From a virus: 64,000 nucleotides of DNA. Below, piece after piece: positions 1-64,000 of the stretch. The position numbers and the translations under genes are program-made. The stretch is taken from the IMG/VR virus record IMGVR_UViG_3300019487_000031, positions 1-64,000 of that record; one strand, given 5' to 3'. The notes under the pieces were generated by a model that worked only from the letters and a program-made list of their open reading frames with translations, had not been told where the DNA came from and ran no database searches. The first letter of the stretch is position 1; every line of letters starts with the position of its first letter.

Positions 1-75
1 AAGCCATTAAAAATCTTCCTTGTGGGGTTAAAAGGGGCGATATTGGTGGGTGGATTGAAAGTAAACATCAACTTT

Positions 76-290
76 ATGGGAATGCCTGGGTTTATGAGAA
101 TGCCAAGGTTTCTGGGAATGCCTAGGTTTCTGGAGATGTCAAGGTTTCTGGGAATGCCTGGGTTTCTGGAGATGCCAAGGTTTCTGGGAATGCCAAGGTT
201 TATGGGAATGCCGAGGTTTCTGGGAATGCCAAGGTTTATGGGGATGCCTGGGTTTCTGGGGATGCCTGGGTTTCTGGAGATGTCATTGTT
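76..290. repeat. Tandem array of about 11.5 imperfect copies of an 18-bp unit (approx ATGCCAAGGTTTCTGGGA). It could be an iteron-like array or the coding repeat of a MPRFLG hexapeptide-repeat protein (ORF 22..312)
   Basis: Read directly from the sequence. The unit recurs every 18 nt from about 79 to 287. The variants differ mostly at the third position of a CCN codon if read in the ORF 22..312 frame. Confidence 0.8.
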
Positions 291-2853
291 GATTCTATTA
301 CAGCTATTATAGTTTTGGTTATTGTGATGAAATATTCAGTAACTATTACTAAAAAGTTAATTTTTATTGGATGTAAACAATTTACACATTTAGAAATTAA
401 AAAAATTACTACGAAACAAGCAGAAAACTTAGGATTAGAAAAACAGTATTATAAAGTATATAAAGAAATGATTTTGAGTGCTATAAAACTTCTTAAATAA
501 GAAAAGAATAAAATATGAAAAATCAATTTTATTAAAATTTCTGAATCAGAGTATAAAAAAGCATTGGGGAATAATTCTTGAAGCCGCAGTTGGATTGTTG
601 TATAGAATTGATGAAAGATTGGCAGGCGACGATGATTGATGAAAAAGATCTAGACATTATAATGAAAATATTCCACACAGAATAAGAAGCCCTGAATCGG
701 AGAAACCCCTATTTTCCTAAATAGGAAAATAGCAATAAATGGGAAAAAAATCTTTATAGATACATTAAATCAAAATACGACTTACAGCAACCTAAAATTG
801 TGACGTTTGATTTTCATTCTTCTTGGACTGAAAAGCTCTGAGAATGAATTAGTTTTGTTTGTCGGTATCCTAAATGGGCGATTAATATAATGCCGCACTG
901 GAGAAAAAAATGATGTTAATTTCGCTTGTAATTGTTTTAGCTTTCATTTATCATCAGAATAGCTATTGGAGAAACTTTTGAGAACATTACATGTAAAATT
1001 ATTTGACAGCGAACCCGCTCAAATTTCGTTTGACCAAGATAATAATAAGTTTTATAATATTATTGTCAAATGCGGAGAAAAGGTTTTTCCTTTTGATGAG
1101 TTTGATCTTGTTTATAAACAAGAAATTATGAAACAAATTAACCAAAATAATTGTGACGTAATATGAAATATGATAGTAAATATTTTATTGATTTCTTTAG
1201 TAAAATTCCAGATGATCGGTGGTGATTTTGAAAATATTTTCCATATCAATGATTATTGAACTAAAAATATACCAAAAAACCCCAAACGAAATATTATTAA
1301 ATTTTTAAAAAGTAAGTTGAAAGAAAAAATGAATACTCGTATTCGATATAATAAACAACAAAATGATGGCTCATTTGAATCTGTTCGAACCTATTTGACT
1401 AATGATGGTCAAATGATTTCTATTTTGATTCATACTATTCCTAATTTGATTGTACATCTTGTTTCTTCGGGAAGTAATCCTATCATTCACACTTCCACAG
1501 GGTTTAAAACTCTTCAAGACGCCAAAGTTGGCGCTAAATCGGCTTTGATTGCTTACGGTGTTAATTTTCAACCTGAAGTCAGAACACGTCTTTCTTCTGT
1601 GGAAAAAACCTACTATACGGAAAGGGAGGCAAAAAATGGTTAAGAAATATACTCTTAGAGAATTGTATGAAAAATTTGGCCAAAATTGTGATATATTTGA
1701 TAATAAAGGATGCTATTCAATTCAAAATGAAGGCTCATTTATACCTTGGGATAAGATGCGCACTAATGATTGTTGTACTTTAATCGATTATTTTGAAGAT
1801 AATGAAGAAAAACTAATAAATATCTTAAAAAATGCTCCTCCAATTTATGAAGGAAATTTTTATACAAATCCTATCGTTAAACATAAATGCAAATGTGATT
1901 TTTATAATGTTATTGTTAGATATGGTTGTCAGTGTGGAGGAATTTAAATGATTAAACTTTTATTTTATAAGACTTAGATCGGATTCTTTAATTAACCCGG
2001 GTAAGCTTAAACGATTATCGGGAGTATTAATCAGGGATTTTCAAACGAAAGAGAATCTATGGAAATTGGAAAATCTGGTTTTATTCATGCATGAAATTCA
2101 TGGAACATTTTACGTTTACCCAAAAGCATTTGGAGAAGAAATGCTACTTGAAACCCCCTTGTATTATTCTTATTTAGTAGTTAGTGATGGAGAAGTTGTA
2201 AAAGATCGATGGGATTTATTTGGTTTATACCATAAACTATGAATGCTAAGGATTTAATTTATAACTGGTTTGTTGATAATCGGCCCTGGATCAGAGATAT
2301 TATCGAACAAAACGAAGATACAAAAAGATTTCTCTTTAATAATGAGCCCACAGAATTCCATAATGAAATAGAAAAACAGTTTAATGAAACAATACAAGAA
2401 ATATTAACTATAGAAATTGGAAGAAATTTAGGATTATCAGTTGACAAAGTTAAAGAAGTGTTAGAAGATTTGAATATAGAGGATTTCGCATGACAGTTTA
2501 CGCAGTTGTTATTACAAATACCATAAGTCAATCTGAAGTGTTTTCAGAGCCGCTTTATGAAAACAGGGAAGATGCTGAAATGGAAGCTCATAATCTTGAG
2601 TTTCAACTTCCTCCTGGATATACTTTATCTGTAGAGCCGTTAGAAGTAAGGATGAAAGACGATGAAGAAGACTATTGATTTAACTCCCGAAGAAATTGAA
2701 ATGATTCATGAAGATATTGAATCAACTAAAGAATATTTTGCTAGTATTCTAGATCAAGACGATTTTTCATCGGATACAGAAAAAGAAGATTTTATTAATT
2801 CAGTAAATACCGCCGATAGTATTTTAAAGAAACTCTTATAATAGAAACCTCCA

Positions 2854-3014
2854 ATGTCAGATCTCTCCAAGTTTGCAGACACAATTCTGCAACAAAAGTA
2901 TTCTCATACCAAAAAAGATGGAACATGAGAAACCTGGGAAAATACAGCCTACCGCGGCTCTAAGCATGTAATGAAATCGGTTGCCGCTGATAAAGATCTT
3001 ATTAATCAAATATA
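2854..3014 (+). pseudogene. Remnant of a ribonucleotide reductase N-terminus (about 53 codons) with an in-frame TGA at 2926-2928
   Basis: The translation MSDLSKFADTILQQKYSHTKKDGT*ETWENTAYRGSKHVMKSVAADKDLINQI resembles the conserved N-terminal signature of class II RNR (KY..K.DG..ETWE....R). The ORF stops after about 50 residues and is followed by a GC-rich island. Confidence 0.3.
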
Positions 3015-3087
3015 GCTTGCATTCCCTATTTCTATTTGGTAGTATTTAATTAACGAAAAGGAGCTTTGTAAAGGTGGAGGAATAAAA

Positions 3088-3351
3088 ATGGCTGGAAGCT
3101 TTGGACATTGTGCTGTCGGTAAGAGCCTTGAGTTACGGGACGAGCCACTGCTCGACAATCTCGGTGATGCGGGTGGAGCTATTGAGGAGTACCACTTTAT
3201 GGTCAAGTATCTATCGGGTGGAGACGCTCTGAAAATAAAAGAGGCGAGCGACGCGTACTACAAAAGCGTGAATCCTAGTTACGAGCCAAAATCGTTTGAA
3301 GAGTGGATAGAGAGTTTTGTGGACGAGGACTATGAGAAGGTGGAGGAATGA
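3088..3351 (+). CDS. Hypothetical protein encoded in GC-rich island 1
   Basis: An ORF inside a local GC-rich block (about 3015-3700) that contrasts with the AT-rich surroundings. No recognisable motif. Confidence 0.4.
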   Translation: MAGSFGHCAVGKSLELRDEPLLDNLGDAGGAIEEYHFMVKYLSGGDALKIKEASDAYYKSVNPSYEPKSFEEWIESFVDEDYEKVEE

Positions 3352-3683
3352 TGGAAGGTAACGCACAAATAACCAGTACAATGTTGGGATTTGAAGACCA
3401 TGGAATTTTGACTTGTTTTTTGATGCTTGAACAAAAAGGCGCTGTGCAAGGCTTTGGCGGTTATCGCTTAGATGCGCCAAAAAATGTCCAGCCCCCTATG
3501 GGAACCTTTTGGGTGAAACGAATCCTTGAGACAGTTGGCGTTCAAAAATGGGAAGACTTACCCGGTAAATATGTTCGAGTTGTTGGTGAGAAATTTGGTG
3601 ATATCACTGGTATTGACCACATCACGGAAGACCGCTGGTTTTACCCGAGAAAGGAAACCGATTCCTTGAGGGTAGAGGAGTGA
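3348..3683 (+). CDS. Hypothetical protein encoded in GC-rich island 1
   Basis: The ORF overlaps the previous stop by 4 bp (ATGA coupling). GC-rich codon usage. Confidence 0.4.
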   Translation: MMEGNAQITSTMLGFEDHGILTCFLMLEQKGAVQGFGGYRLDAPKNVQPPMGTFWVKRILETVGVQKWEDLPGKYVRVVGEKFGDITGIDHITEDRWFYPRKETDSLRVEE

Positions 3684-4131
3684 TGGGGGATCAAGAACAT
3701 GAACAAAGATGAAAAGTTTTTGAAAGATTGTGAAGAATCCGAAGTAGGCGGGCGACATTGTGGGCGTTGTAGCTACTACATGAATGGTTCAGTCTTTTAC
3801 CCCTTTGATGAAATGAAGCAACTCATCGCTATGGTGAGGGAAAGAGATCATGTAATAACTAAGATTCGAAAAGTTCTTGATAAAGATGAAGATCAATATA
3901 GTGCTGATGAAATAATGCGGGAAATTAAAGATATTTGGTGCGAAAGATAGTAAGCAAAATTTTTTAAAAGTAATTAGGTTAATCCTTTACCTGATTGCCT
4001 GGCATGGGAATCCCATAAAAAAGGAACTAATTAAAGCTAGTTGGCTGGAGGAGTTTATTATAGTCCCTGTCCATTCATCCTATTCTTTGGACAACTAAAA
4101 TAGGCACCAACTAGCCCTTTAGAAAGCTAGT

Positions 4132-4869
4132 TTGTTAAAACTGTATCTTTTCTTTACTATTGCATTTTTTCTTATCTTTTATCAGTTAAGTTATAGCTAT
4201 TCTTATAGAAACATAAAAGTTAATAGGATAGCCAAGGTTTTAATTCCAGGCGATGAGAAACGCGTTAAAATCGCCGTAATTGATACAGGAATAGATTTTA
4301 ATGAGTATACCAAGCCTTATCTCTGCAAAGGTGCTCATTACGATTTAACCGAAGAAGGGATACATGATAAAATAAGGCATGGAACAAACATAGCCGGACT
4401 TATAGCTAAATCAATGAATCCTAGCAAATCATGTCTATTAATTATTAAGTATCATACTTGGTATGGGAGTATAGATAGAGAATTAGAAGCTCTTAGAATT
4501 ATTAAAGAAGATAATAATATTAAGTTTGTTAATTTTAGTTCGGGCGGCCCCGAATTTAATAAATCAGAACAAGACTTAATAAACGATATTCTTGATAAGA
4601 ATATATACTTTATAACTTCTGCGGGAAATGATGGAAATGATCTATCTAATACTTGCTATTATTATCCAGCATGTTATAATTTCAATAGTAAATACTTTTT
4701 TGTAGTTGGAAATGGATTATCGGTTAATGGTAAAGTTAGCAGTTCCAATTATAATGGTCCCGTTAAATATTGGATGAATGGGATGAAACAATTGGGATTT
4801 GGTATTGTAATGAGTGGAACTAGCCAATCTACAGCCAATATGACAGGAAAGTTAGTAAAAGAAAAATGA
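4132..4869 (+). CDS. Subtilisin-like serine protease (peptidase S8) with an N-terminal hydrophobic anchor
   Basis: Catalytic triad context: VIDTGID (Asp), HGTNIAG (His) and SGTSQSTANMTG (Ser). N-terminal hydrophobic stretch MLKLYLFFTIAFFLIFY. Confidence 0.7.
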   Translation: MLKLYLFFTIAFFLIFYQLSYSYSYRNIKVNRIAKVLIPGDEKRVKIAVIDTGIDFNEYTKPYLCKGAHYDLTEEGIHDKIRHGTNIAGLIAKSMNPSKSCLLIIKYHTWYGSIDRELEALRIIKEDNNIKFVNFSSGGPEFNKSEQDLINDILDKNIYFITSAGNDGNDLSNTCYYYPACYNFNSKYFFVVGNGLSVNGKVSSSNYNGPVKYWMNGMKQLGFGIVMSGTSQSTANMTGKLVKEK

Positions 4870-5614
4870 TTACATTTATGTTTTTCATTCTATTTTTTGT
4901 ATTCTTGAGTATTGTTGTTCAAGGAAGTGAGAATCCGTGAAAGATTTAATTATACAATCTATTAATGCGCACGAAGTCTTTTTTTGTTTAAGGCATTCCG
5001 AACGAATTAATGAGCACTATTCTTCTATGGTTAATACGATTAGGCATCTTATTTTTACTAGCGATAACTATTATATGTCTGTATTGAATTTGTTGTTAGA
5101 ATTCCGCGCTTTAAAAGATCATTGGTATTCTATTAATCAAGAAGTCAGATATAAAAAGTTAGCCCTAGAACATGCCGATGAAATCATTACAAATCTTAAT
5201 AAAAGGTTTGTTGGCGGTTTTCGGTGATGTTTAATTTCTTTAAAAAAACTAATAATTTAGAAGAAATTTCAAAATTATATAAACACATCATTAAGTCGGA
5301 AATGTTAAATCAAAAAACACATGATACTATTAGTAATACTTTATATCTGTTATTGAAAAAGCAGGCAGAAGTTAATGAAGCGTTTGTTCAAGAGTTAGAA
5401 TCTTTAAGAAAAGAAGTTAAAAATTTAAAATTAGAAAGAGATAATGGATCTAAATAATATTGGTAAAGTGCTTAAATTTCCTTCTAAACAAAGGCGAAAA
5501 TATTATAGGAATAAGTTTTTCAGTTTAAATTCTGCGGTAGAAATTGGTAGAATTATTATTGGAGTTTTGCTGGCGGAAGTCACCGCTCATTATATTTTTA
5601 AGTTATGGTAGAAC

Positions 5615-6538
5615 ATGAGTAAAAAATTTGATTTACAAGCTTATAAAAAGTCTATTAAAAAGCGTGAAGTGATTTATAAACCCGCGACATTTCTTCCTGT
5701 GGACGATTGTTTGCGCGCTGTATTAGGACTTCCCGGTATTCCTATTGGCCACATTGTACAAATCTATGGAAAATCTGATACTGGTAAAACGTCTTTACTA
5801 TTTCATTTGGCAGCGGAAGCTCAAAAGAATAATATCCTTCCTATTATTTACATTACTGAAAAAAAGGTTGATTGGGATCGTGCCCTTCAAATGGGATTTG
5901 ATAAAGAAAATGCTCTTGTTGAAGAACATCTATCGACACTTGAGGAAGTATTTGACGATATTTTAAAGAAGTTAGCGGAACAAGCTCGCGAGGAATTACC
6001 TAAGAATATCGTATTCTTCTGGGATTCTATTGGAAATACCCTATCCAAAGAAGAATTTATTGATGATAAAGACGGAAATAGGGATGTAAAATCTACTATG
6101 ATGAAGGCCGCTAAAGTTATTAAAGGCTATTTGCGTCATGTAGGGCCTAAAATCAATGAGACGAGAAAGATTGAAGTTCCCCATGATGCGAGCCTCATTT
6201 TCTTAAACCAAGCTTATACACAGCCCCCTAACGCATATGGAGGGATATCTAGACTAGTTCCGTATGGTGGAGATGGTATTTGGTATGCCGCTTCCCTTGT
6301 AATCCAGACTAAGCGTATTGGGAAGCTGGCCGCTATAGTTAATAAGATTGAAAAGAAGTTTGGTACTAGATCTAAGATTACTATAGAAAAGAATCATATT
6401 AATGGGATTGAACAATCCGGGGATTTTGTTATTACCCCTACTTCTATTATTCCTGATGAAAAGACCGCAATTGATAATTATAAGGCGGAGCATAAAGCCG
6501 AATGGGGAACTTTTAAATTAGAAGAGAAGAAAGAATGA
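5615..6538 (+). CDS. RecA/RadA-superfamily recombinase-like ATPase (UvsX/Sak4-like)
   Basis: HIVQIYGKSDTGKTSLLFHLAAEAQ aligns with the RecA Walker A and L1 region (IVEIYGPESSGKTTL). It is followed by an IYITEKK..D motif like RecA AFIDAEHALD. Confidence 0.65.
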   Translation: MSKKFDLQAYKKSIKKREVIYKPATFLPVDDCLRAVLGLPGIPIGHIVQIYGKSDTGKTSLLFHLAAEAQKNNILPIIYITEKKVDWDRALQMGFDKENALVEEHLSTLEEVFDDILKKLAEQAREELPKNIVFFWDSIGNTLSKEEFIDDKDGNRDVKSTMMKAAKVIKGYLRHVGPKINETRKIEVPHDASLIFLNQAYTQPPNAYGGISRLVPYGGDGIWYAASLVIQTKRIGKLAAIVNKIEKKFGTRSKITIEKNHINGIEQSGDFVITPTSIIPDEKTAIDNYKAEHKAEWGTFKLEEKKE

Positions 6539-7065
6539 AAGAATTTTACGATCTTGATAAAAATTTTGAGTTTAATATAAGTTCAATCGCTAGTAAATTT
6601 GATATGATTTTTAATTTGATAGAATTAAAGTTAATAAGCATTGATGAAGCTAAAGAACTTTTTTTAGCTCCAATTTTAGTTTGTGAATGTGGCGGCGAAA
6701 AATCTTATACAACCCATTCTAGCTGGTGTCCTAAATACCTATGAGTAATCCTTTTAAAATTGGAGATCAAATTGAATATAGAAAGGATAAAGGCTATCCA
6801 AACAGGCTAACTCTAGGAAAAATTTATACAGTAAAAGATATAAATGATATTTTTGTTATTATTACTGATGATACTGGCTACACAGGTCAATGGGCATCAA
6901 CATATTTTGATTATTCACTTCTTACTATTTCTCCTGGAATGATAGATTATAGTAATTATAATCCTGTTTCATTAACAGAGTAACATGGCTGTTTTTATGA
7001 ACGTAAATGCGAATGTGGCTCTGAAAAAGTAGGACGTTCTGCTCATTCAACATGGTGTCCAAAAT

Positions 7066-7230
7066 ATGAAAATATGTGATTATTGTGGCTGTAACTCCGA
7101 TTCGGTTAAAACCGTTAACGATCCTTATTTTCTTGAAGTAGAGAAAATTGAAATTCCTATTTCTGTATGTATTGATTGTTTAATTGAAAAGGAAGAAGAA
7201 GTTTTATTTTTTCAAGATCCTAATGTATGA
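7066..7230 (+). CDS. Small zinc-ribbon protein (54 aa, CxxC...CxxC)
   Basis: Short ORF MKICDYCGCN...SVCIDCLIEKEEE that is below the ORF-track cutoff. Confidence 0.3.
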   Translation: MKICDYCGCNSDSVKTVNDPYFLEVEKIEIPISVCIDCLIEKEEEVLFFQDPNV

Positions 7231-7336
7231 TGATTCCAATTTTAATGATAACTTTTTTCTGGCTTATTCCGGTTATTATGTTTAAACTGGAAATTGATCG
7301 TATTAAAGAGCGACTTTATTGGCTAGGAGATGAAGA

Positions 7337-7969
7337 ATGATTTCTATTTGTCATATTTCTGACACTCATGAAACCCATAGAAAACTGCATATCCCTTATT
7401 CCGATATTTTAATCCATTCTGGCGATTTTACTTTTCAAGGTGATTTAGGAAAAGTTAAAGAATTTCTTTCATGGTTTGACGCACAACAATCCAGATATCG
7501 CGTTCTAATTGCTGGAAATCACGATAAATCTTTTCATAAAACCCCAGATCTTACAAAGCTCTTACTTTCTGAATTTCCTGAAATTACATATTTAGAGAAT
7601 TCAGGAACAGAAATCGAAGGGATTAAAATTTGGGGAAGCCCTTATACCCCAACATTCGGCCACGGATGGGCTTTTAACTGCAACATAGACAAAATACAAA
7701 ACCATTGGGATCTAATTCCTACAGATACTCAAATACTTGTAACGCATGGTCCGCCTTTTGGAATTTTAGATAAAACCGCCTATGGAGATTTAGTAGGCTG
7801 TGAATCTTTATTACAAACAGTCAAAAAAATTAAGCCAGAACTTCATTTATTCGGACACATACATGAAGGCTATGGACTTCTTTTTGAAGATGGTATAACA
7901 TTTAGTAATGGATGCAATCTTGATGAAAGATATATTCCAATTAATATGCCAAGGATTATTGAACTATGA
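7337..7969 (+). CDS. Calcineurin-like metallophosphoesterase
   Basis: Motifs ICHISDTH, HSGDF, GNHD, THGPP and GHIHEG match the metallophosphatase signature (D-x-H, GD, GNH[DE], GH-x-H). Confidence 0.75.
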   Translation: MISICHISDTHETHRKLHIPYSDILIHSGDFTFQGDLGKVKEFLSWFDAQQSRYRVLIAGNHDKSFHKTPDLTKLLLSEFPEITYLENSGTEIEGIKIWGSPYTPTFGHGWAFNCNIDKIQNHWDLIPTDTQILVTHGPPFGILDKTAYGDLVGCESLLQTVKKIKPELHLFGHIHEGYGLLFEDGITFSNGCNLDERYIPINMPRIIEL

Positions 7970-9072
7970 GACTTAGTTTTTCAGCTTTAAATCAATATAT
8001 GCAATGTGGGCGTCGTTACGATCTCCATTATAATAAACGCTTGCGTATTAAAGTCGGCAAAGGTGCCCTTCTTTTTGGTTCTGCAATGGATCATGCCTTA
8101 AACCATCTTCTTAAAACTAGAAATCTTGATGAATCCATCTCTTTATTTAAAAAGTCTTGGAGCTATCAAAATATTAATGATGTTGGCGAATATCTTCCGT
8201 ATTCAACCAAAGTGGTTTATGGTCCCAAGGATTATGATGGAGATTTGATTTTTGAACAAGATAGTTTAAAGTTTCTTGAACTCTTTAAAGAAAAATTCAG
8301 CCTTAATACCGATAAGTCTTTAAAACAACTAACTGCTTTTTACCGCGAGCTTAAAAAAGAAAAAGGATTTGACGGATTAATCGAAGATCAAAAAAGAGTT
8401 TATAATTACGGGCACTGGGTTTGTATGTTCAATAAAGGACTTTTAATGATCCAGGCTTATAATGCTGAGATTATGCCTAAAATTAAAGAAGTTTTATCAG
8501 TACAAGAATCTTTCTCGATTGAGAACAACGCAGGAGATTCTATTCCCGGATTTATTGATATGGTTGTTCGTTGGGAAGATGGTAATGTTTATATTATGGA
8601 TAATAAGACTTCTGGCTCAGAATACGACGATGATGCAGCTAGCAAGTCCCCGCAGTTAATTACTTATTTACATGCTCGTGGTGGACATTATAAAGCAATT
8701 GGTGTGGGTTTTAATGTGCTTTATAAACAAATTGATAAGAATAAAAAGAAGACTTGTTCTTTGTGTCAATACAACGGTTCAGAAGGGCGTCATAAAACTT
8801 GTCCTAATGAATTGGAAGGAAAACGTTGTAATGGAGCTTGGATTGAAACGATTGATCCCAAAGCTAGAGTTCAATATATCTTAAACAAGGTTAGTTCTTT
8901 TGCTGAAGATCTTGTATTGGATGCGTTTGATGAAGCGGTTTCTGGAATTAAGGCCGAGGTTTTTAATCCCAATCTTCAGGCTTGCGGCGATGGTGAATGG
9001 AGATGTCAATTTTATGATAAGTGTTGGAAAGGCGATGAATCGGATTTAATTAAATTGGAGAAAACGTCATGA
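7966..9072 (+). CDS. PD-(D/E)XK nuclease of RecB/Cas4-like type with Fe-S Cys cluster and an inserted zinc finger
   Basis: GFIDMVV...IMDNKTS matches (D...D/E-x-K). There is an N-terminal Cys (MQCGRRY) plus a C-terminal CGDGEWRCQFYDKC cluster (C-x6-C-x5-C), as in Cas4/AddB. The middle carries CSLCQY...CPNELEGKRC. The ORF overlaps the upstream gene by ATGA. Confidence 0.7.
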   Translation: MRLSFSALNQYMQCGRRYDLHYNKRLRIKVGKGALLFGSAMDHALNHLLKTRNLDESISLFKKSWSYQNINDVGEYLPYSTKVVYGPKDYDGDLIFEQDSLKFLELFKEKFSLNTDKSLKQLTAFYRELKKEKGFDGLIEDQKRVYNYGHWVCMFNKGLLMIQAYNAEIMPKIKEVLSVQESFSIENNAGDSIPGFIDMVVRWEDGNVYIMDNKTSGSEYDDDAASKSPQLITYLHARGGHYKAIGVGFNVLYKQIDKNKKKTCSLCQYNGSEGRHKTCPNELEGKRCNGAWIETIDPKARVQYILNKVSSFAEDLVLDAFDEAVSGIKAEVFNPNLQACGDGEWRCQFYDKCWKGDESDLIKLEKTS

Positions 9073-9678
9073 TTGGCGATTTTCTTATGCTTTTGGTTTT
9101 ACTCGGTTGTTGTTGGTTAGTTTATTTACTTCGGGAGGAAAAATGAAAGTTTATGTAGTAGAAATGCTTCGCTATGGTGAGCGAGAATTGCATTCTTATG
9201 TAATTGGAGTTTTTCCAACCAGGACTTTAGCGGAAAAAGAAGGGGAAGAAGAAGAAAGAGAATTTCGTGGTGGGAAATATGAAGCTGAAATTTTAGAATT
9301 TGAATTAGATTTACCCATTGACACTAAACTTTAATTTGATATAATATAGTTTCAAACAATTCTCCCGGGGGGATAGTTTTATAACTCTTATTAGCCATAA
9401 TTATATTAGGAATTGTTTTTCATTTAACAAATCTTAGAATAACCAATAATTGGACACATTATAATGTTGATCGTGAATACCTATATGAACAAAATGCAGA
9501 GTTTATTAAAGTAAAACATAGCCTTCATCAAACTCAACGAATGTTATACGCAACTTGTACGATGTTTGAAGATACAAAAGCCAAAGATCATACAACTTGG
9601 GTTATGAGAGATGTTATTTGTCCAACATATAAAGAGAAACTTATTAATGATCGATGAATCTATATTATAGGATTAATC

Positions 9679-9706
9679 TTGACAGATAGTAGTTTTTTGA
9701 TATAAT
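9679..9706 (+). promoter_or_regulatory. Sigma70-like promoter (TTGACA-16-TATAAT) in the 550-bp non-coding gap upstream of the TROVE gene
   Basis: TTGACA at 9679-9684 and TATAAT at 9701-9706 with a 16-nt spacer. Read directly from the sequence. Confidence 0.5.
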
Positions 9707-9884
9707 ACTTAGTACAGTTTTGGAGTAGTGAAGGATACAGTTACTTCTTATCGGAAAGACAATACACTGTGCCTGATTTTCTCTCCAATAATTTTTCGTA
9801 GTAGTGAGCTAAATGGTTACTTCTTTTGCGTGAAACATACCATTGGCATTTTTCTCTACGATTTTTTTATAAAGGAATGTAATA

Positions 9885-11405
9885 ATGAAATTTAATGAAA
9901 ATGCAACAAAAGAAGAAGTTGTTAATTATATGGGCAAAAAAGCCTATAAACAATCCCCTAAAGAAGAACTAATTTTTGCCGTTTTAACCACTTTCATTGA
10001 AGATTCTTATTATGAAAACAAGACAGATCGTCTTGACCGAATTAAGTCTTTAGTTAAGGCCGCTGATCCTAAATTCGTTGCTAAGTTGGCAGTATACGCT
10101 AGAACAGTATTTCATATGCGGTCTGTGTTCGCCGTTTTAATTGGCGAACTTTCCAAAATTCACAAAGGAACTAGTCTTGTACGAAAAGCTATTGTACAAG
10201 GCGTAACTAGAGTAGATGATATTACTGAGATTGTTTCTTATTTAGGAGTTACTAATCCAATTCCTAATTCTGTAAAAAAAGGAATTAACGAGGCTCTTAA
10301 TAAATTCGATTCATATCATTTTGCGAAATATAGAGGAGAAAATAAAACTGTAAAACTAATAGATGTTGTTAATTTAACTCATCCTAAAGCTACTAATCCT
10401 AAAACGTCTGAAGCCCTTCGAAAACTCGTTAAAAATGAATTAAGAAATACAGATACTTGGGAATCCAAAATGTCAGGCGGACAAAGTGCTGCCTCAACTT
10501 TTAATGAATTGTTAGATTCTAATAAATTGGGATACATGGCACTTCTTAGAAATCTTCGTAATATCGCAAATACCGGAGATACTAATTTAGTTAAAAAAGT
10601 CGCAGCTATGATTAGTAATACAGAACAAGTTAAAAAATCTAAGCAGCTGCCTTTTCGTTTTCTGTCAGCTTTTGAAGCCTTGGAACAAAATACTGATTCT
10701 ACTGGGGTAGTTTTTGAAGAGGATTCAGATAATACTAATATTCTAAAAAATGCTGTAGAAGAAGCTCTAATGGTTTCTATTCAAAATATTCCACTTTTAA
10801 GTGGCAGAACGCTTATTTTGTCTGATAATTCAGGCTCAATGCATGGAGATAAAGGTGGAAATTCTTTAACTTCAGCCTATTCATCTAGAACTACTGCATC
10901 TATTGCGAATTTGTTTGCCGTATTATATTGGATGAGATCTGATAATACTTTTGTTGGACTTTTTGGCGATAGATTAATCACTCCGAAATTGGACCGAACT
11001 AAGTCAATTTTAACAAATTATAAAACTATTGCCCAATCATCTGGAGACTGTGGTTCTGGAACAGAGAGAGGAATTTTTGATGCCATAGAACTCCTTTTGC
11101 AGGAGAAAAAGAAAGTTGAACGGATTGTTATTTTTTCCGATTGTCAGGTTGGTGATGGTTGTGATTGGTATGACGATTATGGAAATAGAGGAGATAACTT
11201 TAATAAACTACTTAAGAAGTATCAAGAATTTAATCCTAACGTAAAAGTTTATACCGTGAATCTAAAAGGGTATAATAATGAAATGACTTCTCAAGGAAAT
11301 GTAATGAGACTTACTGGATGGAGTGATAAGATTTTTGATATTATGGAAAGAAATGAAATTGCCCCTGAAACTATGGTAAAAGAAGTTGAAACTATTGAAC
11401 TATGA
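9885..11405 (+). CDS. rsr: Ro60-like protein with a TROVE domain and a C-terminal vWA domain (MIDAS DxSxS)
   Basis: N-terminal FAVLTTFIEDSYYE and AKLAVYARTVFHMR resemble the Ro60 TROVE region (FLCFGSEGGTYY). C-terminal LILSDNSGSMHG is a vWA MIDAS motif. Length is 506 aa, typical of Ro60 orthologs. Confidence 0.65.
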   Translation: MKFNENATKEEVVNYMGKKAYKQSPKEELIFAVLTTFIEDSYYENKTDRLDRIKSLVKAADPKFVAKLAVYARTVFHMRSVFAVLIGELSKIHKGTSLVRKAIVQGVTRVDDITEIVSYLGVTNPIPNSVKKGINEALNKFDSYHFAKYRGENKTVKLIDVVNLTHPKATNPKTSEALRKLVKNELRNTDTWESKMSGGQSAASTFNELLDSNKLGYMALLRNLRNIANTGDTNLVKKVAAMISNTEQVKKSKQLPFRFLSAFEALEQNTDSTGVVFEEDSDNTNILKNAVEEALMVSIQNIPLLSGRTLILSDNSGSMHGDKGGNSLTSAYSSRTTASIANLFAVLYWMRSDNTFVGLFGDRLITPKLDRTKSILTNYKTIAQSSGDCGSGTERGIFDAIELLLQEKKKVERIVIFSDCQVGDGCDWYDDYGNRGDNFNKLLKKYQEFNPNVKVYTVNLKGYNNEMTSQGNVMRLTGWSDKIFDIMERNEIAPETMVKEVETIEL

Positions 11406-11529
11406 CATATTTACAAGAATTAAAAGAACGCCAAAGAAGATTGGCGCGCGGGTTCAGACGCGGCTAACGACATTAGAGACATTGAAGCCGAACAAGTTGG
11501 TTATGCTCAAGCTATGTTAGATAAAGCCG

Positions 11530-11979
11530 ATGATAAAACTTTGTACTGATTGTAATCAAGAAAAACCAGCAACTAAAGTTTTTTGGTATAAAAATACCGG
11601 AGGAAAACTAGGTTTTCGTTCTACTTGCAAAATTTGCACCAATAAAGATAATATAGCTAGGCATAAAAAATCTTCTAAAAAATGGGAACTAGCCAAACGA
11701 AACGGCGTTCTAAAAAGAAATTACGGAATTACACTGGAACAATATAATAAAATGTTAATGGAACAAGAAAGTTCTTGTTTAATCTGCCATACAAAAAGTT
11801 CTGGAAGAAAAAATAGTAAGCGTTTATGCGTCGATCATTCCCATAAAACCGGAAAAGTTAAAGGACTTTTATGCTCAATTTGTAATTCAATAATTGGATT
11901 TATCGAAAGGACTAATAATCCTTTGTTAACCGTAGAAAATATAGTAAAATACAGGGATAAATTAGATGAAAAATCTTGA
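11530..11979 (+). CDS. Endonuclease VII-type homing endonuclease (T4 gp49-like) with an N-terminal zinc finger
   Basis: CLICH...LCVDHSHKTGKVKGLLCSICNSIIG matches the endonuclease VII signature (C-x2-C ... DHDH.TG.VRGLLC..CN). Paralogous to 16944, 35198 and 37193. Confidence 0.75.
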   Translation: MIKLCTDCNQEKPATKVFWYKNTGGKLGFRSTCKICTNKDNIARHKKSSKKWELAKRNGVLKRNYGITLEQYNKMLMEQESSCLICHTKSSGRKNSKRLCVDHSHKTGKVKGLLCSICNSIIGFIERTNNPLLTVENIVKYRDKLDEKS

Positions 11980-12451
11980 CGTTCATTTTAGCTCTAAATC
12001 TGATGATTGGGCTACGCCGCAAGATTTTTTTAATAAAGTAAATGCCGAATTCGGTCCTTTTGATTTGGATGTTTGTGCTAGCCATGATAATTTTAAATGT
12101 CCAAAGTATTTAACTTCAAAAGGGTTTTTTGATAGTGCGTGGGGATGGATTTCGTCCGCCGATGGTTTAAATGGAGAATGGGCAGCTATCTCTAAACGCG
12201 CTTGGTGCAATCCCCCTTACGGACGACAGATAGGAAAATGGATAAAGAAAGCTTATGAAGAATCACAAAAAGGGTGTCTTGTTGTCGCTTTGCTTCCTGC
12301 TAGAACTGACACTCGTTATTTTCACACTTACATCTACGGACAGGTCAATGTGGAAATTAGGTTTATTCGCGGCAGGCTTAGATTTGGTCGCGCTACCGCT
12401 AGCGCACCTTTTCCCTTAATGCTCGTCATCTTTCATCCGAAAAAGGACTAA
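11966..12451 (+). CDS. dam: Phage-type DNA N6-adenine methyltransferase (Dam family)
   Basis: AWCNPPYGRQIGKW carries the (D/N)PPY catalytic motif. N-terminal WATPQDFF and DLDVCAS are typical of the phage Dam family. Confidence 0.8.
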   Translation: MKNLDVHFSSKSDDWATPQDFFNKVNAEFGPFDLDVCASHDNFKCPKYLTSKGFFDSAWGWISSADGLNGEWAAISKRAWCNPPYGRQIGKWIKKAYEESQKGCLVVALLPARTDTRYFHTYIYGQVNVEIRFIRGRLRFGRATASAPFPLMLVIFHPKKD

Positions 12452-12452
12452 A

Positions 12453-13088
12453 ATGTCTGAAATTCTAGTAGAATTACAAGATTGGCTTGGAAATGACAGA
12501 CAAATCGCCGAAGCCGCCTGGACCCGCGGCTACGATAAATCCAAAAGAGATACAAAAACCGATGAACAAGTTTCTATATTAGTTCGAAGATTAGCACAAG
12601 AAGGTCATTCTGTTCCGTTTGAATCGGTTGTATTGCGTTTCTGGATTAGAATGCCTATATTTGTTGATAGACAGCATATGCCGCATCGTATAGGCCCCCA
12701 CAGCGGATTATCGGACCGTTATAGAACAATGCCCACGGATTACTATGATATACCTGAAAATGTTGATGAAATTCTTTTAAAAATTGAGAATCAGCATCCA
12801 AATATTTTTCCAACAATCGAAACCCATAATAAGACATGGAATATGTTTGATGCATATTATGAATCTTGTGAAATTGCAATAAATAATTATAAATTATCAA
12901 TTAACAAATTAAAATATTACGAAAAACAAAATATTATTACAAACGAGGAGTTTAAAAGAGTCCGTGAAGTTTTACAAGGCCAGCTCCCCTTATCGTGTTT
13001 TACCGAAAGAACTACTATTTTTAACTTGCGGTCCTTTTCTAATTATATTAGATTTAGGATTAAGGCATCGGCACGCCGATTTAGCTAA
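12453..13088 (+). CDS. thyX: Possible flavin-dependent thymidylate synthase (ThyX-like)
   Basis: PHRIGPHSGLSDRY resembles the ThyX RHR..S....S.RY motif, and N-terminal AEAAWTRGYDKSK resembles the ThyX AAR.CY region. Weak. Confidence 0.35.
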   Translation: MSEILVELQDWLGNDRQIAEAAWTRGYDKSKRDTKTDEQVSILVRRLAQEGHSVPFESVVLRFWIRMPIFVDRQHMPHRIGPHSGLSDRYRTMPTDYYDIPENVDEILLKIENQHPNIFPTIETHNKTWNMFDAYYESCEIAINNYKLSINKLKYYEKQNIITNEEFKRVREVLQGQLPLSCFTERTTIFNLRSFSNYIRFRIKASARRFS

Positions 13089-13840
13089 ACGGCTTTCTAT
13101 GGGACCATCATTTTATTGTCCGGAAGAAAAAGTTCGAGAAGGCGTCGTTATTAAGGCAAGAACTTAATATGGACAAAATGGATCTAAAAGAGCTTTGAAG
13201 TTAATTTCTGAGGATTATTTAAACGATCCTTCTAATACGGAGAATCATTAATGCTATTAATTGATAAATTGGCAATTCTTATAGTGATCATTTGTTTCAT
13301 AGTACTTATGTCAATGTTTTTGTTTCAGACAAAAATTACACTTTTATATGAAGTTGGGGATTGTATAAGATTAAAAGATGCCGAAAGATGGGAAACTAAT
13401 AACCCTCTTCTTGTTTTAGATGTTGGCAAAAGGGCTTATAAAGTATCGGATTTTCAAGATGCCGCTAACTGTGAATCGAATGATCGTCGATATGGATGTT
13501 ATAGTTTAAAGTTTACCGAACAACAAGAATACGAAAAAACATCTTGCAATGGATTATAGAATATAATAGAATACTCATATGCCCAAAGGAAGACCAAAAT
13601 TGCCCGATCCTAATGCGAATTATAGCCCAAAAAAGATTGGGGGTTTAACTGATACGGCTTTTAGTATTGCTAAGATTAATGATTCTTTTGTATTTGTTAA
13701 AATTCAGTATAATCCCATTTCTGGTGATGTCGGCGTTCCGGAAATGACTATTAAATCGTCATTAATGGAAGTCGAATATGAATTGAGGGATCAAATAGAT
13801 TTTTATTTAGATAAGAAACAATATACTTAAGGAGATGTAA

Positions 13841-14395
13841 ATGAAGAATTTAATTATTGTATTATTCGCGGCCCTTCTTTCGGGTTGTTCCATTGTTGGA
13901 CCAGGAACTCGCGGAATTCGAGTGTCTTTGGGACAAGCAAATCCCGAATCCTTAAGAGAAGGTCTGTATCTTTGGATTCCATTTGTTTATGGAATGTCTA
14001 AAATGGATGTTCAAATTCAAAAGTCGGAAATTGAAATCAATGCGGCTTCGAAGGATATGCAAGATGTAATCACTCATTTCGCTCTAAACTGGCATATTAA
14101 TCCTGAAAAAGTTGTTGAAGTATATAAAACGATTGGTAATGAAAATAATGTTTTAACTAATATTATTACTCCGGCTAAACAAGCTGAATACGAAGCTATT
14201 AAAGCAAAACAAGACGCCGTGGCCGAAGTAAATCGTGCCGAAGGCCAGGCAAGAGCGCAAAATCTTTTAAAACTAACTCTAACCCCGGAACTTTTACAAT
14301 TAAAGGCTTTGGAAAAGTGGAATGGACAATTTCCGCAAGTTATGGGTTCAGGAACATTACCTTTTATTAATTTAAAAATGAAGGGCAATGAATAA
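13841..14395 (+). CDS. Lipoprotein with an SPFH/band-7-like domain
   Basis: Signal peptide plus lipobox LLSGCS. The downstream region is compatible with SPFH. Confidence 0.4.
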   Translation: MKNLIIVLFAALLSGCSIVGPGTRGIRVSLGQANPESLREGLYLWIPFVYGMSKMDVQIQKSEIEINAASKDMQDVITHFALNWHINPEKVVEVYKTIGNENNVLTNIITPAKQAEYEAIKAKQDAVAEVNRAEGQARAQNLLKLTLTPELLQLKALEKWNGQFPQVMGSGTLPFINLKMKGNE

Positions 14396-14637
14396 ATGAA
14401 AGTAAAAGAACTTATTAAACAGTTAAAAATGCTTAACCCTAATTTTGAGGTTATTTTATCTAAAGATGAGGAAGGAAATGGATATTCTCCTGCCTCTAGT
14501 TTAGTAGAATGCGATTATACCCCAGAAAATACATGGTCAGGAGAAGCCTATTTTGAAGATTACGAAGAAGAAGATTCGGATTATATTTTTGAACCCAATG
14601 CAGTAATTTTATATCCAACAAATTAAAGGAGAAAATA

Positions 14638-15228
14638 ATGGAAGTTAAAACTAAAAAAGGAACTGTTCTACCGCTTATTAATCTTAAGGGTAAACAATAT
14701 TTGCAAGTCGCGCATCGTATTCAGTGGTTTACTGAGGAAGTGCCAAGTTTTCATATTAGCACAGCATTTTTGACGATTAACGAAGAAGAAACCGTTGCAC
14801 AAGTCATTGTATTGGTTTTAGATGAAAAAGGTCAACCCGTTCGAAAGGCCGTTGGAACGAAGCGTGAAACCGCTCAAAGCTTTGCGGACCATACGGAAAA
14901 GGCTGAGACTGGCGCTTTAGGACGTGCTCTTATTCAACTGGGGTTTGGCACCCAATTCGCTCTAGCTGATTTGGATGAAGGAGATCGTATTGTTGATGCT
15001 CCTGTAACCAATACAAGGGCTTCCCAAGCAAGCGCGACTCCAAAAGCCGCCCCCCTAGCCGCTGTGCTATCTAAGGAAGGCTCTATTGGAAGTCCTTCGA
15101 CTAGCGCCGCTGAAGTAGCTCCAACAAAGAAGGCTTCTTTTAGAAATCCTAAGAAGACCAAAATTGTTCAAGAAGAAGTTCCAACCGCTTCAGATAATGG
15201 TTCTGATGGTACTGAATGGATTTCGTAA
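14638..15228 (+). CDS. Rad52/Sak-like single-strand annealing protein with a low-complexity C-terminal tail
   Basis: EKAETGALGRALIQLGFGTQFA aligns with Rad52 [24 protein letters not shown], and AHRIQWFTEE aligns with GHRVINLANE. Confidence 0.5.
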   Translation: MEVKTKKGTVLPLINLKGKQYLQVAHRIQWFTEEVPSFHISTAFLTINEEETVAQVIVLVLDEKGQPVRKAVGTKRETAQSFADHTEKAETGALGRALIQLGFGTQFALADLDEGDRIVDAPVTNTRASQASATPKAAPLAAVLSKEGSIGSPSTSAAEVAPTKKASFRNPKKTKIVQEEVPTASDNGSDGTEWIS

Positions 15229-16943
15229 TTGTTCGAAGTCGTTCAAGGAATTATATTTTGTTATAGATGTAAAAAACGTATTCTTTATGGAGAAGAAACT
15301 GAAATTTATAAATTAATGATTCATTTTCGTTATGCCAAACAAAAAAAGAAAGCTAAAGGAAATACTTATATCGGGCTTAGAGCCCATACAAGATGCCGTT
15401 TATAATTTACAAGGAAAGTACCATCATTTTCGTGATAGAGTAGAACGTATATGGTCTTATATTCCGGTTTTATGGCGAGTATATGATTTTGATTGGACTA
15501 GTGCTTTTCATGTTTTAGAACACCAATTGTCGCGATTGGAATATGCTATTTTAAATGGTCATAGTGCCACTAGAAAAAAAACGGCTAGAGATATTCGAAT
15601 TGTTCGAGATTGCTTGAAAAGATTGTCTGAAGATCATAGAATAAGATTAGCCGAAAAGGAATGGGATGAATGGCACGCTTCTTTCGGAGAAGGAGATTTT
15701 CTTGATAGCATTAATAAACCTAGAACTAAAGAACAAGATAGATTATTCCGAATAGCCCAAGCTAAGGAAGAAGAACTGATTAAATATTTTGAAGGTATGC
15801 TGTTCAGTGGATTAAAAAAATATAGACATTGGTGGGATTAATGAATTATATGGTTGTATACGTTGAAGGATGTATTTCTAAAGTTAAAAACTTTAAAACC
15901 TATAAGAACGCTCTTAAATTTGCACAAAAACATGAAAAATTGCGTGTTAAAGAATATTCAGACGATTGGGCAGAAGGAATTATTAAAGGTAAAGTCATTA
16001 AAACTTATGACTTGGGTTCTTATTTAAAGGGTAAGAAATGATTTCTAAACGCCGAGAAGGAACAATAGTTCTAACAGATCGCCACGTTTCTGTTTTACAC
16101 AATCATTATACAGACGGTTCTGGACCTTCATTAATTTTACAAGTTTCACAAAAAGAGCTTATTCAACTTGGAAAATTAGCTAAAAAGAAAACTAAATTTT
16201 TAGAAGGTAAATATCCTGGGTGTTTTTTACATTTAAGTCCAGAAATCTCCTTCTTTATAGAAAGTAAAAATGGAAAATCAAGAAGTAAAAAATCCCGAAG
16301 CCGATAAACCCCCAACAGATAATTTAGAAATTGCTAATGCAATGTTTGAAAATCTGTTTATTCCGTTTTCTCAAAGCTTAGAAAAGCTTTCACGAAAACA
16401 ATTAGTTCGAGTTATTAAATGTCTAGTCAAATTCCCTTTTCTTGAAAAGAAGGAAATGAATTTGAAAGAAGAGATCGAAAAAGGATCTTTTATGTTTGGT
16501 GAACGAATTATTTATGCGAATATGGTAAAACGTGCTAGACTAGAATTAGATAGAGCTTTTAAAGAAGTTGAAGATCAAAAAGATACAGAGAAATCTAAAT
16601 CAAAAAAAACTAAGGAGAAGAAAAATGGCTAAGGATAAGAAATATACGAAAATTGGTAGTATTTGGCAGGGAAAATATGGTCCTGTCCTTTTTACTGGTG
16701 ATGAAAAGGCTCAAAACCCTGATTATCAGTTTGAAGTTCAAATCTTGGTGAAGGATGGAAAAGGAAATAAGAAAACTGTTGTAAAGAATCCTGTTCTATC
16801 CCTTAAAGATCCTCGCGAGTTTGAAAATCGGGCCGGTAAAGTTCCTGAGAAGCTTCTTTTTGAAGTTTCTATTGTGGAAGAGACTTAATTTTTAAACTGG
16901 TGCCCACTCTAACAGAAAAGGCGATAGGCTTCCCTTTGGGCGT

Positions 16944-17144
16944 TTGGCTGTAAGATATCGCAGCCCGGGAATAATGAATAGAAGTAATTACTCTAAACAT
17001 TTATCTGTTGATCATAATCATAAAACTAAACAAGTCAGAGGTTTATTATGCACCTCTTGTAATTCTGCACTTGGATTATTTAGAGAATCTGCTATAGTTT
17101 TAAAGGGCGCAATTAATTACTTGAAAAAATATGAGAAAAAATAA
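16944..17144 (+). CDS. Mini endonuclease VII-like protein (66 aa)
   Basis: LSVDHNHKTKQVRGLLCTSCNSALG matches the endonuclease VII core. It sits immediately upstream of the intein-containing primase-helicase. Confidence 0.55.
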   Translation: MAVRYRSPGIMNRSNYSKHLSVDHNHKTKQVRGLLCTSCNSALGLFRESAIVLKGAINYLKKYEKK

Positions 17145-20142
17145 AATGGAATATATTCGACTTTCAGAAAATTATAATATCAATTCTTTAATTCCAGTTT
17201 CAAGTTCTCCCTACGGTTTTATTAAAAATAAAGAACTTCCTTATTTTATATCCATGCTTAAATACAATGAAGAGCATTTTAAAATTTGGAAAAAAACTAA
17301 ATCTTTGAAAGGAATTTCTGGTGGTCTAACTAATAAAATTTGGTTTGATTTTGACAGCCATGAGGAATTATCTCTTTGTTTTTCCGATGCTGTAAAATGT
17401 GTAAAATTTCTTAAAACTTTAGATATTCCAGAAGAATGTATACAAATTTCCTTTTCAGGTAATAAAGGTATTGGACTTATTATTGAGACTGATACTGATT
17501 TTACAATCGAAGATATTCGAGCTTTTTGTATCGGGGTTTATAAAGAATTAACTTTGAAAACTTTTGATGTTAAAATGTACGATCACCAGCGCATTTTTCG
17601 TTTAGTTTTTACGAAACATGAAAAAACCGCGCGATATAAAATCCCACTTTCCTTAGAGGAACTCGAATTACAAAATATTCCTCAAATCCTTTCATTCGCT
17701 GAAAGTTTGGAACATTTTAATATTGACGATACCTTGGCTTATTACCAACCTTATAAAGTTACTAAAAAACTAACGGACAAAATTAATTCTTATAAAACCT
17801 TATCCCTTAAGAAGGATAAAACTAATTTATCCCCTATTGCGGATAATTTCATTGATTATTCTAATAAGCCTAAAGATTGGCGAAATTGTAAGTGGGCGAT
17901 TTTACAAGGACATTTTGCTGGTGGAGAACGTCACCAAGCTTTAACTATTATTGCTGCCACGGCTCGCGGATTAGGATATGATCGTGAAACCGCTTATTAT
18001 CTCTGTAAATCCGCTATTAAGAAACAAGCTAGACTTCATTCTCAAGAAGAATTTGATACTGACGAAGTATGGGAAAATATTCTAGAAAGCATTTATGCTC
18101 CCGATTGGAAGGGCGGCCAATATTCTTGTAAAACTGATTTATGGCTTCAAAACTATTGTGAACATCTTGGCGTTCATAAATGTCAAAATGATAAAGCGGT
18201 TAATCCCACAATTCAAATTGAAGAAGCTTATGGGCTTTTCAAAGACTATGCTGAAAATATTGACAAGCTAACTATTAAAACCGGCATTAATCCAATTGAT
18301 CATAATCTTAGAATGACTATTGGAATGTTGGTAGGACTTGTGGCTCCTGCGGGCGTCGGCAAATGTCTTGGAAAAGGTACTCCGATTTTAATGTATGATG
18401 GGACTATTAAAAACGTTGAGGATATTCACTCAGGCGATTTGTTAATGGGAGATGATTCAACTCCTCGTAAAGTATTAAGTACTTGTAGAGGACAAGAAAA
18501 TCTTTATGAAGTTCAACAAGAAACCGGAATGAACTATGTTGTCAATGAATCACACATTCTTTCATTAAAAGGTTCCTGGAAAACTAATAATAAAAGATTA
18601 AAATATATCCAATACGGAAATATTGTTGATATTGAAGTTAAAGAATATTTAAATAAAAGTAAGCAATTTAAACAATACATGAAAGGATACAGAGTTCCTA
18701 TTGAATTTCCTGAAAGTAACTTAGAACTTTCTCCATATTTTCTAGGCTATTGGATTGGGGATGGAACTACCGATAAATGCGAAATCACATTTGGCAAAAC
18801 TGATATTAATCATATTAAATGGTTTGAGAAGTTTGCTTTAGAAAATAATTGTTTTGTTACCAAATATCAAGATCGCGAATGTATGCGATTAAATTTTTCC
18901 GGAGCAAGAGGAGATAATATTGTTGCGAATAATCTTCCTAGTAATAAAACTATTCCTGAAAAATATCTTGTTAACTCTAGAAAAAATCGTTTAGAGCTAT
19001 TAGCCGGTATAATTGATTCAGATGGTCATTATAATAAATCTAGAAATATATATGAAATTATTACTAAATATGAAGAATTAGCTAATCAAATTCAAAATTT
19101 AGCATCACTTCTGGGATTTAGAAGCAAAATCTCTCTTAGTGAAAAATACTGTATTTATAAAAATGAAAAAAGAACTGGGTTGTATTATAGAGTTATTATT
19201 AAGGGTAATAACTTATATGAGATTCCGTGTAAAATTGAAAGAAAAATTTCTAGACCTATAGAACAACAAAGACATTATGATTTAAGTAAAGTTGAAGTAG
19301 TTTCAAAAGGCGTTGGGGATTATTACGGGTTTGAAATTGATGGAAACAAACGATTCGTTTTAAAAGATGGCACTGTAACGCATAACACCTCAATTTCCCT
19401 CCAAGTGCTTAATACTATGTCGAAAAATGACGAGCTTTGTTGTTTCTTCAGCTTTGATATGTTCCACGCTCTTGTATTCCAAAAGCTTGTTCAAAAACAC
19501 TTCCAAGTTGATCCAGAACATATTTTCGATTCCTTTAAAGCCAACCCTGAATATGGTCAACAAGTTATTGAACTACTTCAACAGGAATACAAAAATGTAG
19601 AGTTTTGTTTTGATGCTGGTCAAACCCCAGATCAAATTGCGCAAACTATTAAAATGGTTGAAGAGAAGCGCGGAAAGAAAGTTCGATTCATTGTAATTGA
19701 TTATAATGAGCTTGTACTATCTGATAAGTCAGATCCTACTGCGGCTTCCGCTTATGTTATTCAAAAGCTTCGTGAAATTGCTAATACTCAAAATCTTTGT
19801 GTTCTAGTATTGTTACAGCCTAACAAAATATCCGGCAATCCCTCAGAAGAGATTAATTCTTATCATGCGGCTAAAGGTTCGTCCGCAATCTCTCAAGCCG
19901 TTTCTATTATGCTAGGTGTTAATCGTCCAGGCTATGATCCAAAATATCCAGAAGATGATAAATTCATTACAGTTAATTGTTTAAAGAATCGAATGGGTAA
20001 GTTATTCTCAGTAGATTTACATTGGAATGGATTAACTGGAACCGTTCGAGAATTAACAGTTGAAGAAAAAGGTCATTTAAGAAATGTTCTAGCCCGGAAG
20101 GAAGAAGAGAAGAATAAAAAAGGCGGAGGCTGGATTGAATAA
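17131..20142 (+). CDS. Bifunctional primase-helicase (AEP/prim-pol-like N-terminus plus DnaB-family helicase) interrupted by an intein
   Basis: N-terminal WFDFDSHEE (DxD) and ISFSGNKGIG (AEP motif II-like). C-terminal DnaB-like motifs (FIVIDYNELV...). Walker A APAGVGK|TS is reconstituted after intein removal. Confidence 0.8.
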   Translation: MRKNKMEYIRLSENYNINSLIPVSSSPYGFIKNKELPYFISMLKYNEEHFKIWKKTKSLKGISGGLTNKIWFDFDSHEELSLCFSDAVKCVKFLKTLDIPEECIQISFSGNKGIGLIIETDTDFTIEDIRAFCIGVYKELTLKTFDVKMYDHQRIFRLVFTKHEKTARYKIPLSLEELELQNIPQILSFAESLEHFNIDDTLAYYQPYKVTKKLTDKINSYKTLSLKKDKTNLSPIADNFIDYSNKPKDWRNCKWAILQGHFAGGERHQALTIIAATARGLGYDRETAYYLCKSAIKKQARLHSQEEFDTDEVWENILESIYAPDWKGGQYSCKTDLWLQNYCEHLGVHKCQNDKAVNPTIQIEEAYGLFKDYAENIDKLTIKTGINPIDHNLRMTIGMLVGLVAPAGVGKCLGKGTPILMYDGTIKNVEDIHSGDLLMGDDSTPRKVLSTCRGQENLYEVQQETGMNYVVNESHILSLKGSWKTNNKRLKYIQYGNIVDIEVKEYLNKSKQFKQYMKGYRVPIEFPESNLELSPYFLGYWIGDGTTDKCEITFGKTDINHIKWFEKFALENNCFVTKYQDRECMRLNFSGARGDNIVANNLPSNKTIPEKYLVNSRKNRLELLAGIIDSDGHYNKSRNIYEIITKYEELANQIQNLASLLGFRSKISLSEKYCIYKNEKRTGLYYRVIIKGNNLYEIPCKIERKISRPIEQQRHYDLSKVEVVSKGVGDYYGFEIDGNKRFVLKDGTVTHNTSISLQVLNTMSKNDELCCFFSFDMFHALVFQKLVQKHFQVDPEHIFDSFKANPEYGQQVIELLQQEYKNVEFCFDAGQTPDQIAQTIKMVEEKRGKKVRFIVIDYNELVLSDKSDPTAASAYVIQKLREIANTQNLCVLVLLQPNKISGNPSEEINSYHAAKGSSAISQAVSIMLGVNRPGYDPKYPEDDKFITVNCLKNRMGKLFSVDLHWNGLTGTVRELTVEEKGHLRNVLARKEEEKNKKGGGWIE
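18364..19386 (+). mobile_element. Intein (341 aa) with a LAGLIDADG homing endonuclease domain, inserted in the helicase P-loop
   Basis: Starts CLGKGTPILMYDG (Cys1, block A) directly after GVGK. Contains LAGIIDSDGHY. Ends VTHN followed by Thr(+1). Splicing would give the canonical GVGKTS Walker A. In frame with the host ORF. Confidence 0.8.
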
Positions 20143-20707
20143 AGATATGTTTAATTTTGAAGTTCAAAAACTGGATTCTGAAGTAGAAAAACTTATTAAT
20201 AATATGACAAAACAAGAAGAAAGTATTTTACTTGAACAGTTATCAGAACTTATTTCTAGAGGACTTATTGTTATTTATAAAGAAGAACCCGTGTTAACAC
20301 ACGAAGAAAAAGATGGAACACATACTGTTAAAATTTCTTCAGCAGTCAGATTAGTTCTTAAAGACCACGAATATATTCAAAGGATTGAAAAAGAAAATGC
20401 CGAATTAAAGGCCCGCATTCAAGAAAATGAAAGAAGTTTAACATTGCGATACTAGATTCCTTCTCGACTCAGATGCAGTCGAACAAGATTTGCGCTCGAC
20501 GCCATCTTGGCGAGTTGAGGTAATGCGTGCCTACGGATGCGCGGATCTTTGGCCAACACCTAACGGACACCATGTCCATCTAAGACTCGTCACTCTGAAT
20601 TCTGGCGATAATCCAATCCCTAGCAGTCAGGCGTCGAGCCGCGCACACAAGATGAGCGTGGTTCTCAACGACTATGCTTACAAACTCATTGCTACGGTTG
20701 TCACCCC

Positions 20708-21316
20708 ATGAACAAAACAGCATCAAAGCCAAATCCAGTTTTTACAGTAGGGCATTCCAATCACTCGCTTGAACATTTTTTGGAGTTACTCAAACACCAT
20801 GAAATTACCACTGTGGCGGACGTGAGATCTCAACCGTACAGTCGATTTAGACCAATCTTTAATCGCGAAGCACTGGAGTCGGAGCTTAAAAAAAATCAGA
20901 TCGCATATGTTTTTCTGGGTAAAGAACTCGGTGCTCGTTCAAACGATTCGACCTGCTATGTGAACGGCAAGGTCAGCTACGAGCGACTTGCAAAGACATC
21001 CTTATTTAAAGATGGGATCAACCGAATTCTCAAAGGAGCAAAGAAGTTTCGCATTGCGTTGCTCTGTGCCGAAAAAGTCCCTCTCGACTGCCATCGCACC
21101 ATTCTTGTTAGCAGATACTTGGTAGAACGCGGAGTTGATGTGAGCCGTATTTTATCTGACGGTACGTTGGAAGCGCACGAAGACACGATGAGTAAACTTC
21201 TGGCAGAAACAGGAATTGGTTCCGCTCTTTTTGATTCAAGATCCGATCTTCTCGCAAAAGCCTATGAAGAACGAGGTAGTCAGATAGCATACAAATTGCC
21301 TTCAGAACCGAAGTGA
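20708..21316 (+). CDS. DUF488-family protein (copy 1) in GC-rich island 2
   Basis: The N-terminus VFTVGHSNHSLEHFLELL...TTVADVRSQPYS is the DUF488 signature. Local GC is much higher than in the flanks. Confidence 0.55.
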   Translation: MNKTASKPNPVFTVGHSNHSLEHFLELLKHHEITTVADVRSQPYSRFRPIFNREALESELKKNQIAYVFLGKELGARSNDSTCYVNGKVSYERLAKTSLFKDGINRILKGAKKFRIALLCAEKVPLDCHRTILVSRYLVERGVDVSRILSDGTLEAHEDTMSKLLAETGIGSALFDSRSDLLAKAYEERGSQIAYKLPSEPK

Positions 21317-21801
21317 CGAGAGGATGTGCGATGAAGATTTTTACAGTTGGATTCACCAAAACATCTGCTGAGTCTTTCTTTTCTCGCCTAAAGGAAAATG
21401 GCGTGCGGCAACTTCTCGATGTAAGACTGAACAATGCTTCGCAGCTTGCGGGTTTTGCTAAGAAAGATGATTTGCGGTTTTTTCTGAAATCCATTTGCGG
21501 AATTGAGTACGATCACGGGCCAGAACTAGCCCCGACTTCTGACATGCTCGATGAGTACAAAAAAAGGGGGGGTGGGCGCGCTTTCCACGCTCCTTGGAGA
21601 AACTTTTTGAGTTATAAATGTCAAATTTGCAATAAGCCCTTTCCTGATCAAGTTTTCTATGTTAAACTTCCTGGTCATGAATCTCCAGTTTGTGAGCATA
21701 TAGAACAAATCTTAGTTCATGAAGAAAAACAAAAACAGTTCCAAAAAAGTTTAAAGGATCCCACAAAAGGTTTTTATGAATATAGAGAAAAGTTTGAATG
21801 A
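21313..21801 (+). CDS. DUF488-family protein (copy 2) with an AT-rich C-terminal Cys/His extension. The junction lies at an A7G7 homopolymer tract
   Basis: MKIFTVGFTKTSAESFFSRL...LLDVRLNN is DUF488-like. The composition switches from GC-rich to AT-rich at 21559-21572 (AAAAAAAGGGGGGG), followed by CQICNK...HESPVCEH. Confidence 0.5.
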   Translation: MTRGCAMKIFTVGFTKTSAESFFSRLKENGVRQLLDVRLNNASQLAGFAKKDDLRFFLKSICGIEYDHGPELAPTSDMLDEYKKRGGGRAFHAPWRNFLSYKCQICNKPFPDQVFYVKLPGHESPVCEHIEQILVHEEKQKQFQKSLKDPTKGFYEYREKFE

Positions 21802-23326
21802 TCGTTTAATATATGGTAAAGCTTCTCAATCTCATATCGTTTCTATTGAATGTAAAGACGATAAGGCTATTCTTTTCTTAGAAACCCCCCAAGGTATAGA
21901 AACCAAAGAAGTTCCTAATAGATATTGGCTTCTCTCGCCCAAGCCTTATTACCCAGCCAAATGGCGTAAAATGGCCGGTAATCAATTCTTTCAGTATGGC
22001 AGGCAGTTCTCCTCACGCGAAGCCTTCCAACGCGCTAGAAGCTATTATAAGAAGAATGGCGACGTTTTTAGCGTTTGGAACGAAAAGGAAAGCTTCATGG
22101 TTCTTTTCGGCCATAGCTATTACCGTAATCTCGATATTAAGGATGTTTCTATATTATCCTTCGATATTGAAACTACATCATTAGATCCTAATGAACCTAA
22201 TGCTAAAGTTCTTTTAATCTCTAATACTTATCGTAAAGGCGGAAAAGTAGTTAGACAGCTATTTGCATATGATGATTACGATTCTCAAGAAGAAATGATT
22301 AAATCTTGGTGCAAAGTAGTTCGAGAATATAATCCTTCTATTTTATGTGGTCATAATATTTTCACCTTCGATTTGTATTATCTTAATGAAATTATGAAAC
22401 ATCATGGCGGATTAAAATTGGGCCGCGACGGATCTAATCTTCATTTTTCTAATTACGAATCCCTATTTCGCAAAGACCAAACCCAAAACATTTCATATAA
22501 AAAGGCTTTTATATATGGGCGTGAAATTTGCGACACTCTTTTTCTTTCTATAAAATTTGATATTGTTCAAAAGAAATACGATTCTTATGGATTGAAACAT
22601 ATTATTAATAGAGAAGGATTGGAAGATCCGAATCGTGTTTTTTATGATGCCGAACAAATTAGATTTAAATATCAAGATCTTAAAGAATGGGAAAAAATTA
22701 AAGAATATTGTAAAGGCGATTCGGATGATGCGTTAAAGCTTTTTGATTTAATGGCTCCTCCTTTCTTTTACCTCACGCGCTCAGTTCCTAAGTCTTTTCA
22801 GGAAATCATTTGCCGCGCCACGGGTTCGCAATTAAATTCTATGTTTGTTCGTAGCTATCTTCAAGAAGGGCATTCAATTCCCAAAGCTGATATTGGAAAA
22901 GAGTTTACTGGGGCGATTTCTTGGGGAAATCCGGGCATTTATTCTAATGCCATTAAATGGGATGTGGCGTCTCTGTATCCTTCTATTTGTTTACAATATG
23001 AGATTTATCCTAAACAAAAAGATCCTCAAAAGAACTTCTTGAAAATTTTAGAATATTTTACAAAAGAACGGCTTTCAAATAAAAAGATTGCACAAGAACA
23101 AAAAAGTAAATATCATAAGGATATATCTGAAGCCCAAAAACAAGTTTGTAATTCTGCTTATGGGATGTTAGCAACGAACGGATTAAACTTTAATAATTTT
23201 GAACAAGCTCAATTAATTACAAAACATGGCCAAGAAATTTTATGTAAGGCGATTAAATGGGCAACAGGAAAAGAATATGAAGAATGGAATCCAGAAGAAA
23301 ATGAAGAAGTTGAAACCGAAGATTGA
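21776..23326 (+). CDS. Family B DNA polymerase, N-terminal part (3'-5' exonuclease plus palm motifs A and B)
   Basis: Exo I SFDIETT. Motif A KWDVASLYPSI (DxxSLYPS). Motif B KQVCNSAYG (KxxxNSxYG). The ORF ends about 50 aa after motif B, with an acidic tail. Confidence 0.8.
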   Translation: MNIEKSLNDRLIYGKASQSHIVSIECKDDKAILFLETPQGIETKEVPNRYWLLSPKPYYPAKWRKMAGNQFFQYGRQFSSREAFQRARSYYKKNGDVFSVWNEKESFMVLFGHSYYRNLDIKDVSILSFDIETTSLDPNEPNAKVLLISNTYRKGGKVVRQLFAYDDYDSQEEMIKSWCKVVREYNPSILCGHNIFTFDLYYLNEIMKHHGGLKLGRDGSNLHFSNYESLFRKDQTQNISYKKAFIYGREICDTLFLSIKFDIVQKKYDSYGLKHIINREGLEDPNRVFYDAEQIRFKYQDLKEWEKIKEYCKGDSDDALKLFDLMAPPFFYLTRSVPKSFQEIICRATGSQLNSMFVRSYLQEGHSIPKADIGKEFTGAISWGNPGIYSNAIKWDVASLYPSICLQYEIYPKQKDPQKNFLKILEYFTKERLSNKKIAQEQKSKYHKDISEAQKQVCNSAYGMLATNGLNFNNFEQAQLITKHGQEILCKAIKWATGKEYEEWNPEENEEVETED

Positions 23327-23462
23327 AGTAAAAATTGAACGATGTATAGTTTGTAGTGGTCATGGGCGGTTATCTAATGAAGAAGGGTATTTAATAGACA
23401 TTTCATGTTCATTTTGCAAAGGAACTGGGGAAGTTGAAATAACTTATTACGACTATGATTAA
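23226..23462 (+). CDS. Small zinc-ribbon protein inside the polB-interrupting cassette. The likely true start is ATG 23301, overlapping the polB-N stop
   Basis: CIVCSGHG...CSFCKGTG (CxxC...CxxC). Ends in YYDYD* with the next ATG overlapping. Confidence 0.4.
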   Translation: MAKKFYVRRLNGQQEKNMKNGIQKKMKKLKPKIEVKIERCIVCSGHGRLSNEEGYLIDISCSFCKGTGEVEITYYDYD

Positions 23463-23817
23463 AGAAATAATTTTAGATAATGGATTTTATTCTATTATTC
23501 TTGAACATAAAGATGATAATTTGTATGTTGATTTTAAAGTTTATAGTATTTTCACAGTTTCAAAGGGGAGGAAACAATGGATTGAGTATCGGGATGAAGC
23601 CGATTTAAATAAAACAGTAGAAAATGTCGCCGAAGCTCTTCCATTAATTCAAGGTTATTTAAAATATGATGGTTGTATTAATTATACCTATCCTAGTCAA
23701 GAATGTTATATGCTTCATGGATGTTCTTTAGAACGCTTTCGATCTATTCTAAAAGTTTTTGAAGCTATTTATCGAGAATCTGCAAAATTAATGTCTACTG
23801 TTTACGACTATGATTAA
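23455..23817 (+). CDS. Hypothetical protein in the polB-interrupting cassette
   Basis: This ORF ends with VYDYD*, just as the upstream ORF does. The 18-nt junction TTACGACTATGATTAAAG is repeated at 23447-23464 and 23802-23819. Confidence 0.4.
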   Translation: MIKEIILDNGFYSIILEHKDDNLYVDFKVYSIFTVSKGRKQWIEYRDEADLNKTVENVAEALPLIQGYLKYDGCINYTYPSQECYMLHGCSLERFRSILKVFEAIYRESAKLMSTVYDYD

Positions 23818-24361
23818 AGTTATAGGCCCAAAAGATAAAAAGAAATATAAAAATTATATTAATGTTACGTCTTCAGGTTCAGACAGGTTTAAATTCCTTT
23901 CTCCATTTTTTCTCGGGCCTGTAAAACTTTATAATAATATTTATTCTAAAAATATGGAAAATGCCTGGCAATTTTCTAAAGTTTATAAAGAACATTTAGA
24001 TTTAAATGGTAATCCTTCAGAACAATATTTTAAATGGGCTAAAAAAGGTTGGAACGATTCTTGGGCTCATCGATATCCTATGGGAAAAAATAGAAAGCCT
24101 GAATATTCTTATTGGGATGGAAAGAAATTAGATTATTTACAAGGCCGCCAACAGATTTATATTCCTTTGTATTCTTCTTTAGTTGAAAAAACTGGTCAAT
24201 TTACTGATTTGGTTAACCGAGCAAAACAAAAAGAAGATATAATTATATTTGATTATGATGGTTATTCGGATTATGATACACTTGAAGAAGTTACTAAGAA
24301 TCCTAATCGTAAAATGGGCCATGGATTTGTTTTAGCTTTATGTATAATTTCACGCTTATAA
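23810..24361 (+). CDS. Divergent NADAR (DUF1768)-like protein in the polB-interrupting cassette
   Basis: RFKFLSPFFLGPVKLYNNIYSKNMENAWQFSKV resembles the NADAR N-terminal signature (F.FLSNF.....G..Y.S.EHAYQA.K). The later LVEKTG is compatible with the NADAR C-terminal half. Weaker than the NADAR at 30139. Confidence 0.35.
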   Translation: MIKVIGPKDKKKYKNYINVTSSGSDRFKFLSPFFLGPVKLYNNIYSKNMENAWQFSKVYKEHLDLNGNPSEQYFKWAKKGWNDSWAHRYPMGKNRKPEYSYWDGKKLDYLQGRQQIYIPLYSSLVEKTGQFTDLVNRAKQKEDIIIFDYDGYSDYDTLEEVTKNPNRKMGHGFVLALCIISRL

Positions 24362-25008
24362 ACTGCGACACCGATTCTATTACTATTAGTAAACCCGATA
24401 ATTCCCCTTTCTCCGTTCAAGAACAACAAAAGCTTTTAAAAGAACTTAACTCTTTATTTCCTGAAAAGATTTCTTGGGCGGACGATGGGTATTTCCAAAA
24501 GGTTATTGTATTCAAGGCTAAGAATTATATTTTATGGGATGGGGAAAAGATTAAGTCCAAAGGTTCGGCTCTAAAGGATGGTAAAAAAGAACAAGCTCTT
24601 AAAGATTTTATTCAAGAAACAGTTCAAGCGATTTTAAACGATAAAGAAAACTTTCAAGAAATCTATCATAAATATATTAAAGAAGCTTTGGATATTAAAG
24701 ATATTAAAAGATGGAGTTCCAGAAAAACCCTAACACATAAGACTTATAGTTCTTCTCGTCCAAATGAAACAAAAGTTATTGATGCGATTAAAGGGACTGA
24801 TTATAAAAATGGTGATAGAATCTGGACATTTTTTAAAGAAGATGGTTCTTTAGAACTTGTGGAAAATTTTAATGGTGAATATGATAAAATGGTTATGGTG
24901 AAAAAAGTATTCACGACTAGTAAATTATTTGCTTCTGTATTGGATCATAAGATGATATACTTGAACTATTCTTTGAAGAAAAATTTAGAGGCTCTAGAAA
25001 AACTATGA
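24340..25008 (+). CDS. Family B DNA polymerase, C-terminal part (motif C plus KKRY/thumb)
   Basis: INCDTDSITI is motif C (DTDS) 10 aa from the ATG. KAKNYILWDGEKIKSKG is the KKRY-like motif. Confidence 0.75.
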   Translation: MYNFTLINCDTDSITISKPDNSPFSVQEQQKLLKELNSLFPEKISWADDGYFQKVIVFKAKNYILWDGEKIKSKGSALKDGKKEQALKDFIQETVQAILNDKENFQEIYHKYIKEALDIKDIKRWSSRKTLTHKTYSSSRPNETKVIDAIKGTDYKNGDRIWTFFKEDGSLELVENFNGEYDKMVMVKKVFTTSKLFASVLDHKMIYLNYSLKKNLEALEKL

Positions 25009-25710
25009 GTGATAAACCTTTTAAGAAGTTAAACCTAATTGATCAACAACTTAGAAAACTATTTCCAGTTGGGATGTTCGATGGAGTACAAGTCAAAATT
25101 GAAAAAATTTGTGGGTTTGAATTATTTAATACTCGTAATTATCATAATTATGAAACATGGTCAGATGGTTATCAAATCACCGCTGGCGGTATAGTTGTAT
25201 CGGCGGAAGATTTAGATGATGCAATTAATAAATTAGAAAAAGAACTTTCTAAAAAGAAGCTTTAGGAGTTGAACTTGAAAGTTCTAGTAATTCCCCTTTG
25301 TAAAAAGGTAAAGGATAAAGTTAAAGCGCATGGAAAGATTTGGAATGCTGTTAAAAATGTTGATGGAGAAACGCATTTAGAAACTTTAGTTCCTGTTCAT
25401 AAAGGCGGTTATCCGTATTCAATGTGGGTTGTAGAAGGAAAACATTGTAAATTGGAGAGAGTATGAAACAATATAGAACAAAACTTTTTGTAGTTAATGC
25501 AGTTCGTTGGACTGGGAACAACATACAAGAACTTTTTACCTTTGCCGGTCCTAGAATTTTAGGCAATGAAGAAACTGGAATTCTGATAGATAACTCTTTA
25601 GAAAATATTGCAATTCCTTGTCCAATTGGTCATTGGGTTATTAGAGGACTTAAAGGAGAATTTTATCCGTGTGATAATGAAGTCTTTCAAGCTAAATATG
25701 AAGAAGATAA

Positions 25711-26499
25711 ATGAAATCCCTACCAGATAATATTAAAACTCTTCCTGAACTATCTTCCCAATCTATTCTATTGTCCTATAGAGGTTCCATTGCTCATAAT
25801 CTATATCAACCTTCCAATGAACCCAATTCTATTGATGATATTGATTTAATGGGAATTTGTGTTCCTGAAGTTTCTTATTACTTCGGCTTAGATAAATTCG
25901 CCCCCCGAGATACAAAAGAAATGTTTATTGATGAATGGGATATCGTTTGTTATGAACTTAGAAAGTTTGTATATCTTTTAATGAAGGGAAATCCTAATGT
26001 CATTTCAATGCTTTATTTAAAGCCGGAACATTATTTAGTAAAGCATCCAGCGGCTGAACTTTTAATTGAAAACAGAGCTTTATTTAATTCCCACGAGATT
26101 TATCATTCATTTATTGGCTATGCCAAAGCTCAACTTTATAAAACGGAACATATGGTCTTCAAAGGCTATATGGGAGAAAAAAGAAAGAAACTTGTTGAGA
26201 AGTTTGGATATGATACTAAAAATGCCGGGCATCTTATTAGATTAATGATGATGTGTAATGAATGGTTAGTTGAAAAAAACTTTGAGGTTTATCGGGATTT
26301 TGACCGTCAATTTCTTTTAAATATTAAAAACGGGATATACTCTTTAGATCAGATTAAAGAAATGGCGGCTAATTTATTTACAAAAGGAGAAGCTCTTTTT
26401 AAAGCACAACAAAAAACTATTCCAGAAACGGTTGATACTAAAGCTGTAAATGAATTGTTATTGGAAATGTATAAGAAAATTGATTGGGTGAAATTATGA
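25711..26499 (+). CDS. Pol-beta-superfamily nucleotidyltransferase (KNTase-like: NTase N-domain plus helical C-domain)
   Basis: SYRGSIAHNLYQPSNEPNSIDDIDLMGI fits the GS...DxD nucleotidyltransferase motif. The C-terminal half is all-helical. Confidence 0.4.
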   Translation: MKSLPDNIKTLPELSSQSILLSYRGSIAHNLYQPSNEPNSIDDIDLMGICVPEVSYYFGLDKFAPRDTKEMFIDEWDIVCYELRKFVYLLMKGNPNVISMLYLKPEHYLVKHPAAELLIENRALFNSHEIYHSFIGYAKAQLYKTEHMVFKGYMGEKRKKLVEKFGYDTKNAGHLIRLMMMCNEWLVEKNFEVYRDFDRQFLLNIKNGIYSLDQIKEMAANLFTKGEALFKAQQKTIPETVDTKAVNELLLEMYKKIDWVKL

Positions 26500-27065
26500 C
26501 ATTACATGATTTAATAGCCGATTTAACAAAAGAATTATCTTTAACTCCAGAACAACAATTTAAAGTAACTGCTAAAGTCAAAAGGTTAATTCATAATGAA
26601 AAACATGGATTATGCTATAGACTGTTTCTATATTCCCAAGGATATCCAATTTTCGATAAGCCGCATGATCCAGATAACCCGGACACCGAAAGAACAATTG
26701 TTGGATATGAAGAACCAAAAGATCCTTTTATTAATAATCTTTTAAAAGAAAAATCCGATAGTCATTCAAAACTATCTGAACTTCCTGATGATCAACTTGT
26801 TACATGGAATGTCGGAACGCATATTTATAAATAAGGAATATAATATGACATTACAAGGACTTATTAATAGGCTAGAAAAACTAAAGAAAACGGCGGGCCC
26901 GCGAGCTAAAGTTGTAGTTGATTTAGCGGAGTTTCTCAGTATTTGTAAAGATTATTCCCATTGGGAAATTTGTATGCTCACTCATGAAATTATTAGATTT
27001 GAGGTTGAGGGTAGTTTTGAAAATAAAGATGGCTCCGAAAAACTTCGTTCTGTAATTACTTTATC

Positions 27066-28055
27066 ATGAACTTTCTTCCGAAAAATGATGGGATAGATCA
27101 TATTAATATTTATTCCCAAGGTCAAACCAAGATCGGCCAACTCCTTTCTAATTTCGCACATACCCCTTTTCGCGTTCCTTTAATGGGAACTTTCCAATCC
27201 GTCGAGGGGTTTTGGTATTATTGTTTAATCGGGAAAAAGGAATTAAAAAATCTTGTTGGATTTGAAGCTAAGCAATTCGGGAAACGGCATTTAAAAATTA
27301 AAGATACTGTTGATTCTAGATTACTGGAAATTGCCTATAGAGCCAAATTAAGAGATAATCTTTACATCATTCCAAAATTGCTATTGATGCTTCATTCTAA
27401 GTTACAAATTGCCCACTATTACGTTTATGGTGGTAAAGCGGTAACCCCGAAAGAATTTCAATGGATCGCTGAGTTATGGAAAGAAATTCCTATTAACATT
27501 CTTCCTACAAAAGATAAAGTTTTTAGAGCTTTAACTTATTTCAAACCACAACAAACCAAAGCTATTATCATAGGCCAAGATCCGTACCCGAATCCAGAGG
27601 ATGCTTGCGGGCTTGCTTTTTCTGTAGAACATAATAAACCCCCCGCTTCTTTAAAAAATATCTTTAAAGAACTTAAAACCGATTTAAATATTAATTCCCC
27701 CAAAACGGGAAATCTAGAGCCGTGGGCGAAACAAGGAGTTCTTCTTTTGAATTCAGTTCTTACTACGGAGAAAGGAAAATCCGGAGCGCATAAAAATATT
27801 GGCTGGGAAGAAATTACAACTAATACAATTCAAAAAGCTTTAGATTGTAAACAACCAATAGTTATTATCGCTTGGGGTTTTGACGCAAAGAAAAAGCTTG
27901 AAACTTTAAAATTACATGATAAAGTATTGGTATTAACGGGCGGTCATCCGTCCCCGTTAAATACTTCTGTTTCTTTTTTGGGCGGCAAATATTTTTCTAA
28001 GGCCAATGCATTTTTAAATACGAACGGGATTAAAGAAATTGACTGGAGATTATAA
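27066..28055 (+). CDS. ung: Uracil-DNA glycosylase (family 1) fused to an unrecognised 130-aa N-terminal domain
   Basis: AIIIGQDPYPNPEDACGLAFSV is the GQDPY water-activating loop, and GGHPSPLNTSVSFLGGKYFSKAN is the HPSPLS motif. The first 130 aa show no recognisable motif. Confidence 0.8.
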   Translation: MNFLPKNDGIDHINIYSQGQTKIGQLLSNFAHTPFRVPLMGTFQSVEGFWYYCLIGKKELKNLVGFEAKQFGKRHLKIKDTVDSRLLEIAYRAKLRDNLYIIPKLLLMLHSKLQIAHYYVYGGKAVTPKEFQWIAELWKEIPINILPTKDKVFRALTYFKPQQTKAIIIGQDPYPNPEDACGLAFSVEHNKPPASLKNIFKELKTDLNINSPKTGNLEPWAKQGVLLLNSVLTTEKGKSGAHKNIGWEEITTNTIQKALDCKQPIVIIAWGFDAKKKLETLKLHDKVLVLTGGHPSPLNTSVSFLGGKYFSKANAFLNTNGIKEIDWRL

Positions 28056-28377
28056 TGAAACTAATTGGATTTATTGAAACGGGTTTGGCTAATAATCAAA
28101 CGCATTCTATTCCAAAAAATTCTGAAATTCTTTCAGCTAAGATTTCTCCTTATGGACTTATTATTAGCTATATTTATGATATAACTTTTCAGAATGATAG
28201 AGAAAATAGAAATTTCTTAGTTCTTAATAGTAGTGATACTGTTCCTAGTCATTTGTCTCAAGTTCATTTAGTTGATTCTGTTTTTATTAATGATACGATT
28301 TTTCATGTTTTTGAGAATCCTTGGGTATTTTAACAACTAGTTCTGTAGATATTCAGAAAGAATATTGAAAGGAAAAT

Positions 28378-29502
28378 ATGAGAGAATATAAACACGCCAT
28401 TTTCATTGGCCGATTTCAACCGTTCCATAACGGCCATTACGAAGTCCTAAAACAGGCCCTAGAAATTGCCGACACGGTTCTTGTATTAGTCGGTTCTTAT
28501 AAAGTCTCTACAAATATTAAAAATCCTTTTACGTTTGAAGAACGAGTTCAAATGATTCAATCGGTTATTGATGACCGCACTTATGAATATCCTTCTCCAG
28601 ATCAAGCAGTAACTATTGGCGGGGAACTTTTAAAGCGCGTTAAATTTATCCCCGTTCGTGATCATTATAATAACGATAACTTTTGGATTACAGAGGTTCA
28701 GCATAAAGTTTCTGAATATGTAACTGAAAACGAAACAGTTGCATTAGTGGGAAATTATAAAGATGCAAGTAGTTATTATTTAAATCTTTTCCCGCAATGG
28801 GAATTTGTGCCCACAGAACAAAGTTCTAGGCTTTCCGCTACCCAAATCCGCACCATTCTTTTTAAACGCAGTTCTAAAATCCAAGACTTTAACCCATATC
28901 GTCCTGTAACTACCTACGATTCTTTACTTGATCAATCATACGAAAGCATGATTCCATTTAAAATTAATGAGTGGATGATTAAAAACTACTTTAAAACTGA
29001 AAAATACCATAAACACGTAGAAGAATACCAATTTATAGAAAAATATAAGGAACAATGGTCAAATGCTCCTTTTCCTCCCGTTTTTATGACCACGGATTGC
29101 GTTGTAGTATGCTCAGGACACGTTCTTGTCGTGGAACGCGGGTTCAACCCCGGAAAAGGTCAATTGGCGCTTCCTGGGGGCTTTTTAAAGCAAACTGAAG
29201 CTCTTGAGGATGGGGCTTTAAGAGAACTTAAAGAAGAAACGGGTATTTCTATAGATAAGCTAATATTAAAGAATTGTATTGCAGATAAGCGTATTTTTGA
29301 TTATCCTGGTAGGAGTTTAAGAGGAAGAACGATTACTCAAGCTTTCTATATTAGGCTTAAAGATGGGGCTCTTCCAAAACTTAGAGCCGGAGATGATGCT
29401 AATAAAGCAATATGGATTTCTTTAAATGAAGTATCTTCTAAAGAAGAACTGTTTTTTGAAGACCATGCACATATTATTAATTATTTCATTCGGAGAGATT
29501 AA
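28378..29502 (+). CDS. nadM: Bifunctional NMN adenylyltransferase / Nudix hydrolase (NadM-Nudix, phage NatV-like)
   Basis: IFIGRFQPFHNGH is the (H/T)xGH nucleotidyltransferase motif. The C-terminal Nudix box is LPGGFLKQTEALEDGALRELKEETGI (GX5EX7REUXEEXGU). Confidence 0.8.
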   Translation: MREYKHAIFIGRFQPFHNGHYEVLKQALEIADTVLVLVGSYKVSTNIKNPFTFEERVQMIQSVIDDRTYEYPSPDQAVTIGGELLKRVKFIPVRDHYNNDNFWITEVQHKVSEYVTENETVALVGNYKDASSYYLNLFPQWEFVPTEQSSRLSATQIRTILFKRSSKIQDFNPYRPVTTYDSLLDQSYESMIPFKINEWMIKNYFKTEKYHKHVEEYQFIEKYKEQWSNAPFPPVFMTTDCVVVCSGHVLVVERGFNPGKGQLALPGGFLKQTEALEDGALRELKEETGISIDKLILKNCIADKRIFDYPGRSLRGRTITQAFYIRLKDGALPKLRAGDDANKAIWISLNEVSSKEELFFEDHAHIINYFIRRD

Positions 29503-29646
29503 ATGAAGGGAGATTGTCCGGAATGTGGTTCTATGGAAGTTGATTTATATTTTTTAGGAGAAGGTCCTTATACTCCAGAATCTTTCTATTGGCGCGCCGA
29601 TTGTGAATGGTGCGATAATTATAATTCACAAGAAAACGAAGAATAA
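29503..29646 (+). CDS. Small zinc-ribbon protein (47 aa)
   Basis: MKGDCPECGS...RADCEWCDNY (CxxC...CxxC), placed between the NMNAT-Nudix and macro genes. Confidence 0.35.
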   Translation: MKGDCPECGSMEVDLYFLGEGPYTPESFYWRADCEWCDNYNSQENEE

Positions 29647-30152
29647 TGGGACTTGAATATAAAAAAATGTCTTTATTTGATGCGCCGGAAGGTTCAATTA
29701 TTGTCCATGCTTGTAATGCTCAAGGAAGTTGGAATTCTGGAATTGCTAAAGAATTTAAAGAAAGATATCCAAGATCTTTTCAACATTATGAAGAATATTG
29801 TAGATTAAATCCTCGCCATTTAAAAGTTGGACGAGGAAAATTACTTTCTTCAACTATAGAACATAAGCATAAAGTTGGTATACTTATTACTTCAAATAAA
29901 TACGGCGCAGAAAAAGATCCTAAAGAACTTATTAAAATTCAGACAACTCTAGCAATAAATCAACTTTTAGAAACTAATCTTGCCGCGCATGGACGAAATC
30001 CAAGCGTTAAAGGAATTATATATTCTAATAAATTTAATTCAGGACTTTTTAAAGTTCCTTGGAAAGAAACTGAATTGATTTTGACAACGGTTTTAAAACA
30101 CTATTCATGGATTACTTGGATAGTTTGCGATCCTAATCATGAGACAGACTGA
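29646..30152 (+). CDS. Macro domain protein (ADP-ribose binding/hydrolase)
   Basis: SIIVHACNAQGSWNSGIAKEF resembles the macro-domain N-terminal signature (VNAAN...GGGVDGAI). Confidence 0.65.
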   Translation: MGLEYKKMSLFDAPEGSIIVHACNAQGSWNSGIAKEFKERYPRSFQHYEEYCRLNPRHLKVGRGKLLSSTIEHKHKVGILITSNKYGAEKDPKELIKIQTTLAINQLLETNLAAHGRNPSVKGIIYSNKFNSGLFKVPWKETELILTTVLKHYSWITWIVCDPNHETD

Positions 30153-30651
30153 TAAATATCTTTTCTTTTATGGCGGGTTTTTAAGCCAATGGTATCTTTG
30201 TAAGTTTAATGATTGGTTACGTGATTATAATTGTGCGGAACAATGTATGATGGCTCAAAAGGCTTTACTTTTTGAAGATATTAAATCATTTGATTATATT
30301 ATGAAAGAAACCAACCCGGCTTTCCAAAAAGCACGAGGAAGAAAAATTGAGGGATTTAATCAAGAAAAATGGGATTTGTTTAAAGAAGCCATTGTTTGTA
30401 GTGCCAATTATTTGAAGTTTGCACAAAATAAAACACTTCGAAAGAAATTGTTAGATACTAAAGATTTAATATTGGTAGAAGCTAGTCCATATGATAAAAT
30501 ATGGGGAATTGGATTATCAGAAAATAATCCATTGGCAGATGATGAAAAGAATTGGAAAGGTCAAAACCTTTTAGGAAAAGTTTTAATGAAAGTTAGAGAA
30601 AGTTTAAAAAATGTAGATGAACAATTGAGTTCATTGAATAATAAGGAGTAA
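30139..30651 (+). CDS. NADAR (DUF1768, YbiA-like) ADP-ribose-processing domain protein
   Basis: YLFFYGGFLSQWYLCKF...CAEQCMMAQKA plus LKFAQNKTLRKKLLDTKDLILVEASPYDKIWGIGLS track the E. coli YbiA signatures (FYS..DDYGDFSNF...SEHYFQAQKF ... LLATAPAKLVEHTENDAYWGDG). Confidence 0.8.
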   Translation: MRQTDKYLFFYGGFLSQWYLCKFNDWLRDYNCAEQCMMAQKALLFEDIKSFDYIMKETNPAFQKARGRKIEGFNQEKWDLFKEAIVCSANYLKFAQNKTLRKKLLDTKDLILVEASPYDKIWGIGLSENNPLADDEKNWKGQNLLGKVLMKVRESLKNVDEQLSSLNNKE

Positions 30652-30653
30652 AA

Positions 30654-32021
30654 ATGGAAAATCTAATTCTTGACGTCGATAGTTATAAGTTCTCACATTG
30701 GCTTCAATATCCTGCCAATACATCATACATGTTCTCATATCTTGAAAGTCGTGGAGGAAAGTATTCAAATACACTTTTCTTCGGACTTCAATATCTTATT
30801 AAACAACATTTGACTAAGCCTATTACTCCTGCGATGGTTGAAGAAGCGAAACTTTTTGCTGAAGCGCATGGCGAGCCGTTTAATTATGAAGGCTGGATGT
30901 ATATTGCAAAAGATCTTAAAGGAAAGCTTCCTATTCGTATTAGAGCGGTGGCTGAAGGCGCTGTAGTTCCTACTAGTAATATCCTAATGTCTGTTGAATC
31001 AACTGATCCTAAAGTATTTTGGGTTGTATCCTTCTTTGAAACCCTTTTAATGCGAGTTTGGTATCCTATTACTGTAGCTACTCAATCCTTTCATATTAAA
31101 AAGCTTATTAAGAGTTATTTGGAAAAGACTTCTGATGATGCAAACGCTGAAATTAGTTTTAAGCTTCATGACTTTGGAAGTCGCGGCGTTTCTTCTCAGG
31201 AATCGGCAGGAATTGGCGGGGCGGCGCATCTTGTAAATTTCTTGGGTTCTGATACAGTCGCGGGCGTTTATTATGCCAATCATTTCTATAATAATAAAAT
31301 GGCAGGCTTTTCTATTCCCGCGGCTGAACACTCCACTATGACTATGTGGGGGAGAGAAAATGAAGTCGAAGCATACAGAAATATGCTAAAGCAATATGCA
31401 AAGCCCGGGGCTTTAGTTGCTGTTGTATCAGATTCGTATGATCTTTATAATGCGGTTGAAAATCTTTGGGGAGGAACTCTTAAAGATGAGGTTGTAAATT
31501 CTGGAGCTATTGTTGTAATTCGTCCAGATTCCGGCAATCCTCCTGAAGTAGTTCTTAAAACTCTTCAGCTTCTTGAATCCAAGTTTGGAGTTACTTATAA
31601 TAAGAAGGCTTATAAAGTTTTAAATAATGTTAGAGTAATTCAAGGGGATGGAATTAATGAGGAATCTATTCGTCAAATTCTAGAAGTTGCCACTTCTTAT
31701 GGATACTCGGCTTCTAATATTGCATTTGGAATGGGTGGTGCTCTTTTACAACAAGTTAATCGCGATACTCAAAAGTTCGCCTTTAAATGTTCTGCGGCGC
31801 GAGTTGACGGAAAACTTGTTCCGGTCTTTAAAAGTCCTAAGACTGATCTTGGAAAACAATCTAAGAAAGGTTTATTGGATTTGGTTCTAAAAGGTAATAA
31901 GTTTGAAACGGTTGAAGGATTGGATAATGTTGGTTCTGTATTAAAGGTTGTTTATGAAAATGGACAACTTATAAAAGAACAAACATTGGATGAAATCAGA
32001 AAGAGATCAAACGAGTTTTAA
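30654..32021 (+). CDS. nadV: Nicotinamide phosphoribosyltransferase (NAMPT/NadV)
   Basis: The N-terminus NLILDVDSYKFSHW matches the NAMPT signature (TDSYK.TH). The 455-aa length is typical. Confidence 0.8.
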   Translation: MENLILDVDSYKFSHWLQYPANTSYMFSYLESRGGKYSNTLFFGLQYLIKQHLTKPITPAMVEEAKLFAEAHGEPFNYEGWMYIAKDLKGKLPIRIRAVAEGAVVPTSNILMSVESTDPKVFWVVSFFETLLMRVWYPITVATQSFHIKKLIKSYLEKTSDDANAEISFKLHDFGSRGVSSQESAGIGGAAHLVNFLGSDTVAGVYYANHFYNNKMAGFSIPAAEHSTMTMWGRENEVEAYRNMLKQYAKPGALVAVVSDSYDLYNAVENLWGGTLKDEVVNSGAIVVIRPDSGNPPEVVLKTLQLLESKFGVTYNKKAYKVLNNVRVIQGDGINEESIRQILEVATSYGYSASNIAFGMGGALLQQVNRDTQKFAFKCSAARVDGKLVPVFKSPKTDLGKQSKKGLLDLVLKGNKFETVEGLDNVGSVLKVVYENGQLIKEQTLDEIRKRSNEF

Positions 32022-32417
32022 TATGCATTCTTGGGGAGATGGTTTTCCATATTTTAGAGAAGTTGGTGAAGCGGCGGATTTTATTGGGGACTTCTGTATA
32101 AAATACGGAAGAATTCCAGTAAGACAAACTAAAGAAAAGTTTGGAACAGTTCGAGTTTATTCTGGATGGGGGATATACAATCTTTATTGGTTTTTTAGAC
32201 CTCACTATGTATATTATAGATGGCCAAGATACATCCGAGATTTAGATGATGCCGTTTTTGCAAGGCTGTTTAGGTTTTTTAATAAACCAATTTATACATA
32301 TCAATCTTATATTTATAGATTGGCTTATAAAAAGACTATTGAAAAATATCCAATGATTAAAAAAGAAATTCTTTGTTCTGCGGATTGGCCCGAACTTTTG
32401 GTGGGATTATAAAAAAT

Positions 32418-32660
32418 ATGGGCTATCATAAGATAGAAATAAAAAAGGGGGTTTTGGGAGAATCTTCAAAAATTCAAGAAGAATTAGATGAGTTAAAAGA
32501 TGCTGAAAATCAAGGAGTTAAAATTTTAATTCATTGTGAACTATCTGATTTATATGGAGCTTTAGAAGCCTGTGCTAAAAAATATGGACTTTCTATGATT
32601 GATCTTCAACAAATGGCTTTTCTAACGCGTGAATCTTTTGAAGCGGGTAAACGAAAATGA
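32418..32660 (+). CDS. MazG-like nucleotide pyrophosphohydrolase (small, all-alpha)
   Basis: KIQEELDELKDA...ILIHCELSDLYGALEACAKKYGLSMIDL fits the MazG EExxE...D pattern. Start chosen as ATG 32418, after the upstream stop. Confidence 0.45.
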   Translation: MGYHKIEIKKGVLGESSKIQEELDELKDAENQGVKILIHCELSDLYGALEACAKKYGLSMIDLQQMAFLTRESFEAGKRK

Positions 32661-33238
32661 TTGATTATCGAAAACTAGCTGATAGTATAGATTTTTATAA
32701 AAAACTTGGGTTTACGCGAATTGAGGCCCCTTGGTGGGTTTCTAAAGAAGTTTTGGATATTACTACACCCCCAGATTTACAAACAGATTTACAAAATATT
32801 TATTTTCTTCCTAATAACAAAAAATGTTTAGTAGCATCAGGAGAACAGTCTTTTCTTTATATAGCAGTTAAAGGAAGATTACCAAAAGGAAAATTTCAAA
32901 CCATAACTCCTTGTTTTCGGAATGAATCTATAGGTATCTTAAACAAAAAATGTTTTATGAAAAATGAACTTATTATTACAGATAAAGTAAATTCAAAAAA
33001 TTTAGATTTAGTAATCAAAAATTGTTTTTCGTTTTTCTATGAACAAGTTCCTAAAAAAGATCTTTTAAAAATAATTAAAACGGATGTTGGTTTTGACATT
33101 ACTTATGATAAAATTGAATTAGGTTCTTATGGAATTAGACATTGTGAATTTTTAGATTGGATTTACGCTACTGGGTGTGCCGAACCCCGGTTAAGTAGAG
33201 CAATTGAAATAAGTGAAAAATCACGAGGGTTTAAATGA
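32657..33238 (+). CDS. Minimal class II aminoacyl-tRNA-synthetase-like catalytic core (193 aa, no anticodon-binding domain)
   Basis: Motif 1-like KKLGFTRIEAPWWVSKEVL, motif 2 KFQTITPCFRNES (FRNE) and motif 3-like ATGCAEPRLSRAI (G.G.G.ERL). Confidence 0.55.
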   Translation: MIDYRKLADSIDFYKKLGFTRIEAPWWVSKEVLDITTPPDLQTDLQNIYFLPNNKKCLVASGEQSFLYIAVKGRLPKGKFQTITPCFRNESIGILNKKCFMKNELIITDKVNSKNLDLVIKNCFSFFYEQVPKKDLLKIIKTDVGFDITYDKIELGSYGIRHCEFLDWIYATGCAEPRLSRAIEISEKSRGFK

Positions 33239-33899
33239 AACTTATTATCGCAGGAAGTAGAACATTATTAATCCAAACTTCTTTTCTTCAAGAGATTATG
33301 TATCATCATTTTAATTTATTTCCAAAGGAAATTGTTTCTGGGGGATGTCGAACTGGCGCCGATTTTAAACATAAATACACCAAACATTTCAAGCCTAAAA
33401 AACTTCGTAAAGAAATCTATAATTTAAATAATATTAGAAATAGAGATACGTATAATATTGCTAAATGGACGCATAGATTATATACTTGTTTTTTTTCAAC
33501 CAGACGGTTCTCCAAATAAGGGAACAAAGACAGGAAAAATTTAATGAAATATTCCCACAAACAATTAAGTGAATATTGTCAAGAAGTCCAAAAGATTTTA
33601 GATAATGTTGAATATAAACCCGGAAGTTTATTTGATACCTCTATATCTTCAATCGCCGATGCAATTGTTCTTAGAATTGTAGTTCCTTGTATTAGTTCGT
33701 TCGAACATTCTAAAATAATTCCTATAACACATTCAATGATGATTCCTGTAGATGAACTAGAATATGTACAAATGTACTTAGAAAAATTTATTTTGTATCA
33801 TATTTATAGCATGATACAAAGACTGGAAATTCATGAAATCCAAGAGTTTTTGAAATATAAAGATAATTATTATAATCATCCTCACCCCATTGAGGATAG

Positions 33900-34259
33900 A
33901 TGAAACCTTCCTATTTTAAACTTGCCGAAAAGCTAGCGCAGAAATCCGATCACCCTATACATCGCCACGGGGCAGTCATTGTTTCCGGAAATAAGATTCT
34001 AGGACTTGGATTTAATAAGTATAAAACCCATAGCCGCTCTACTCATCCTTTTAAAATGATTCATGCTGAACTATCTGCCGTTATTAGTTCTGGCCTTGAA
34101 AACCTTACAAATTGTGATATTTATATCTTTAGGCGTCGTAAAGATGGATTATTGGGCAATAGTAAGCCTTGCTATTCATGTCAAAGCATGTTAAAATCTT
34201 TAAATATTAAGAGAGTTTTTTATTCTTTTGAAAACGGTTTTAAAAAGGAGATATATTAA
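33900..34259 (+). CDS. dCMP/cytidine deaminase-family zinc enzyme
   Basis: MIHAELSAV (H-A-E) and SKPCYSCQSM (PCxxC) are the CDA-fold zinc-binding motifs. Confidence 0.7.
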   Translation: MKPSYFKLAEKLAQKSDHPIHRHGAVIVSGNKILGLGFNKYKTHSRSTHPFKMIHAELSAVISSGLENLTNCDIYIFRRRKDGLLGNSKPCYSCQSMLKSLNIKRVFYSFENGFKKEIY

Positions 34260-34870
34260 TGAATCTGTATTCAGTCACTTGGGAAAATGTCTCTAAAACT
34301 ACCCCTGTTCATGTTTTAAAGACTGAAGAGAAAACTCTTCCGACTTATGTTCTGGCTTCTTCTCATAATAATGCCGTAGAAACGGCTTTAAAGCATTCTA
34401 CTTCTAACTTTCAGTTGAAAAGAGTTGTTCTATTAACTGAAAACGTTGTAATAACAGAGGAGCAAATCTAAATGAGATATCCACCAAACCCCGTATTCTG
34501 GGAGCACTACGGAACTTTTAACCACTATGGAAAAGGTTCTATGCTTGTTTTCTGGTCCGGCAAATCCCTACAATACGTAATGTTTACTCCGGACAAATCC
34601 TTTAAGAAGGAAGTTATTGATAAGGAACTCTTAGAAAAATACAAAAAGGATGTTGTAGAAGCTTGATAACGAATCTTGAAACATTTAAAGAAAAGAAAAA
34701 ACTTAAAAAGGTTATTCAAGATTTGGAACGAATTGAATATCTTTTTAATATCATAATGAAAGGAATGGGTTCTTATAAAAAATATAAACCAGTAAAAGAA
34801 GTCCTTTATAATATTATGGAAAATAAGGGATTTGTTTTAGCGCACTTAAAACAACATAAAAAGCTATTAA

Positions 34871-35197
34871 ATGAAAAAGAACAATCGGATAAATTGGACA
34901 AAGATGGCGAGTAAAATCCCTATTTCTGTCCAAGTTGGGCCAAAATGTCATTATAATGTCTATATTTGCGGAGAAATGCTGCAAAATATAGAAAAACATA
35001 TTGGCGAAACTGATTATAATAGAAAAGAGCTTATTATTAAAGATAATCTAGGACCAAAACTAACAACTAAGACATACTTCCATGAATTTTTACACGCACT
35101 ATCCGATGAATATCACCTCAATCTTACGGAAAATCAAATATTGGACTTCGAAGAAGCTCTTCCGTATCTATTTAAATTTTTTAAGGAGCTAACATAG
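34871..35197 (+). CDS. Small HExxH zinc-metallopeptidase-like protein
   Basis: TYFHEFLHALSDEYH contains HExxH. Otherwise unassigned. Confidence 0.3.
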   Translation: MKKNNRINWTKMASKIPISVQVGPKCHYNVYICGEMLQNIEKHIGETDYNRKELIIKDNLGPKLTTKTYFHEFLHALSDEYHLNLTENQILDFEEALPYLFKFFKELT

Positions 35198-35620
35198 AAA
35201 AGAAATGCACAGTATGTGGTATAATTAAGCCCCTAGCAGAGTTCCATAATAGAAGAGTTGCTAAGGATAGAAAAAGATCGGATTGTAAAAAATGTAGTAT
35301 TATTGCATCAATAGAATATAATAAAGCTAATAAACAAAAGATTTACGCTCACAATAAAAAATGGAGGAATAAGCACAAAGATAGAGTTAAATCGTATAAA
35401 ATGACTTATAAATACGGAATATAATCAATTACTTAATTTACAAAATAATAACTGTAAAGTTTGTGGAATAAATCAAAAAGATTTAAAACGTTCTCTTAAT
35501 ATTGATCATTGCCATAAAACGAAAAAAGTTAGAGGATTACTTTGTGAAAAATGTAATTTAGGAATAGGGCTTTTTAATAATTCAACTGAATTATTAGAAA
35601 AAGTTATAAACTATCTAAAA
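35198..35620 (+). pseudogene. Endonuclease VII-type homing endonuclease gene split by a frameshift (a zinc-finger N-part in one frame, the endonuclease VII core in another)
   Basis: The upstream frame reads KKCTVCG...CKKCS...YKMTYKYGI* with no ATG of its own. The next frame reads ITYNQLLNLQNNNCKVCG...LNIDHCHKTKKVRGLLCEKCNLGIG. The architecture matches the intact paralogs at 11530 and 37193. Confidence 0.5.
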
Positions 35621-35628
35621 GGAAATAA

Positions 35629-36366
35629 ATGAAAAAACGTCAAATTAAAGTATTATTTTATGATATTGAAACCTCTCCTAACACCGCGTTTGTTTGGGGC
35701 CGCTATGAACAAAACGTTCTCTCGTATTTAAAAGAATGGGAAATTCTTTCTTGTGCTTATAAATGGCAAGGAGAAAAGAAAGTTCATTGTTTATCTAGGC
35801 AACATAATAAAACCGATAAAGAGTTAGTAATCGCAATTCATAAACTTTTTCAAGAGGCCGATATTATCATCGCTCATAACGGGGATCAATTCGACCAAAA
35901 GAAAGTTAAAACTAGAATGCTTTATCACAAGCTCCCGCCGCCCAAGATTTTGTCCAGCATTGATACAAAGAAGGCAGCGAAAGTCTTTTTCAACTTTAAT
36001 AGCAATAGTTTAAATGATTTAGGAACATATCTAGGATTAGGTCAAAAGTTTAAACATTCTGGATTTGATATGTGGCTTGGTTGTTTAAACGGTGATAAAA
36101 AGTCTTGGAAAGAGATGATTTATTATAATAAACAAGATGTTGTGTTATTAGAAAAGGTTTATAATGCTCTAAAACCGTGGATTCAGGATCATCCGAATAT
36201 GGCTAAGTTATTAAATCCTTTTCAGAATGAAGTAAAAGACTGCCCACATTGCGGTAGCCGGAATACAATGAAACGGGGCTATAGAGCTACGCGCGCAACT
36301 CTTAAACAACAAATGGTTTGTAAAGATTGCGGCGCATGGTTTTTAACTCGCGTATTAAAAGACTAA
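35629..36366 (+). CDS. DEDD-family 3'-5' exonuclease (DnaQ/RNase T-like) with a C-terminal zinc ribbon
   Basis: Exo I LFYDIETS, Exo II IAHNGDQFD and Exo III YYNKQDV. The C-terminus carries CPHCGS...CKDCGAWF. Confidence 0.7.
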   Translation: MKKRQIKVLFYDIETSPNTAFVWGRYEQNVLSYLKEWEILSCAYKWQGEKKVHCLSRQHNKTDKELVIAIHKLFQEADIIIAHNGDQFDQKKVKTRMLYHKLPPPKILSSIDTKKAAKVFFNFNSNSLNDLGTYLGLGQKFKHSGFDMWLGCLNGDKKSWKEMIYYNKQDVVLLEKVYNALKPWIQDHPNMAKLLNPFQNEVKDCPHCGSRNTMKRGYRATRATLKQQMVCKDCGAWFLTRVLKD

Positions 36367-36443
36367 AATGTTTTCATGGTTTCGTAAAGATAACTATAAA
36401 GTCAAATCGGTTGAAGTTAATGTTCAATTTATACAAGATTTTC

Positions 36444-36471
36444 TTGACACTATAGATTCTTCTGGTATAAT
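36444..36471 (+). promoter_or_regulatory. Possible internal sigma70-like promoter (TTGACA-16-TATAAT)
   Basis: TTGACA at 36444-36449 and TATAAT at 36466-36471. It lies inside ORF 36368..36565, just upstream of ORF 36558. Confidence 0.3.
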
Positions 36472-36753
36472 TGAAATAATCCCGCTTACAATCGAAAAGA
36501 AAGCATTTGGGGAAAAAGAAATTATAACACAACTATTAATTATCTATAAGGAGAAAAATGAGTAAAAATCAACCAAAGGAATCAAGCCTGCCCGCGACGT
36601 TTACTGTTAGTCAACGGTTTATTCAGGCCGTTAATAACTATTGCGCTAGTCGTCCATATGCTGAAGTTTATCAGCTAATGGGACTTTTAACTCAAGAAGT
36701 CGCGCCACAAATTCAGCTACATAGTAATGCTCAACCCGCGGAACTAAAAGCTG

Positions 36754-37206
36754 TTGCAAATTCTGACCAACCACAGACGGAGACTTCTAATGCGCAAGAA
36801 AAACCGGCCAAGCGGCAAAAAGCACGATCAGCACAAAATCCGGCTTGATAGTTCAAGCGGAAGAAAGTTTGATAAAAATAAACCTAGACTATCATTAGTT
36901 TCCAAAGTAGCTTTATTTAAGCTCGCTGAGGTCATGACTGATGGTGAAAAAAAATATGATACCCATAATTGGCGTAAAGGGTTTAATTGGTCTAGGATTG
37001 CTGATGCGGCAGAAAGACATTTAAGTATTTGGATTGCCGGACAAGATTTAGATCCTGATAGTAGAAGGTCTAATTTAGCTCATGCAATGGCTTGTATTAT
37101 GATGCTTCTTGAGTTTGAAGAAACGCATAAACATTTAGATGATAGATATAAGTTATCTGAATGGCTTTTAAATAAATTATATCCACCATTAAATGAGACA
37201 AAATAG
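36754..37206 (+). CDS. Phage dATP/dGTP-pyrophosphohydrolase-like (MazG-associated N-domain family) protein
   Basis: FDKNKPRLSLVSKVALFKLAEVMTDGEKKYDTHNWRKGFNWSRIADAAERHL follows the conserved pattern of that family (R.DL.P..AL..LAEV...G..KYG..NW.KG..WSR..DSA.RHL). Confidence 0.45.
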   Translation: MQILTNHRRRLLMRKKNRPSGKKHDQHKIRLDSSSGRKFDKNKPRLSLVSKVALFKLAEVMTDGEKKYDTHNWRKGFNWSRIADAAERHLSIWIAGQDLDPDSRRSNLAHAMACIMMLLEFEETHKHLDDRYKLSEWLLNKLYPPLNETK

Positions 37207-37696
37207 ACCTATATCAAATTGTCATCCTCCTAAGATTTCTATAGGTAGGGGATTGTGTAGAAACTGTTATAGTAAGTTTTTAATTGCGAAAAATCCAGAT
37301 TACCATGAAAAACAAAAAAGAAATGCTAGAGAATGGAGATTAAAAAATCCAGAAAAAGTTAAATTATCGGATCAAAGAAAACGTTTAAGAGAAAAAAATA
37401 ATCCTGAATATAAAGAAAAAAAATTTTACAGTTCTATTAAAAAGAAATATAAGGTAACTAAAGAGCAATATTTAGAGCTACTAAATAAAACAGGGAATAA
37501 ATGTTTTTTATGTAATAAATCTCCAAAAAATGGAAAAAGGTTACATTTAGATCATTGTCATAAAACATTAGTAGTTCGCGGTTTATTATGTGCAGAATGT
37601 AACTGGTACATGTCTAAATTTGATAATATACCAGGTTTTATTGAAAAAGTTAGGAGTTATTTAAATACATGCAAAGAAAATTATTCAATCAAGTAA
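37193..37696 (+). CDS. Endonuclease VII-type homing endonuclease with an N-terminal zinc finger
   Basis: CFLCNK...LHLDHCHKTLVVRGLLCAECNWYMSKF. The N-terminal CRNCYSKF is paralogous to 11530. Confidence 0.75.
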   Translation: MRQNRPISNCHPPKISIGRGLCRNCYSKFLIAKNPDYHEKQKRNAREWRLKNPEKVKLSDQRKRLREKNNPEYKEKKFYSSIKKKYKVTKEQYLELLNKTGNKCFLCNKSPKNGKRLHLDHCHKTLVVRGLLCAECNWYMSKFDNIPGFIEKVRSYLNTCKENYSIK

Positions 37697-38069
37697 GCGT
37701 AGTAGATAAAAGTGGGCTTCATGAGTTTGTTGGCGATTCGCCGGGCGTTATTGTCGATTTTAAAGTTAGAGAAGAAGCATTGCGAGATGGAATTAACTTT
37801 AAATATTCTTATCTAGTTGAGTTTTATAATAAAATTACTAAAGCTCAATTCTGGGTTCCAGAAGAAGAATTGAAAGGATAACATGAATTATAAATTCAGC
37901 ATATTTCAGATTGTTAAGGTTAAAAAAGAATCAGAATACAGTTCTTTTTTTAAAGATAAAACCGGATTTGTTACTAATTATATTGGTAATGATAAATACA
38001 TTATTCAGTTTTTAGGACCATCTGAAGAAATTGAACTTGTAAAAGAAATTCACGAATCGGAGCTAGAAC

Positions 38070-38504
38070 TTGCAAGTTAAGATTAAAAAGTTGCATCCAG
38101 ATGCGGTTATTCCGGCTTATGCTAAAGCTGGCGATGCTGGAATGGATTTAACTGCGATTACTAACACTATAGATTTTTTTACAGGAGTGATTGAATATAA
38201 AACTGGATTATCCATTGAGATCCCAGAAGGTTATGTCGGATTAATTTTTCCTCGTTCTAGTATTTATAAAAAGAATTTAACTTTATGTAATTCTGTTGGT
38301 GTTATTGATTCCGGTTATAGAGGGGAGATTACTTTTAAGTTTAGACCGGCAGTTCTTCCAATTTCAGTTGATCAAGAATATAATATAGGGGATCGCATCG
38401 GACAACTCGTCATCATCCCCTATCCGCAAATCGAATTAGTAGAATCCGAAGAATTATCAGAAACAGAAAGAAATACAGGAGGATATGGATCAACAGGACA
38501 ATAA
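38070..38504 (+). CDS. dut: dUTP pyrophosphatase (trimeric dUTPase)
   Basis: All five dUTPase motifs are present: AGDAGMDL, FPRSS, GVIDSGYRGEI, GDRIGQLVI and the C-terminal GGYGSTG. Confidence 0.9.
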   Translation: MQVKIKKLHPDAVIPAYAKAGDAGMDLTAITNTIDFFTGVIEYKTGLSIEIPEGYVGLIFPRSSIYKKNLTLCNSVGVIDSGYRGEITFKFRPAVLPISVDQEYNIGDRIGQLVIIPYPQIELVESEELSETERNTGGYGSTGQ

Positions 38505-39157
38505 AAAGATCTTAGAAGGACTTCTTAATGATTGGTTTCAAAAGTCTAAGTATCTTCAAGGTGCTGTAGAGGAATTAGTTACAGCTTCTATAGTTTATGG
38601 TGAATCGTTCGCGAAATACCATTACGACGAAGTTAAGAATGAAATTACCCAACATATTATTTCTCTAGAAGAGATATTCCATGACCAAAAAATACGAACG
38701 GGAAGAAAAACTGACAGAACAGCTCCAAAAAGAAAATCGAGAACTAAAAGCGATAAATCGAAGTCTTAGAAAACGATTAAAACAACTTAATAAAGGCTTC
38801 TACAAATTTTTAGATGAACAACAACAGGAAGAAGCCATTGAAGAAGCTCAACAAGTTGCACAAAAAATCTGCTGGGAATGCAACATCGGAGAATACAAAG
38901 AAATAATTGTAGTTAATCGGCGTTGGAGATGCTGCACAAATTGCGGTAAAAAGGGAAAAGTTAGTATAATTAAATGAAAGTCGGACAAACTTTTAAAACT
39001 AAGAATGGTTTAACGGCTAAAATCGTTAAAATTGCTGGGAATCAAGTTATAGCCCATGTTGAAATGAAATACGATCAAAATGGCAAGATTCCAGGATGGG
39101 CAACAGGACATTATTTAGATTTACAAAATGTTCCAGAAGAAGCGAAAAAAGTAGAAA

Positions 39158-39559
39158 ATGTCGAAGAAACCAAAGAAAGAAAAGAAGTTACCAAATCTGG
39201 ACACTTGGCTAAGAGTAAAACTCCGGAGAATCTCTTTAATGTGGCCGGGCCGAACCAAGGCTCTTCAAGCGGCGAGAGTGGACCGGGGACTTTATAAATG
39301 TAATGGCTGTAAAAAGATATTCACTTATAAAGATAAAAAGTCTAAAGAGACAAATGTTCATGTAGATCATATAGAAAGTGTTATTCCATTAGATGGAAAA
39401 ATTAAACGATTAAATAACATAAATAGAATGGATTGGAATTTATATATTGATAGGCTTTTTGTTCCGCCCGAGAAATATCAGATTTTATGCGTTCAATGCC
39501 ACTCCAGCAAAACACTTTTGGAGGACCAATATCGCGCCATTAATAAAAGGAATAAATGA
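39158..39559 (+). CDS. HNH homing endonuclease
   Basis: CNGCKK...VHVDHIESVIPLDG...YQILCVQCHSSKT matches HNH (C-x2-C, DH..P, N...LC..CH..K). Confidence 0.75.
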   Translation: MSKKPKKEKKLPNLDTWLRVKLRRISLMWPGRTKALQAARVDRGLYKCNGCKKIFTYKDKKSKETNVHVDHIESVIPLDGKIKRLNNINRMDWNLYIDRLFVPPEKYQILCVQCHSSKTLLEDQYRAINKRNK

Positions 39560-40125
39560 GATATACTTATACTAAATATATTAAATCAACCGGCGATGTT
39601 ATTGAAGGTCGTGCAAACACTAAAGAATTAGCTAAAGCTCGTTTTAAAAAGGCTTTAAAAGCTTTTAGAATGCATTCTGATGCTGGATTACAACAAACTA
39701 ATACTACCAATAAAAGCGGCGATGCTAAAGTTTTAATTCGTAAGAAATTAGTTGGATGGAAAATGGATCAAGATGAAAAAGGAGAGAAATAATGTTTGAT
39801 TGGTTAAAAAATCTTATTAATGCTATGAACGAACGAGGAATTCCACTTCCTATGATTCGAGTAAATGAAAACCCTTCTTTAACTGCCACTATGGTTTTTT
39901 TAAGTTTTAATACGGCTTTATTGGGACAGTTAGGAAAAGTTACTAAGTTTCTTGGAGAAGTTGATTTATCTCAAGCCAATTATTTGCTTCTAATTTGCTT
40001 GGGTGCATATTTAGGAAGAACTTTTCAAAAGAAGGGTAAAGAAGTTACTTTAAGTGCGGAGGAAACAAAAGATGAGTAATAATAATTCTACTAGCGCAGG
40101 AGTTTGACCTTATAATCCTATCGAA

Positions 40126-40359
40126 ATGGACATTCCAGCCCAAAGCATTGATAGTTTAAATGCTCGCTGCCAACGTTCTGGAAAACCCCATGCCGCTCAC
40201 GTATCTCCTAATACCCAAGTAGTTAATACTTTCGTTTTTTCTACTGATACTCCTTTTTTGACAGTAGTTAAAGTGGAAAATGGATTTATTGTGGAAGTAA
40301 ATGGAAAAACTTATGTTTGTAAAACCGCTGAAGAAGTGGTACAATATTTAAAGGAATAG
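40126..40359 (+). CDS. Hypothetical protein whose first 24 codons are an inverted duplicate of the N-terminus of minus-strand ORF 58945..59178
   Basis: MDIPAQSIDSLNARCQRSGKPHAA versus MDIPAQSIDSLNARCQRPGKPHAA, about 92% nucleotide identity over 72 nt. Confidence 0.4.
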   Translation: MDIPAQSIDSLNARCQRSGKPHAAHVSPNTQVVNTFVFSTDTPFLTVVKVENGFIVEVNGKTYVCKTAEEVVQYLKE

Positions 40360-40360
40360 T

Positions 40361-40492
40361 ATGAATACGGTTCTAATTATTTTATCGGTTCTAGGAAGTA
40401 TTTCTTTAGGAATTACCCTTTTTGTTGTATTCGGTGCTTTACTAACTGCTTTATATTATACCGTGGCTATTAAAGTTATGAGTTGGTTTTGA
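40361..40492 (+). CDS. Small hydrophobic peptide (43 aa), paralog of 41084..41200
   Basis: MNTVLIILSVLGSISLGITLFVVFGALLTALYYTVAIKVMSWF. It shares the C-terminal YT(V/L)AIKVM with the second copy. Confidence 0.3.
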   Translation: MNTVLIILSVLGSISLGITLFVVFGALLTALYYTVAIKVMSWF

Positions 40493-40556
40493 AAGAAAGA
40501 TGTAGTGAAAGTCGCTAAACAACTTCTAACTTCTGAAATTAGGAGAAAATAGTATA

Positions 40557-41075
40557 ATGTTCGGCCTATTTAAAAAATATCCAGATACCCATATAACAAA
40601 ATTAAACAAATGGATGGATAAATATGTAAAAAAGGAATTGAAAGATATTAATAAAAACTGCAAAGTTCTTCCAAAACGATTAGGAAATTGTTTTAATGTT
40701 TTTGAAATTGATAGTAGTAAATTAAAATGGCAAGTTGTTTCTCCAGAAGAAGATGCTTTTAATTTAGATGCTTGTGAAAATGGAATTATTGAGTTAAAAT
40801 CAATAAGAAGTTTACCTTGTGTTAAAAGGGTTTTATTAAGCTATAAATTAATGACGAATTTACATAGTTATAATGAATTTAAAGACGTTATGGATGCAGT
40901 AGTTCATGATCTATTATTAGAACTTAAAAAAGCAAAAGGGTTTGGACCGAAAACTAAATCAATTGGAACTTGTTATTTAAACGTTAGATTAATGAAAAAT
41001 CCCGCAGCTTATGAATTAAGAGCTTATAGTGATTGTGTGGCTGTCAACCCTATTATAGTAAAGAAAGGAAAATAA
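40557..41075 (+). CDS. Hypothetical protein flanked by the two paralogous small hydrophobic ORFs
   Basis: ORF from the track. No motif recognised. Confidence 0.4.
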   Translation: MFGLFKKYPDTHITKLNKWMDKYVKKELKDINKNCKVLPKRLGNCFNVFEIDSSKLKWQVVSPEEDAFNLDACENGIIELKSIRSLPCVKRVLLSYKLMTNLHSYNEFKDVMDAVVHDLLLELKKAKGFGPKTKSIGTCYLNVRLMKNPAAYELRAYSDCVAVNPIIVKKGK

Positions 41076-41083
41076 GAAGTAAT

Positions 41084-41200
41084 ATGAATAACGTTCAAGC
41101 TATTTTATCTATTCTACAAAGTCTTTTTATTATATTCACTAAGTCGATAACTACTTTATTTTATACTTTGGCTATTAAAGTTATGAATAGGAGAAAATAA
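41084..41200 (+). CDS. Small hydrophobic peptide (38 aa), paralog of 40361..40492
   Basis: MNNVQAILSILQSLFIIFTKSITTLFYTLAIKVMNRRK. Shared nucleotide block GGCTATTAAAGTTATGA. Confidence 0.3.
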   Translation: MNNVQAILSILQSLFIIFTKSITTLFYTLAIKVMNRRK

Positions 41201-41889
41201 TGGAATATCTTTTAGGTTTATTAGGACTTTTGGTTGGCGGGGTTATTTATCAATATATTCGAGGAAAGGGTTTAGAAGCTCTTTTAAAGAATTCTGATAC
41301 TAAAGCTGAAGTTCAAAAAGAAGAAGGAAAAAAGCTTCAAAACGATTCTCTTTTAAAGGCCGAGGAATTGGCTCGCGAACTTTTAAAACAATCTGCGGAA
41401 GATAAAAAGAAGAATGACGTAAAGCCCGGAGATTTTAACTAATGTTTTTTGTATTAAAGAGTACATATAAAAAGGCTTTAAAACAACTTAAAGCTTCACA
41501 TGAACAAACTATTATAGAAATGCAGAATACTAATAATCTTGTAAAAGAACAGTTATATAGAAAAGTTGAACAATTAGAAGGCCGAATTGTCGCTTTACAA
41601 GAAAAAAATCAAAATGTATTTTACCAAGAAAATGAAGCTTTAGAAGAGCAATTAGAAAAAAACATCATTGATAGTAAAGAATATTATTATAGTAAACGTT
41701 TATTGGATTTAATAGAAGAGAAGTTAGGATAATGGAAAAAACTGTTAAATGTCCAATTTGTTTAGAACCTTATAAGTTTTATTCGTTTATGGTGGGCGAT
41801 CAATCAGCTTGTCCTGATTGTGTTAATAAAGCTAGCCAAGAACAAGTTAATCAAAATTATGTTTTAGATTATGCTAAACTTTATAGGAT

Positions 41890-42306
41890 TTGGATGAAGA
41901 AGCCGGGAAAATGAAAAATATAGTCCATTATATAGTTTTTATATCATTCTTTATATCGCAAATCGCAATTGGCGATACAGATCCACATTTTGAAGTCAAA
42001 GGATATACTTTAATCCAGGATTCCTGGGTTTTCAGCCAGGATAAAGCTAAATCTGTGCGGGATCGTCTAATTGATTTAGATGTTTCTTTAAAAACTAATG
42101 AATCACTACAAAAATCTATTGACTTATATAAATTAAATGAGACAATACAACAAAAGCAATTAGATATTGTATTACAACAGAATGATAAATTAGCTTCGGC
42201 TTTGCAATCAGAACGAACTTTAAATAATTGGGAACGATTTGGTTGTTTTTTATTGGGTATTGCGGCCACGGTTGGTGCAGGCTGGGCTATTTCGAGAGTA
42301 AAATGA
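41890..42306 (+). CDS. Membrane protein with an N-terminal hydrophobic segment, a central coiled coil and a C-terminal TM (spanin-like topology)
   Basis: IVHYIVFISFFISQIAIG ... coiled-coil-like middle ... FGCFLLGIAATVGAGWAI. Confidence 0.3.
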   Translation: MDEEAGKMKNIVHYIVFISFFISQIAIGDTDPHFEVKGYTLIQDSWVFSQDKAKSVRDRLIDLDVSLKTNESLQKSIDLYKLNETIQQKQLDIVLQQNDKLASALQSERTLNNWERFGCFLLGIAATVGAGWAISRVK

Positions 42307-42370
42307 GTTGGGACGAAATTGAACATGTTTATTGTGAAAATTGCGGCGATTGCATAGCTTGTGATCCTGA

Positions 42371-42616
42371 TTGTTATTGTCGTTTCAAAGAACGAGAAGA
42401 AGCCGAAGAAATAAAAGAATGAAATACCTTAAGATATTATTGTATTGTGTTACTGGAATGTGGTTTACGTCGGCTCTATTGAATTGCTTAGCTTTTAGGG
42501 TTATTAACCAAACTACTTTATATGATAATCCTTTATCTGGTTTAATCTTTTTTGCTCCGTGGTATATTGGACATGTTTTAGGAGCCTGGGCTTATTTGTT
42601 TTTTAATAAGAGTTAG
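42371..42616 (+). CDS. Small two-TM membrane protein (holin-like)
   Basis: Two hydrophobic helices (ILLYCVTGMWFTSALL and GLIFFAPWYIGHVLGAWAYLFF). Confidence 0.3.
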   Translation: MLLSFQRTRRSRRNKRMKYLKILLYCVTGMWFTSALLNCLAFRVINQTTLYDNPLSGLIFFAPWYIGHVLGAWAYLFFNKS

Positions 42617-42833
42617 CGGCGGCGTTGAAGGACACGCAGGAAAACAATAGATACTAGCCCTTCAGGAAGGTTAACGTGTATCCGTTCCGAATACTAGAGG
42701 TCCTGTGAATAGAATTAGCCGGAATCAAGCCCGGTCTGCTAATATTTTTAAGTCTCATGGTGTGGCCCGCATCAAACAACGGCCTGGGTGATTGCTAGCG
42801 ACTACTAGGCAGGGTATTTCTTTAATGGTCAAA

Positions 42834-42880
42834 GGGACTAGGTTATAAACTAATATTTTGCCTAGTCCCCTATTTTTTAT
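42834..42880 (+). terminator. Rho-independent terminator-like hairpin (9-bp stem GGGACTAGG/CCTAGTCCC, 18-nt loop) followed by a T-run
   Basis: Read directly. It follows a 220-nt GC-rich non-coding block and overlaps the first ATG of ORF 42858 (the real start is probably ATG 42879). Confidence 0.45.
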
Positions 42881-43481
42881 GTCAAAGCTTCCAAATAACC
42901 TTTCTGAAGAAGAGCTTTTAAAGATTCTTGAACAAGCTCCAGAAAAAGAAGAATATAAAGATAATATAGCTTTATTCGTTTCCACCTTTGGCCTATCAGA
43001 AGGCTCCCTTAAAATACCTCTAAAACTGCTTTATTCGCTTTATGAGCTATGGGCTAAGCGTCCCCTATCCCTTCCCTCGTTTAATCATAAACTATCGCTT
43101 CTAATGCCAAATAAAGCGATTTTTAATGGAAATGTGCATTTTTTGCTTAATAAAGACACTTTAAAGATTAATGAAGAGGTTTATAACTTAATAAGAGATA
43201 AGCGTAATAAAATGGCCAAAAGTAGCCATCATCAAAAACAATTTGACAATTTTATAGAATCATGTAAAATAGAAGATGGTAAAGATTGGATTTTGTGTAA
43301 ATCCCTTCATAAGATATACCTTTCTTGGACTAAATCAAAAAAGCCATTAGGATATATTAAATTTACTAAATTTTGTACTTTGTATTTTACCACTCGAAAT
43401 AAACCCTTGGAGGTTGCAATAAATAAGAAAACTTTGAATGAAGAAAAAGAAAACACCGAAGAAAGTCCAAAAGAAGAATAA
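42879..43481 (+). CDS. Hypothetical protein
   Basis: ORF from the track, with the start moved to MSKLPNN after the hairpin. Confidence 0.4.
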   Translation: MSKLPNNLSEEELLKILEQAPEKEEYKDNIALFVSTFGLSEGSLKIPLKLLYSLYELWAKRPLSLPSFNHKLSLLMPNKAIFNGNVHFLLNKDTLKINEEVYNLIRDKRNKMAKSSHHQKQFDNFIESCKIEDGKDWILCKSLHKIYLSWTKSKKPLGYIKFTKFCTLYFTTRNKPLEVAINKKTLNEEKENTEESPKEE

Positions 43482-43887
43482 CTTACGTGCCCGAACAAAA
43501 AATCCAGGACTTAAACCCCATCTAAATCTTAGAAGTCGTCAAGATTTATTGGAAATTGATTACTTAGATAAGTTGAACGATAAAGAAAAAGATTGGCTTA
43601 ATCGTTTTAATGAAGAATATGTTGGAGCTAACTTTAAACATGAAGGAAAAATTCTCCATAAGACTAAGAAGTTAAAAAAAGATTGTTATGATAGGAATAA
43701 TTCTAGAAATCGAGACATTCTAACCAAAATAAAAGCGTCCGGAGAGAAACTAGAAGAATTAACGAATTATACAGAAGCGGATTTAGATCCAATAGATAAA
43801 CTTATATTACTGGAGAAATTTAATAATCTCGATAGCCCCACGAACGGCACCAATAAGAGCCAAAATCCCCCCAAGAAGAAGAATTAA
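43438..43887 (+). CDS. Very basic lysine-rich protein (possible nucleic-acid binding). It is the last plus-strand gene before the convergent minus-strand block
   Basis: MKKKKTPKKVQKKNNLRARTKNPGLK... ending PPKKKN. Confidence 0.4.
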   Translation: MKKKKTPKKVQKKNNLRARTKNPGLKPHLNLRSRQDLLEIDYLDKLNDKEKDWLNRFNEEYVGANFKHEGKILHKTKKLKKDCYDRNNSRNRDILTKIKASGEKLEELTNYTEADLDPIDKLILLEKFNNLDSPTNGTNKSQNPPKKKN

Positions 43888-44073
43888 AGAATTTACAATA
43901 TTAACATGCTTTTGGAGAGGTTTTATATTCTCTTCCAAAAGATTAGTTCTTTTAACGTGTTCTTCTAGAACTACCGATTGTTTAGCCAAGGTAATGTTAA
44001 TTTGATCGACATTGTTATCAAGTCGTTCTAAAGTCTTAAACATTTCATGTACTATTTCTTTATCTAAACTCAT
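43807..44073 (-). CDS. Small protein with a C-terminal TM helix at the 3' end of the minus-strand operon (holin-like candidate)
   Basis: LILLLGGILALIGAVRGAIEIIKFLQ. The start overlaps the upstream gene. Confidence 0.3.
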   Translation of the reverse strand: MSLDKEIVHEMFKTLERLDNNVDQINITLAKQSVVLEEHVKRTNLLEENIKPLQKHVNIVNSLILLLGGILALIGAVRGAIEIIKFLQ

Positions 44074-45854
44074 GGTTGATCCCCGCCAGCCGGAATACCT
44101 AAAAGTTCTCTAGCTTTAGGTTGTTGTAATAAAGCAAATAGAATTGCATTCTTTTTATTTAAATCATTGGTTTGAACGGCCAATTGTAAAGCTTCTCCGA
44201 AAGATTGTAATCCTTGATCGCCACTCTGTATTAATTTTTGAGCCGCGCCATCTAATTCTTGCGAAGATGAACTAAAAAATCCATTCATTCGGCCTTTTAC
44301 AGCACCTTTTACTTGTCCATAAAGATTAGCACCTTTTAAAGCGGCCTTTTCAGTTAAGGAACCTAGTCCCAATGGTCCTTTTAAACCCGTAGGAAGGTCT
44401 GAAAGTCCGATTCCAGCTGCGCCTTTTATAATAGCTGCTTCATCGGCTTTATTTAAAATTTCTCTTTCTAAGGAAGCTGGATCAATTCTAATTCGTTTTA
44501 AAAGTTCTGGATTTTCTTTACCTAATTGTTTTAGGCGATTGATCATTTGCCGAAATCCTTTATATGATTGGATTGAGTTTTGGCCGCCACTTCTTAAATC
44601 TTCTAAAACTTTTTCAACTTCTTTACCAAGGTCTAAAGGTGCATTAGACCTTTTAGATAAGAATCCAGCCACTTCTGGTGCTTGGCCGCGCGCAAGCAGA
44701 GATTCAGGACCAGCCTGTAAAAATTTATGATAATCAGCTAGCTTCCCTTGGAATTCCGGAACAGATTCTTCTAACATTCCTTTAATCTTCTCAAGTCCAG
44801 GTTTTACAATACCTTCGTATTCTTCCATTGGAATTTTAGAATATAAGTCTTTTAATTCATTTCTTAACGTATATGCTTCTTCTGGACTTAATAACCCTTT
44901 TTGTAGATTATTAACTTTATCCAAAATTTGCATGGTTTTATTACGGCCAATAGTTCTTGCATTACTAGCAATAATACTTTGGATATCAGAAAGTGCTGCC
45001 ATTTGTTCGGGACTTTGAGATAGAACAATTCCTTCTTCTCCAGCTTTCTTTAGCGTTTGGGAAATTTCACGTCCTAAAGTTTCCCGAGGTTTTAAAAGCT
45101 TTTCTGAAACTTGTTGAACGTTTGATTTTAATTTATCAACAAGTTTACCTATAGCTGCCGGTTTATCTGAAAGTTTTAATCCTTGTTCGCCAAATTCAAC
45201 CGCTTTAGATAATCGAGATTTTAATGGGCTGGCTGTAGTAATATCCGTAGGAGCTTTAACTTTGGGAGAAAACAACTTTCCAAGACCAGCGCCTAATCCA
45301 GTTCCTAATCCAGTTTCTAAAGCTAATTGTCCAGGACTATCTTCTATAGTCGCTTGTGAACTTCCTGCCGCAGATAGCCCGCCACCAACGGCACCAGTTA
45401 ATACCGGAGCAGCTTTAGCTAACCCGCCAGAAGCTAATCCAGGAATTAATCCGCCAAAAAATTCCGCGCCTCTATACGCATAAGGACTAGATTGTTTAGC
45501 TTGGTCATATTCCGCTTGCGCTTCCTGTTGGCCTTGTCTATATTCTTGACCAAAAGAAGGTTCTGGCGCCATTTGTAGGCCCTGTAGATTTTGAGTTTGC
45601 TCTTCGGTTGGTTGTTGAACGCCAGCAAGAAATCTAGCAAAATCAGTATCAGCTAGTTTTGAACCAAAAGCTTTTCCAAGGCCGCGTAATTCATCAGCAA
45701 ACCCCAAAGTCATTCCTTGGTGTGCTCCCATAGCCACATCGCCTAAAGTTGAACCTTGTTGAGGAACTTCTTCTGTTGCAATATCTTGACCACTCTCAAA
45801 AGTTTGGTCTAAATCTACACCAGATTCAAATAAATTGTCTAAATCTTTAGCCAT
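44070..45854 (-). CDS. Gly/Ala/Gln-rich virion protein (internal or ejection-protein-like)
   Basis: Large ORF of low complexity (GLGTGLGAGLGKLF) in a co-directional structural operon. Confidence 0.45.
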   Translation of the reverse strand: MAKDLDNLFESGVDLDQTFESGQDIATEEVPQQGSTLGDVAMGAHQGMTLGFADELRGLGKAFGSKLADTDFARFLAGVQQPTEEQTQNLQGLQMAPEPSFGQEYRQGQQEAQAEYDQAKQSSPYAYRGAEFFGGLIPGLASGGLAKAAPVLTGAVGGGLSAAGSSQATIEDSPGQLALETGLGTGLGAGLGKLFSPKVKAPTDITTASPLKSRLSKAVEFGEQGLKLSDKPAAIGKLVDKLKSNVQQVSEKLLKPRETLGREISQTLKKAGEEGIVLSQSPEQMAALSDIQSIIASNARTIGRNKTMQILDKVNNLQKGLLSPEEAYTLRNELKDLYSKIPMEEYEGIVKPGLEKIKGMLEESVPEFQGKLADYHKFLQAGPESLLARGQAPEVAGFLSKRSNAPLDLGKEVEKVLEDLRSGGQNSIQSYKGFRQMINRLKQLGKENPELLKRIRIDPASLEREILNKADEAAIIKGAAGIGLSDLPTGLKGPLGLGSLTEKAALKGANLYGQVKGAVKGRMNGFFSSSSQELDGAAQKLIQSGDQGLQSFGEALQLAVQTNDLNKKNAILFALLQQPKARELLGIPAGGDQP

Positions 45855-47512
45855 TATTGTACTTGTTCAAATTTATCCGGATTAGATAATAATTTAGTCG
45901 CATCTTGTTTTGAAAATCCTTTGATTCTTCCGGTTTTTTTATCTTTTATTTTAACTAAACCAGCGCTTTCTTCTTGTATTTCTTTATCTGATGGAAGATT
46001 TTGCATTATCAGTCTTTCCCAGCGCTCTGGATCTTTTTTTGCTAAATGTTCAAATCCTGGAATAAGTTGTTGTTGATAGCTGGCTAGTTGTGTATTCGCT
46101 AATTCTTTTTCTCGCCTTACAGTTTTTAAGGTTTGTTTTAAAAAACTAGCGGCTTCGGCCGGCTGTCTTGTATTAGTTAGGGATTCTAAAATCTCGGCGA
46201 TTTTCATTCTTAGTGTGCGAGGCGTTAGTTCCCTAGCTCCGGTAATAGTGGCCTGACCTTGAGCTAATAACGCATCTAAAGACCTAGAAGCTTCGGCGAC
46301 TTCTCGAATATCCGCATAATTTAAATTTCTGCCTTCAAATAGCTTTTCAATTCTTTCCGCTGCCGCTTTATTTAATGCGGCTTTGCCCATGGCGCTACGA
46401 GAAGAGGCTTTCGCGGAAGAAAATTTTTCAGCGGCTTTCATAAAATCGTTATTAGTTTTATCATCAATTTTAACTTGTGCCGCTTCTTTTTTCGCATCAG
46501 CTTGTTGTCCTTTAAGAACCCCTAACATATCATGCCATCTTCCAGATTCGGCCAACTTTGCCTTAGATTCTTCTGATTTAGCAGATAGTTGTTCCTTTTT
46601 AAATCCTAATTCTTTTTCGCCCATTTCACGTTTTAAATCTTGTGCTAATTGTGCTTCATAATGTCTAAAAGCCGCAGGCATTAATTTTTCAGCTTGCATT
46701 GCGGTTAAATCGCCTTTAATTTCTAATCCTAAAGTTTTTAAATAGTTTTTAAATCCTTGAGAAACGCCGCTTTTCGGATCATTTTTCTCCATTTCAAGTT
46801 TAGCATTAAAATCATCAATAGGAGTTCCAGCTTGTCTTTCAATTGATTGAAAAATCGGATTTTGAACGGGCTTAGCGCCAGAAATACCAGCACCTAATAA
46901 ATCTAATGATTGACCAACTCCGGCAATTAAATTAGAACGATCTCTTTTATTTAAAGCATCTTGTAAACCAGCTTGTGTATTTAAAGGTTGATCTCCAAAA
47001 TCAACCGTCATTTGTTCACTAGCTTGCTGAGGACTTATAGGAATTTCAGCTAAAGGTTTTTCTTGTTGAGCGGGTTGTTTAGAAGCTAACATTCTTAAAG
47101 GTGCTGGTTTTTTTATATCGCTTCCGGCAGTTTGCCCGGACATAGAACCAAGGGCTCCTCCACCGCCAAGAGCATCGCCAACAAAAGATTCATCACCATT
47201 CATTGGAACATTTCCAACTTTTGGTTGGCCAGGATTTAATTGCCATTCTTCTAGATTAGGGTAGGCATCATCTGCTGGAGAACGATTTGCTATTTCCTGC
47301 ATAATATTAATTTTCTTTTTAGGAAATAAAACATCTTGAACAGTATCAGCGGGTAAATTAGAATCGGGCATGGCTTCATATTGACCACTTCCAACAGATT
47401 CTAATTGTCCAGTTTGTGGATTATACCGATCTTGCATTAATTCATTATAAGACGAAGTATCCCCTTGACGCCTTAAAAGATCTAAATCTTCTTTTGTAAA
47501 TATTCTTGCCAT
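45854..47512 (-). CDS. Virion structural protein (Q/A-rich, coiled-coil)
   Basis: ORF in a translationally coupled series (stop/start overlap). Low-complexity composition. Confidence 0.45.
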   Translation of the reverse strand: MARIFTKEDLDLLRRQGDTSSYNELMQDRYNPQTGQLESVGSGQYEAMPDSNLPADTVQDVLFPKKKINIMQEIANRSPADDAYPNLEEWQLNPGQPKVGNVPMNGDESFVGDALGGGGALGSMSGQTAGSDIKKPAPLRMLASKQPAQQEKPLAEIPISPQQASEQMTVDFGDQPLNTQAGLQDALNKRDRSNLIAGVGQSLDLLGAGISGAKPVQNPIFQSIERQAGTPIDDFNAKLEMEKNDPKSGVSQGFKNYLKTLGLEIKGDLTAMQAEKLMPAAFRHYEAQLAQDLKREMGEKELGFKKEQLSAKSEESKAKLAESGRWHDMLGVLKGQQADAKKEAAQVKIDDKTNNDFMKAAEKFSSAKASSRSAMGKAALNKAAAERIEKLFEGRNLNYADIREVAEASRSLDALLAQGQATITGARELTPRTLRMKIAEILESLTNTRQPAEAASFLKQTLKTVRREKELANTQLASYQQQLIPGFEHLAKKDPERWERLIMQNLPSDKEIQEESAGLVKIKDKKTGRIKGFSKQDATKLLSNPDKFEQVQ

Positions 47513-47513
47513 A

Positions 47514-48599
47514 TTAATATAATATCGGTTTCGTTTTATACATTCCAGGAACTTGATCTTCTTCTTTTTCGGCTAAAATCTGATTAATTATACTCGGTTG
47601 AGCGGGCTTAGCGACTAATTTATCAGCTAAGGCTTGTTTCTGCATATAATCACCAAATTGAGAACTTAATCCACCAAGACCACTTGCAGCATTTGCCCAA
47701 TTTTGTTTTGTTGCATCGGCTTGTTGTTGCGCCGCTTGAGCTTGACCAGTTAATGCATTAGCTTTTGCTTGAGCTTGTGACATTCTATCTAACCAGTTTT
47801 GTCTTTTAGCTAGAGCTTGTCTATCTCTTTCAGCATTTAACATTCTTGTATTCTCATCTTGAATTCTTTGTTGTTCCGTAAGATTAAACAATTGTCCTTG
47901 ATTTTGTGAAGCAACATTTCTTTGTTGACGCGTAACTTGGTTTGAAGTATTAAAACGATTTAATTCATCTTCAGCCGCCGCTCTAGTTCTATTAACATCA
48001 AAATCTTGACCTCTAATCTGTCCACCTAAATTACCAGCAGACGTAAGAGCTTGTAAAGCGTTTTGTGACGCCATAGCAGCTAATCTATCTCCGGATTCAG
48101 ATAAAGCTTGGTCGCTAGATTGTGCCGATTGTAATTGAGCCGCTAACTCCGCACCACTTCCAGACATTCCACGCTCAGCCATTTGCTGCATAATTCTTTG
48201 TCGGCGTCCAGTATCTTCTTTAGCTACTTGATTTCGAATTTGATTATAAGCCGCTCTATCTTCAGGACTTAAACCGGTTGAACCTCTTTGTTGAAGAAGT
48301 TGAAGAGCTTGCGTTTGCGCTCCTCTTAAACCTGGATCTTCTTTAATTTGTGATAGTTTTGAAACATCTTGCGTGATAGCATCTTCAAGTTTTGGATTAT
48401 AAATACCAACTTGTTTTAGTTTTTCACGTATAATTTCAGCAGAAAGATCTGGAGGTGCTCCAACGGCATTAATTTCTTGCCATGCTTGTGCCATAGCCGC
48501 TCTAGCTCGATCTTGGTCATTACCAGAAGCCATCGAACCAATAATATTACCACCAATTTGAGTAACTGCTCCAGCTATCATAGGAAGGAAAAATCCCAT
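47514..48599 (-). CDS. Gln/Ala-rich virion protein
   Basis: Q-rich repeats and coiled-coil character. Confidence 0.45.
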   Translation of the reverse strand: MGFFLPMIAGAVTQIGGNIIGSMASGNDQDRARAAMAQAWQEINAVGAPPDLSAEIIREKLKQVGIYNPKLEDAITQDVSKLSQIKEDPGLRGAQTQALQLLQQRGSTGLSPEDRAAYNQIRNQVAKEDTGRRQRIMQQMAERGMSGSGAELAAQLQSAQSSDQALSESGDRLAAMASQNALQALTSAGNLGGQIRGQDFDVNRTRAAAEDELNRFNTSNQVTRQQRNVASQNQGQLFNLTEQQRIQDENTRMLNAERDRQALAKRQNWLDRMSQAQAKANALTGQAQAAQQQADATKQNWANAASGLGGLSSQFGDYMQKQALADKLVAKPAQPSIINQILAEKEEDQVPGMYKTKPILY

Positions 48600-48970
48600 T
48601 ATAAACTCCTAACAAAATTACTCATACAAGTATTTGTTTCCATAAATCCTAATTTCTTAACTTTATCTTTTAAGTTAGGATGTTCTACGCTCGCTAAAGC
48701 GTATTTAAATTCTTTTGTTTTTGCTAAAACAACCAAGCCTTCGATTAATTCATCCAATCCTTTGGATCTTTCTTCTTTCGTTGCTTTAGGATTACCCACA
48801 ACAAACTCCAACCAACAAAGCGCACTATCAGTAGAATACAAAAAACCGGCACATAAATTTTCGATAATGAGCCCATTCTTCGGTAAACAATCTAGAGGAA
48901 CAATAGGATAGTCATATTCTTTCCACCATTCACAAATAATTTCATAATCTTTTGGTTCAAAAAATCTCAT
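48599..48970 (-). CDS. Hypothetical protein
   Basis: ORF within the operon. No motif recognised. Confidence 0.35.
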   Translation of the reverse strand: MRFFEPKDYEIICEWWKEYDYPIVPLDCLPKNGLIIENLCAGFLYSTDSALCWLEFVVGNPKATKEERSKGLDELIEGLVVLAKTKEFKYALASVEHPNLKDKVKKLGFMETNTCMSNFVRSL

Positions 48971-50277
48971 TATAATACTTTATCACCACCATATTGAGTT
49001 TTTAGTTCCCCAAGAATTTTTTGTATTGCTCTTTCTCTAGAATCTTGTAATTCTTGATTTCCAGAAGGATTTGCTCTATTATAATCTATAATTTGTTGCA
49101 AACTAGCCGTTGGAGAAGGCACAGGAAGAGAAGTTCCCATATCCGTCATAATTAGTCCCGTGGTTGGTGCTTCGGGAACATTTGAAGGCGCATTTAAAGC
49201 TGCCGTATAGCGTTGTTGTCCTTGTTCAACCGATTGTTGAAATGCCGCCTTATCAAAAGAATATGGATTGTTTGGATCATAAAAACCAACTTCTTGGTCA
49301 ATTGGAGAGCTAACTCCAGATAATTTTCCTAAAGCTCCTAATTTTGCTCTTTCTTCTGCTGAAGCAGAAGTTTGTGCTGTTGCCGCTATTGATGGCGTCA
49401 TATAGTTTTCTGGTACAGCACCCCAAGTTTCATATGGATTCTGAGTTCCTAAAATTCTTTGTCTATCTTCTGGTGTTAATTGACGATTACTAAATCTACT
49501 TAAAGCTTCTTCTTGAACAGTATTATAATCTTTTGCTCTTCCAGTTAAAGGATTTAGAAGATTTTGAAATGCTCCAGTTCCTTCTTGTAAAATATTACCA
49601 GATTGATCAATTCCTAATTGTTCTCTAGTTTGTTTTCCAAACTCTTGAGCTTGTCCCTGTCTTAATTGCCCGATTTGTCGTGCGGTATCTTCTTGTTGTC
49701 CAATTTCTCTAGTTAATCCAGTAGTTCCTCTGGCCGCTTGTTGCATTTGTTTTACGCCCGGACCTTGACCTAAAAGTAAAGTATCTAGGTTTCTTTGTCC
49801 TTGTGTATAATTCGGCCCTTGTCCAACATACGCTTGTAAAACTTGAGATTTATCTCCGGCACCACGTAACTGCTTGCCATATCCTTGCACTTCACGAGCT
49901 TTAGCGCCGATTTGTGCGACTTGGGATTGGTCCAATTGAGTAGGACCAGCATATTGTCCCGCTCTAAAAGTTTCAAATTGCTTTTGAAGATCTGGATTTA
50001 CGTTAGTTTGTCCACTTCCAATATTCTGTAAAGCTTGTTGACGGGCCGCAACATTTTGTGCTGATGCCAAATTTTGAGCACCTGATTGGTTTTCAAAGCC
50101 TTCACGAGTTTGCGCAAGATTTTGACGAACGCCAGAAGCTCCACCAGAAAGACCAGCACTTACCGTTGACGCTAATCTGTTATTTTGATTAGCACCTAAA
50201 ATTCGACCTAAATTAGTAAAACCACTCCCACGTCTAGTCGATTGGGGGGCCTGTGGATTGTTTACAATTGGGGGCAT
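48970..50277 (-). CDS. Gln/Gly-rich virion protein
   Basis: Low complexity (QGQ, GQG repeats). Confidence 0.45.
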   Translation of the reverse strand: MPPIVNNPQAPQSTRRGSGFTNLGRILGANQNNRLASTVSAGLSGGASGVRQNLAQTREGFENQSGAQNLASAQNVAARQQALQNIGSGQTNVNPDLQKQFETFRAGQYAGPTQLDQSQVAQIGAKAREVQGYGKQLRGAGDKSQVLQAYVGQGPNYTQGQRNLDTLLLGQGPGVKQMQQAARGTTGLTREIGQQEDTARQIGQLRQGQAQEFGKQTREQLGIDQSGNILQEGTGAFQNLLNPLTGRAKDYNTVQEEALSRFSNRQLTPEDRQRILGTQNPYETWGAVPENYMTPSIAATAQTSASAEERAKLGALGKLSGVSSPIDQEVGFYDPNNPYSFDKAAFQQSVEQGQQRYTAALNAPSNVPEAPTTGLIMTDMGTSLPVPSPTASLQQIIDYNRANPSGNQELQDSRERAIQKILGELKTQYGGDKVL

Positions 50278-50308
50278 TTTAATCCTATATTAGTTGTTAA
50301 ATTCCTTT

Positions 50309-50722
50309 TTAACCCCATACTACAACTCTAAGTAAAAATTGGTTATTTGCCGGAAGTCCAGTAATATGTTTTATAATAATACTAGTTCCATTCTGGATAA
50401 AGGTAATAAATGGGGCTCCAGTAGGATAAATAGTTGAATTTGTTTGATTTTCTGCAAACATAATGTGCGTTCCTTTTGCTATTTGAACATTATTTGTTAA
50501 GCCTATTGAAGTAGGATTAAGAGGAATGCCCGCAGAATCGACAATTATAGTAATATCTTTAATAGTGCAAAAAATATTATCAGTTAAGGAAATATTATTA
50601 TTTCCAAGGGTATAAAGAACTTCTAATCCGATGTTTAAAGACACGGATAGCCTATCGACAAGATCTTTAAATTCTTGTGCGTAATCTTGTTTATTTAATC
50701 TTTTAAACCCGGGAAGTTTCAT
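50309..50722 (-). CDS. Hypothetical virion-associated protein
   Basis: ORF within the operon. Confidence 0.35.
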   Translation of the reverse strand: MKLPGFKRLNKQDYAQEFKDLVDRLSVSLNIGLEVLYTLGNNNISLTDNIFCTIKDITIIVDSAGIPLNPTSIGLTNNVQIAKGTHIMFAENQTNSTIYPTGAPFITFIQNGTSIIIKHITGLPANNQFLLRVVVWG

Positions 50723-50740
50723 TTTACAACTCTTTACAAT

Positions 50741-53700
50741 CTAGCGCCTATACGCGCGATTTGATTGAGAAATACTACCATCAATAGTAATACCGAAACA
50801 GGACCATTTTTCTCTAGCTATTCTATGCGTAAATTTAATTAATACATAACGACAACGCATAACTTGTCTTGGGAAATACGTTCTAAAAGGTGCCCCGTGA
50901 GAGCCCCCTCCAAAAAACCCATTTCCAAACAAATTAAAGCCAAATATACCATTACCATCGCCTAAAAACTCAACCGGAATGAATTCAGGCAATAAATCAG
51001 ACGCAAAAGCTATCACAGCCTTGGTAAAAGCCTTACTTTCAAACATCATGGTAAAATTCATCAAATGCTTCCAGCCTAATGGATCGCCCATAGTTTGAGG
51101 CTCATATTGAAAATCTGTCTGAATCGCTTTAAAAACGATTATAGGCCCCACTAAGAAGTTAATGCCGGGATCTAATGTCAATTCGTTTGTGAATTGATTT
51201 ACGCCCGTTATAAGCGATTCTAGAGGGGTTGTAGAATCAATTAGAACATAATTATTGAAGATAACGCCCGGATCGATATTTAAGTTATTAACTATAGCAT
51301 TAAAACAAGCGAATAAATCCCTGAAATCACTATTTAAAGTGCTCCAAGAGCCCGTATTTCCTGAAATTGTTACAGAAACTGGAACACTAAAGTTATTAGC
51401 ATCAACTACAGTTATTGCATAATTCCCGTCAATTATAGGAACTGTATTAGTTCCAGTTAAAGCGATATATCTACCATTTTGTAGTTCGTGTCCGGCTGAA
51501 GTTATAACCGCTGGATTAGTTGCAGTAATATTAGTAACAACTCCGGATTTTGAATCAATAATATCAAAATAGTTAGAAAACTGAGTTCCTGGATCAGTAT
51601 CTAATTTATTCGCAAGTTCTACTAATTTAGTTCTGATATCATCTCCACCAATCATTTCTTGAGTAGTTAAATAATCAAAACGCGCGATTCCTGAAGTTCC
51701 TGCGGTGGTCACTGGTTCTGGAATTGCAATAGTAAAACTAAAAGGTGAAGGAACAGTATCAACTTGATAAGTTCCATCAATAATAGGATCACTGTTTGTA
51801 TTAGCTAGAATAACGAAATCATTAACGATAAGGTTATGATATCTATAAATTGTATGAGTTCCTACTCCACCAGTCGTTAAATTAATCGCTGCTCCACCTA
51901 AAGTTGCGGCTAATTGAAATGTATTTAACGTTGGATTAAGAATAAAATAAGTTGTGTCAGCTACTAATGGGGCCGGTAAAGTACCAGTTGATAAAAATCT
52001 TACTTTATTACCAAGAACATATCCATGTCCTGGAATAGTAATAGTATCTGTTACAGTATTAACATCTGCGGCGACGAACTGATCATTCTTAGTAGTAATT
52101 AAAGGATTTGAACCTGTCGTGATAGATTCAATTTGAACAGACGCAACTGCCGCATCATTATCAAGCTTTAGTAATAACGCATTAAAATTAACAACAGTAA
52201 CTCGTTGTTCTTGATAAAAAACATCTCCGATTTCAATTCCAGCAACGGAAGATAATTTAATTTTTGTTCCCGCATTGAAAAAACTATCAGTTGAAAGATT
52301 TAAACGTAATTCTCTATCGGCATAATCCGTTCTATCAAACGATTTTCTTTCTTCTTCTATAAAGTTAACATCTCCGGCCCCGACATACATCTTATCATCG
52401 GCTGGATTAATAATTCCACAAGTTGTGGTTTTATCAATAGTCGTCCAAGAATTGGTTAAATTACCAAATCTATATCCAATCATAGCTACTGTATCGTTCG
52501 TTTCAAAGTTTGTATAAACTGTATATGAGTTATCGGAATCATATCCAACCCCCCAAGTTACAGTTTTAAAATTAATGAAGTTTGCAGATGCCAATCTTAG
52601 AATGTTAATATCAATTTCTCTAGAAACTATATCAATACCAGCTTCAGAAACGGCGTGAATTCCTTGAGTAGTCCATCCATAAATAAGGTTATTAGCTAAT
52701 CCTAGTGAATCTGCTGCTATTAATACGCATGAAGAATCGAATAATGCTAGATTAAATGGGGCAGTTTCTCCAGAAACACGGAATAATCCGTCTTCCTTGA
52801 ACACGAATAAACTATCTCGTAAAGGGAATATTCGTAAAATTGCTTTTTCTTCAGAACCAACATCGAAATAGTTTGTAATAGGAACAGCTTCCGGCTGATT
52901 TATTTTAGAATAATAAATTCGATTTTGCTTCTCTTCGTTATCAGAGGCAACGGACAAACTCTTTTTAATAATTACCCCAGTAGTTCCTGCCGTAGTTACA
53001 TTTACCGGAACACTAAAAGTATTAACAGTTAAAAATGTAATTAATTGTTCCCCATTAATAGAAGGTGAGGAATTACTAAAAGCTATACCAGCTATGTCAC
53101 CGGATACAAGCCCATGAGCGGTTAAAGTCACAACAGATGGATTTGTTGCACTATTACTTAGTGTATCATCAGGATTTGGAACAATAGGAGGATCAAATGA
53201 ATTTCCAGTGTCAAAGTTATTAGCAACAATAAAAAATTCAGGGTCATCAAGCTCCCTACCCTCGAAAAGCATCTTTCCTGGAACATCAACCAATCCTGAA
53301 AGATAGAAAATATATAATGTTTCAGCCGTATTTAAATTAACAACATTCTGAAAACTTCTTGCAGTTTCATCAACAGCTTGAGCAGGAGATACAACAGTAG
53401 ATAATAAAACTTCATTAAACGCGGCATTTTCCCCTCTTCCTTGTTGGGTAATAGTAATAGTAAATCCAGACGTTTCAGCTGTTGCATCAGTAGTCGTGCC
53501 CTGTATAACGTTTGTAACAATTACATTATTAGTAGCACCGCTAATAATAAAATCAGAAGGAACTCTAGCTAACGTATTTCTAGTTTTGAAGGCTACTGTA
53601 TTTGCAGTATCGCCAGTTGCAATAGCGACTTTAATCCCGGTTCTGCCGGAAATTAATGGATCAGTTCCAGATCCGCTAACCTCATACCAAACATAATACA

Positions 53701-55741
53701 TGCTTTGGTCTTTACCAGAGTTTAAATAAAAATAATCTCCAGCTAAGGAACCCGCAACATCGGGAATTGTTGCAATATTAGTAATTTCGGCAGTTCCTCT
53801 AATAAAATAGTATTGATTGGCAGTAGCACCATGAATAATAGCTACCATAGAATTAGACCAATATCCAGTAGTTGAACCCGCTCCGCCAGAAGCCGCAACA
53901 GTAAAAGTTGTAGACGTTGGAGTAGTCGCAACACGATGCACTAATTGATCTAGTGTTGCAATACCAGTTCCGTTAATATAAACAATTTGATCTACTTCTA
54001 GATTATGATCTGTATCCGTGGTTATGGTAGCTGGTGCGCCGGCGGTAACTAAAACGATATTACCCGCATTAAAATTCTGAACACCCAATAAATTGACATT
54101 TAGTCTTTCTCTAGTTTTCGTGTTGGCATAGAATAAAACGTTTTTAAATCTGTTAATATCCTTAGCAAGTGGGGGAACATCGTTTGCCAATAAAATACCA
54201 CCTAGAGATGGGTTTGTATAAAGGTCTTGCCCAGCAAACGCATCAATTGTTTGATCTAAAATTATCATTTGACCAGCCGCCAACTCTGCTGCCGTAGGAA
54301 ATGCCTCATAAACTTGTTGCATTTCATCATCAGGAGTTAAATCGGATAGTACAGTTGTTCCAGTAGCTATTGAAATATTAGAACGATAAATTTGAACGAA
54401 ATGATTGGGCGTTACATCTTGTGGAATATTAACAGTTAAAATAACATTAGCCGTAGTTGTAACGTCAAGCGGTGTAATATATGTAGATTGATTTAATGCT
54501 GAAATTACTGTAGTTGGTTCAGCCTGTAATTGTGTAATAATTTGATCTAGGGCCGCCTGCATTATTTGGAGTTGGTCGCCAGTAGCAGGATTATTAACAG
54601 TCTGAGTAGTAAGGTCAACCGTTGAACCATTAAAATCAATATTAGAAATTGTAAATCTATATTCATAAGAATGTATTTCCGCTGTAGCGCCAGTTGCGGT
54701 TGCGGCAAAAGTCTCGCTTGTATTAAATGTTACAGTGGTAGCAGTAACTGCCGAAACAACTTGAGACCCATTTACAGCCGCCGGGGCTCCAGTAAAGCCT
54801 TGTAAAAATATATGACTTCCAGCGGCCCAGTAGGTTGTAGGATCGCCAACAGCAAAAGTAATTGTGCATGACGTTCCGTTTGCGGAAATTGCAGTAGCTC
54901 CGGTCATGTCTAAAGGCGTAGCACCTCCGCCGACGTTTGCATACCAAATATCGTTATCAATTTTAGCTGCTAATGCTATAATTTGACTTTGAACTTCTGG
55001 TGCCGTGGCATTGTATTCCAAAGCTAGGGTATCGACATAATCGCCATCACCAATAAAAGCGGTAGGCGTCGTTTCAGTAATATCATCTAAGGCACCTAGT
55101 ATTCTATCAAAATCAGAAATTAAGAATGTAAGAAGAGAATTATAAAGAACAATTCTTTCGGAAGGCGTTCCTAAAATGCTATTATTGTTTGCATCTCTAA
55201 TACCCCAAACGGCCCGATAAGCAACAGTGCTATTTTCTGGAAGAAATCCCGTAGAATTACCAAGTTGAAAATCAATACGAGCAGAACCATTAATAGCTTT
55301 AACTCCACCGGCATTAGTAACGTATCCGGCGGCAGTCGTGAATTGATCTGGACTAGCGGCTGAAATCTTTTTAATACCCTCTGAAGTAGTAAAATAGAAG
55401 TTACCATTAGATTCAATAGATTTAATTCTAAGTCCTGGATCTACTTCTTCAAAGTTACTAGCAAATGAATTAAAAATAGATTGTTCATCGGCATTTAGTA
55501 TTTCGGTATCGAATTGTAAGGTAGAGCCGAAATGTCTTAAAATTCTGTCTTTATAAGTAAAAAGTTGCTTGATCGCCGTAGTTGCGGCCGTTCCATAAAG
55601 GCGCATTCCCCTCCTAGATTCCATAACATTATCACGTTTGATAATGATATTAGAAGCGGTGGTAAGTCCGCCATCCTTAGTTTCTAAGGCATTGGGACTT
55701 GTAGATAGACCTTTAGCTTTTAATGTGATTTGCGCTGGCAT
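50741..55741 (-). CDS. Giant (1666 aa) Thr/Ala/Gly-rich structural protein (tail fibre/adhesin or ejection-protein-like)
   Basis: Long stretches of TTATxxT and GATA-type repeats that look like beta-rich fibre. Confidence 0.5.
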   Translation of the reverse strand: MPAQITLKAKGLSTSPNALETKDGGLTTASNIIIKRDNVMESRRGMRLYGTAATTAIKQLFTYKDRILRHFGSTLQFDTEILNADEQSIFNSFASNFEEVDPGLRIKSIESNGNFYFTTSEGIKKISAASPDQFTTAAGYVTNAGGVKAINGSARIDFQLGNSTGFLPENSTVAYRAVWGIRDANNNSILGTPSERIVLYNSLLTFLISDFDRILGALDDITETTPTAFIGDGDYVDTLALEYNATAPEVQSQIIALAAKIDNDIWYANVGGGATPLDMTGATAISANGTSCTITFAVGDPTTYWAAGSHIFLQGFTGAPAAVNGSQVVSAVTATTVTFNTSETFAATATGATAEIHSYEYRFTISNIDFNGSTVDLTTQTVNNPATGDQLQIMQAALDQIITQLQAEPTTVISALNQSTYITPLDVTTTANVILTVNIPQDVTPNHFVQIYRSNISIATGTTVLSDLTPDDEMQQVYEAFPTAAELAAGQMIILDQTIDAFAGQDLYTNPSLGGILLANDVPPLAKDINRFKNVLFYANTKTRERLNVNLLGVQNFNAGNIVLVTAGAPATITTDTDHNLEVDQIVYINGTGIATLDQLVHRVATTPTSTTFTVAASGGAGSTTGYWSNSMVAIIHGATANQYYFIRGTAEITNIATIPDVAGSLAGDYFYLNSGKDQSMYYVWYEVSGSGTDPLISGRTGIKVAIATGDTANTVAFKTRNTLARVPSDFIISGATNNVIVTNVIQGTTTDATAETSGFTITITQQGRGENAAFNEVLLSTVVSPAQAVDETARSFQNVVNLNTAETLYIFYLSGLVDVPGKMLFEGRELDDPEFFIVANNFDTGNSFDPPIVPNPDDTLSNSATNPSVVTLTAHGLVSGDIAGIAFSNSSPSINGEQLITFLTVNTFSVPVNVTTAGTTGVIIKKSLSVASDNEEKQNRIYYSKINQPEAVPITNYFDVGSEEKAILRIFPLRDSLFVFKEDGLFRVSGETAPFNLALFDSSCVLIAADSLGLANNLIYGWTTQGIHAVSEAGIDIVSREIDINILRLASANFINFKTVTWGVGYDSDNSYTVYTNFETNDTVAMIGYRFGNLTNSWTTIDKTTTCGIINPADDKMYVGAGDVNFIEEERKSFDRTDYADRELRLNLSTDSFFNAGTKIKLSSVAGIEIGDVFYQEQRVTVVNFNALLLKLDNDAAVASVQIESITTGSNPLITTKNDQFVAADVNTVTDTITIPGHGYVLGNKVRFLSTGTLPAPLVADTTYFILNPTLNTFQLAATLGGAAINLTTGGVGTHTIYRYHNLIVNDFVILANTNSDPIIDGTYQVDTVPSPFSFTIAIPEPVTTAGTSGIARFDYLTTQEMIGGDDIRTKLVELANKLDTDPGTQFSNYFDIIDSKSGVVTNITATNPAVITSAGHELQNGRYIALTGTNTVPIIDGNYAITVVDANNFSVPVSVTISGNTGSWSTLNSDFRDLFACFNAIVNNLNIDPGVIFNNYVLIDSTTPLESLITGVNQFTNELTLDPGINFLVGPIIVFKAIQTDFQYEPQTMGDPLGWKHLMNFTMMFESKAFTKAVIAFASDLLPEFIPVEFLGDGNGIFGFNLFGNGFFGGGSHGAPFRTYFPRQVMRCRYVLIKFTHRIAREKWSCFGITIDGSISQSNRAYRR

Positions 55742-55753
55742 TTCAACCTCTTA

Positions 55754-57034
55754 TTAATAGCGCCGACGGTCTGTAAAACCTTGGTATCGTAGTATGCTAT
55801 GTCGCGCTAAAACTTTTTGCGGAGAACCATCATCTCGAACATCAATTAGATTTCCTTCGGTTCTATTTAATTTTTCAACCTTACTATCGGAAATCGCCAT
55901 TCCTTCTTTATCGCCAATGGCTTCTAAAATGCGAGAACAAGTTCTTTGTACAAGACTTGAATGAAGTTCTGGAGGCATGAACGGGATAATACATTCATTT
56001 CTAGAACAAACATAATCTCCAACAACAAAATCAGCTGGAACAGAATCTTCTGGCAAATTAAGAGTAGTTCCTGAAATGCTTGCAGTATTTAATAAAATAT
56101 CATAGTTGACAATTCTATGACCAGGAAGAGTTTGTAATAAATCAACATATGTACCTGAAGTCATGTTTGACGGAACGGTACTTAATGATTCTAATCCTAA
56201 AGTGGTTTGTACTAAAAATGCCGCAGAATTAGAACTTTCTACCGTATTCGGTCTGTTTGAGAATAAAACTTTTACTGTATTAGTTGCTGGGTTTCCGTTA
56301 GTTGCTGAAAAATCAATTCCGGCATTATTAATAGCCGTTACTAAATTAGTTGCGGTTGCGGAAGACGTAGCACCAATTAAAAATTGATTGCCGGTAGGCG
56401 CCGCCAAAACGGCTTCAAAAATCGTTGGGGTACTAACCTGCCCATTGACAATGGATAAAGTTACAGTATCACCAGGGATGATACTTGCATTTGTAACCGT
56501 AACAGTTTTAGAAAATCCATTAATCGTAAAAGCCCGAGTTTCTTCTACTAACTGATTAGGTCTAATATGCCAATACATTACAACAAGTCCAGTAGGATTA
56601 TCAGTAATGGATGGAATTAAAACGATGTTATTATTTTGAAAGTAATATCTAAAAGGTGTTTGATTTGAAATGCTAATAGATTGAAACCAGGTTTTATCAT
56701 CAGCATTAACTCTGGTCATTTCAAAAATTTGACCATAGGGTAAAGCTGGGGTAGTATTACCATCAGCATATAGAATATCTCGTAACTTCATTCCAATTGC
56801 TCTATTAGGCACAGGATATTCGCTTCGATTTTCTTCTATGGTAACTGAAGAAGCAACTACTAAAAATTCCTCATGATATTGAAGAATATTAGGAAGTAGC
56901 TCTTCTTTAACTACATCATTGGCAAAGTTTAAGATTTCTTGATCAGTAAACGTACTTTGATAAACAGGAAAAGATATACGTCTTTTTACTGCATTAATTA
57001 AATCGTTTGATGTAAGCCATGGATTAACTGCCAT
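55754..57034 (-). CDS. Virion structural protein
   Basis: ORF within the operon. Confidence 0.4.
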   Translation of the reverse strand: MAVNPWLTSNDLINAVKRRISFPVYQSTFTDQEILNFANDVVKEELLPNILQYHEEFLVVASSVTIEENRSEYPVPNRAIGMKLRDILYADGNTTPALPYGQIFEMTRVNADDKTWFQSISISNQTPFRYYFQNNNIVLIPSITDNPTGLVVMYWHIRPNQLVEETRAFTINGFSKTVTVTNASIIPGDTVTLSIVNGQVSTPTIFEAVLAAPTGNQFLIGATSSATATNLVTAINNAGIDFSATNGNPATNTVKVLFSNRPNTVESSNSAAFLVQTTLGLESLSTVPSNMTSGTYVDLLQTLPGHRIVNYDILLNTASISGTTLNLPEDSVPADFVVGDYVCSRNECIIPFMPPELHSSLVQRTCSRILEAIGDKEGMAISDSKVEKLNRTEGNLIDVRDDGSPQKVLARHSILRYQGFTDRRRY

Positions 57035-57046
57035 TATTAGTTCCTA

Positions 57047-58543
57047 TTAGAACGCCCATGCTGGAATTACATAGTTGGTTCCATTAATATTTAACGTTAG
57101 ATATACGGACGGATCACCGGTTGAGGCGCCAGGACCATTCGTTAGCGTTAATACACCAGCCGCCGGAGCTTGCAAAGCGCCATTAACCTCATGAATTTCC
57201 GTTTCCCCAGTTCCACCAATCTTAACTACCCCCACACCAGATACGGCAAGTCTTTCAATAGAATTAGTAGTCAAACTAATCGGGTTCATGCCATCTTGAG
57301 AAATTCTCATTCCACCAGTAAAGGTAGCATCGGATTGAAGAATAGATTGAGCACCAGCGGCTATGGAAGTTGCGTAAACATCAAAATTACCAGCATCTGT
57401 TACAAAACGCCCACGAACCGTGGCACTTCCGCCAACATCCGAGTTTCTAAAAGTAATAAGAGTGGCCGCATCTTGATCTTGTCTTAAATCAAACTTATTA
57501 ACTGGAGCAGTTCCAACCCCGAGATTTTTGAAAATAGTCACACCATCAGCCGCAACAATTCTCATTTGTTCATCAGCGGCGGTAAATCCGGTAGCCATTA
57601 CTATATTTCCACCCGGAGATAGGTGTAGTAAGCCGCCCGTCATCGCCGCCGGGGCGTACACAATACCTTGACGCATCTTTAGGATATCTTCCGCAAACGC
57701 AACATCGCCATTATTTTGAAGAACTAATCCAATTCCTCCTGCCGCAGTCGCCATATTAATACGAGTGAATCCATCCAAAGTATCATTAACTAGAAAGAAA
57801 TCAGTAGGACCGGCGGCATTCGGTTGATCGACCACAAGAGGCTGTGTTAAACTAGGAATCAATGTCCCAGTGCCTGCCTTAAATCCAGTTACAGCATTAA
57901 CTACAGAAGGGCGATTCGCATTGTCCGCGCCAATACTGCCCTGACCATCGACTGCCCACAAAAGATTAAGATTTACGTTATCTGAGTGATCAAAATGAAG
58001 AAGATTTGCGCCGCCGCTTCGTCTCCATGTTAATACTCTACTACTATCGATATAGCTGAAATGATAGAAAGCCCCCAATCCTGAATCAAAATATCCAAAT
58101 CTTGAAAATCCCGCAATACTATCAGCAAAGAAATATGTATTACCGACGGGACCAATTTGCATGTAGTTTAAAAGATAGAATTTAGAAGGACGGTTTGTTC
58201 CGTTCGCGCCGATATCCCCGGCGCCATCTGATGACCATAAAAGATCATCACTTAAAGTAAGATCTCCCGTAGATACTAAAGCCCCAGTTGACACACTAGC
58301 CGCGCTTAAAGCCGCAATTCCTGAAAGGTTATTAGAATCATCAACAATAACTCCGGAATTTTGTAATAAGTTACCCGCAACTCCATCAAATCTAGGTAAA
58401 GCATTATCAGTTGAACTGCCAGGACCAGTAACATCGCCCGTTCCAGCCGCATTTAAAAGTGCGATTACTCTATCAGTAGTTTCTGGCGTTCCTAAGGCTC
58501 CTAATAGAAGTCTTTTATCAATTTCTGTTAAAGGCGCTGCCAT
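57047..58543 (-). CDS. Tail fibre/spike-like protein
   Basis: Gly/Ser/Thr/Asn-rich repeats (GDIGANGTNRPS repeated twice). Confidence 0.45.
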   Translation of the reverse strand: MAAPLTEIDKRLLLGALGTPETTDRVIALLNAAGTGDVTGPGSSTDNALPRFDGVAGNLLQNSGVIVDDSNNLSGIAALSAASVSTGALVSTGDLTLSDDLLWSSDGAGDIGANGTNRPSKFYLLNYMQIGPVGNTYFFADSIAGFSRFGYFDSGLGAFYHFSYIDSSRVLTWRRSGGANLLHFDHSDNVNLNLLWAVDGQGSIGADNANRPSVVNAVTGFKAGTGTLIPSLTQPLVVDQPNAAGPTDFFLVNDTLDGFTRINMATAAGGIGLVLQNNGDVAFAEDILKMRQGIVYAPAAMTGGLLHLSPGGNIVMATGFTAADEQMRIVAADGVTIFKNLGVGTAPVNKFDLRQDQDAATLITFRNSDVGGSATVRGRFVTDAGNFDVYATSIAAGAQSILQSDATFTGGMRISQDGMNPISLTTNSIERLAVSGVGVVKIGGTGETEIHEVNGALQAPAAGVLTLTNGPGASTGDPSVYLTLNINGTNYVIPAWAF

Positions 58544-58553
58544 TTATTTCTCC

Positions 58554-58937
58554 TTACGAAACGTGTTCTTTATTTTTTAATTTCTCTTTAAGTTTCATCA
58601 AAAGCACAATTCTCTGATCGATATCTTCTTCACTGAGATTATCACCCATTAGGTTTAGATCTCCTTGAGGCTCCTCAGTATCACCTAGTTCAGAATTATC
58701 TTTACCCATATCAGGCATATCATGAACCATTTCATTCGCCGCGTCTAATCCGGCCTCTAATCCTTCTTGACTAGGAGAAGCAACAGAAACCTTTTTAAGT
58801 CCTGCCAACTTTTCTCCCATATCAGACGAAGCTTGATCTTTTAAATCAGATAAAACATCCATTTTCGCTTTTTGATGCATAGGAGAAGAAACTTTCTTTC
58901 CCTTTTTTTCCATCATTTTATCGAATTTGTCGTACAT
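58554..58937 (-). CDS. Acidic protein (scaffold-like composition)
   Basis: Highly acidic, with a helical heptad feel. Confidence 0.3.
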   Translation of the reverse strand: MYDKFDKMMEKKGKKVSSPMHQKAKMDVLSDLKDQASSDMGEKLAGLKKVSVASPSQEGLEAGLDAANEMVHDMPDMGKDNSELGDTEEPQGDLNLMGDNLSEEDIDQRIVLLMKLKEKLKNKEHVS

Positions 58938-58944
58938 ACATCCT

Positions 58945-59178
58945 TTACTTTAAGTTATAATCTTCTTGTTGACTGTTAGCACCAGAAGTTGCTACGCCAG
59001 CGGTCATATCTCTGGTAGTTACTTGAACAGAACCATCAATAGCTCCGCCTAATAAGGCATCGCATAAATCGCGTAGTTCTACAACAGCGGCATGAGGTTT
59101 CCCAGGACGTTGGCAACGAGCATTTAAACTATCAATGCTTTGTGCTGGAATGTCCATTTCTATTACAATGAACGCCAT
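58945..59178 (-). CDS. Hypothetical protein carrying the inverted copy of the MDIPAQSIDSLNARCQR module
   Basis: See 40126..40359. Confidence 0.4.
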   Translation of the reverse strand: MAFIVIEMDIPAQSIDSLNARCQRPGKPHAAVVELRDLCDALLGGAIDGSVQVTTRDMTAGVATSGANSQQEDYNLK

Positions 59179-59445
59179 AATTATTTTCTCCTTTAATATT
59201 AATTATTTAGACTAGCTAATCTTCGAAAATACGAAGAAATTTCAAAACTTATATAATATAGTTGTTAATATGTTATTTTTTCTCTAATACTTTAAATTTA
59301 TGACGTTTTTTGGGAATTTTAGCCCCATTTTTTCTAGCTTCACTTAAAGCTATAGCGGCGGCTTGTTTTTGTTCTCTTCCAGAATTCATTAATTCTTGGA
59401 TATTAGAAGATATAATATCTTTACTTTTGCCGGACTTAAGAGGCA

Positions 59446-61329
59446 TTATAATTCCCCAACTTTTTCAAAAGATATCCAATTAGAATTAACATCTGCCGAT
59501 AGGTTAACTGCCGCACCAGAATCTTGGTTAATATCAATTCTTAATTCATCGCCCGCGACACATTCAAGAATGCCCGAACCGGAAGAAGCTAAAGCATATG
59601 AAGCCGAAGTATTAGCAAATACTAAATCTAATCTATATTGCGTTGATGCGTTTTTCAATAATTTAATGAAAAATCGTTCCCCTAAATCCCAGTTCGCATT
59701 TTGTAATTGGTGGGCACAGGTTATTCTATATTTTCCAGATTCAGGGCATGTAAACAATCCAGTACTAGTGCTATAGGAATTATGAGTATCGAAGATTTTA
59801 GTATTAAACATAACTTGGAAATCGCTGTTATTTGGTACTGAAGGGGCAGTATTAATAGTTGCCCTTGCGGCAATATGTTGTCTGTCAAATGGACGTAGAG
59901 AAATTTCTGAAGGAGCAACCGTCCACGTTCCCGCCACGGGTTGATTAACTTTTAATCTTCCCACGAGCCTAATCGGTACATTAACTCTAGCGGTAGTAGA
60001 ATAAAGAATACGGTTTAAATCTGCTGCGCCAGCGCCGCCTTCTGCCGTAGTAGACCTAACAGTTCCTTCATCAAATCTAGCCATTGAAACTGCCAATTCG
60101 ACCGTTCCAGCATTATCCAATAAATATACATATAAATAATGATCTACCCCGCTAGCAGTACCAAGTGTAGAACCACTAGATGCAGTCATTGATAGCGCGG
60201 CGATTACATTACGAATATTATAAGTGCCAGTTGCCGAAGTTAAGTTTCTAAAACCCACTCTAACGGGACTTGCCCCAGAAGCATCAACTCCCGTTTTAGT
60301 TTTAATAGCAATTGTTAATGCATTTCCAGCTACTGTAGCTGCTATTCCTAAATTCTGATCATCATATGAGGCATCAGATAGATTACTATTAGCATCGGCA
60401 AATGCTAGATTTCCAGCCCCGTCCGTTTTTAAAACCTGATTAACTGTTCCGTCGGCAGGAGGAAGTCGGAATGTGGTGCTCGCCGCTAAAGTGGGAGCTT
60501 CAAATCCCACGAAAAATCCGGAATCTCCAAAACGTAAAGGCCCACCAGCCGGAAGATCAATTTGACCATCACCGTAAATTAAAAGTCTATCGCCCGCAGT
60601 ATTAAATGCTCTTAAAAAGAAGTAGTTTTGAGAATCACCAACCGCAGAATGATCTAGATATAGAAGATGTCTAAAAGCTCCACCAGTCATTTGTGAATGT
60701 AAAAGAGGAACGGTTCCGGTTGAAGTATTAGGCGCGGTAACAATTAAAGGCCCTCTTGATGTATGTTGATCAGTATTTCCTGCGCCTCCTATAGTAATAA
60801 CATCCCCATCAAAAAGAAGATTAAGACTATCAGTCATTACTCCAGAACCATCGTTATAGACAACGCCATTCGCTGTTCCAGAAGCTAGTTTACTTCTCGC
60901 GATATTGGCACCAACTTTAATATCAGCATTATCAATATTTGTAATAGTATTTAAATCTGCATCAATGGTTTTATTTGTAAGAGTTTGAACAACATCAATG
61001 CCAACTAAAGTAGTATTGGCATTAGGAACCGCTAAGGTTCTAGTAGTTCCAGTGGTTACAGGAGCGGCGTCAAAAATAAATCGTTTGGTATTATCAACTT
61101 CATCAATAAAAAATGAAGTATTGTCAATAAAGTTATTATTATCAAACGTTTTACCGGATATAGTTCCAGAACCAGTTTCAGTCACTACTGGGGAATTGAT
61201 TGTGCCATCAAAGAAATAAAGTTTATTATCCGAAGTTAAAACTTCTAAGTCGCCCAATTCACTATTTTGGGTTAAAGCCTTTCCGACTATATTAATACCA
61301 TTTAATAATTTTTTATAAGAAAAAGCCAT
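59446..61329 (-). CDS. Tail fibre protein
   Basis: [24 protein letters not shown] resembles conserved tail-fibre motifs. Asn/Thr/Gly-rich. Confidence 0.5.
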
Positions 61330-61338
61330 TAAGTTCCT

Positions 61339-61821
61339 TTATTGAGCTAAAGCTTGAGCAGTAAAAGAGATTTTTCCAGAATGGTTAGCTCCAACTATTG
61401 CTGTAGTTGAAAAAGAGAATTGTCCCGCGTCATCTATCGTAAAAGTAATTTGTGCATCGCCTATGTATTCTCTTTGTAATTCCCATTTTTGGTTTACTGG
61501 ATTATTAGGATTATAAATAACATTCATTTCGCCCATTTCGTACACACTAGTTGTATCGGTTTCTCTAAAAACTGCATATCTAATAAACCCGGCTCTTACT
61601 ACCGCCGTACTAAAAGATAAACCCGTTAAGGTTGTGCTAGCTGCCGGATTATGAGAAGCATTTAAAGTGAAAAACTGTTTAGAAACATCGCCAGTACTAA
61701 TAAGACCACTTAAAGCGTCTTCAACTAGCTGGGCGAATTGTATGACCGCCTCAGACCACACAGGAGAAGTACCGGTATTTGGAAATGGGATGGGTGTGCC
61801 GTTTATTACAATGATAGGCAT
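61339..61821 (-). CDS. Virion structural protein
   Basis: First ORF of the tail block, downstream of the promoter and the tRNA-like gene. Confidence 0.4.
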   Translation of the reverse strand: MPIIVINGTPIPFPNTGTSPVWSEAVIQFAQLVEDALSGLISTGDVSKQFFTLNASHNPAASTTLTGLSFSTAVVRAGFIRYAVFRETDTTSVYEMGEMNVIYNPNNPVNQKWELQREYIGDAQITFTIDDAGQFSFSTTAIVGANHSGKISFTAQALAQ

Positions 61822-61916
61822 AAATAGAAAATATCCTTAAGAAAAAGGTTCTCCTATTAGTTGTTAAATTTCATTTTATAAAGGGAAAAATAGATAAGCT
61901 ATTGAATTTATTAAGA

Positions 61917-61992
61917 TGGTCTGGAATGCGGGAGTTGCACCCGCACTTCCCTGTCTCCAAAACAGGGCGATTACTAACAATCTCTATTCCAG
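61917..61992 (-). tRNA. tRNA-like gene with anticodon UGG (Pro) and an encoded CCA. The D-arm and T-loop are non-canonical
   Basis: Minus-strand fold: 7-bp acceptor stem CTGGAAT/ATTCCAG, anticodon stem CCTGT/ACAGG with loop TTTGGAG (U33, A37), T-stem GCGGG/CCCGC with loop TGCAACT, discriminator A, then CCA. The 5' end lies 7 nt downstream of a consensus -10 box. Deviations are A8, a weak D-stem and G55. Confidence 0.45.
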
Positions 61993-61998
61993 AAGTGT

Positions 61999-62027
61999 AT
62001 TATATCATTAGTTTATTTTAATGTCAA
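61999..62027 (-). promoter_or_regulatory. Consensus sigma70 promoter (TTGACA-17-TATAAT) on the minus strand driving the tRNA-like gene and the tail operon
   Basis: Minus strand reads TTGACATTAAAATAAACTAATGATATAAT (plus-strand TGTCAA at 62022-62027 and ATTATA at 61999-62004). Confidence 0.55.
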
Positions 62028-62056
62028 TATGACAAGTCTGGCTTGTTATATAAGCT

Positions 62057-62842
62057 TTAAAGTAAACTAGTCTTATACTGCCAATAAAATCCTTTGTATT
62101 TCGTTCTTTCCCCCTTACATACCCGACGGACAGCTTTAGGTTCAAATTCCGTATTTCTTAAAGCTAGAGACGATTCAAAATACATTCTTTTTCCTTCATT
62201 ATTCCAACCTTCAATAGGAATTAAAAAATCTCTTTTAAACCCCCCAATTATTTTTTCGGCTAATAATACGTAACTACTTAAATCTGAATCCTTTTTATAA
62301 AACCAAACATACTCCTGACCTATTTTAGCTCTTTGTTTTAATGATTCTGTAATACAACTTCCAGAAAAGCCTTGTCTAATTGCATTATTTATTGATATAT
62401 ACTCTTTTATATGACCATCATATATATTAATAGCTACAATAGGAATTTGTCTGGATTCTGCTACGGTTTTTTGAATTTGCATTCTTTTAGCTCTTATAAT
62501 CGGATTAGCCCATTGTTCTTTCATTATTTTGGAAACTAATGGACGATTATAAAAAGATGGAATCATATTATATCCGGTTTTAAAATTTAATGAGTTATAA
62601 ATCGTGATAAAATCATTTTCTATAATCTCTAAATTATCAATATTCCTCGTGCAAAATAATATTTCAAATTTAAAATTTTCTTTACCATGTTTTCTTAATG
62701 CTTGGTGAATTGAATATTGAGAATTGTTACTAAAAGCCGCGCATTTATGTTCAGACCATCTTCTACTTGGTAATTTAGTAGTAGAACCAATATAAACCTT
62801 ATTATTAAGAATATTTGTAATTAGATAAATATAACCAATCAT
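62057..62842 (-). CDS. GIY-YIG homing endonuclease inserted between the capsid gene and the tail block
   Basis: The N-terminus GYIYLITNILNNKVYIGSTTKLPSRRWSEHK is the GIY-YIG motif. 261 aa. Confidence 0.8.
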   Translation of the reverse strand: MIGYIYLITNILNNKVYIGSTTKLPSRRWSEHKCAAFSNNSQYSIHQALRKHGKENFKFEILFCTRNIDNLEIIENDFITIYNSLNFKTGYNMIPSFYNRPLVSKIMKEQWANPIIRAKRMQIQKTVAESRQIPIVAINIYDGHIKEYISINNAIRQGFSGSCITESLKQRAKIGQEYVWFYKKDSDLSSYVLLAEKIIGGFKRDFLIPIEGWNNEGKRMYFESSLALRNTEFEPKAVRRVCKGERTKYKGFYWQYKTSLL

Positions 62843-62873
62843 ATAAAACTATAACATTCCTTCCTGGAGCAAT

Positions 62874-62907
62874 AAGAGAAAAAGAAAAGGAAGAACGAAT
62901 TCTTCCT
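62874..62907 (-). terminator. Rho-independent terminator after the capsid gene (8-bp stem AGGAAGAA/TTCTTCCT, TTCG loop, T-run)
   Basis: Minus strand reads AGGAAGAATTCGTTCTTCCT followed by TTTCTTTTTCTC. Confidence 0.55.
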
Positions 62908-62926
62908 AATCTTAAACTCTTAACTA

Positions 62927-63922
62927 TTAAGTCGTTGAGTTAACGATATTCGAAATCAAAACATTTCGTCCCGGCGCCGTACAAAACAACGCTTGATCCG
63001 TATAAAGTCTAAATTCATACGCAGCCGCATCATTTAGTTGACGTAGGATTTGATCTCCAGGCATTCCAGGGATGTTAAATGAAACATCTCGGGAACCCAC
63101 GCGAGACCAGTTCTCTTCCGAGATTAGGTACGCATAGCCCTCTTTCACGTAGATAGAAGGAAGAACTTCGATATCACCATTTTGAGAATGGAATAGGAGC
63201 TTTTCAGAACCGTTTTCCATTTTCTGTTTGGAATAGCTTCCGTCATATTTACGAAGAGCCGCTTGATCGCTCATCATGTTCGCCCAGCCCTTTAGAGAGA
63301 CTAGAGCAAGCATTTTGCCGTGGTGTCCTTTTTCAATCGCACGGGTAACAGCAAGACTTAGCTTATTAAAGCTTAGCGCCGCACCAGAGGCAGAAAAGGT
63401 ATTTCCGCGCCATAATTCGAATTGATCAACAGAAATGTTGAATAGTGAACCAGTCGCTTGGGAAATCACTCGATGGATACCAGCAAACTCGTTACCATAC
63501 GCACCGCGGCGCCAAATAACGTCAGTGGCAACAACTCCCGCAGCAGCCGCTGAGGAATCAAGCGTTAGAATACGAGTATCTAGGTCAACAGATTGGATAA
63601 TGAAGTTACCACGCGAAATCGCACCAGTAGCATCACGAATCTCAATCGGCATACCTTTTGCCCCTGACCAGATTCCAGGTGCCCACTCAGATAGTGTAAT
63701 CGTTACGGCAGAACCAGCAACGACCGAGACCGTTCCATAGCCCATTTGACCGTAAAGCATTTCGATCTCAAGAATTTTCGTGAAAGAACGAAGGGCGTTC
63801 TCAACGACATACTTGCTCGCGCTTCCGAAAGACGCTTTGTCAGAACCAGAACGAGATAGAGCATTGTACCCGATTTGGGAACGTAGCACTTTCGCATTAC
63901 CCTTAACTTGCGCATCACGCAT
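62927..63922 (-). CDS. Putative major capsid protein
   Basis: A 331-aa ORF followed by a strong terminator, placed at the head of the structural block. No motif confirmed. Confidence 0.4.
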   Translation of the reverse strand: MRDAQVKGNAKVLRSQIGYNALSRSGSDKASFGSASKYVVENALRSFTKILEIEMLYGQMGYGTVSVVAGSAVTITLSEWAPGIWSGAKGMPIEIRDATGAISRGNFIIQSVDLDTRILTLDSSAAAAGVVATDVIWRRGAYGNEFAGIHRVISQATGSLFNISVDQFELWRGNTFSASGAALSFNKLSLAVTRAIEKGHHGKMLALVSLKGWANMMSDQAALRKYDGSYSKQKMENGSEKLLFHSQNGDIEVLPSIYVKEGYAYLISEENWSRVGSRDVSFNIPGMPGDQILRQLNDAAAYEFRLYTDQALFCTAPGRNVLISNIVNSTT

Positions 63923-64000
63923 AGGTGAAGAAACCGCAGGTAATAGGTTAAACGCATCCTCATCTGGACCGGCATAAGTAATACCGTGTTCTAGACCAAG

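Follow-up and report, generated by a model that had tools for sequence, protein, structure and literature searches.

A miniature seryl-tRNA synthetase-like core of viruses, obligately paired with a HisE/MazG-like protein

What would a virus do with the bare catalytic core of an aminoacyl-tRNA synthetase (aaRS) of class II, and onto which acceptor would such a core transfer an amino acid? The question is raised by an open reading frame (ORF) in a 64,000-nucleotide stretch of viral DNA, which we call the window. The ORF, which starts with ATG and encodes 193 aa, lies on the plus strand at 32657-33238, just where the original prediction had placed it, and the three class II motifs quoted there are recognisable as residues 18-25, 84-91 and 171-183. 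The gene and its motifs are:

32657..33238, + strand: gene for a miniature class II catalytic core of seryl-tRNA synthetase (SerRS) type, 193 aa, ATG start
32708..32731, + strand: class II motif 1, GFTRIEAP, with Pro25 (profile search and hhalign onto SerRS motif 1)
32831..32848, + strand: VASGEQ loop, equivalent to the SerRS 'TAE' (TxE) amino-acid-binding loop (profile alignment; SerRS 2dq3/6gir, 'LIPTAEVP'/'LIATAEQP')
32906..32929, + strand: class II motif 2, TPCFRNES, with Arg88 and Glu90 (aligned with SerRS TPCYRRE/TPCFRSE)
32954..32971, + strand: FMKNEL strand (F100, K102, E104), equivalent to SerRS HQFDKVE (profile alignment)
33116..33139, + strand: ELGSYGIR strand (E154, S157), equivalent to SerRS EISSCSN, the Mg2+/substrate-binding strand (manual register, E. 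coli SerRS)
33167..33205, + strand: class II motif 3, ATGCAEPRLSRAI, with T172 and R178 (anchored on the motif-3 Arg; GTGCAEPR of the family corresponds to SerRS GSGLAVGR)

Since hhalign matched the family profiles to the individual E. coli proteins SerRS and HisIE either in part or without significance, we used a manual register and gapless scoring instead: the N-terminal half of the core was profile-aligned to SerRS, and the C-terminal half was set in a register anchored on the E. coli motif-3 Arg. In the profile alignment, 'LVASGEQSFL' falls on SerRS 'LIPTAEVPL', 'TPCFRxE' on the motif-2 consensus 'TPC(F/Y)RxE' and 'FxKNEL' of the family on 'HQFDKVE(L/M)', and in the manual register the invariant T172 falls on a Ser/Thr six residues N-terminal of the motif-3 Arg. 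Conservation was counted across 148 aaRS-like representatives that differ mutually by at least 50%. S61 and E63 of the TxE-type loop as well as F100, K102 and E104 proved invariant (148/148 each), R88 was retained in 147 and P25 in 141 of the 148, and the positions in the C-terminal half were conserved to the same degree (E154, T172 and R178 in 146/146 each; S157 in 145/146). Every position of the SerRS-type set (TxE loop, motif-2 Arg and Glu, FxKxE, ExxS, T172 and R178) is thus at least 98% conserved except E90, which alternates between Glu and Asp. The conserved positions correspond to residues of Thermus thermophilus SerRS which we take to bind ATP and Mg2+ (Arg256, Glu345, Ser348, Arg386) and, presumably, the substrate serine (TxE loop, Glu279, Thr380). 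Such strong constraint on SerRS-type residues speaks for a functional adenylation site whose specificity resembles that of SerRS.

For the core we found the antiparallel beta-sheet fold of class II catalytic domains, the fold on which the original prediction had staked itself. The top Foldseek matches were PylSc and the catalytic domain of PylRS (E~2e-10, TM 0.7). By sequence, the match to PylRS was marginal (E 0.03-0.7), and the conserved polar residues agree with SerRS instead; PylRS has a dedicated tRNA and a large hydrophobic pocket, and PylSc, a naturally split-off class II core, still counts ~270 aa. The earlier interpretation is supported in part. The class II core stands; EpmA/PoxA and AsnA had been named as examples of stand-alone cores, but LysRS/AspRS-type (class IIb) cores are not the nearest to the protein in structure or sequence, and its sequence affinity is to SerRS. 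Neither specific similarity to HisRS nor a HisRS anticodon-binding domain was detected in the core, despite the corresponding PHROG 4806/RefSeq label.

The core is also not simply a SerRS. Bacterial-type SerRS has a coiled-coil arm for tRNA-Ser, a longer motif-2 loop and hairpin and a C-terminal extension, all of which are trimmed here: the N-terminal arm and the C-terminal extension are absent, the motif-2 loop (pLDDT about 59) is ~7 residues shorter and the hairpin ahead of motif 3 ~17 residues shorter. The serS equivalog model TIGR00414 scored 15.9 bits against a cutoff of 301.65 and covered residues 10-91 only. A single-sequence Pfam scan returned a marginal match to the PheRS core (E=0.039), and single-sequence phmmer against the PDB returned spurious matches only (MbtI, myosin light chain), so that a family profile was needed; PHROG 4806 was matched over the full length (E=8e-37). 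The 1,574 homologs of the core in a 5.8-billion-protein collection are nearly all 175-200 aa long, so that the short length characterises the whole family and does not come from truncation. Unlike SerRS, moreover, the core is nearly restricted to viruses and obligately accompanied by a HisE-like protein.

This partner is encoded immediately upstream, in the gene that had earlier been described as MazG-like and that we can now assign to the HisE/MazG type. Its start is the ATG at 32418 (MGYHK...) and not the TTG at 32373 given in the ORF list. The features of the partner gene and of its junction with the core gene are:

32418..32660, + strand: partner gene, 80-aa all-alpha protein resembling HisE/MazG-type NTP pyrophosphohydrolases, without the first HisE helix
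32421..32459, + strand: conserved N-terminal peptide GYHxxxIxKGxxG (Y3, H4, I8, G11, G14; by conservation)
32478..32549, + strand: metal-binding signature EExxE(x15)ExxD (E21, E22, E25, E41, D44; invariant in 76-77 of 77)
32657..32660, + strand: ATGA overlap of the partner's TGA stop with the ATG of the core (from the sequence), as in translational coupling

The signature of the MazG/HisE superfamily, EExxE(12-28)ExxD on a helical bundle, was found in the partner, and in a gapless alignment its residues E21, E22, E25, E41 and D44 are identical in E. coli HisE, although the alignment as a whole reaches a z of only 2.4. In the same alignment the N-terminal peptide falls on the stretch SYT...G of E. 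coli HisE, and in fusion proteins it comes after the aaRS-like domain, with linkers of 0-6 residues. Similarity to the Pfam family PRA-PH (PF01503) is weak throughout: the window's partner scores 16.1 bits, below the gathering threshold of 21.3, and the family matches in 32/32 members with a best E of 1.7e-4. Since the match begins at position 31 of 86 of the profile, the first HisE helix is missing. Y3, H4, K10, S17 and K18 are among the invariant residues.

How tightly are the two genes linked? We sampled 80 diverse IMG/VR loci and two GenBank phages, which are not phylogenetically independent, and clustered the neighbouring ORFs; the family of ~80-aa neighbours joined the aaRS-like family in this clustering by way of fusion proteins. 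A six-frame HMM search then recovered both core and partner in 83/83 loci, the window included. In 59 of these the two lie within 60 nt on the same strand, three are fused, 19 are separated by up to 1 kb and two by up to 2 kb. The strand is common in all loci and the gene order is free (partner downstream of the core in 43 loci, upstream in 37); the ORFs overlap in 51 of the 77 unfused pairs, and the gap is at most 13 nt in nine more.

In a representative library of 1.84 billion proteins, the aaRS-like family comprises 1,595 clusters at E<=1e-3 (1,441 at E<=1e-10), and among the best 150 of the 1,595 we found eight fusions of the aaRS-like domain to the partner (260-288 aa). The cultured cyanophage MaMV-DH01 encodes a 266-aa fusion (gp153) as well, annotated 'seryl-tRNA synthetase'. 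In a crude, poorly resolved neighbour-joining tree the fusions fall into ~9 clades; as each is nearest to unfused relatives, this suggests that fusion arose recurrently. Other architectures were seen. In P0323 (443 aa) the aaRS-like domain (1-183) is followed by a 260-aa C-terminus matching phrog_20092 (unknown function) in place of the HisE-like partner. The partner carries additional domains in L049 (5163-5990), L067 (5075-5980), L056/L057, L068, L001 and L002. On the jumbo-phage contigs L049 and L067 the extra domain is a His-rich, possibly cupin-like N-terminal one of ~195 aa (phrog_4784), and in Acinetobacter T4-like phages the partner has a ~130-aa C-terminal extension. Pfam and PHROG searches gave no informative match for the extra domains of L049/L067, L056, L068, L001 and L002 or for the C-terminus of P0323.

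Among GenBank phages, 276 records contain the core and 270 the partner, and the two are distributed over the genera in nearly equal numbers, indicating that the association is exclusive in both directions. A survey of 185,579 species genomes yielded only 11 matches, all of them on MAG contigs and mostly in CPR/DPANN bins, which are plausibly phage sequence. The module is thus nearly restricted to viral sequence. One fusion of core and partner comes from a contig that carries a giant-virus MAG label (L074, IMGVR_UViG_GVMAG-S-3300006056-154_000001); the module may thus extend to viruses other than tailed phages, or the assignment of the contig may be wrong.

Current annotation gives these genes a different meaning. 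PHROG 4806 bears the label 'histidyl tRNA synthetase', in the phi92 record gp196 is a 'putative seryl-tRNA synthetase' and gp197 a 'MAZG-type fold', and one genome paper took such a label for genuine charging of tRNA-Ser by a phage (PMC8953757). On about 270 GenBank phage genomes, and in PHROG 4806, the label 'histidyl/seryl-tRNA synthetase' is probably wrong. A 2022 review of aaRS paralogs lists SLIMP and the ligases that load amino acids onto carrier proteins (aa:CP ligases) as the only paralogs derived from SerRS (PMC9437257). The full-text literature searched, in which subscription journals are little covered, contained no description of the core family or of the pair, and surveys of jumbo phages and of viral NAD-ADPr functions do not mention the core family. 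The original prediction had known of no comparable minimal version described for phages; this agrees with the literature searched, but the genes themselves had already been catalogued (PHROG 4806; phi92 gp196/gp197). What is new is the size class and the obligate partner of an aaRS-derived paralog.

It had also been noted that the gene sits downstream of an NAD island. The position is correct: the window carries a compact block of NAD/ADP-ribose genes at 28378-32021 (+), composed of an NMNAT-Nudix fusion (28378-29502), Macro (29646-30152), NADAR (30139-30651) and an NAMPT-like gene (30654-32021). The identities of the first three were confirmed with Pfam, and the NAMPT-like identity comes from 36 conserved viral homologs and a reading by eye. 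The link, however, is incidental: among the 82 other loci, no more than 5 have homologs of NAMPT, NMNAT and NADAR at a distance of up to 6 kb from the pair, and 0 have Macro, and the module was found in only 3/36 NAMPT-centred loci, which also served as controls for tRNA, RlaP and RNA ligase genes. A paper on SerRS, SIRT2 and ADPR has no bearing here, since the ADPR in it is bound by SIRT2.

Taken together, the two proteins point to activation of an amino acid for a purpose other than ordinary tRNA charging. We propose, with a probability of roughly 40%, a virus-specific enzyme of two subunits (sometimes a single chain) in which the core would make an adenylate and the partner would handle a nucleotide acceptor. 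(i) From ATP and serine, or a small hydroxy amino acid much like it, the core would form an aminoacyl-adenylate. Judging from the sequence, adenylation activity as such is very probable. Serine is somewhat favoured as substrate because the core retains both the residues for ATP and Mg2+ and those that bind serine in SerRS. (ii) The core would act in a physical complex with the partner encoded at 32418-32660, whose metal ligands are intact and whose first helix is absent; that the two form a heteromer is the component in which we have the most confidence. (iii) The activated group would not be handed to a tRNA picked by identity elements, as the core has no element that reads tRNA identity, and we hold a non-canonical acceptor to be likely. 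(iv) This acceptor would be a nucleoside triphosphate or a terminal nucleotide bound by the HisE-like subunit; a nucleotide-type acceptor is a tentative choice. (v) The HisE-like subunit would free pyrophosphate from the bound acceptor, leaving a modified nucleotide as product.

There are precedents for such a proposal. GluQRS (YadB), EpmA/PoxA/GenX and AsnA follow the same concept, in which a bare core makes an adenylate for a non-canonical acceptor, namely a tRNA nucleoside, a lysine of EF-P and ammonia, respectively (PMC9437257). On the chemical side, two cases may serve as models. A MazG-type enzyme feeds an amino-acid ligase in the MazZ-PurZ logic of phages, and formation of Ap4A by SerRS is said to have been described structurally by Belrhali in 1995. 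In its most far-reaching form, which is rather unlikely as a whole, the proposal would be a new aaRS-derived enzyme, heteromeric or fused, combining a seryl-adenylate synthase with a HisE-type pyrophosphohydrolase. The core, at ~185 aa, would be the smallest known natural one of class II, its motif-3 helix would complete the partner's incomplete bundle or serve as its docking site, and the enzyme would make a novel compound, an aminoacyl-nucleotide or a nucleotide conjugated to AMP, serving large-phage takeover or countering nucleotide- or tRNA-based immunity.

But, why should the partner not be a regulated enzyme and the core its sensor, as HisZ is for HisG? The core would then bind serine and ATP, or seryl-AMP, and allosterically switch the partner, a pyrophosphatase that may, for example, sanitise or reshape the (d)NTP pool, and nothing would be aminoacylated. 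We consider this improbable. HisZ derives from HisRS, is without adenylation activity (PMC9437257) and has HisG as its partner, HisE being the next enzyme of that pathway. The viral core differs in its SerRS affinity and in its retained machinery, as the class II arginines, the Mg2+-binding Glu and Ser persist in 145-148 of 148 representatives; keeping all catalytic residues weakens the comparison. No HisG-like gene is prominent among the recurrent neighbours, and the partner's missing helix suggests structural co-dependence of the two proteins and not simple regulation.

Given the same low probability, an enzyme directed at the ends of tRNA or other RNA has more circumstantial evidence to be weighed. 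In that case the core would serylate the CCA-3' end or another 3'-terminal adenosine, and the partner would act on a phosphate or triphosphate at the terminus. Targets might be phage tRNAs, repaired tRNAs or, by analogy to GluQRS/YadB, a modified nucleoside. As far as is known, all class II aaRSs bind A76 in one common pocket. RNA modification by a truncated aaRS is known from GluQRS/YadB (PMC9437257). Against this stand the absence of an element binding the tRNA body, the shortened motif-2 loop and the acidity of both subunits (median pI 5.5 and 5.1), the last being shared by E. coli SerRS.

The genomic context bears on this alternative. Some modules lie inside tRNA arrays (Caulobacter phages, L047, L050, L053), yet the association is non-specific, since tRNAs occur within 6 kb in 23/82 module loci (28%) as compared to 17/36 NAMPT-centred controls (47%); in the window, Rfam and tRNA scans found nothing adjacent to the module, the sole tRNA being 29 kb away. 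In rV5-type phages, an RlaP nucleotidyltransferase (PF10127) is encoded two genes upstream of the module and a CCA-adding enzyme 4 kb upstream, and a MazG-superfamily pyrophosphatase is listed in a predicted RNA-repair neighbourhood of rV5 type (PMC9503650). RlaP proteins append 1-2 NMPs to damaged RNA 3' ends (Dec 2025 preprint, PMC12776372). Pol-beta nucleotidyltransferases of one type occur near the module in 10 loci and those of another in 6-7. As a third component they were rejected, RlaP being as frequent in the NAMPT-centred controls. The window has its own RlaP-family gene at 25711-26499 (+; PF10127, E=1.2e-19). A gene for a YqeY-like tRNA-binding protein follows the pair directly in phi92 (domain confirmed), but it was found in 0/83 loci and many phages that have no such pair carry one, so that we regard it as lineage-specific. 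RNA ligases are encoded nearby in 15/83 module loci compared to 1/36 controls, a modest excess and a weak hint, as the loci concerned are mostly interrelated. Apart from the partner, no cluster of neighbours is present in more than 14/82 loci. With the tests for tRNA, RlaP, YqeY-like and NAD genes failed and the RNA ligase loci mostly related to each other, the partner is the only robust context of the core.

Could the nucleotide itself be the attacking group? A synthase of dinucleoside polyphosphates (Ap4N), in which seryl-AMP would be no more than the AMP donor and an NTP on the HisE-like subunit the attacking nucleophile, would yield a product that may act as alarmone, as signal or as RNA-cap precursor. 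Class II aaRSs are known to form Ap4A from aminoacyl-AMP and ATP as a by-product when no tRNA is present, a core devoid of an acceptor-binding domain might fall back on this chemistry by default, and the partner offers a predicted binding site for NTP and Mg2+. We nevertheless rate it as quite improbable. Its appeal is chemical plausibility alone, and HisE/MazG sites set the alpha-beta bond for hydrolysis; we know of no such site that presents the gamma-phosphate as nucleophile. Strictly conserved T172 and E104, the putative ligands of the serine hydroxyl, would be needless if the amino acid were merely a leaving group.

Still less probable is aminoacylation of a protein, be it a residue of the partner (candidates K10, S17, K18, Y3 and H4) or a host protein, in the manner of EpmA or the aa:CP ligases. 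The HisE/MazG-type fold of the partner weakens this reading, and the aa:CP ligases (Bll0957/Atu2573 type) are themselves different, being zinc-dependent proteins of ~300 aa and methanogen-type SerRS origin that work on a phosphopantetheinylated carrier. The core of ~185 aa has no conserved zinc triad, and no adjoining phosphopantetheinyl carrier was found.

The least probable alternative is a base-modification pathway resembling MazZ-PurZ, in which the partner would convert a (d)NTP to the (d)NMP and the core would acylate the latter with an amino acid, giving a compound from which a modified base of DNA or RNA could be made. The likeness lies in an adjoining phage MazG-type pyrophosphohydrolase and an ATP-dependent amino-acid-ligating enzyme that act sequentially on a nucleotide, as in the cassettes of Z-genome phages, and it is an analogy only, PurZ being an adenylosuccinate synthetase homolog without aaRS fold and MazZ a complete MazG domain; we know of no MazZ-PurZ fusions. 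To our knowledge, rV5-type, phi92-type, Acinetobacter T4-like and phiCbK-like phages have no DNA hypermodification in common. The phage enzyme Mom, which transfers an aminoacyl group onto a nucleobase amine (PMC13219725), and the genes of nucleotide metabolism near the module (in the window a dCMP/cytidine deaminase two genes downstream at 33900-34259, +, PF00383, E=1e-13; elsewhere ThyA or RNR) speak for this pathway, but neither a kinase nor any other downstream enzyme accompanies the module consistently.

If the proposed two-subunit enzyme making a modified nucleotide is real, it would be a virus-specific addition to the non-translational aaRS paralogs (HisZ, AsnA, EpmA, GluQRS, aa:CP ligases) and the first of them coupled to a nucleotide pyrophosphohydrolase. 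With ~185 residues and a fully conserved active site, its core would be a natural minimal class II core, which would bear on the debate over the minimal size of a functional synthetase ancestor and might serve as a compact engineering scaffold. The module is spread over unrelated large phages, among them candidates for therapy from the rV5, phi92 and Acinetobacter T4-like groups; what it makes could thus be a metabolite or modification that has so far escaped notice in phage-host conflict.

Several minor observations were made along the way. In the window, a 94-aa ORF (33235-33519, +) overlaps the stop of the core. It starts like SLOG/DUF2493 proteins (MKLIIAGSRTL…SGGCRTGAD) and then loses the resemblance, which may mean that it is truncated or frameshifted; Pfam and PHROG gave no match, and none of the 82 other loci encodes a homolog. 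Ten loci (L055 and related ones) encode, 1-3 genes upstream of the module, a 174-aa protein (neighbour cluster 6) with the motifs GGHISF and GLHMSI (HxS/T), which suggest a LigT/Acb1-like 2H phosphoesterase; Pfam gave no match and phrog_12204 is labelled 'unknown function'. On a 251-kb module-carrying viral contig (L028), ARAGORN called a 'tRNA-Pyl' of amber-suppressor type at 214-289, a possible sign of stop-codon reassignment. Further upstream in the window, read by eye, a 1003-aa primase/helicase-like ORF (17131-20142, +) seems to harbour an intein that carries a homing endonuclease of LAGLIDADG type (…GVGKCLGKGTPILMYDG…LLAGIIDSDGHY…VTHNTSI…), and two tandem paralogous ORFs of 202 and 162 aa (20708-21316 and 21313-21801, +) resemble DUF488-type proteins (…VFTVGHSNHS… / …IFTVGFTKTS…). 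A family-B DNA polymerase is seemingly split in two, an exonuclease/N-terminal part (21776-23326, +) and a C-terminal part in which the motif NCDTDS is found (24340-25008, +), which lie ~1 kb apart with three small ORFs between them (23226-24361).
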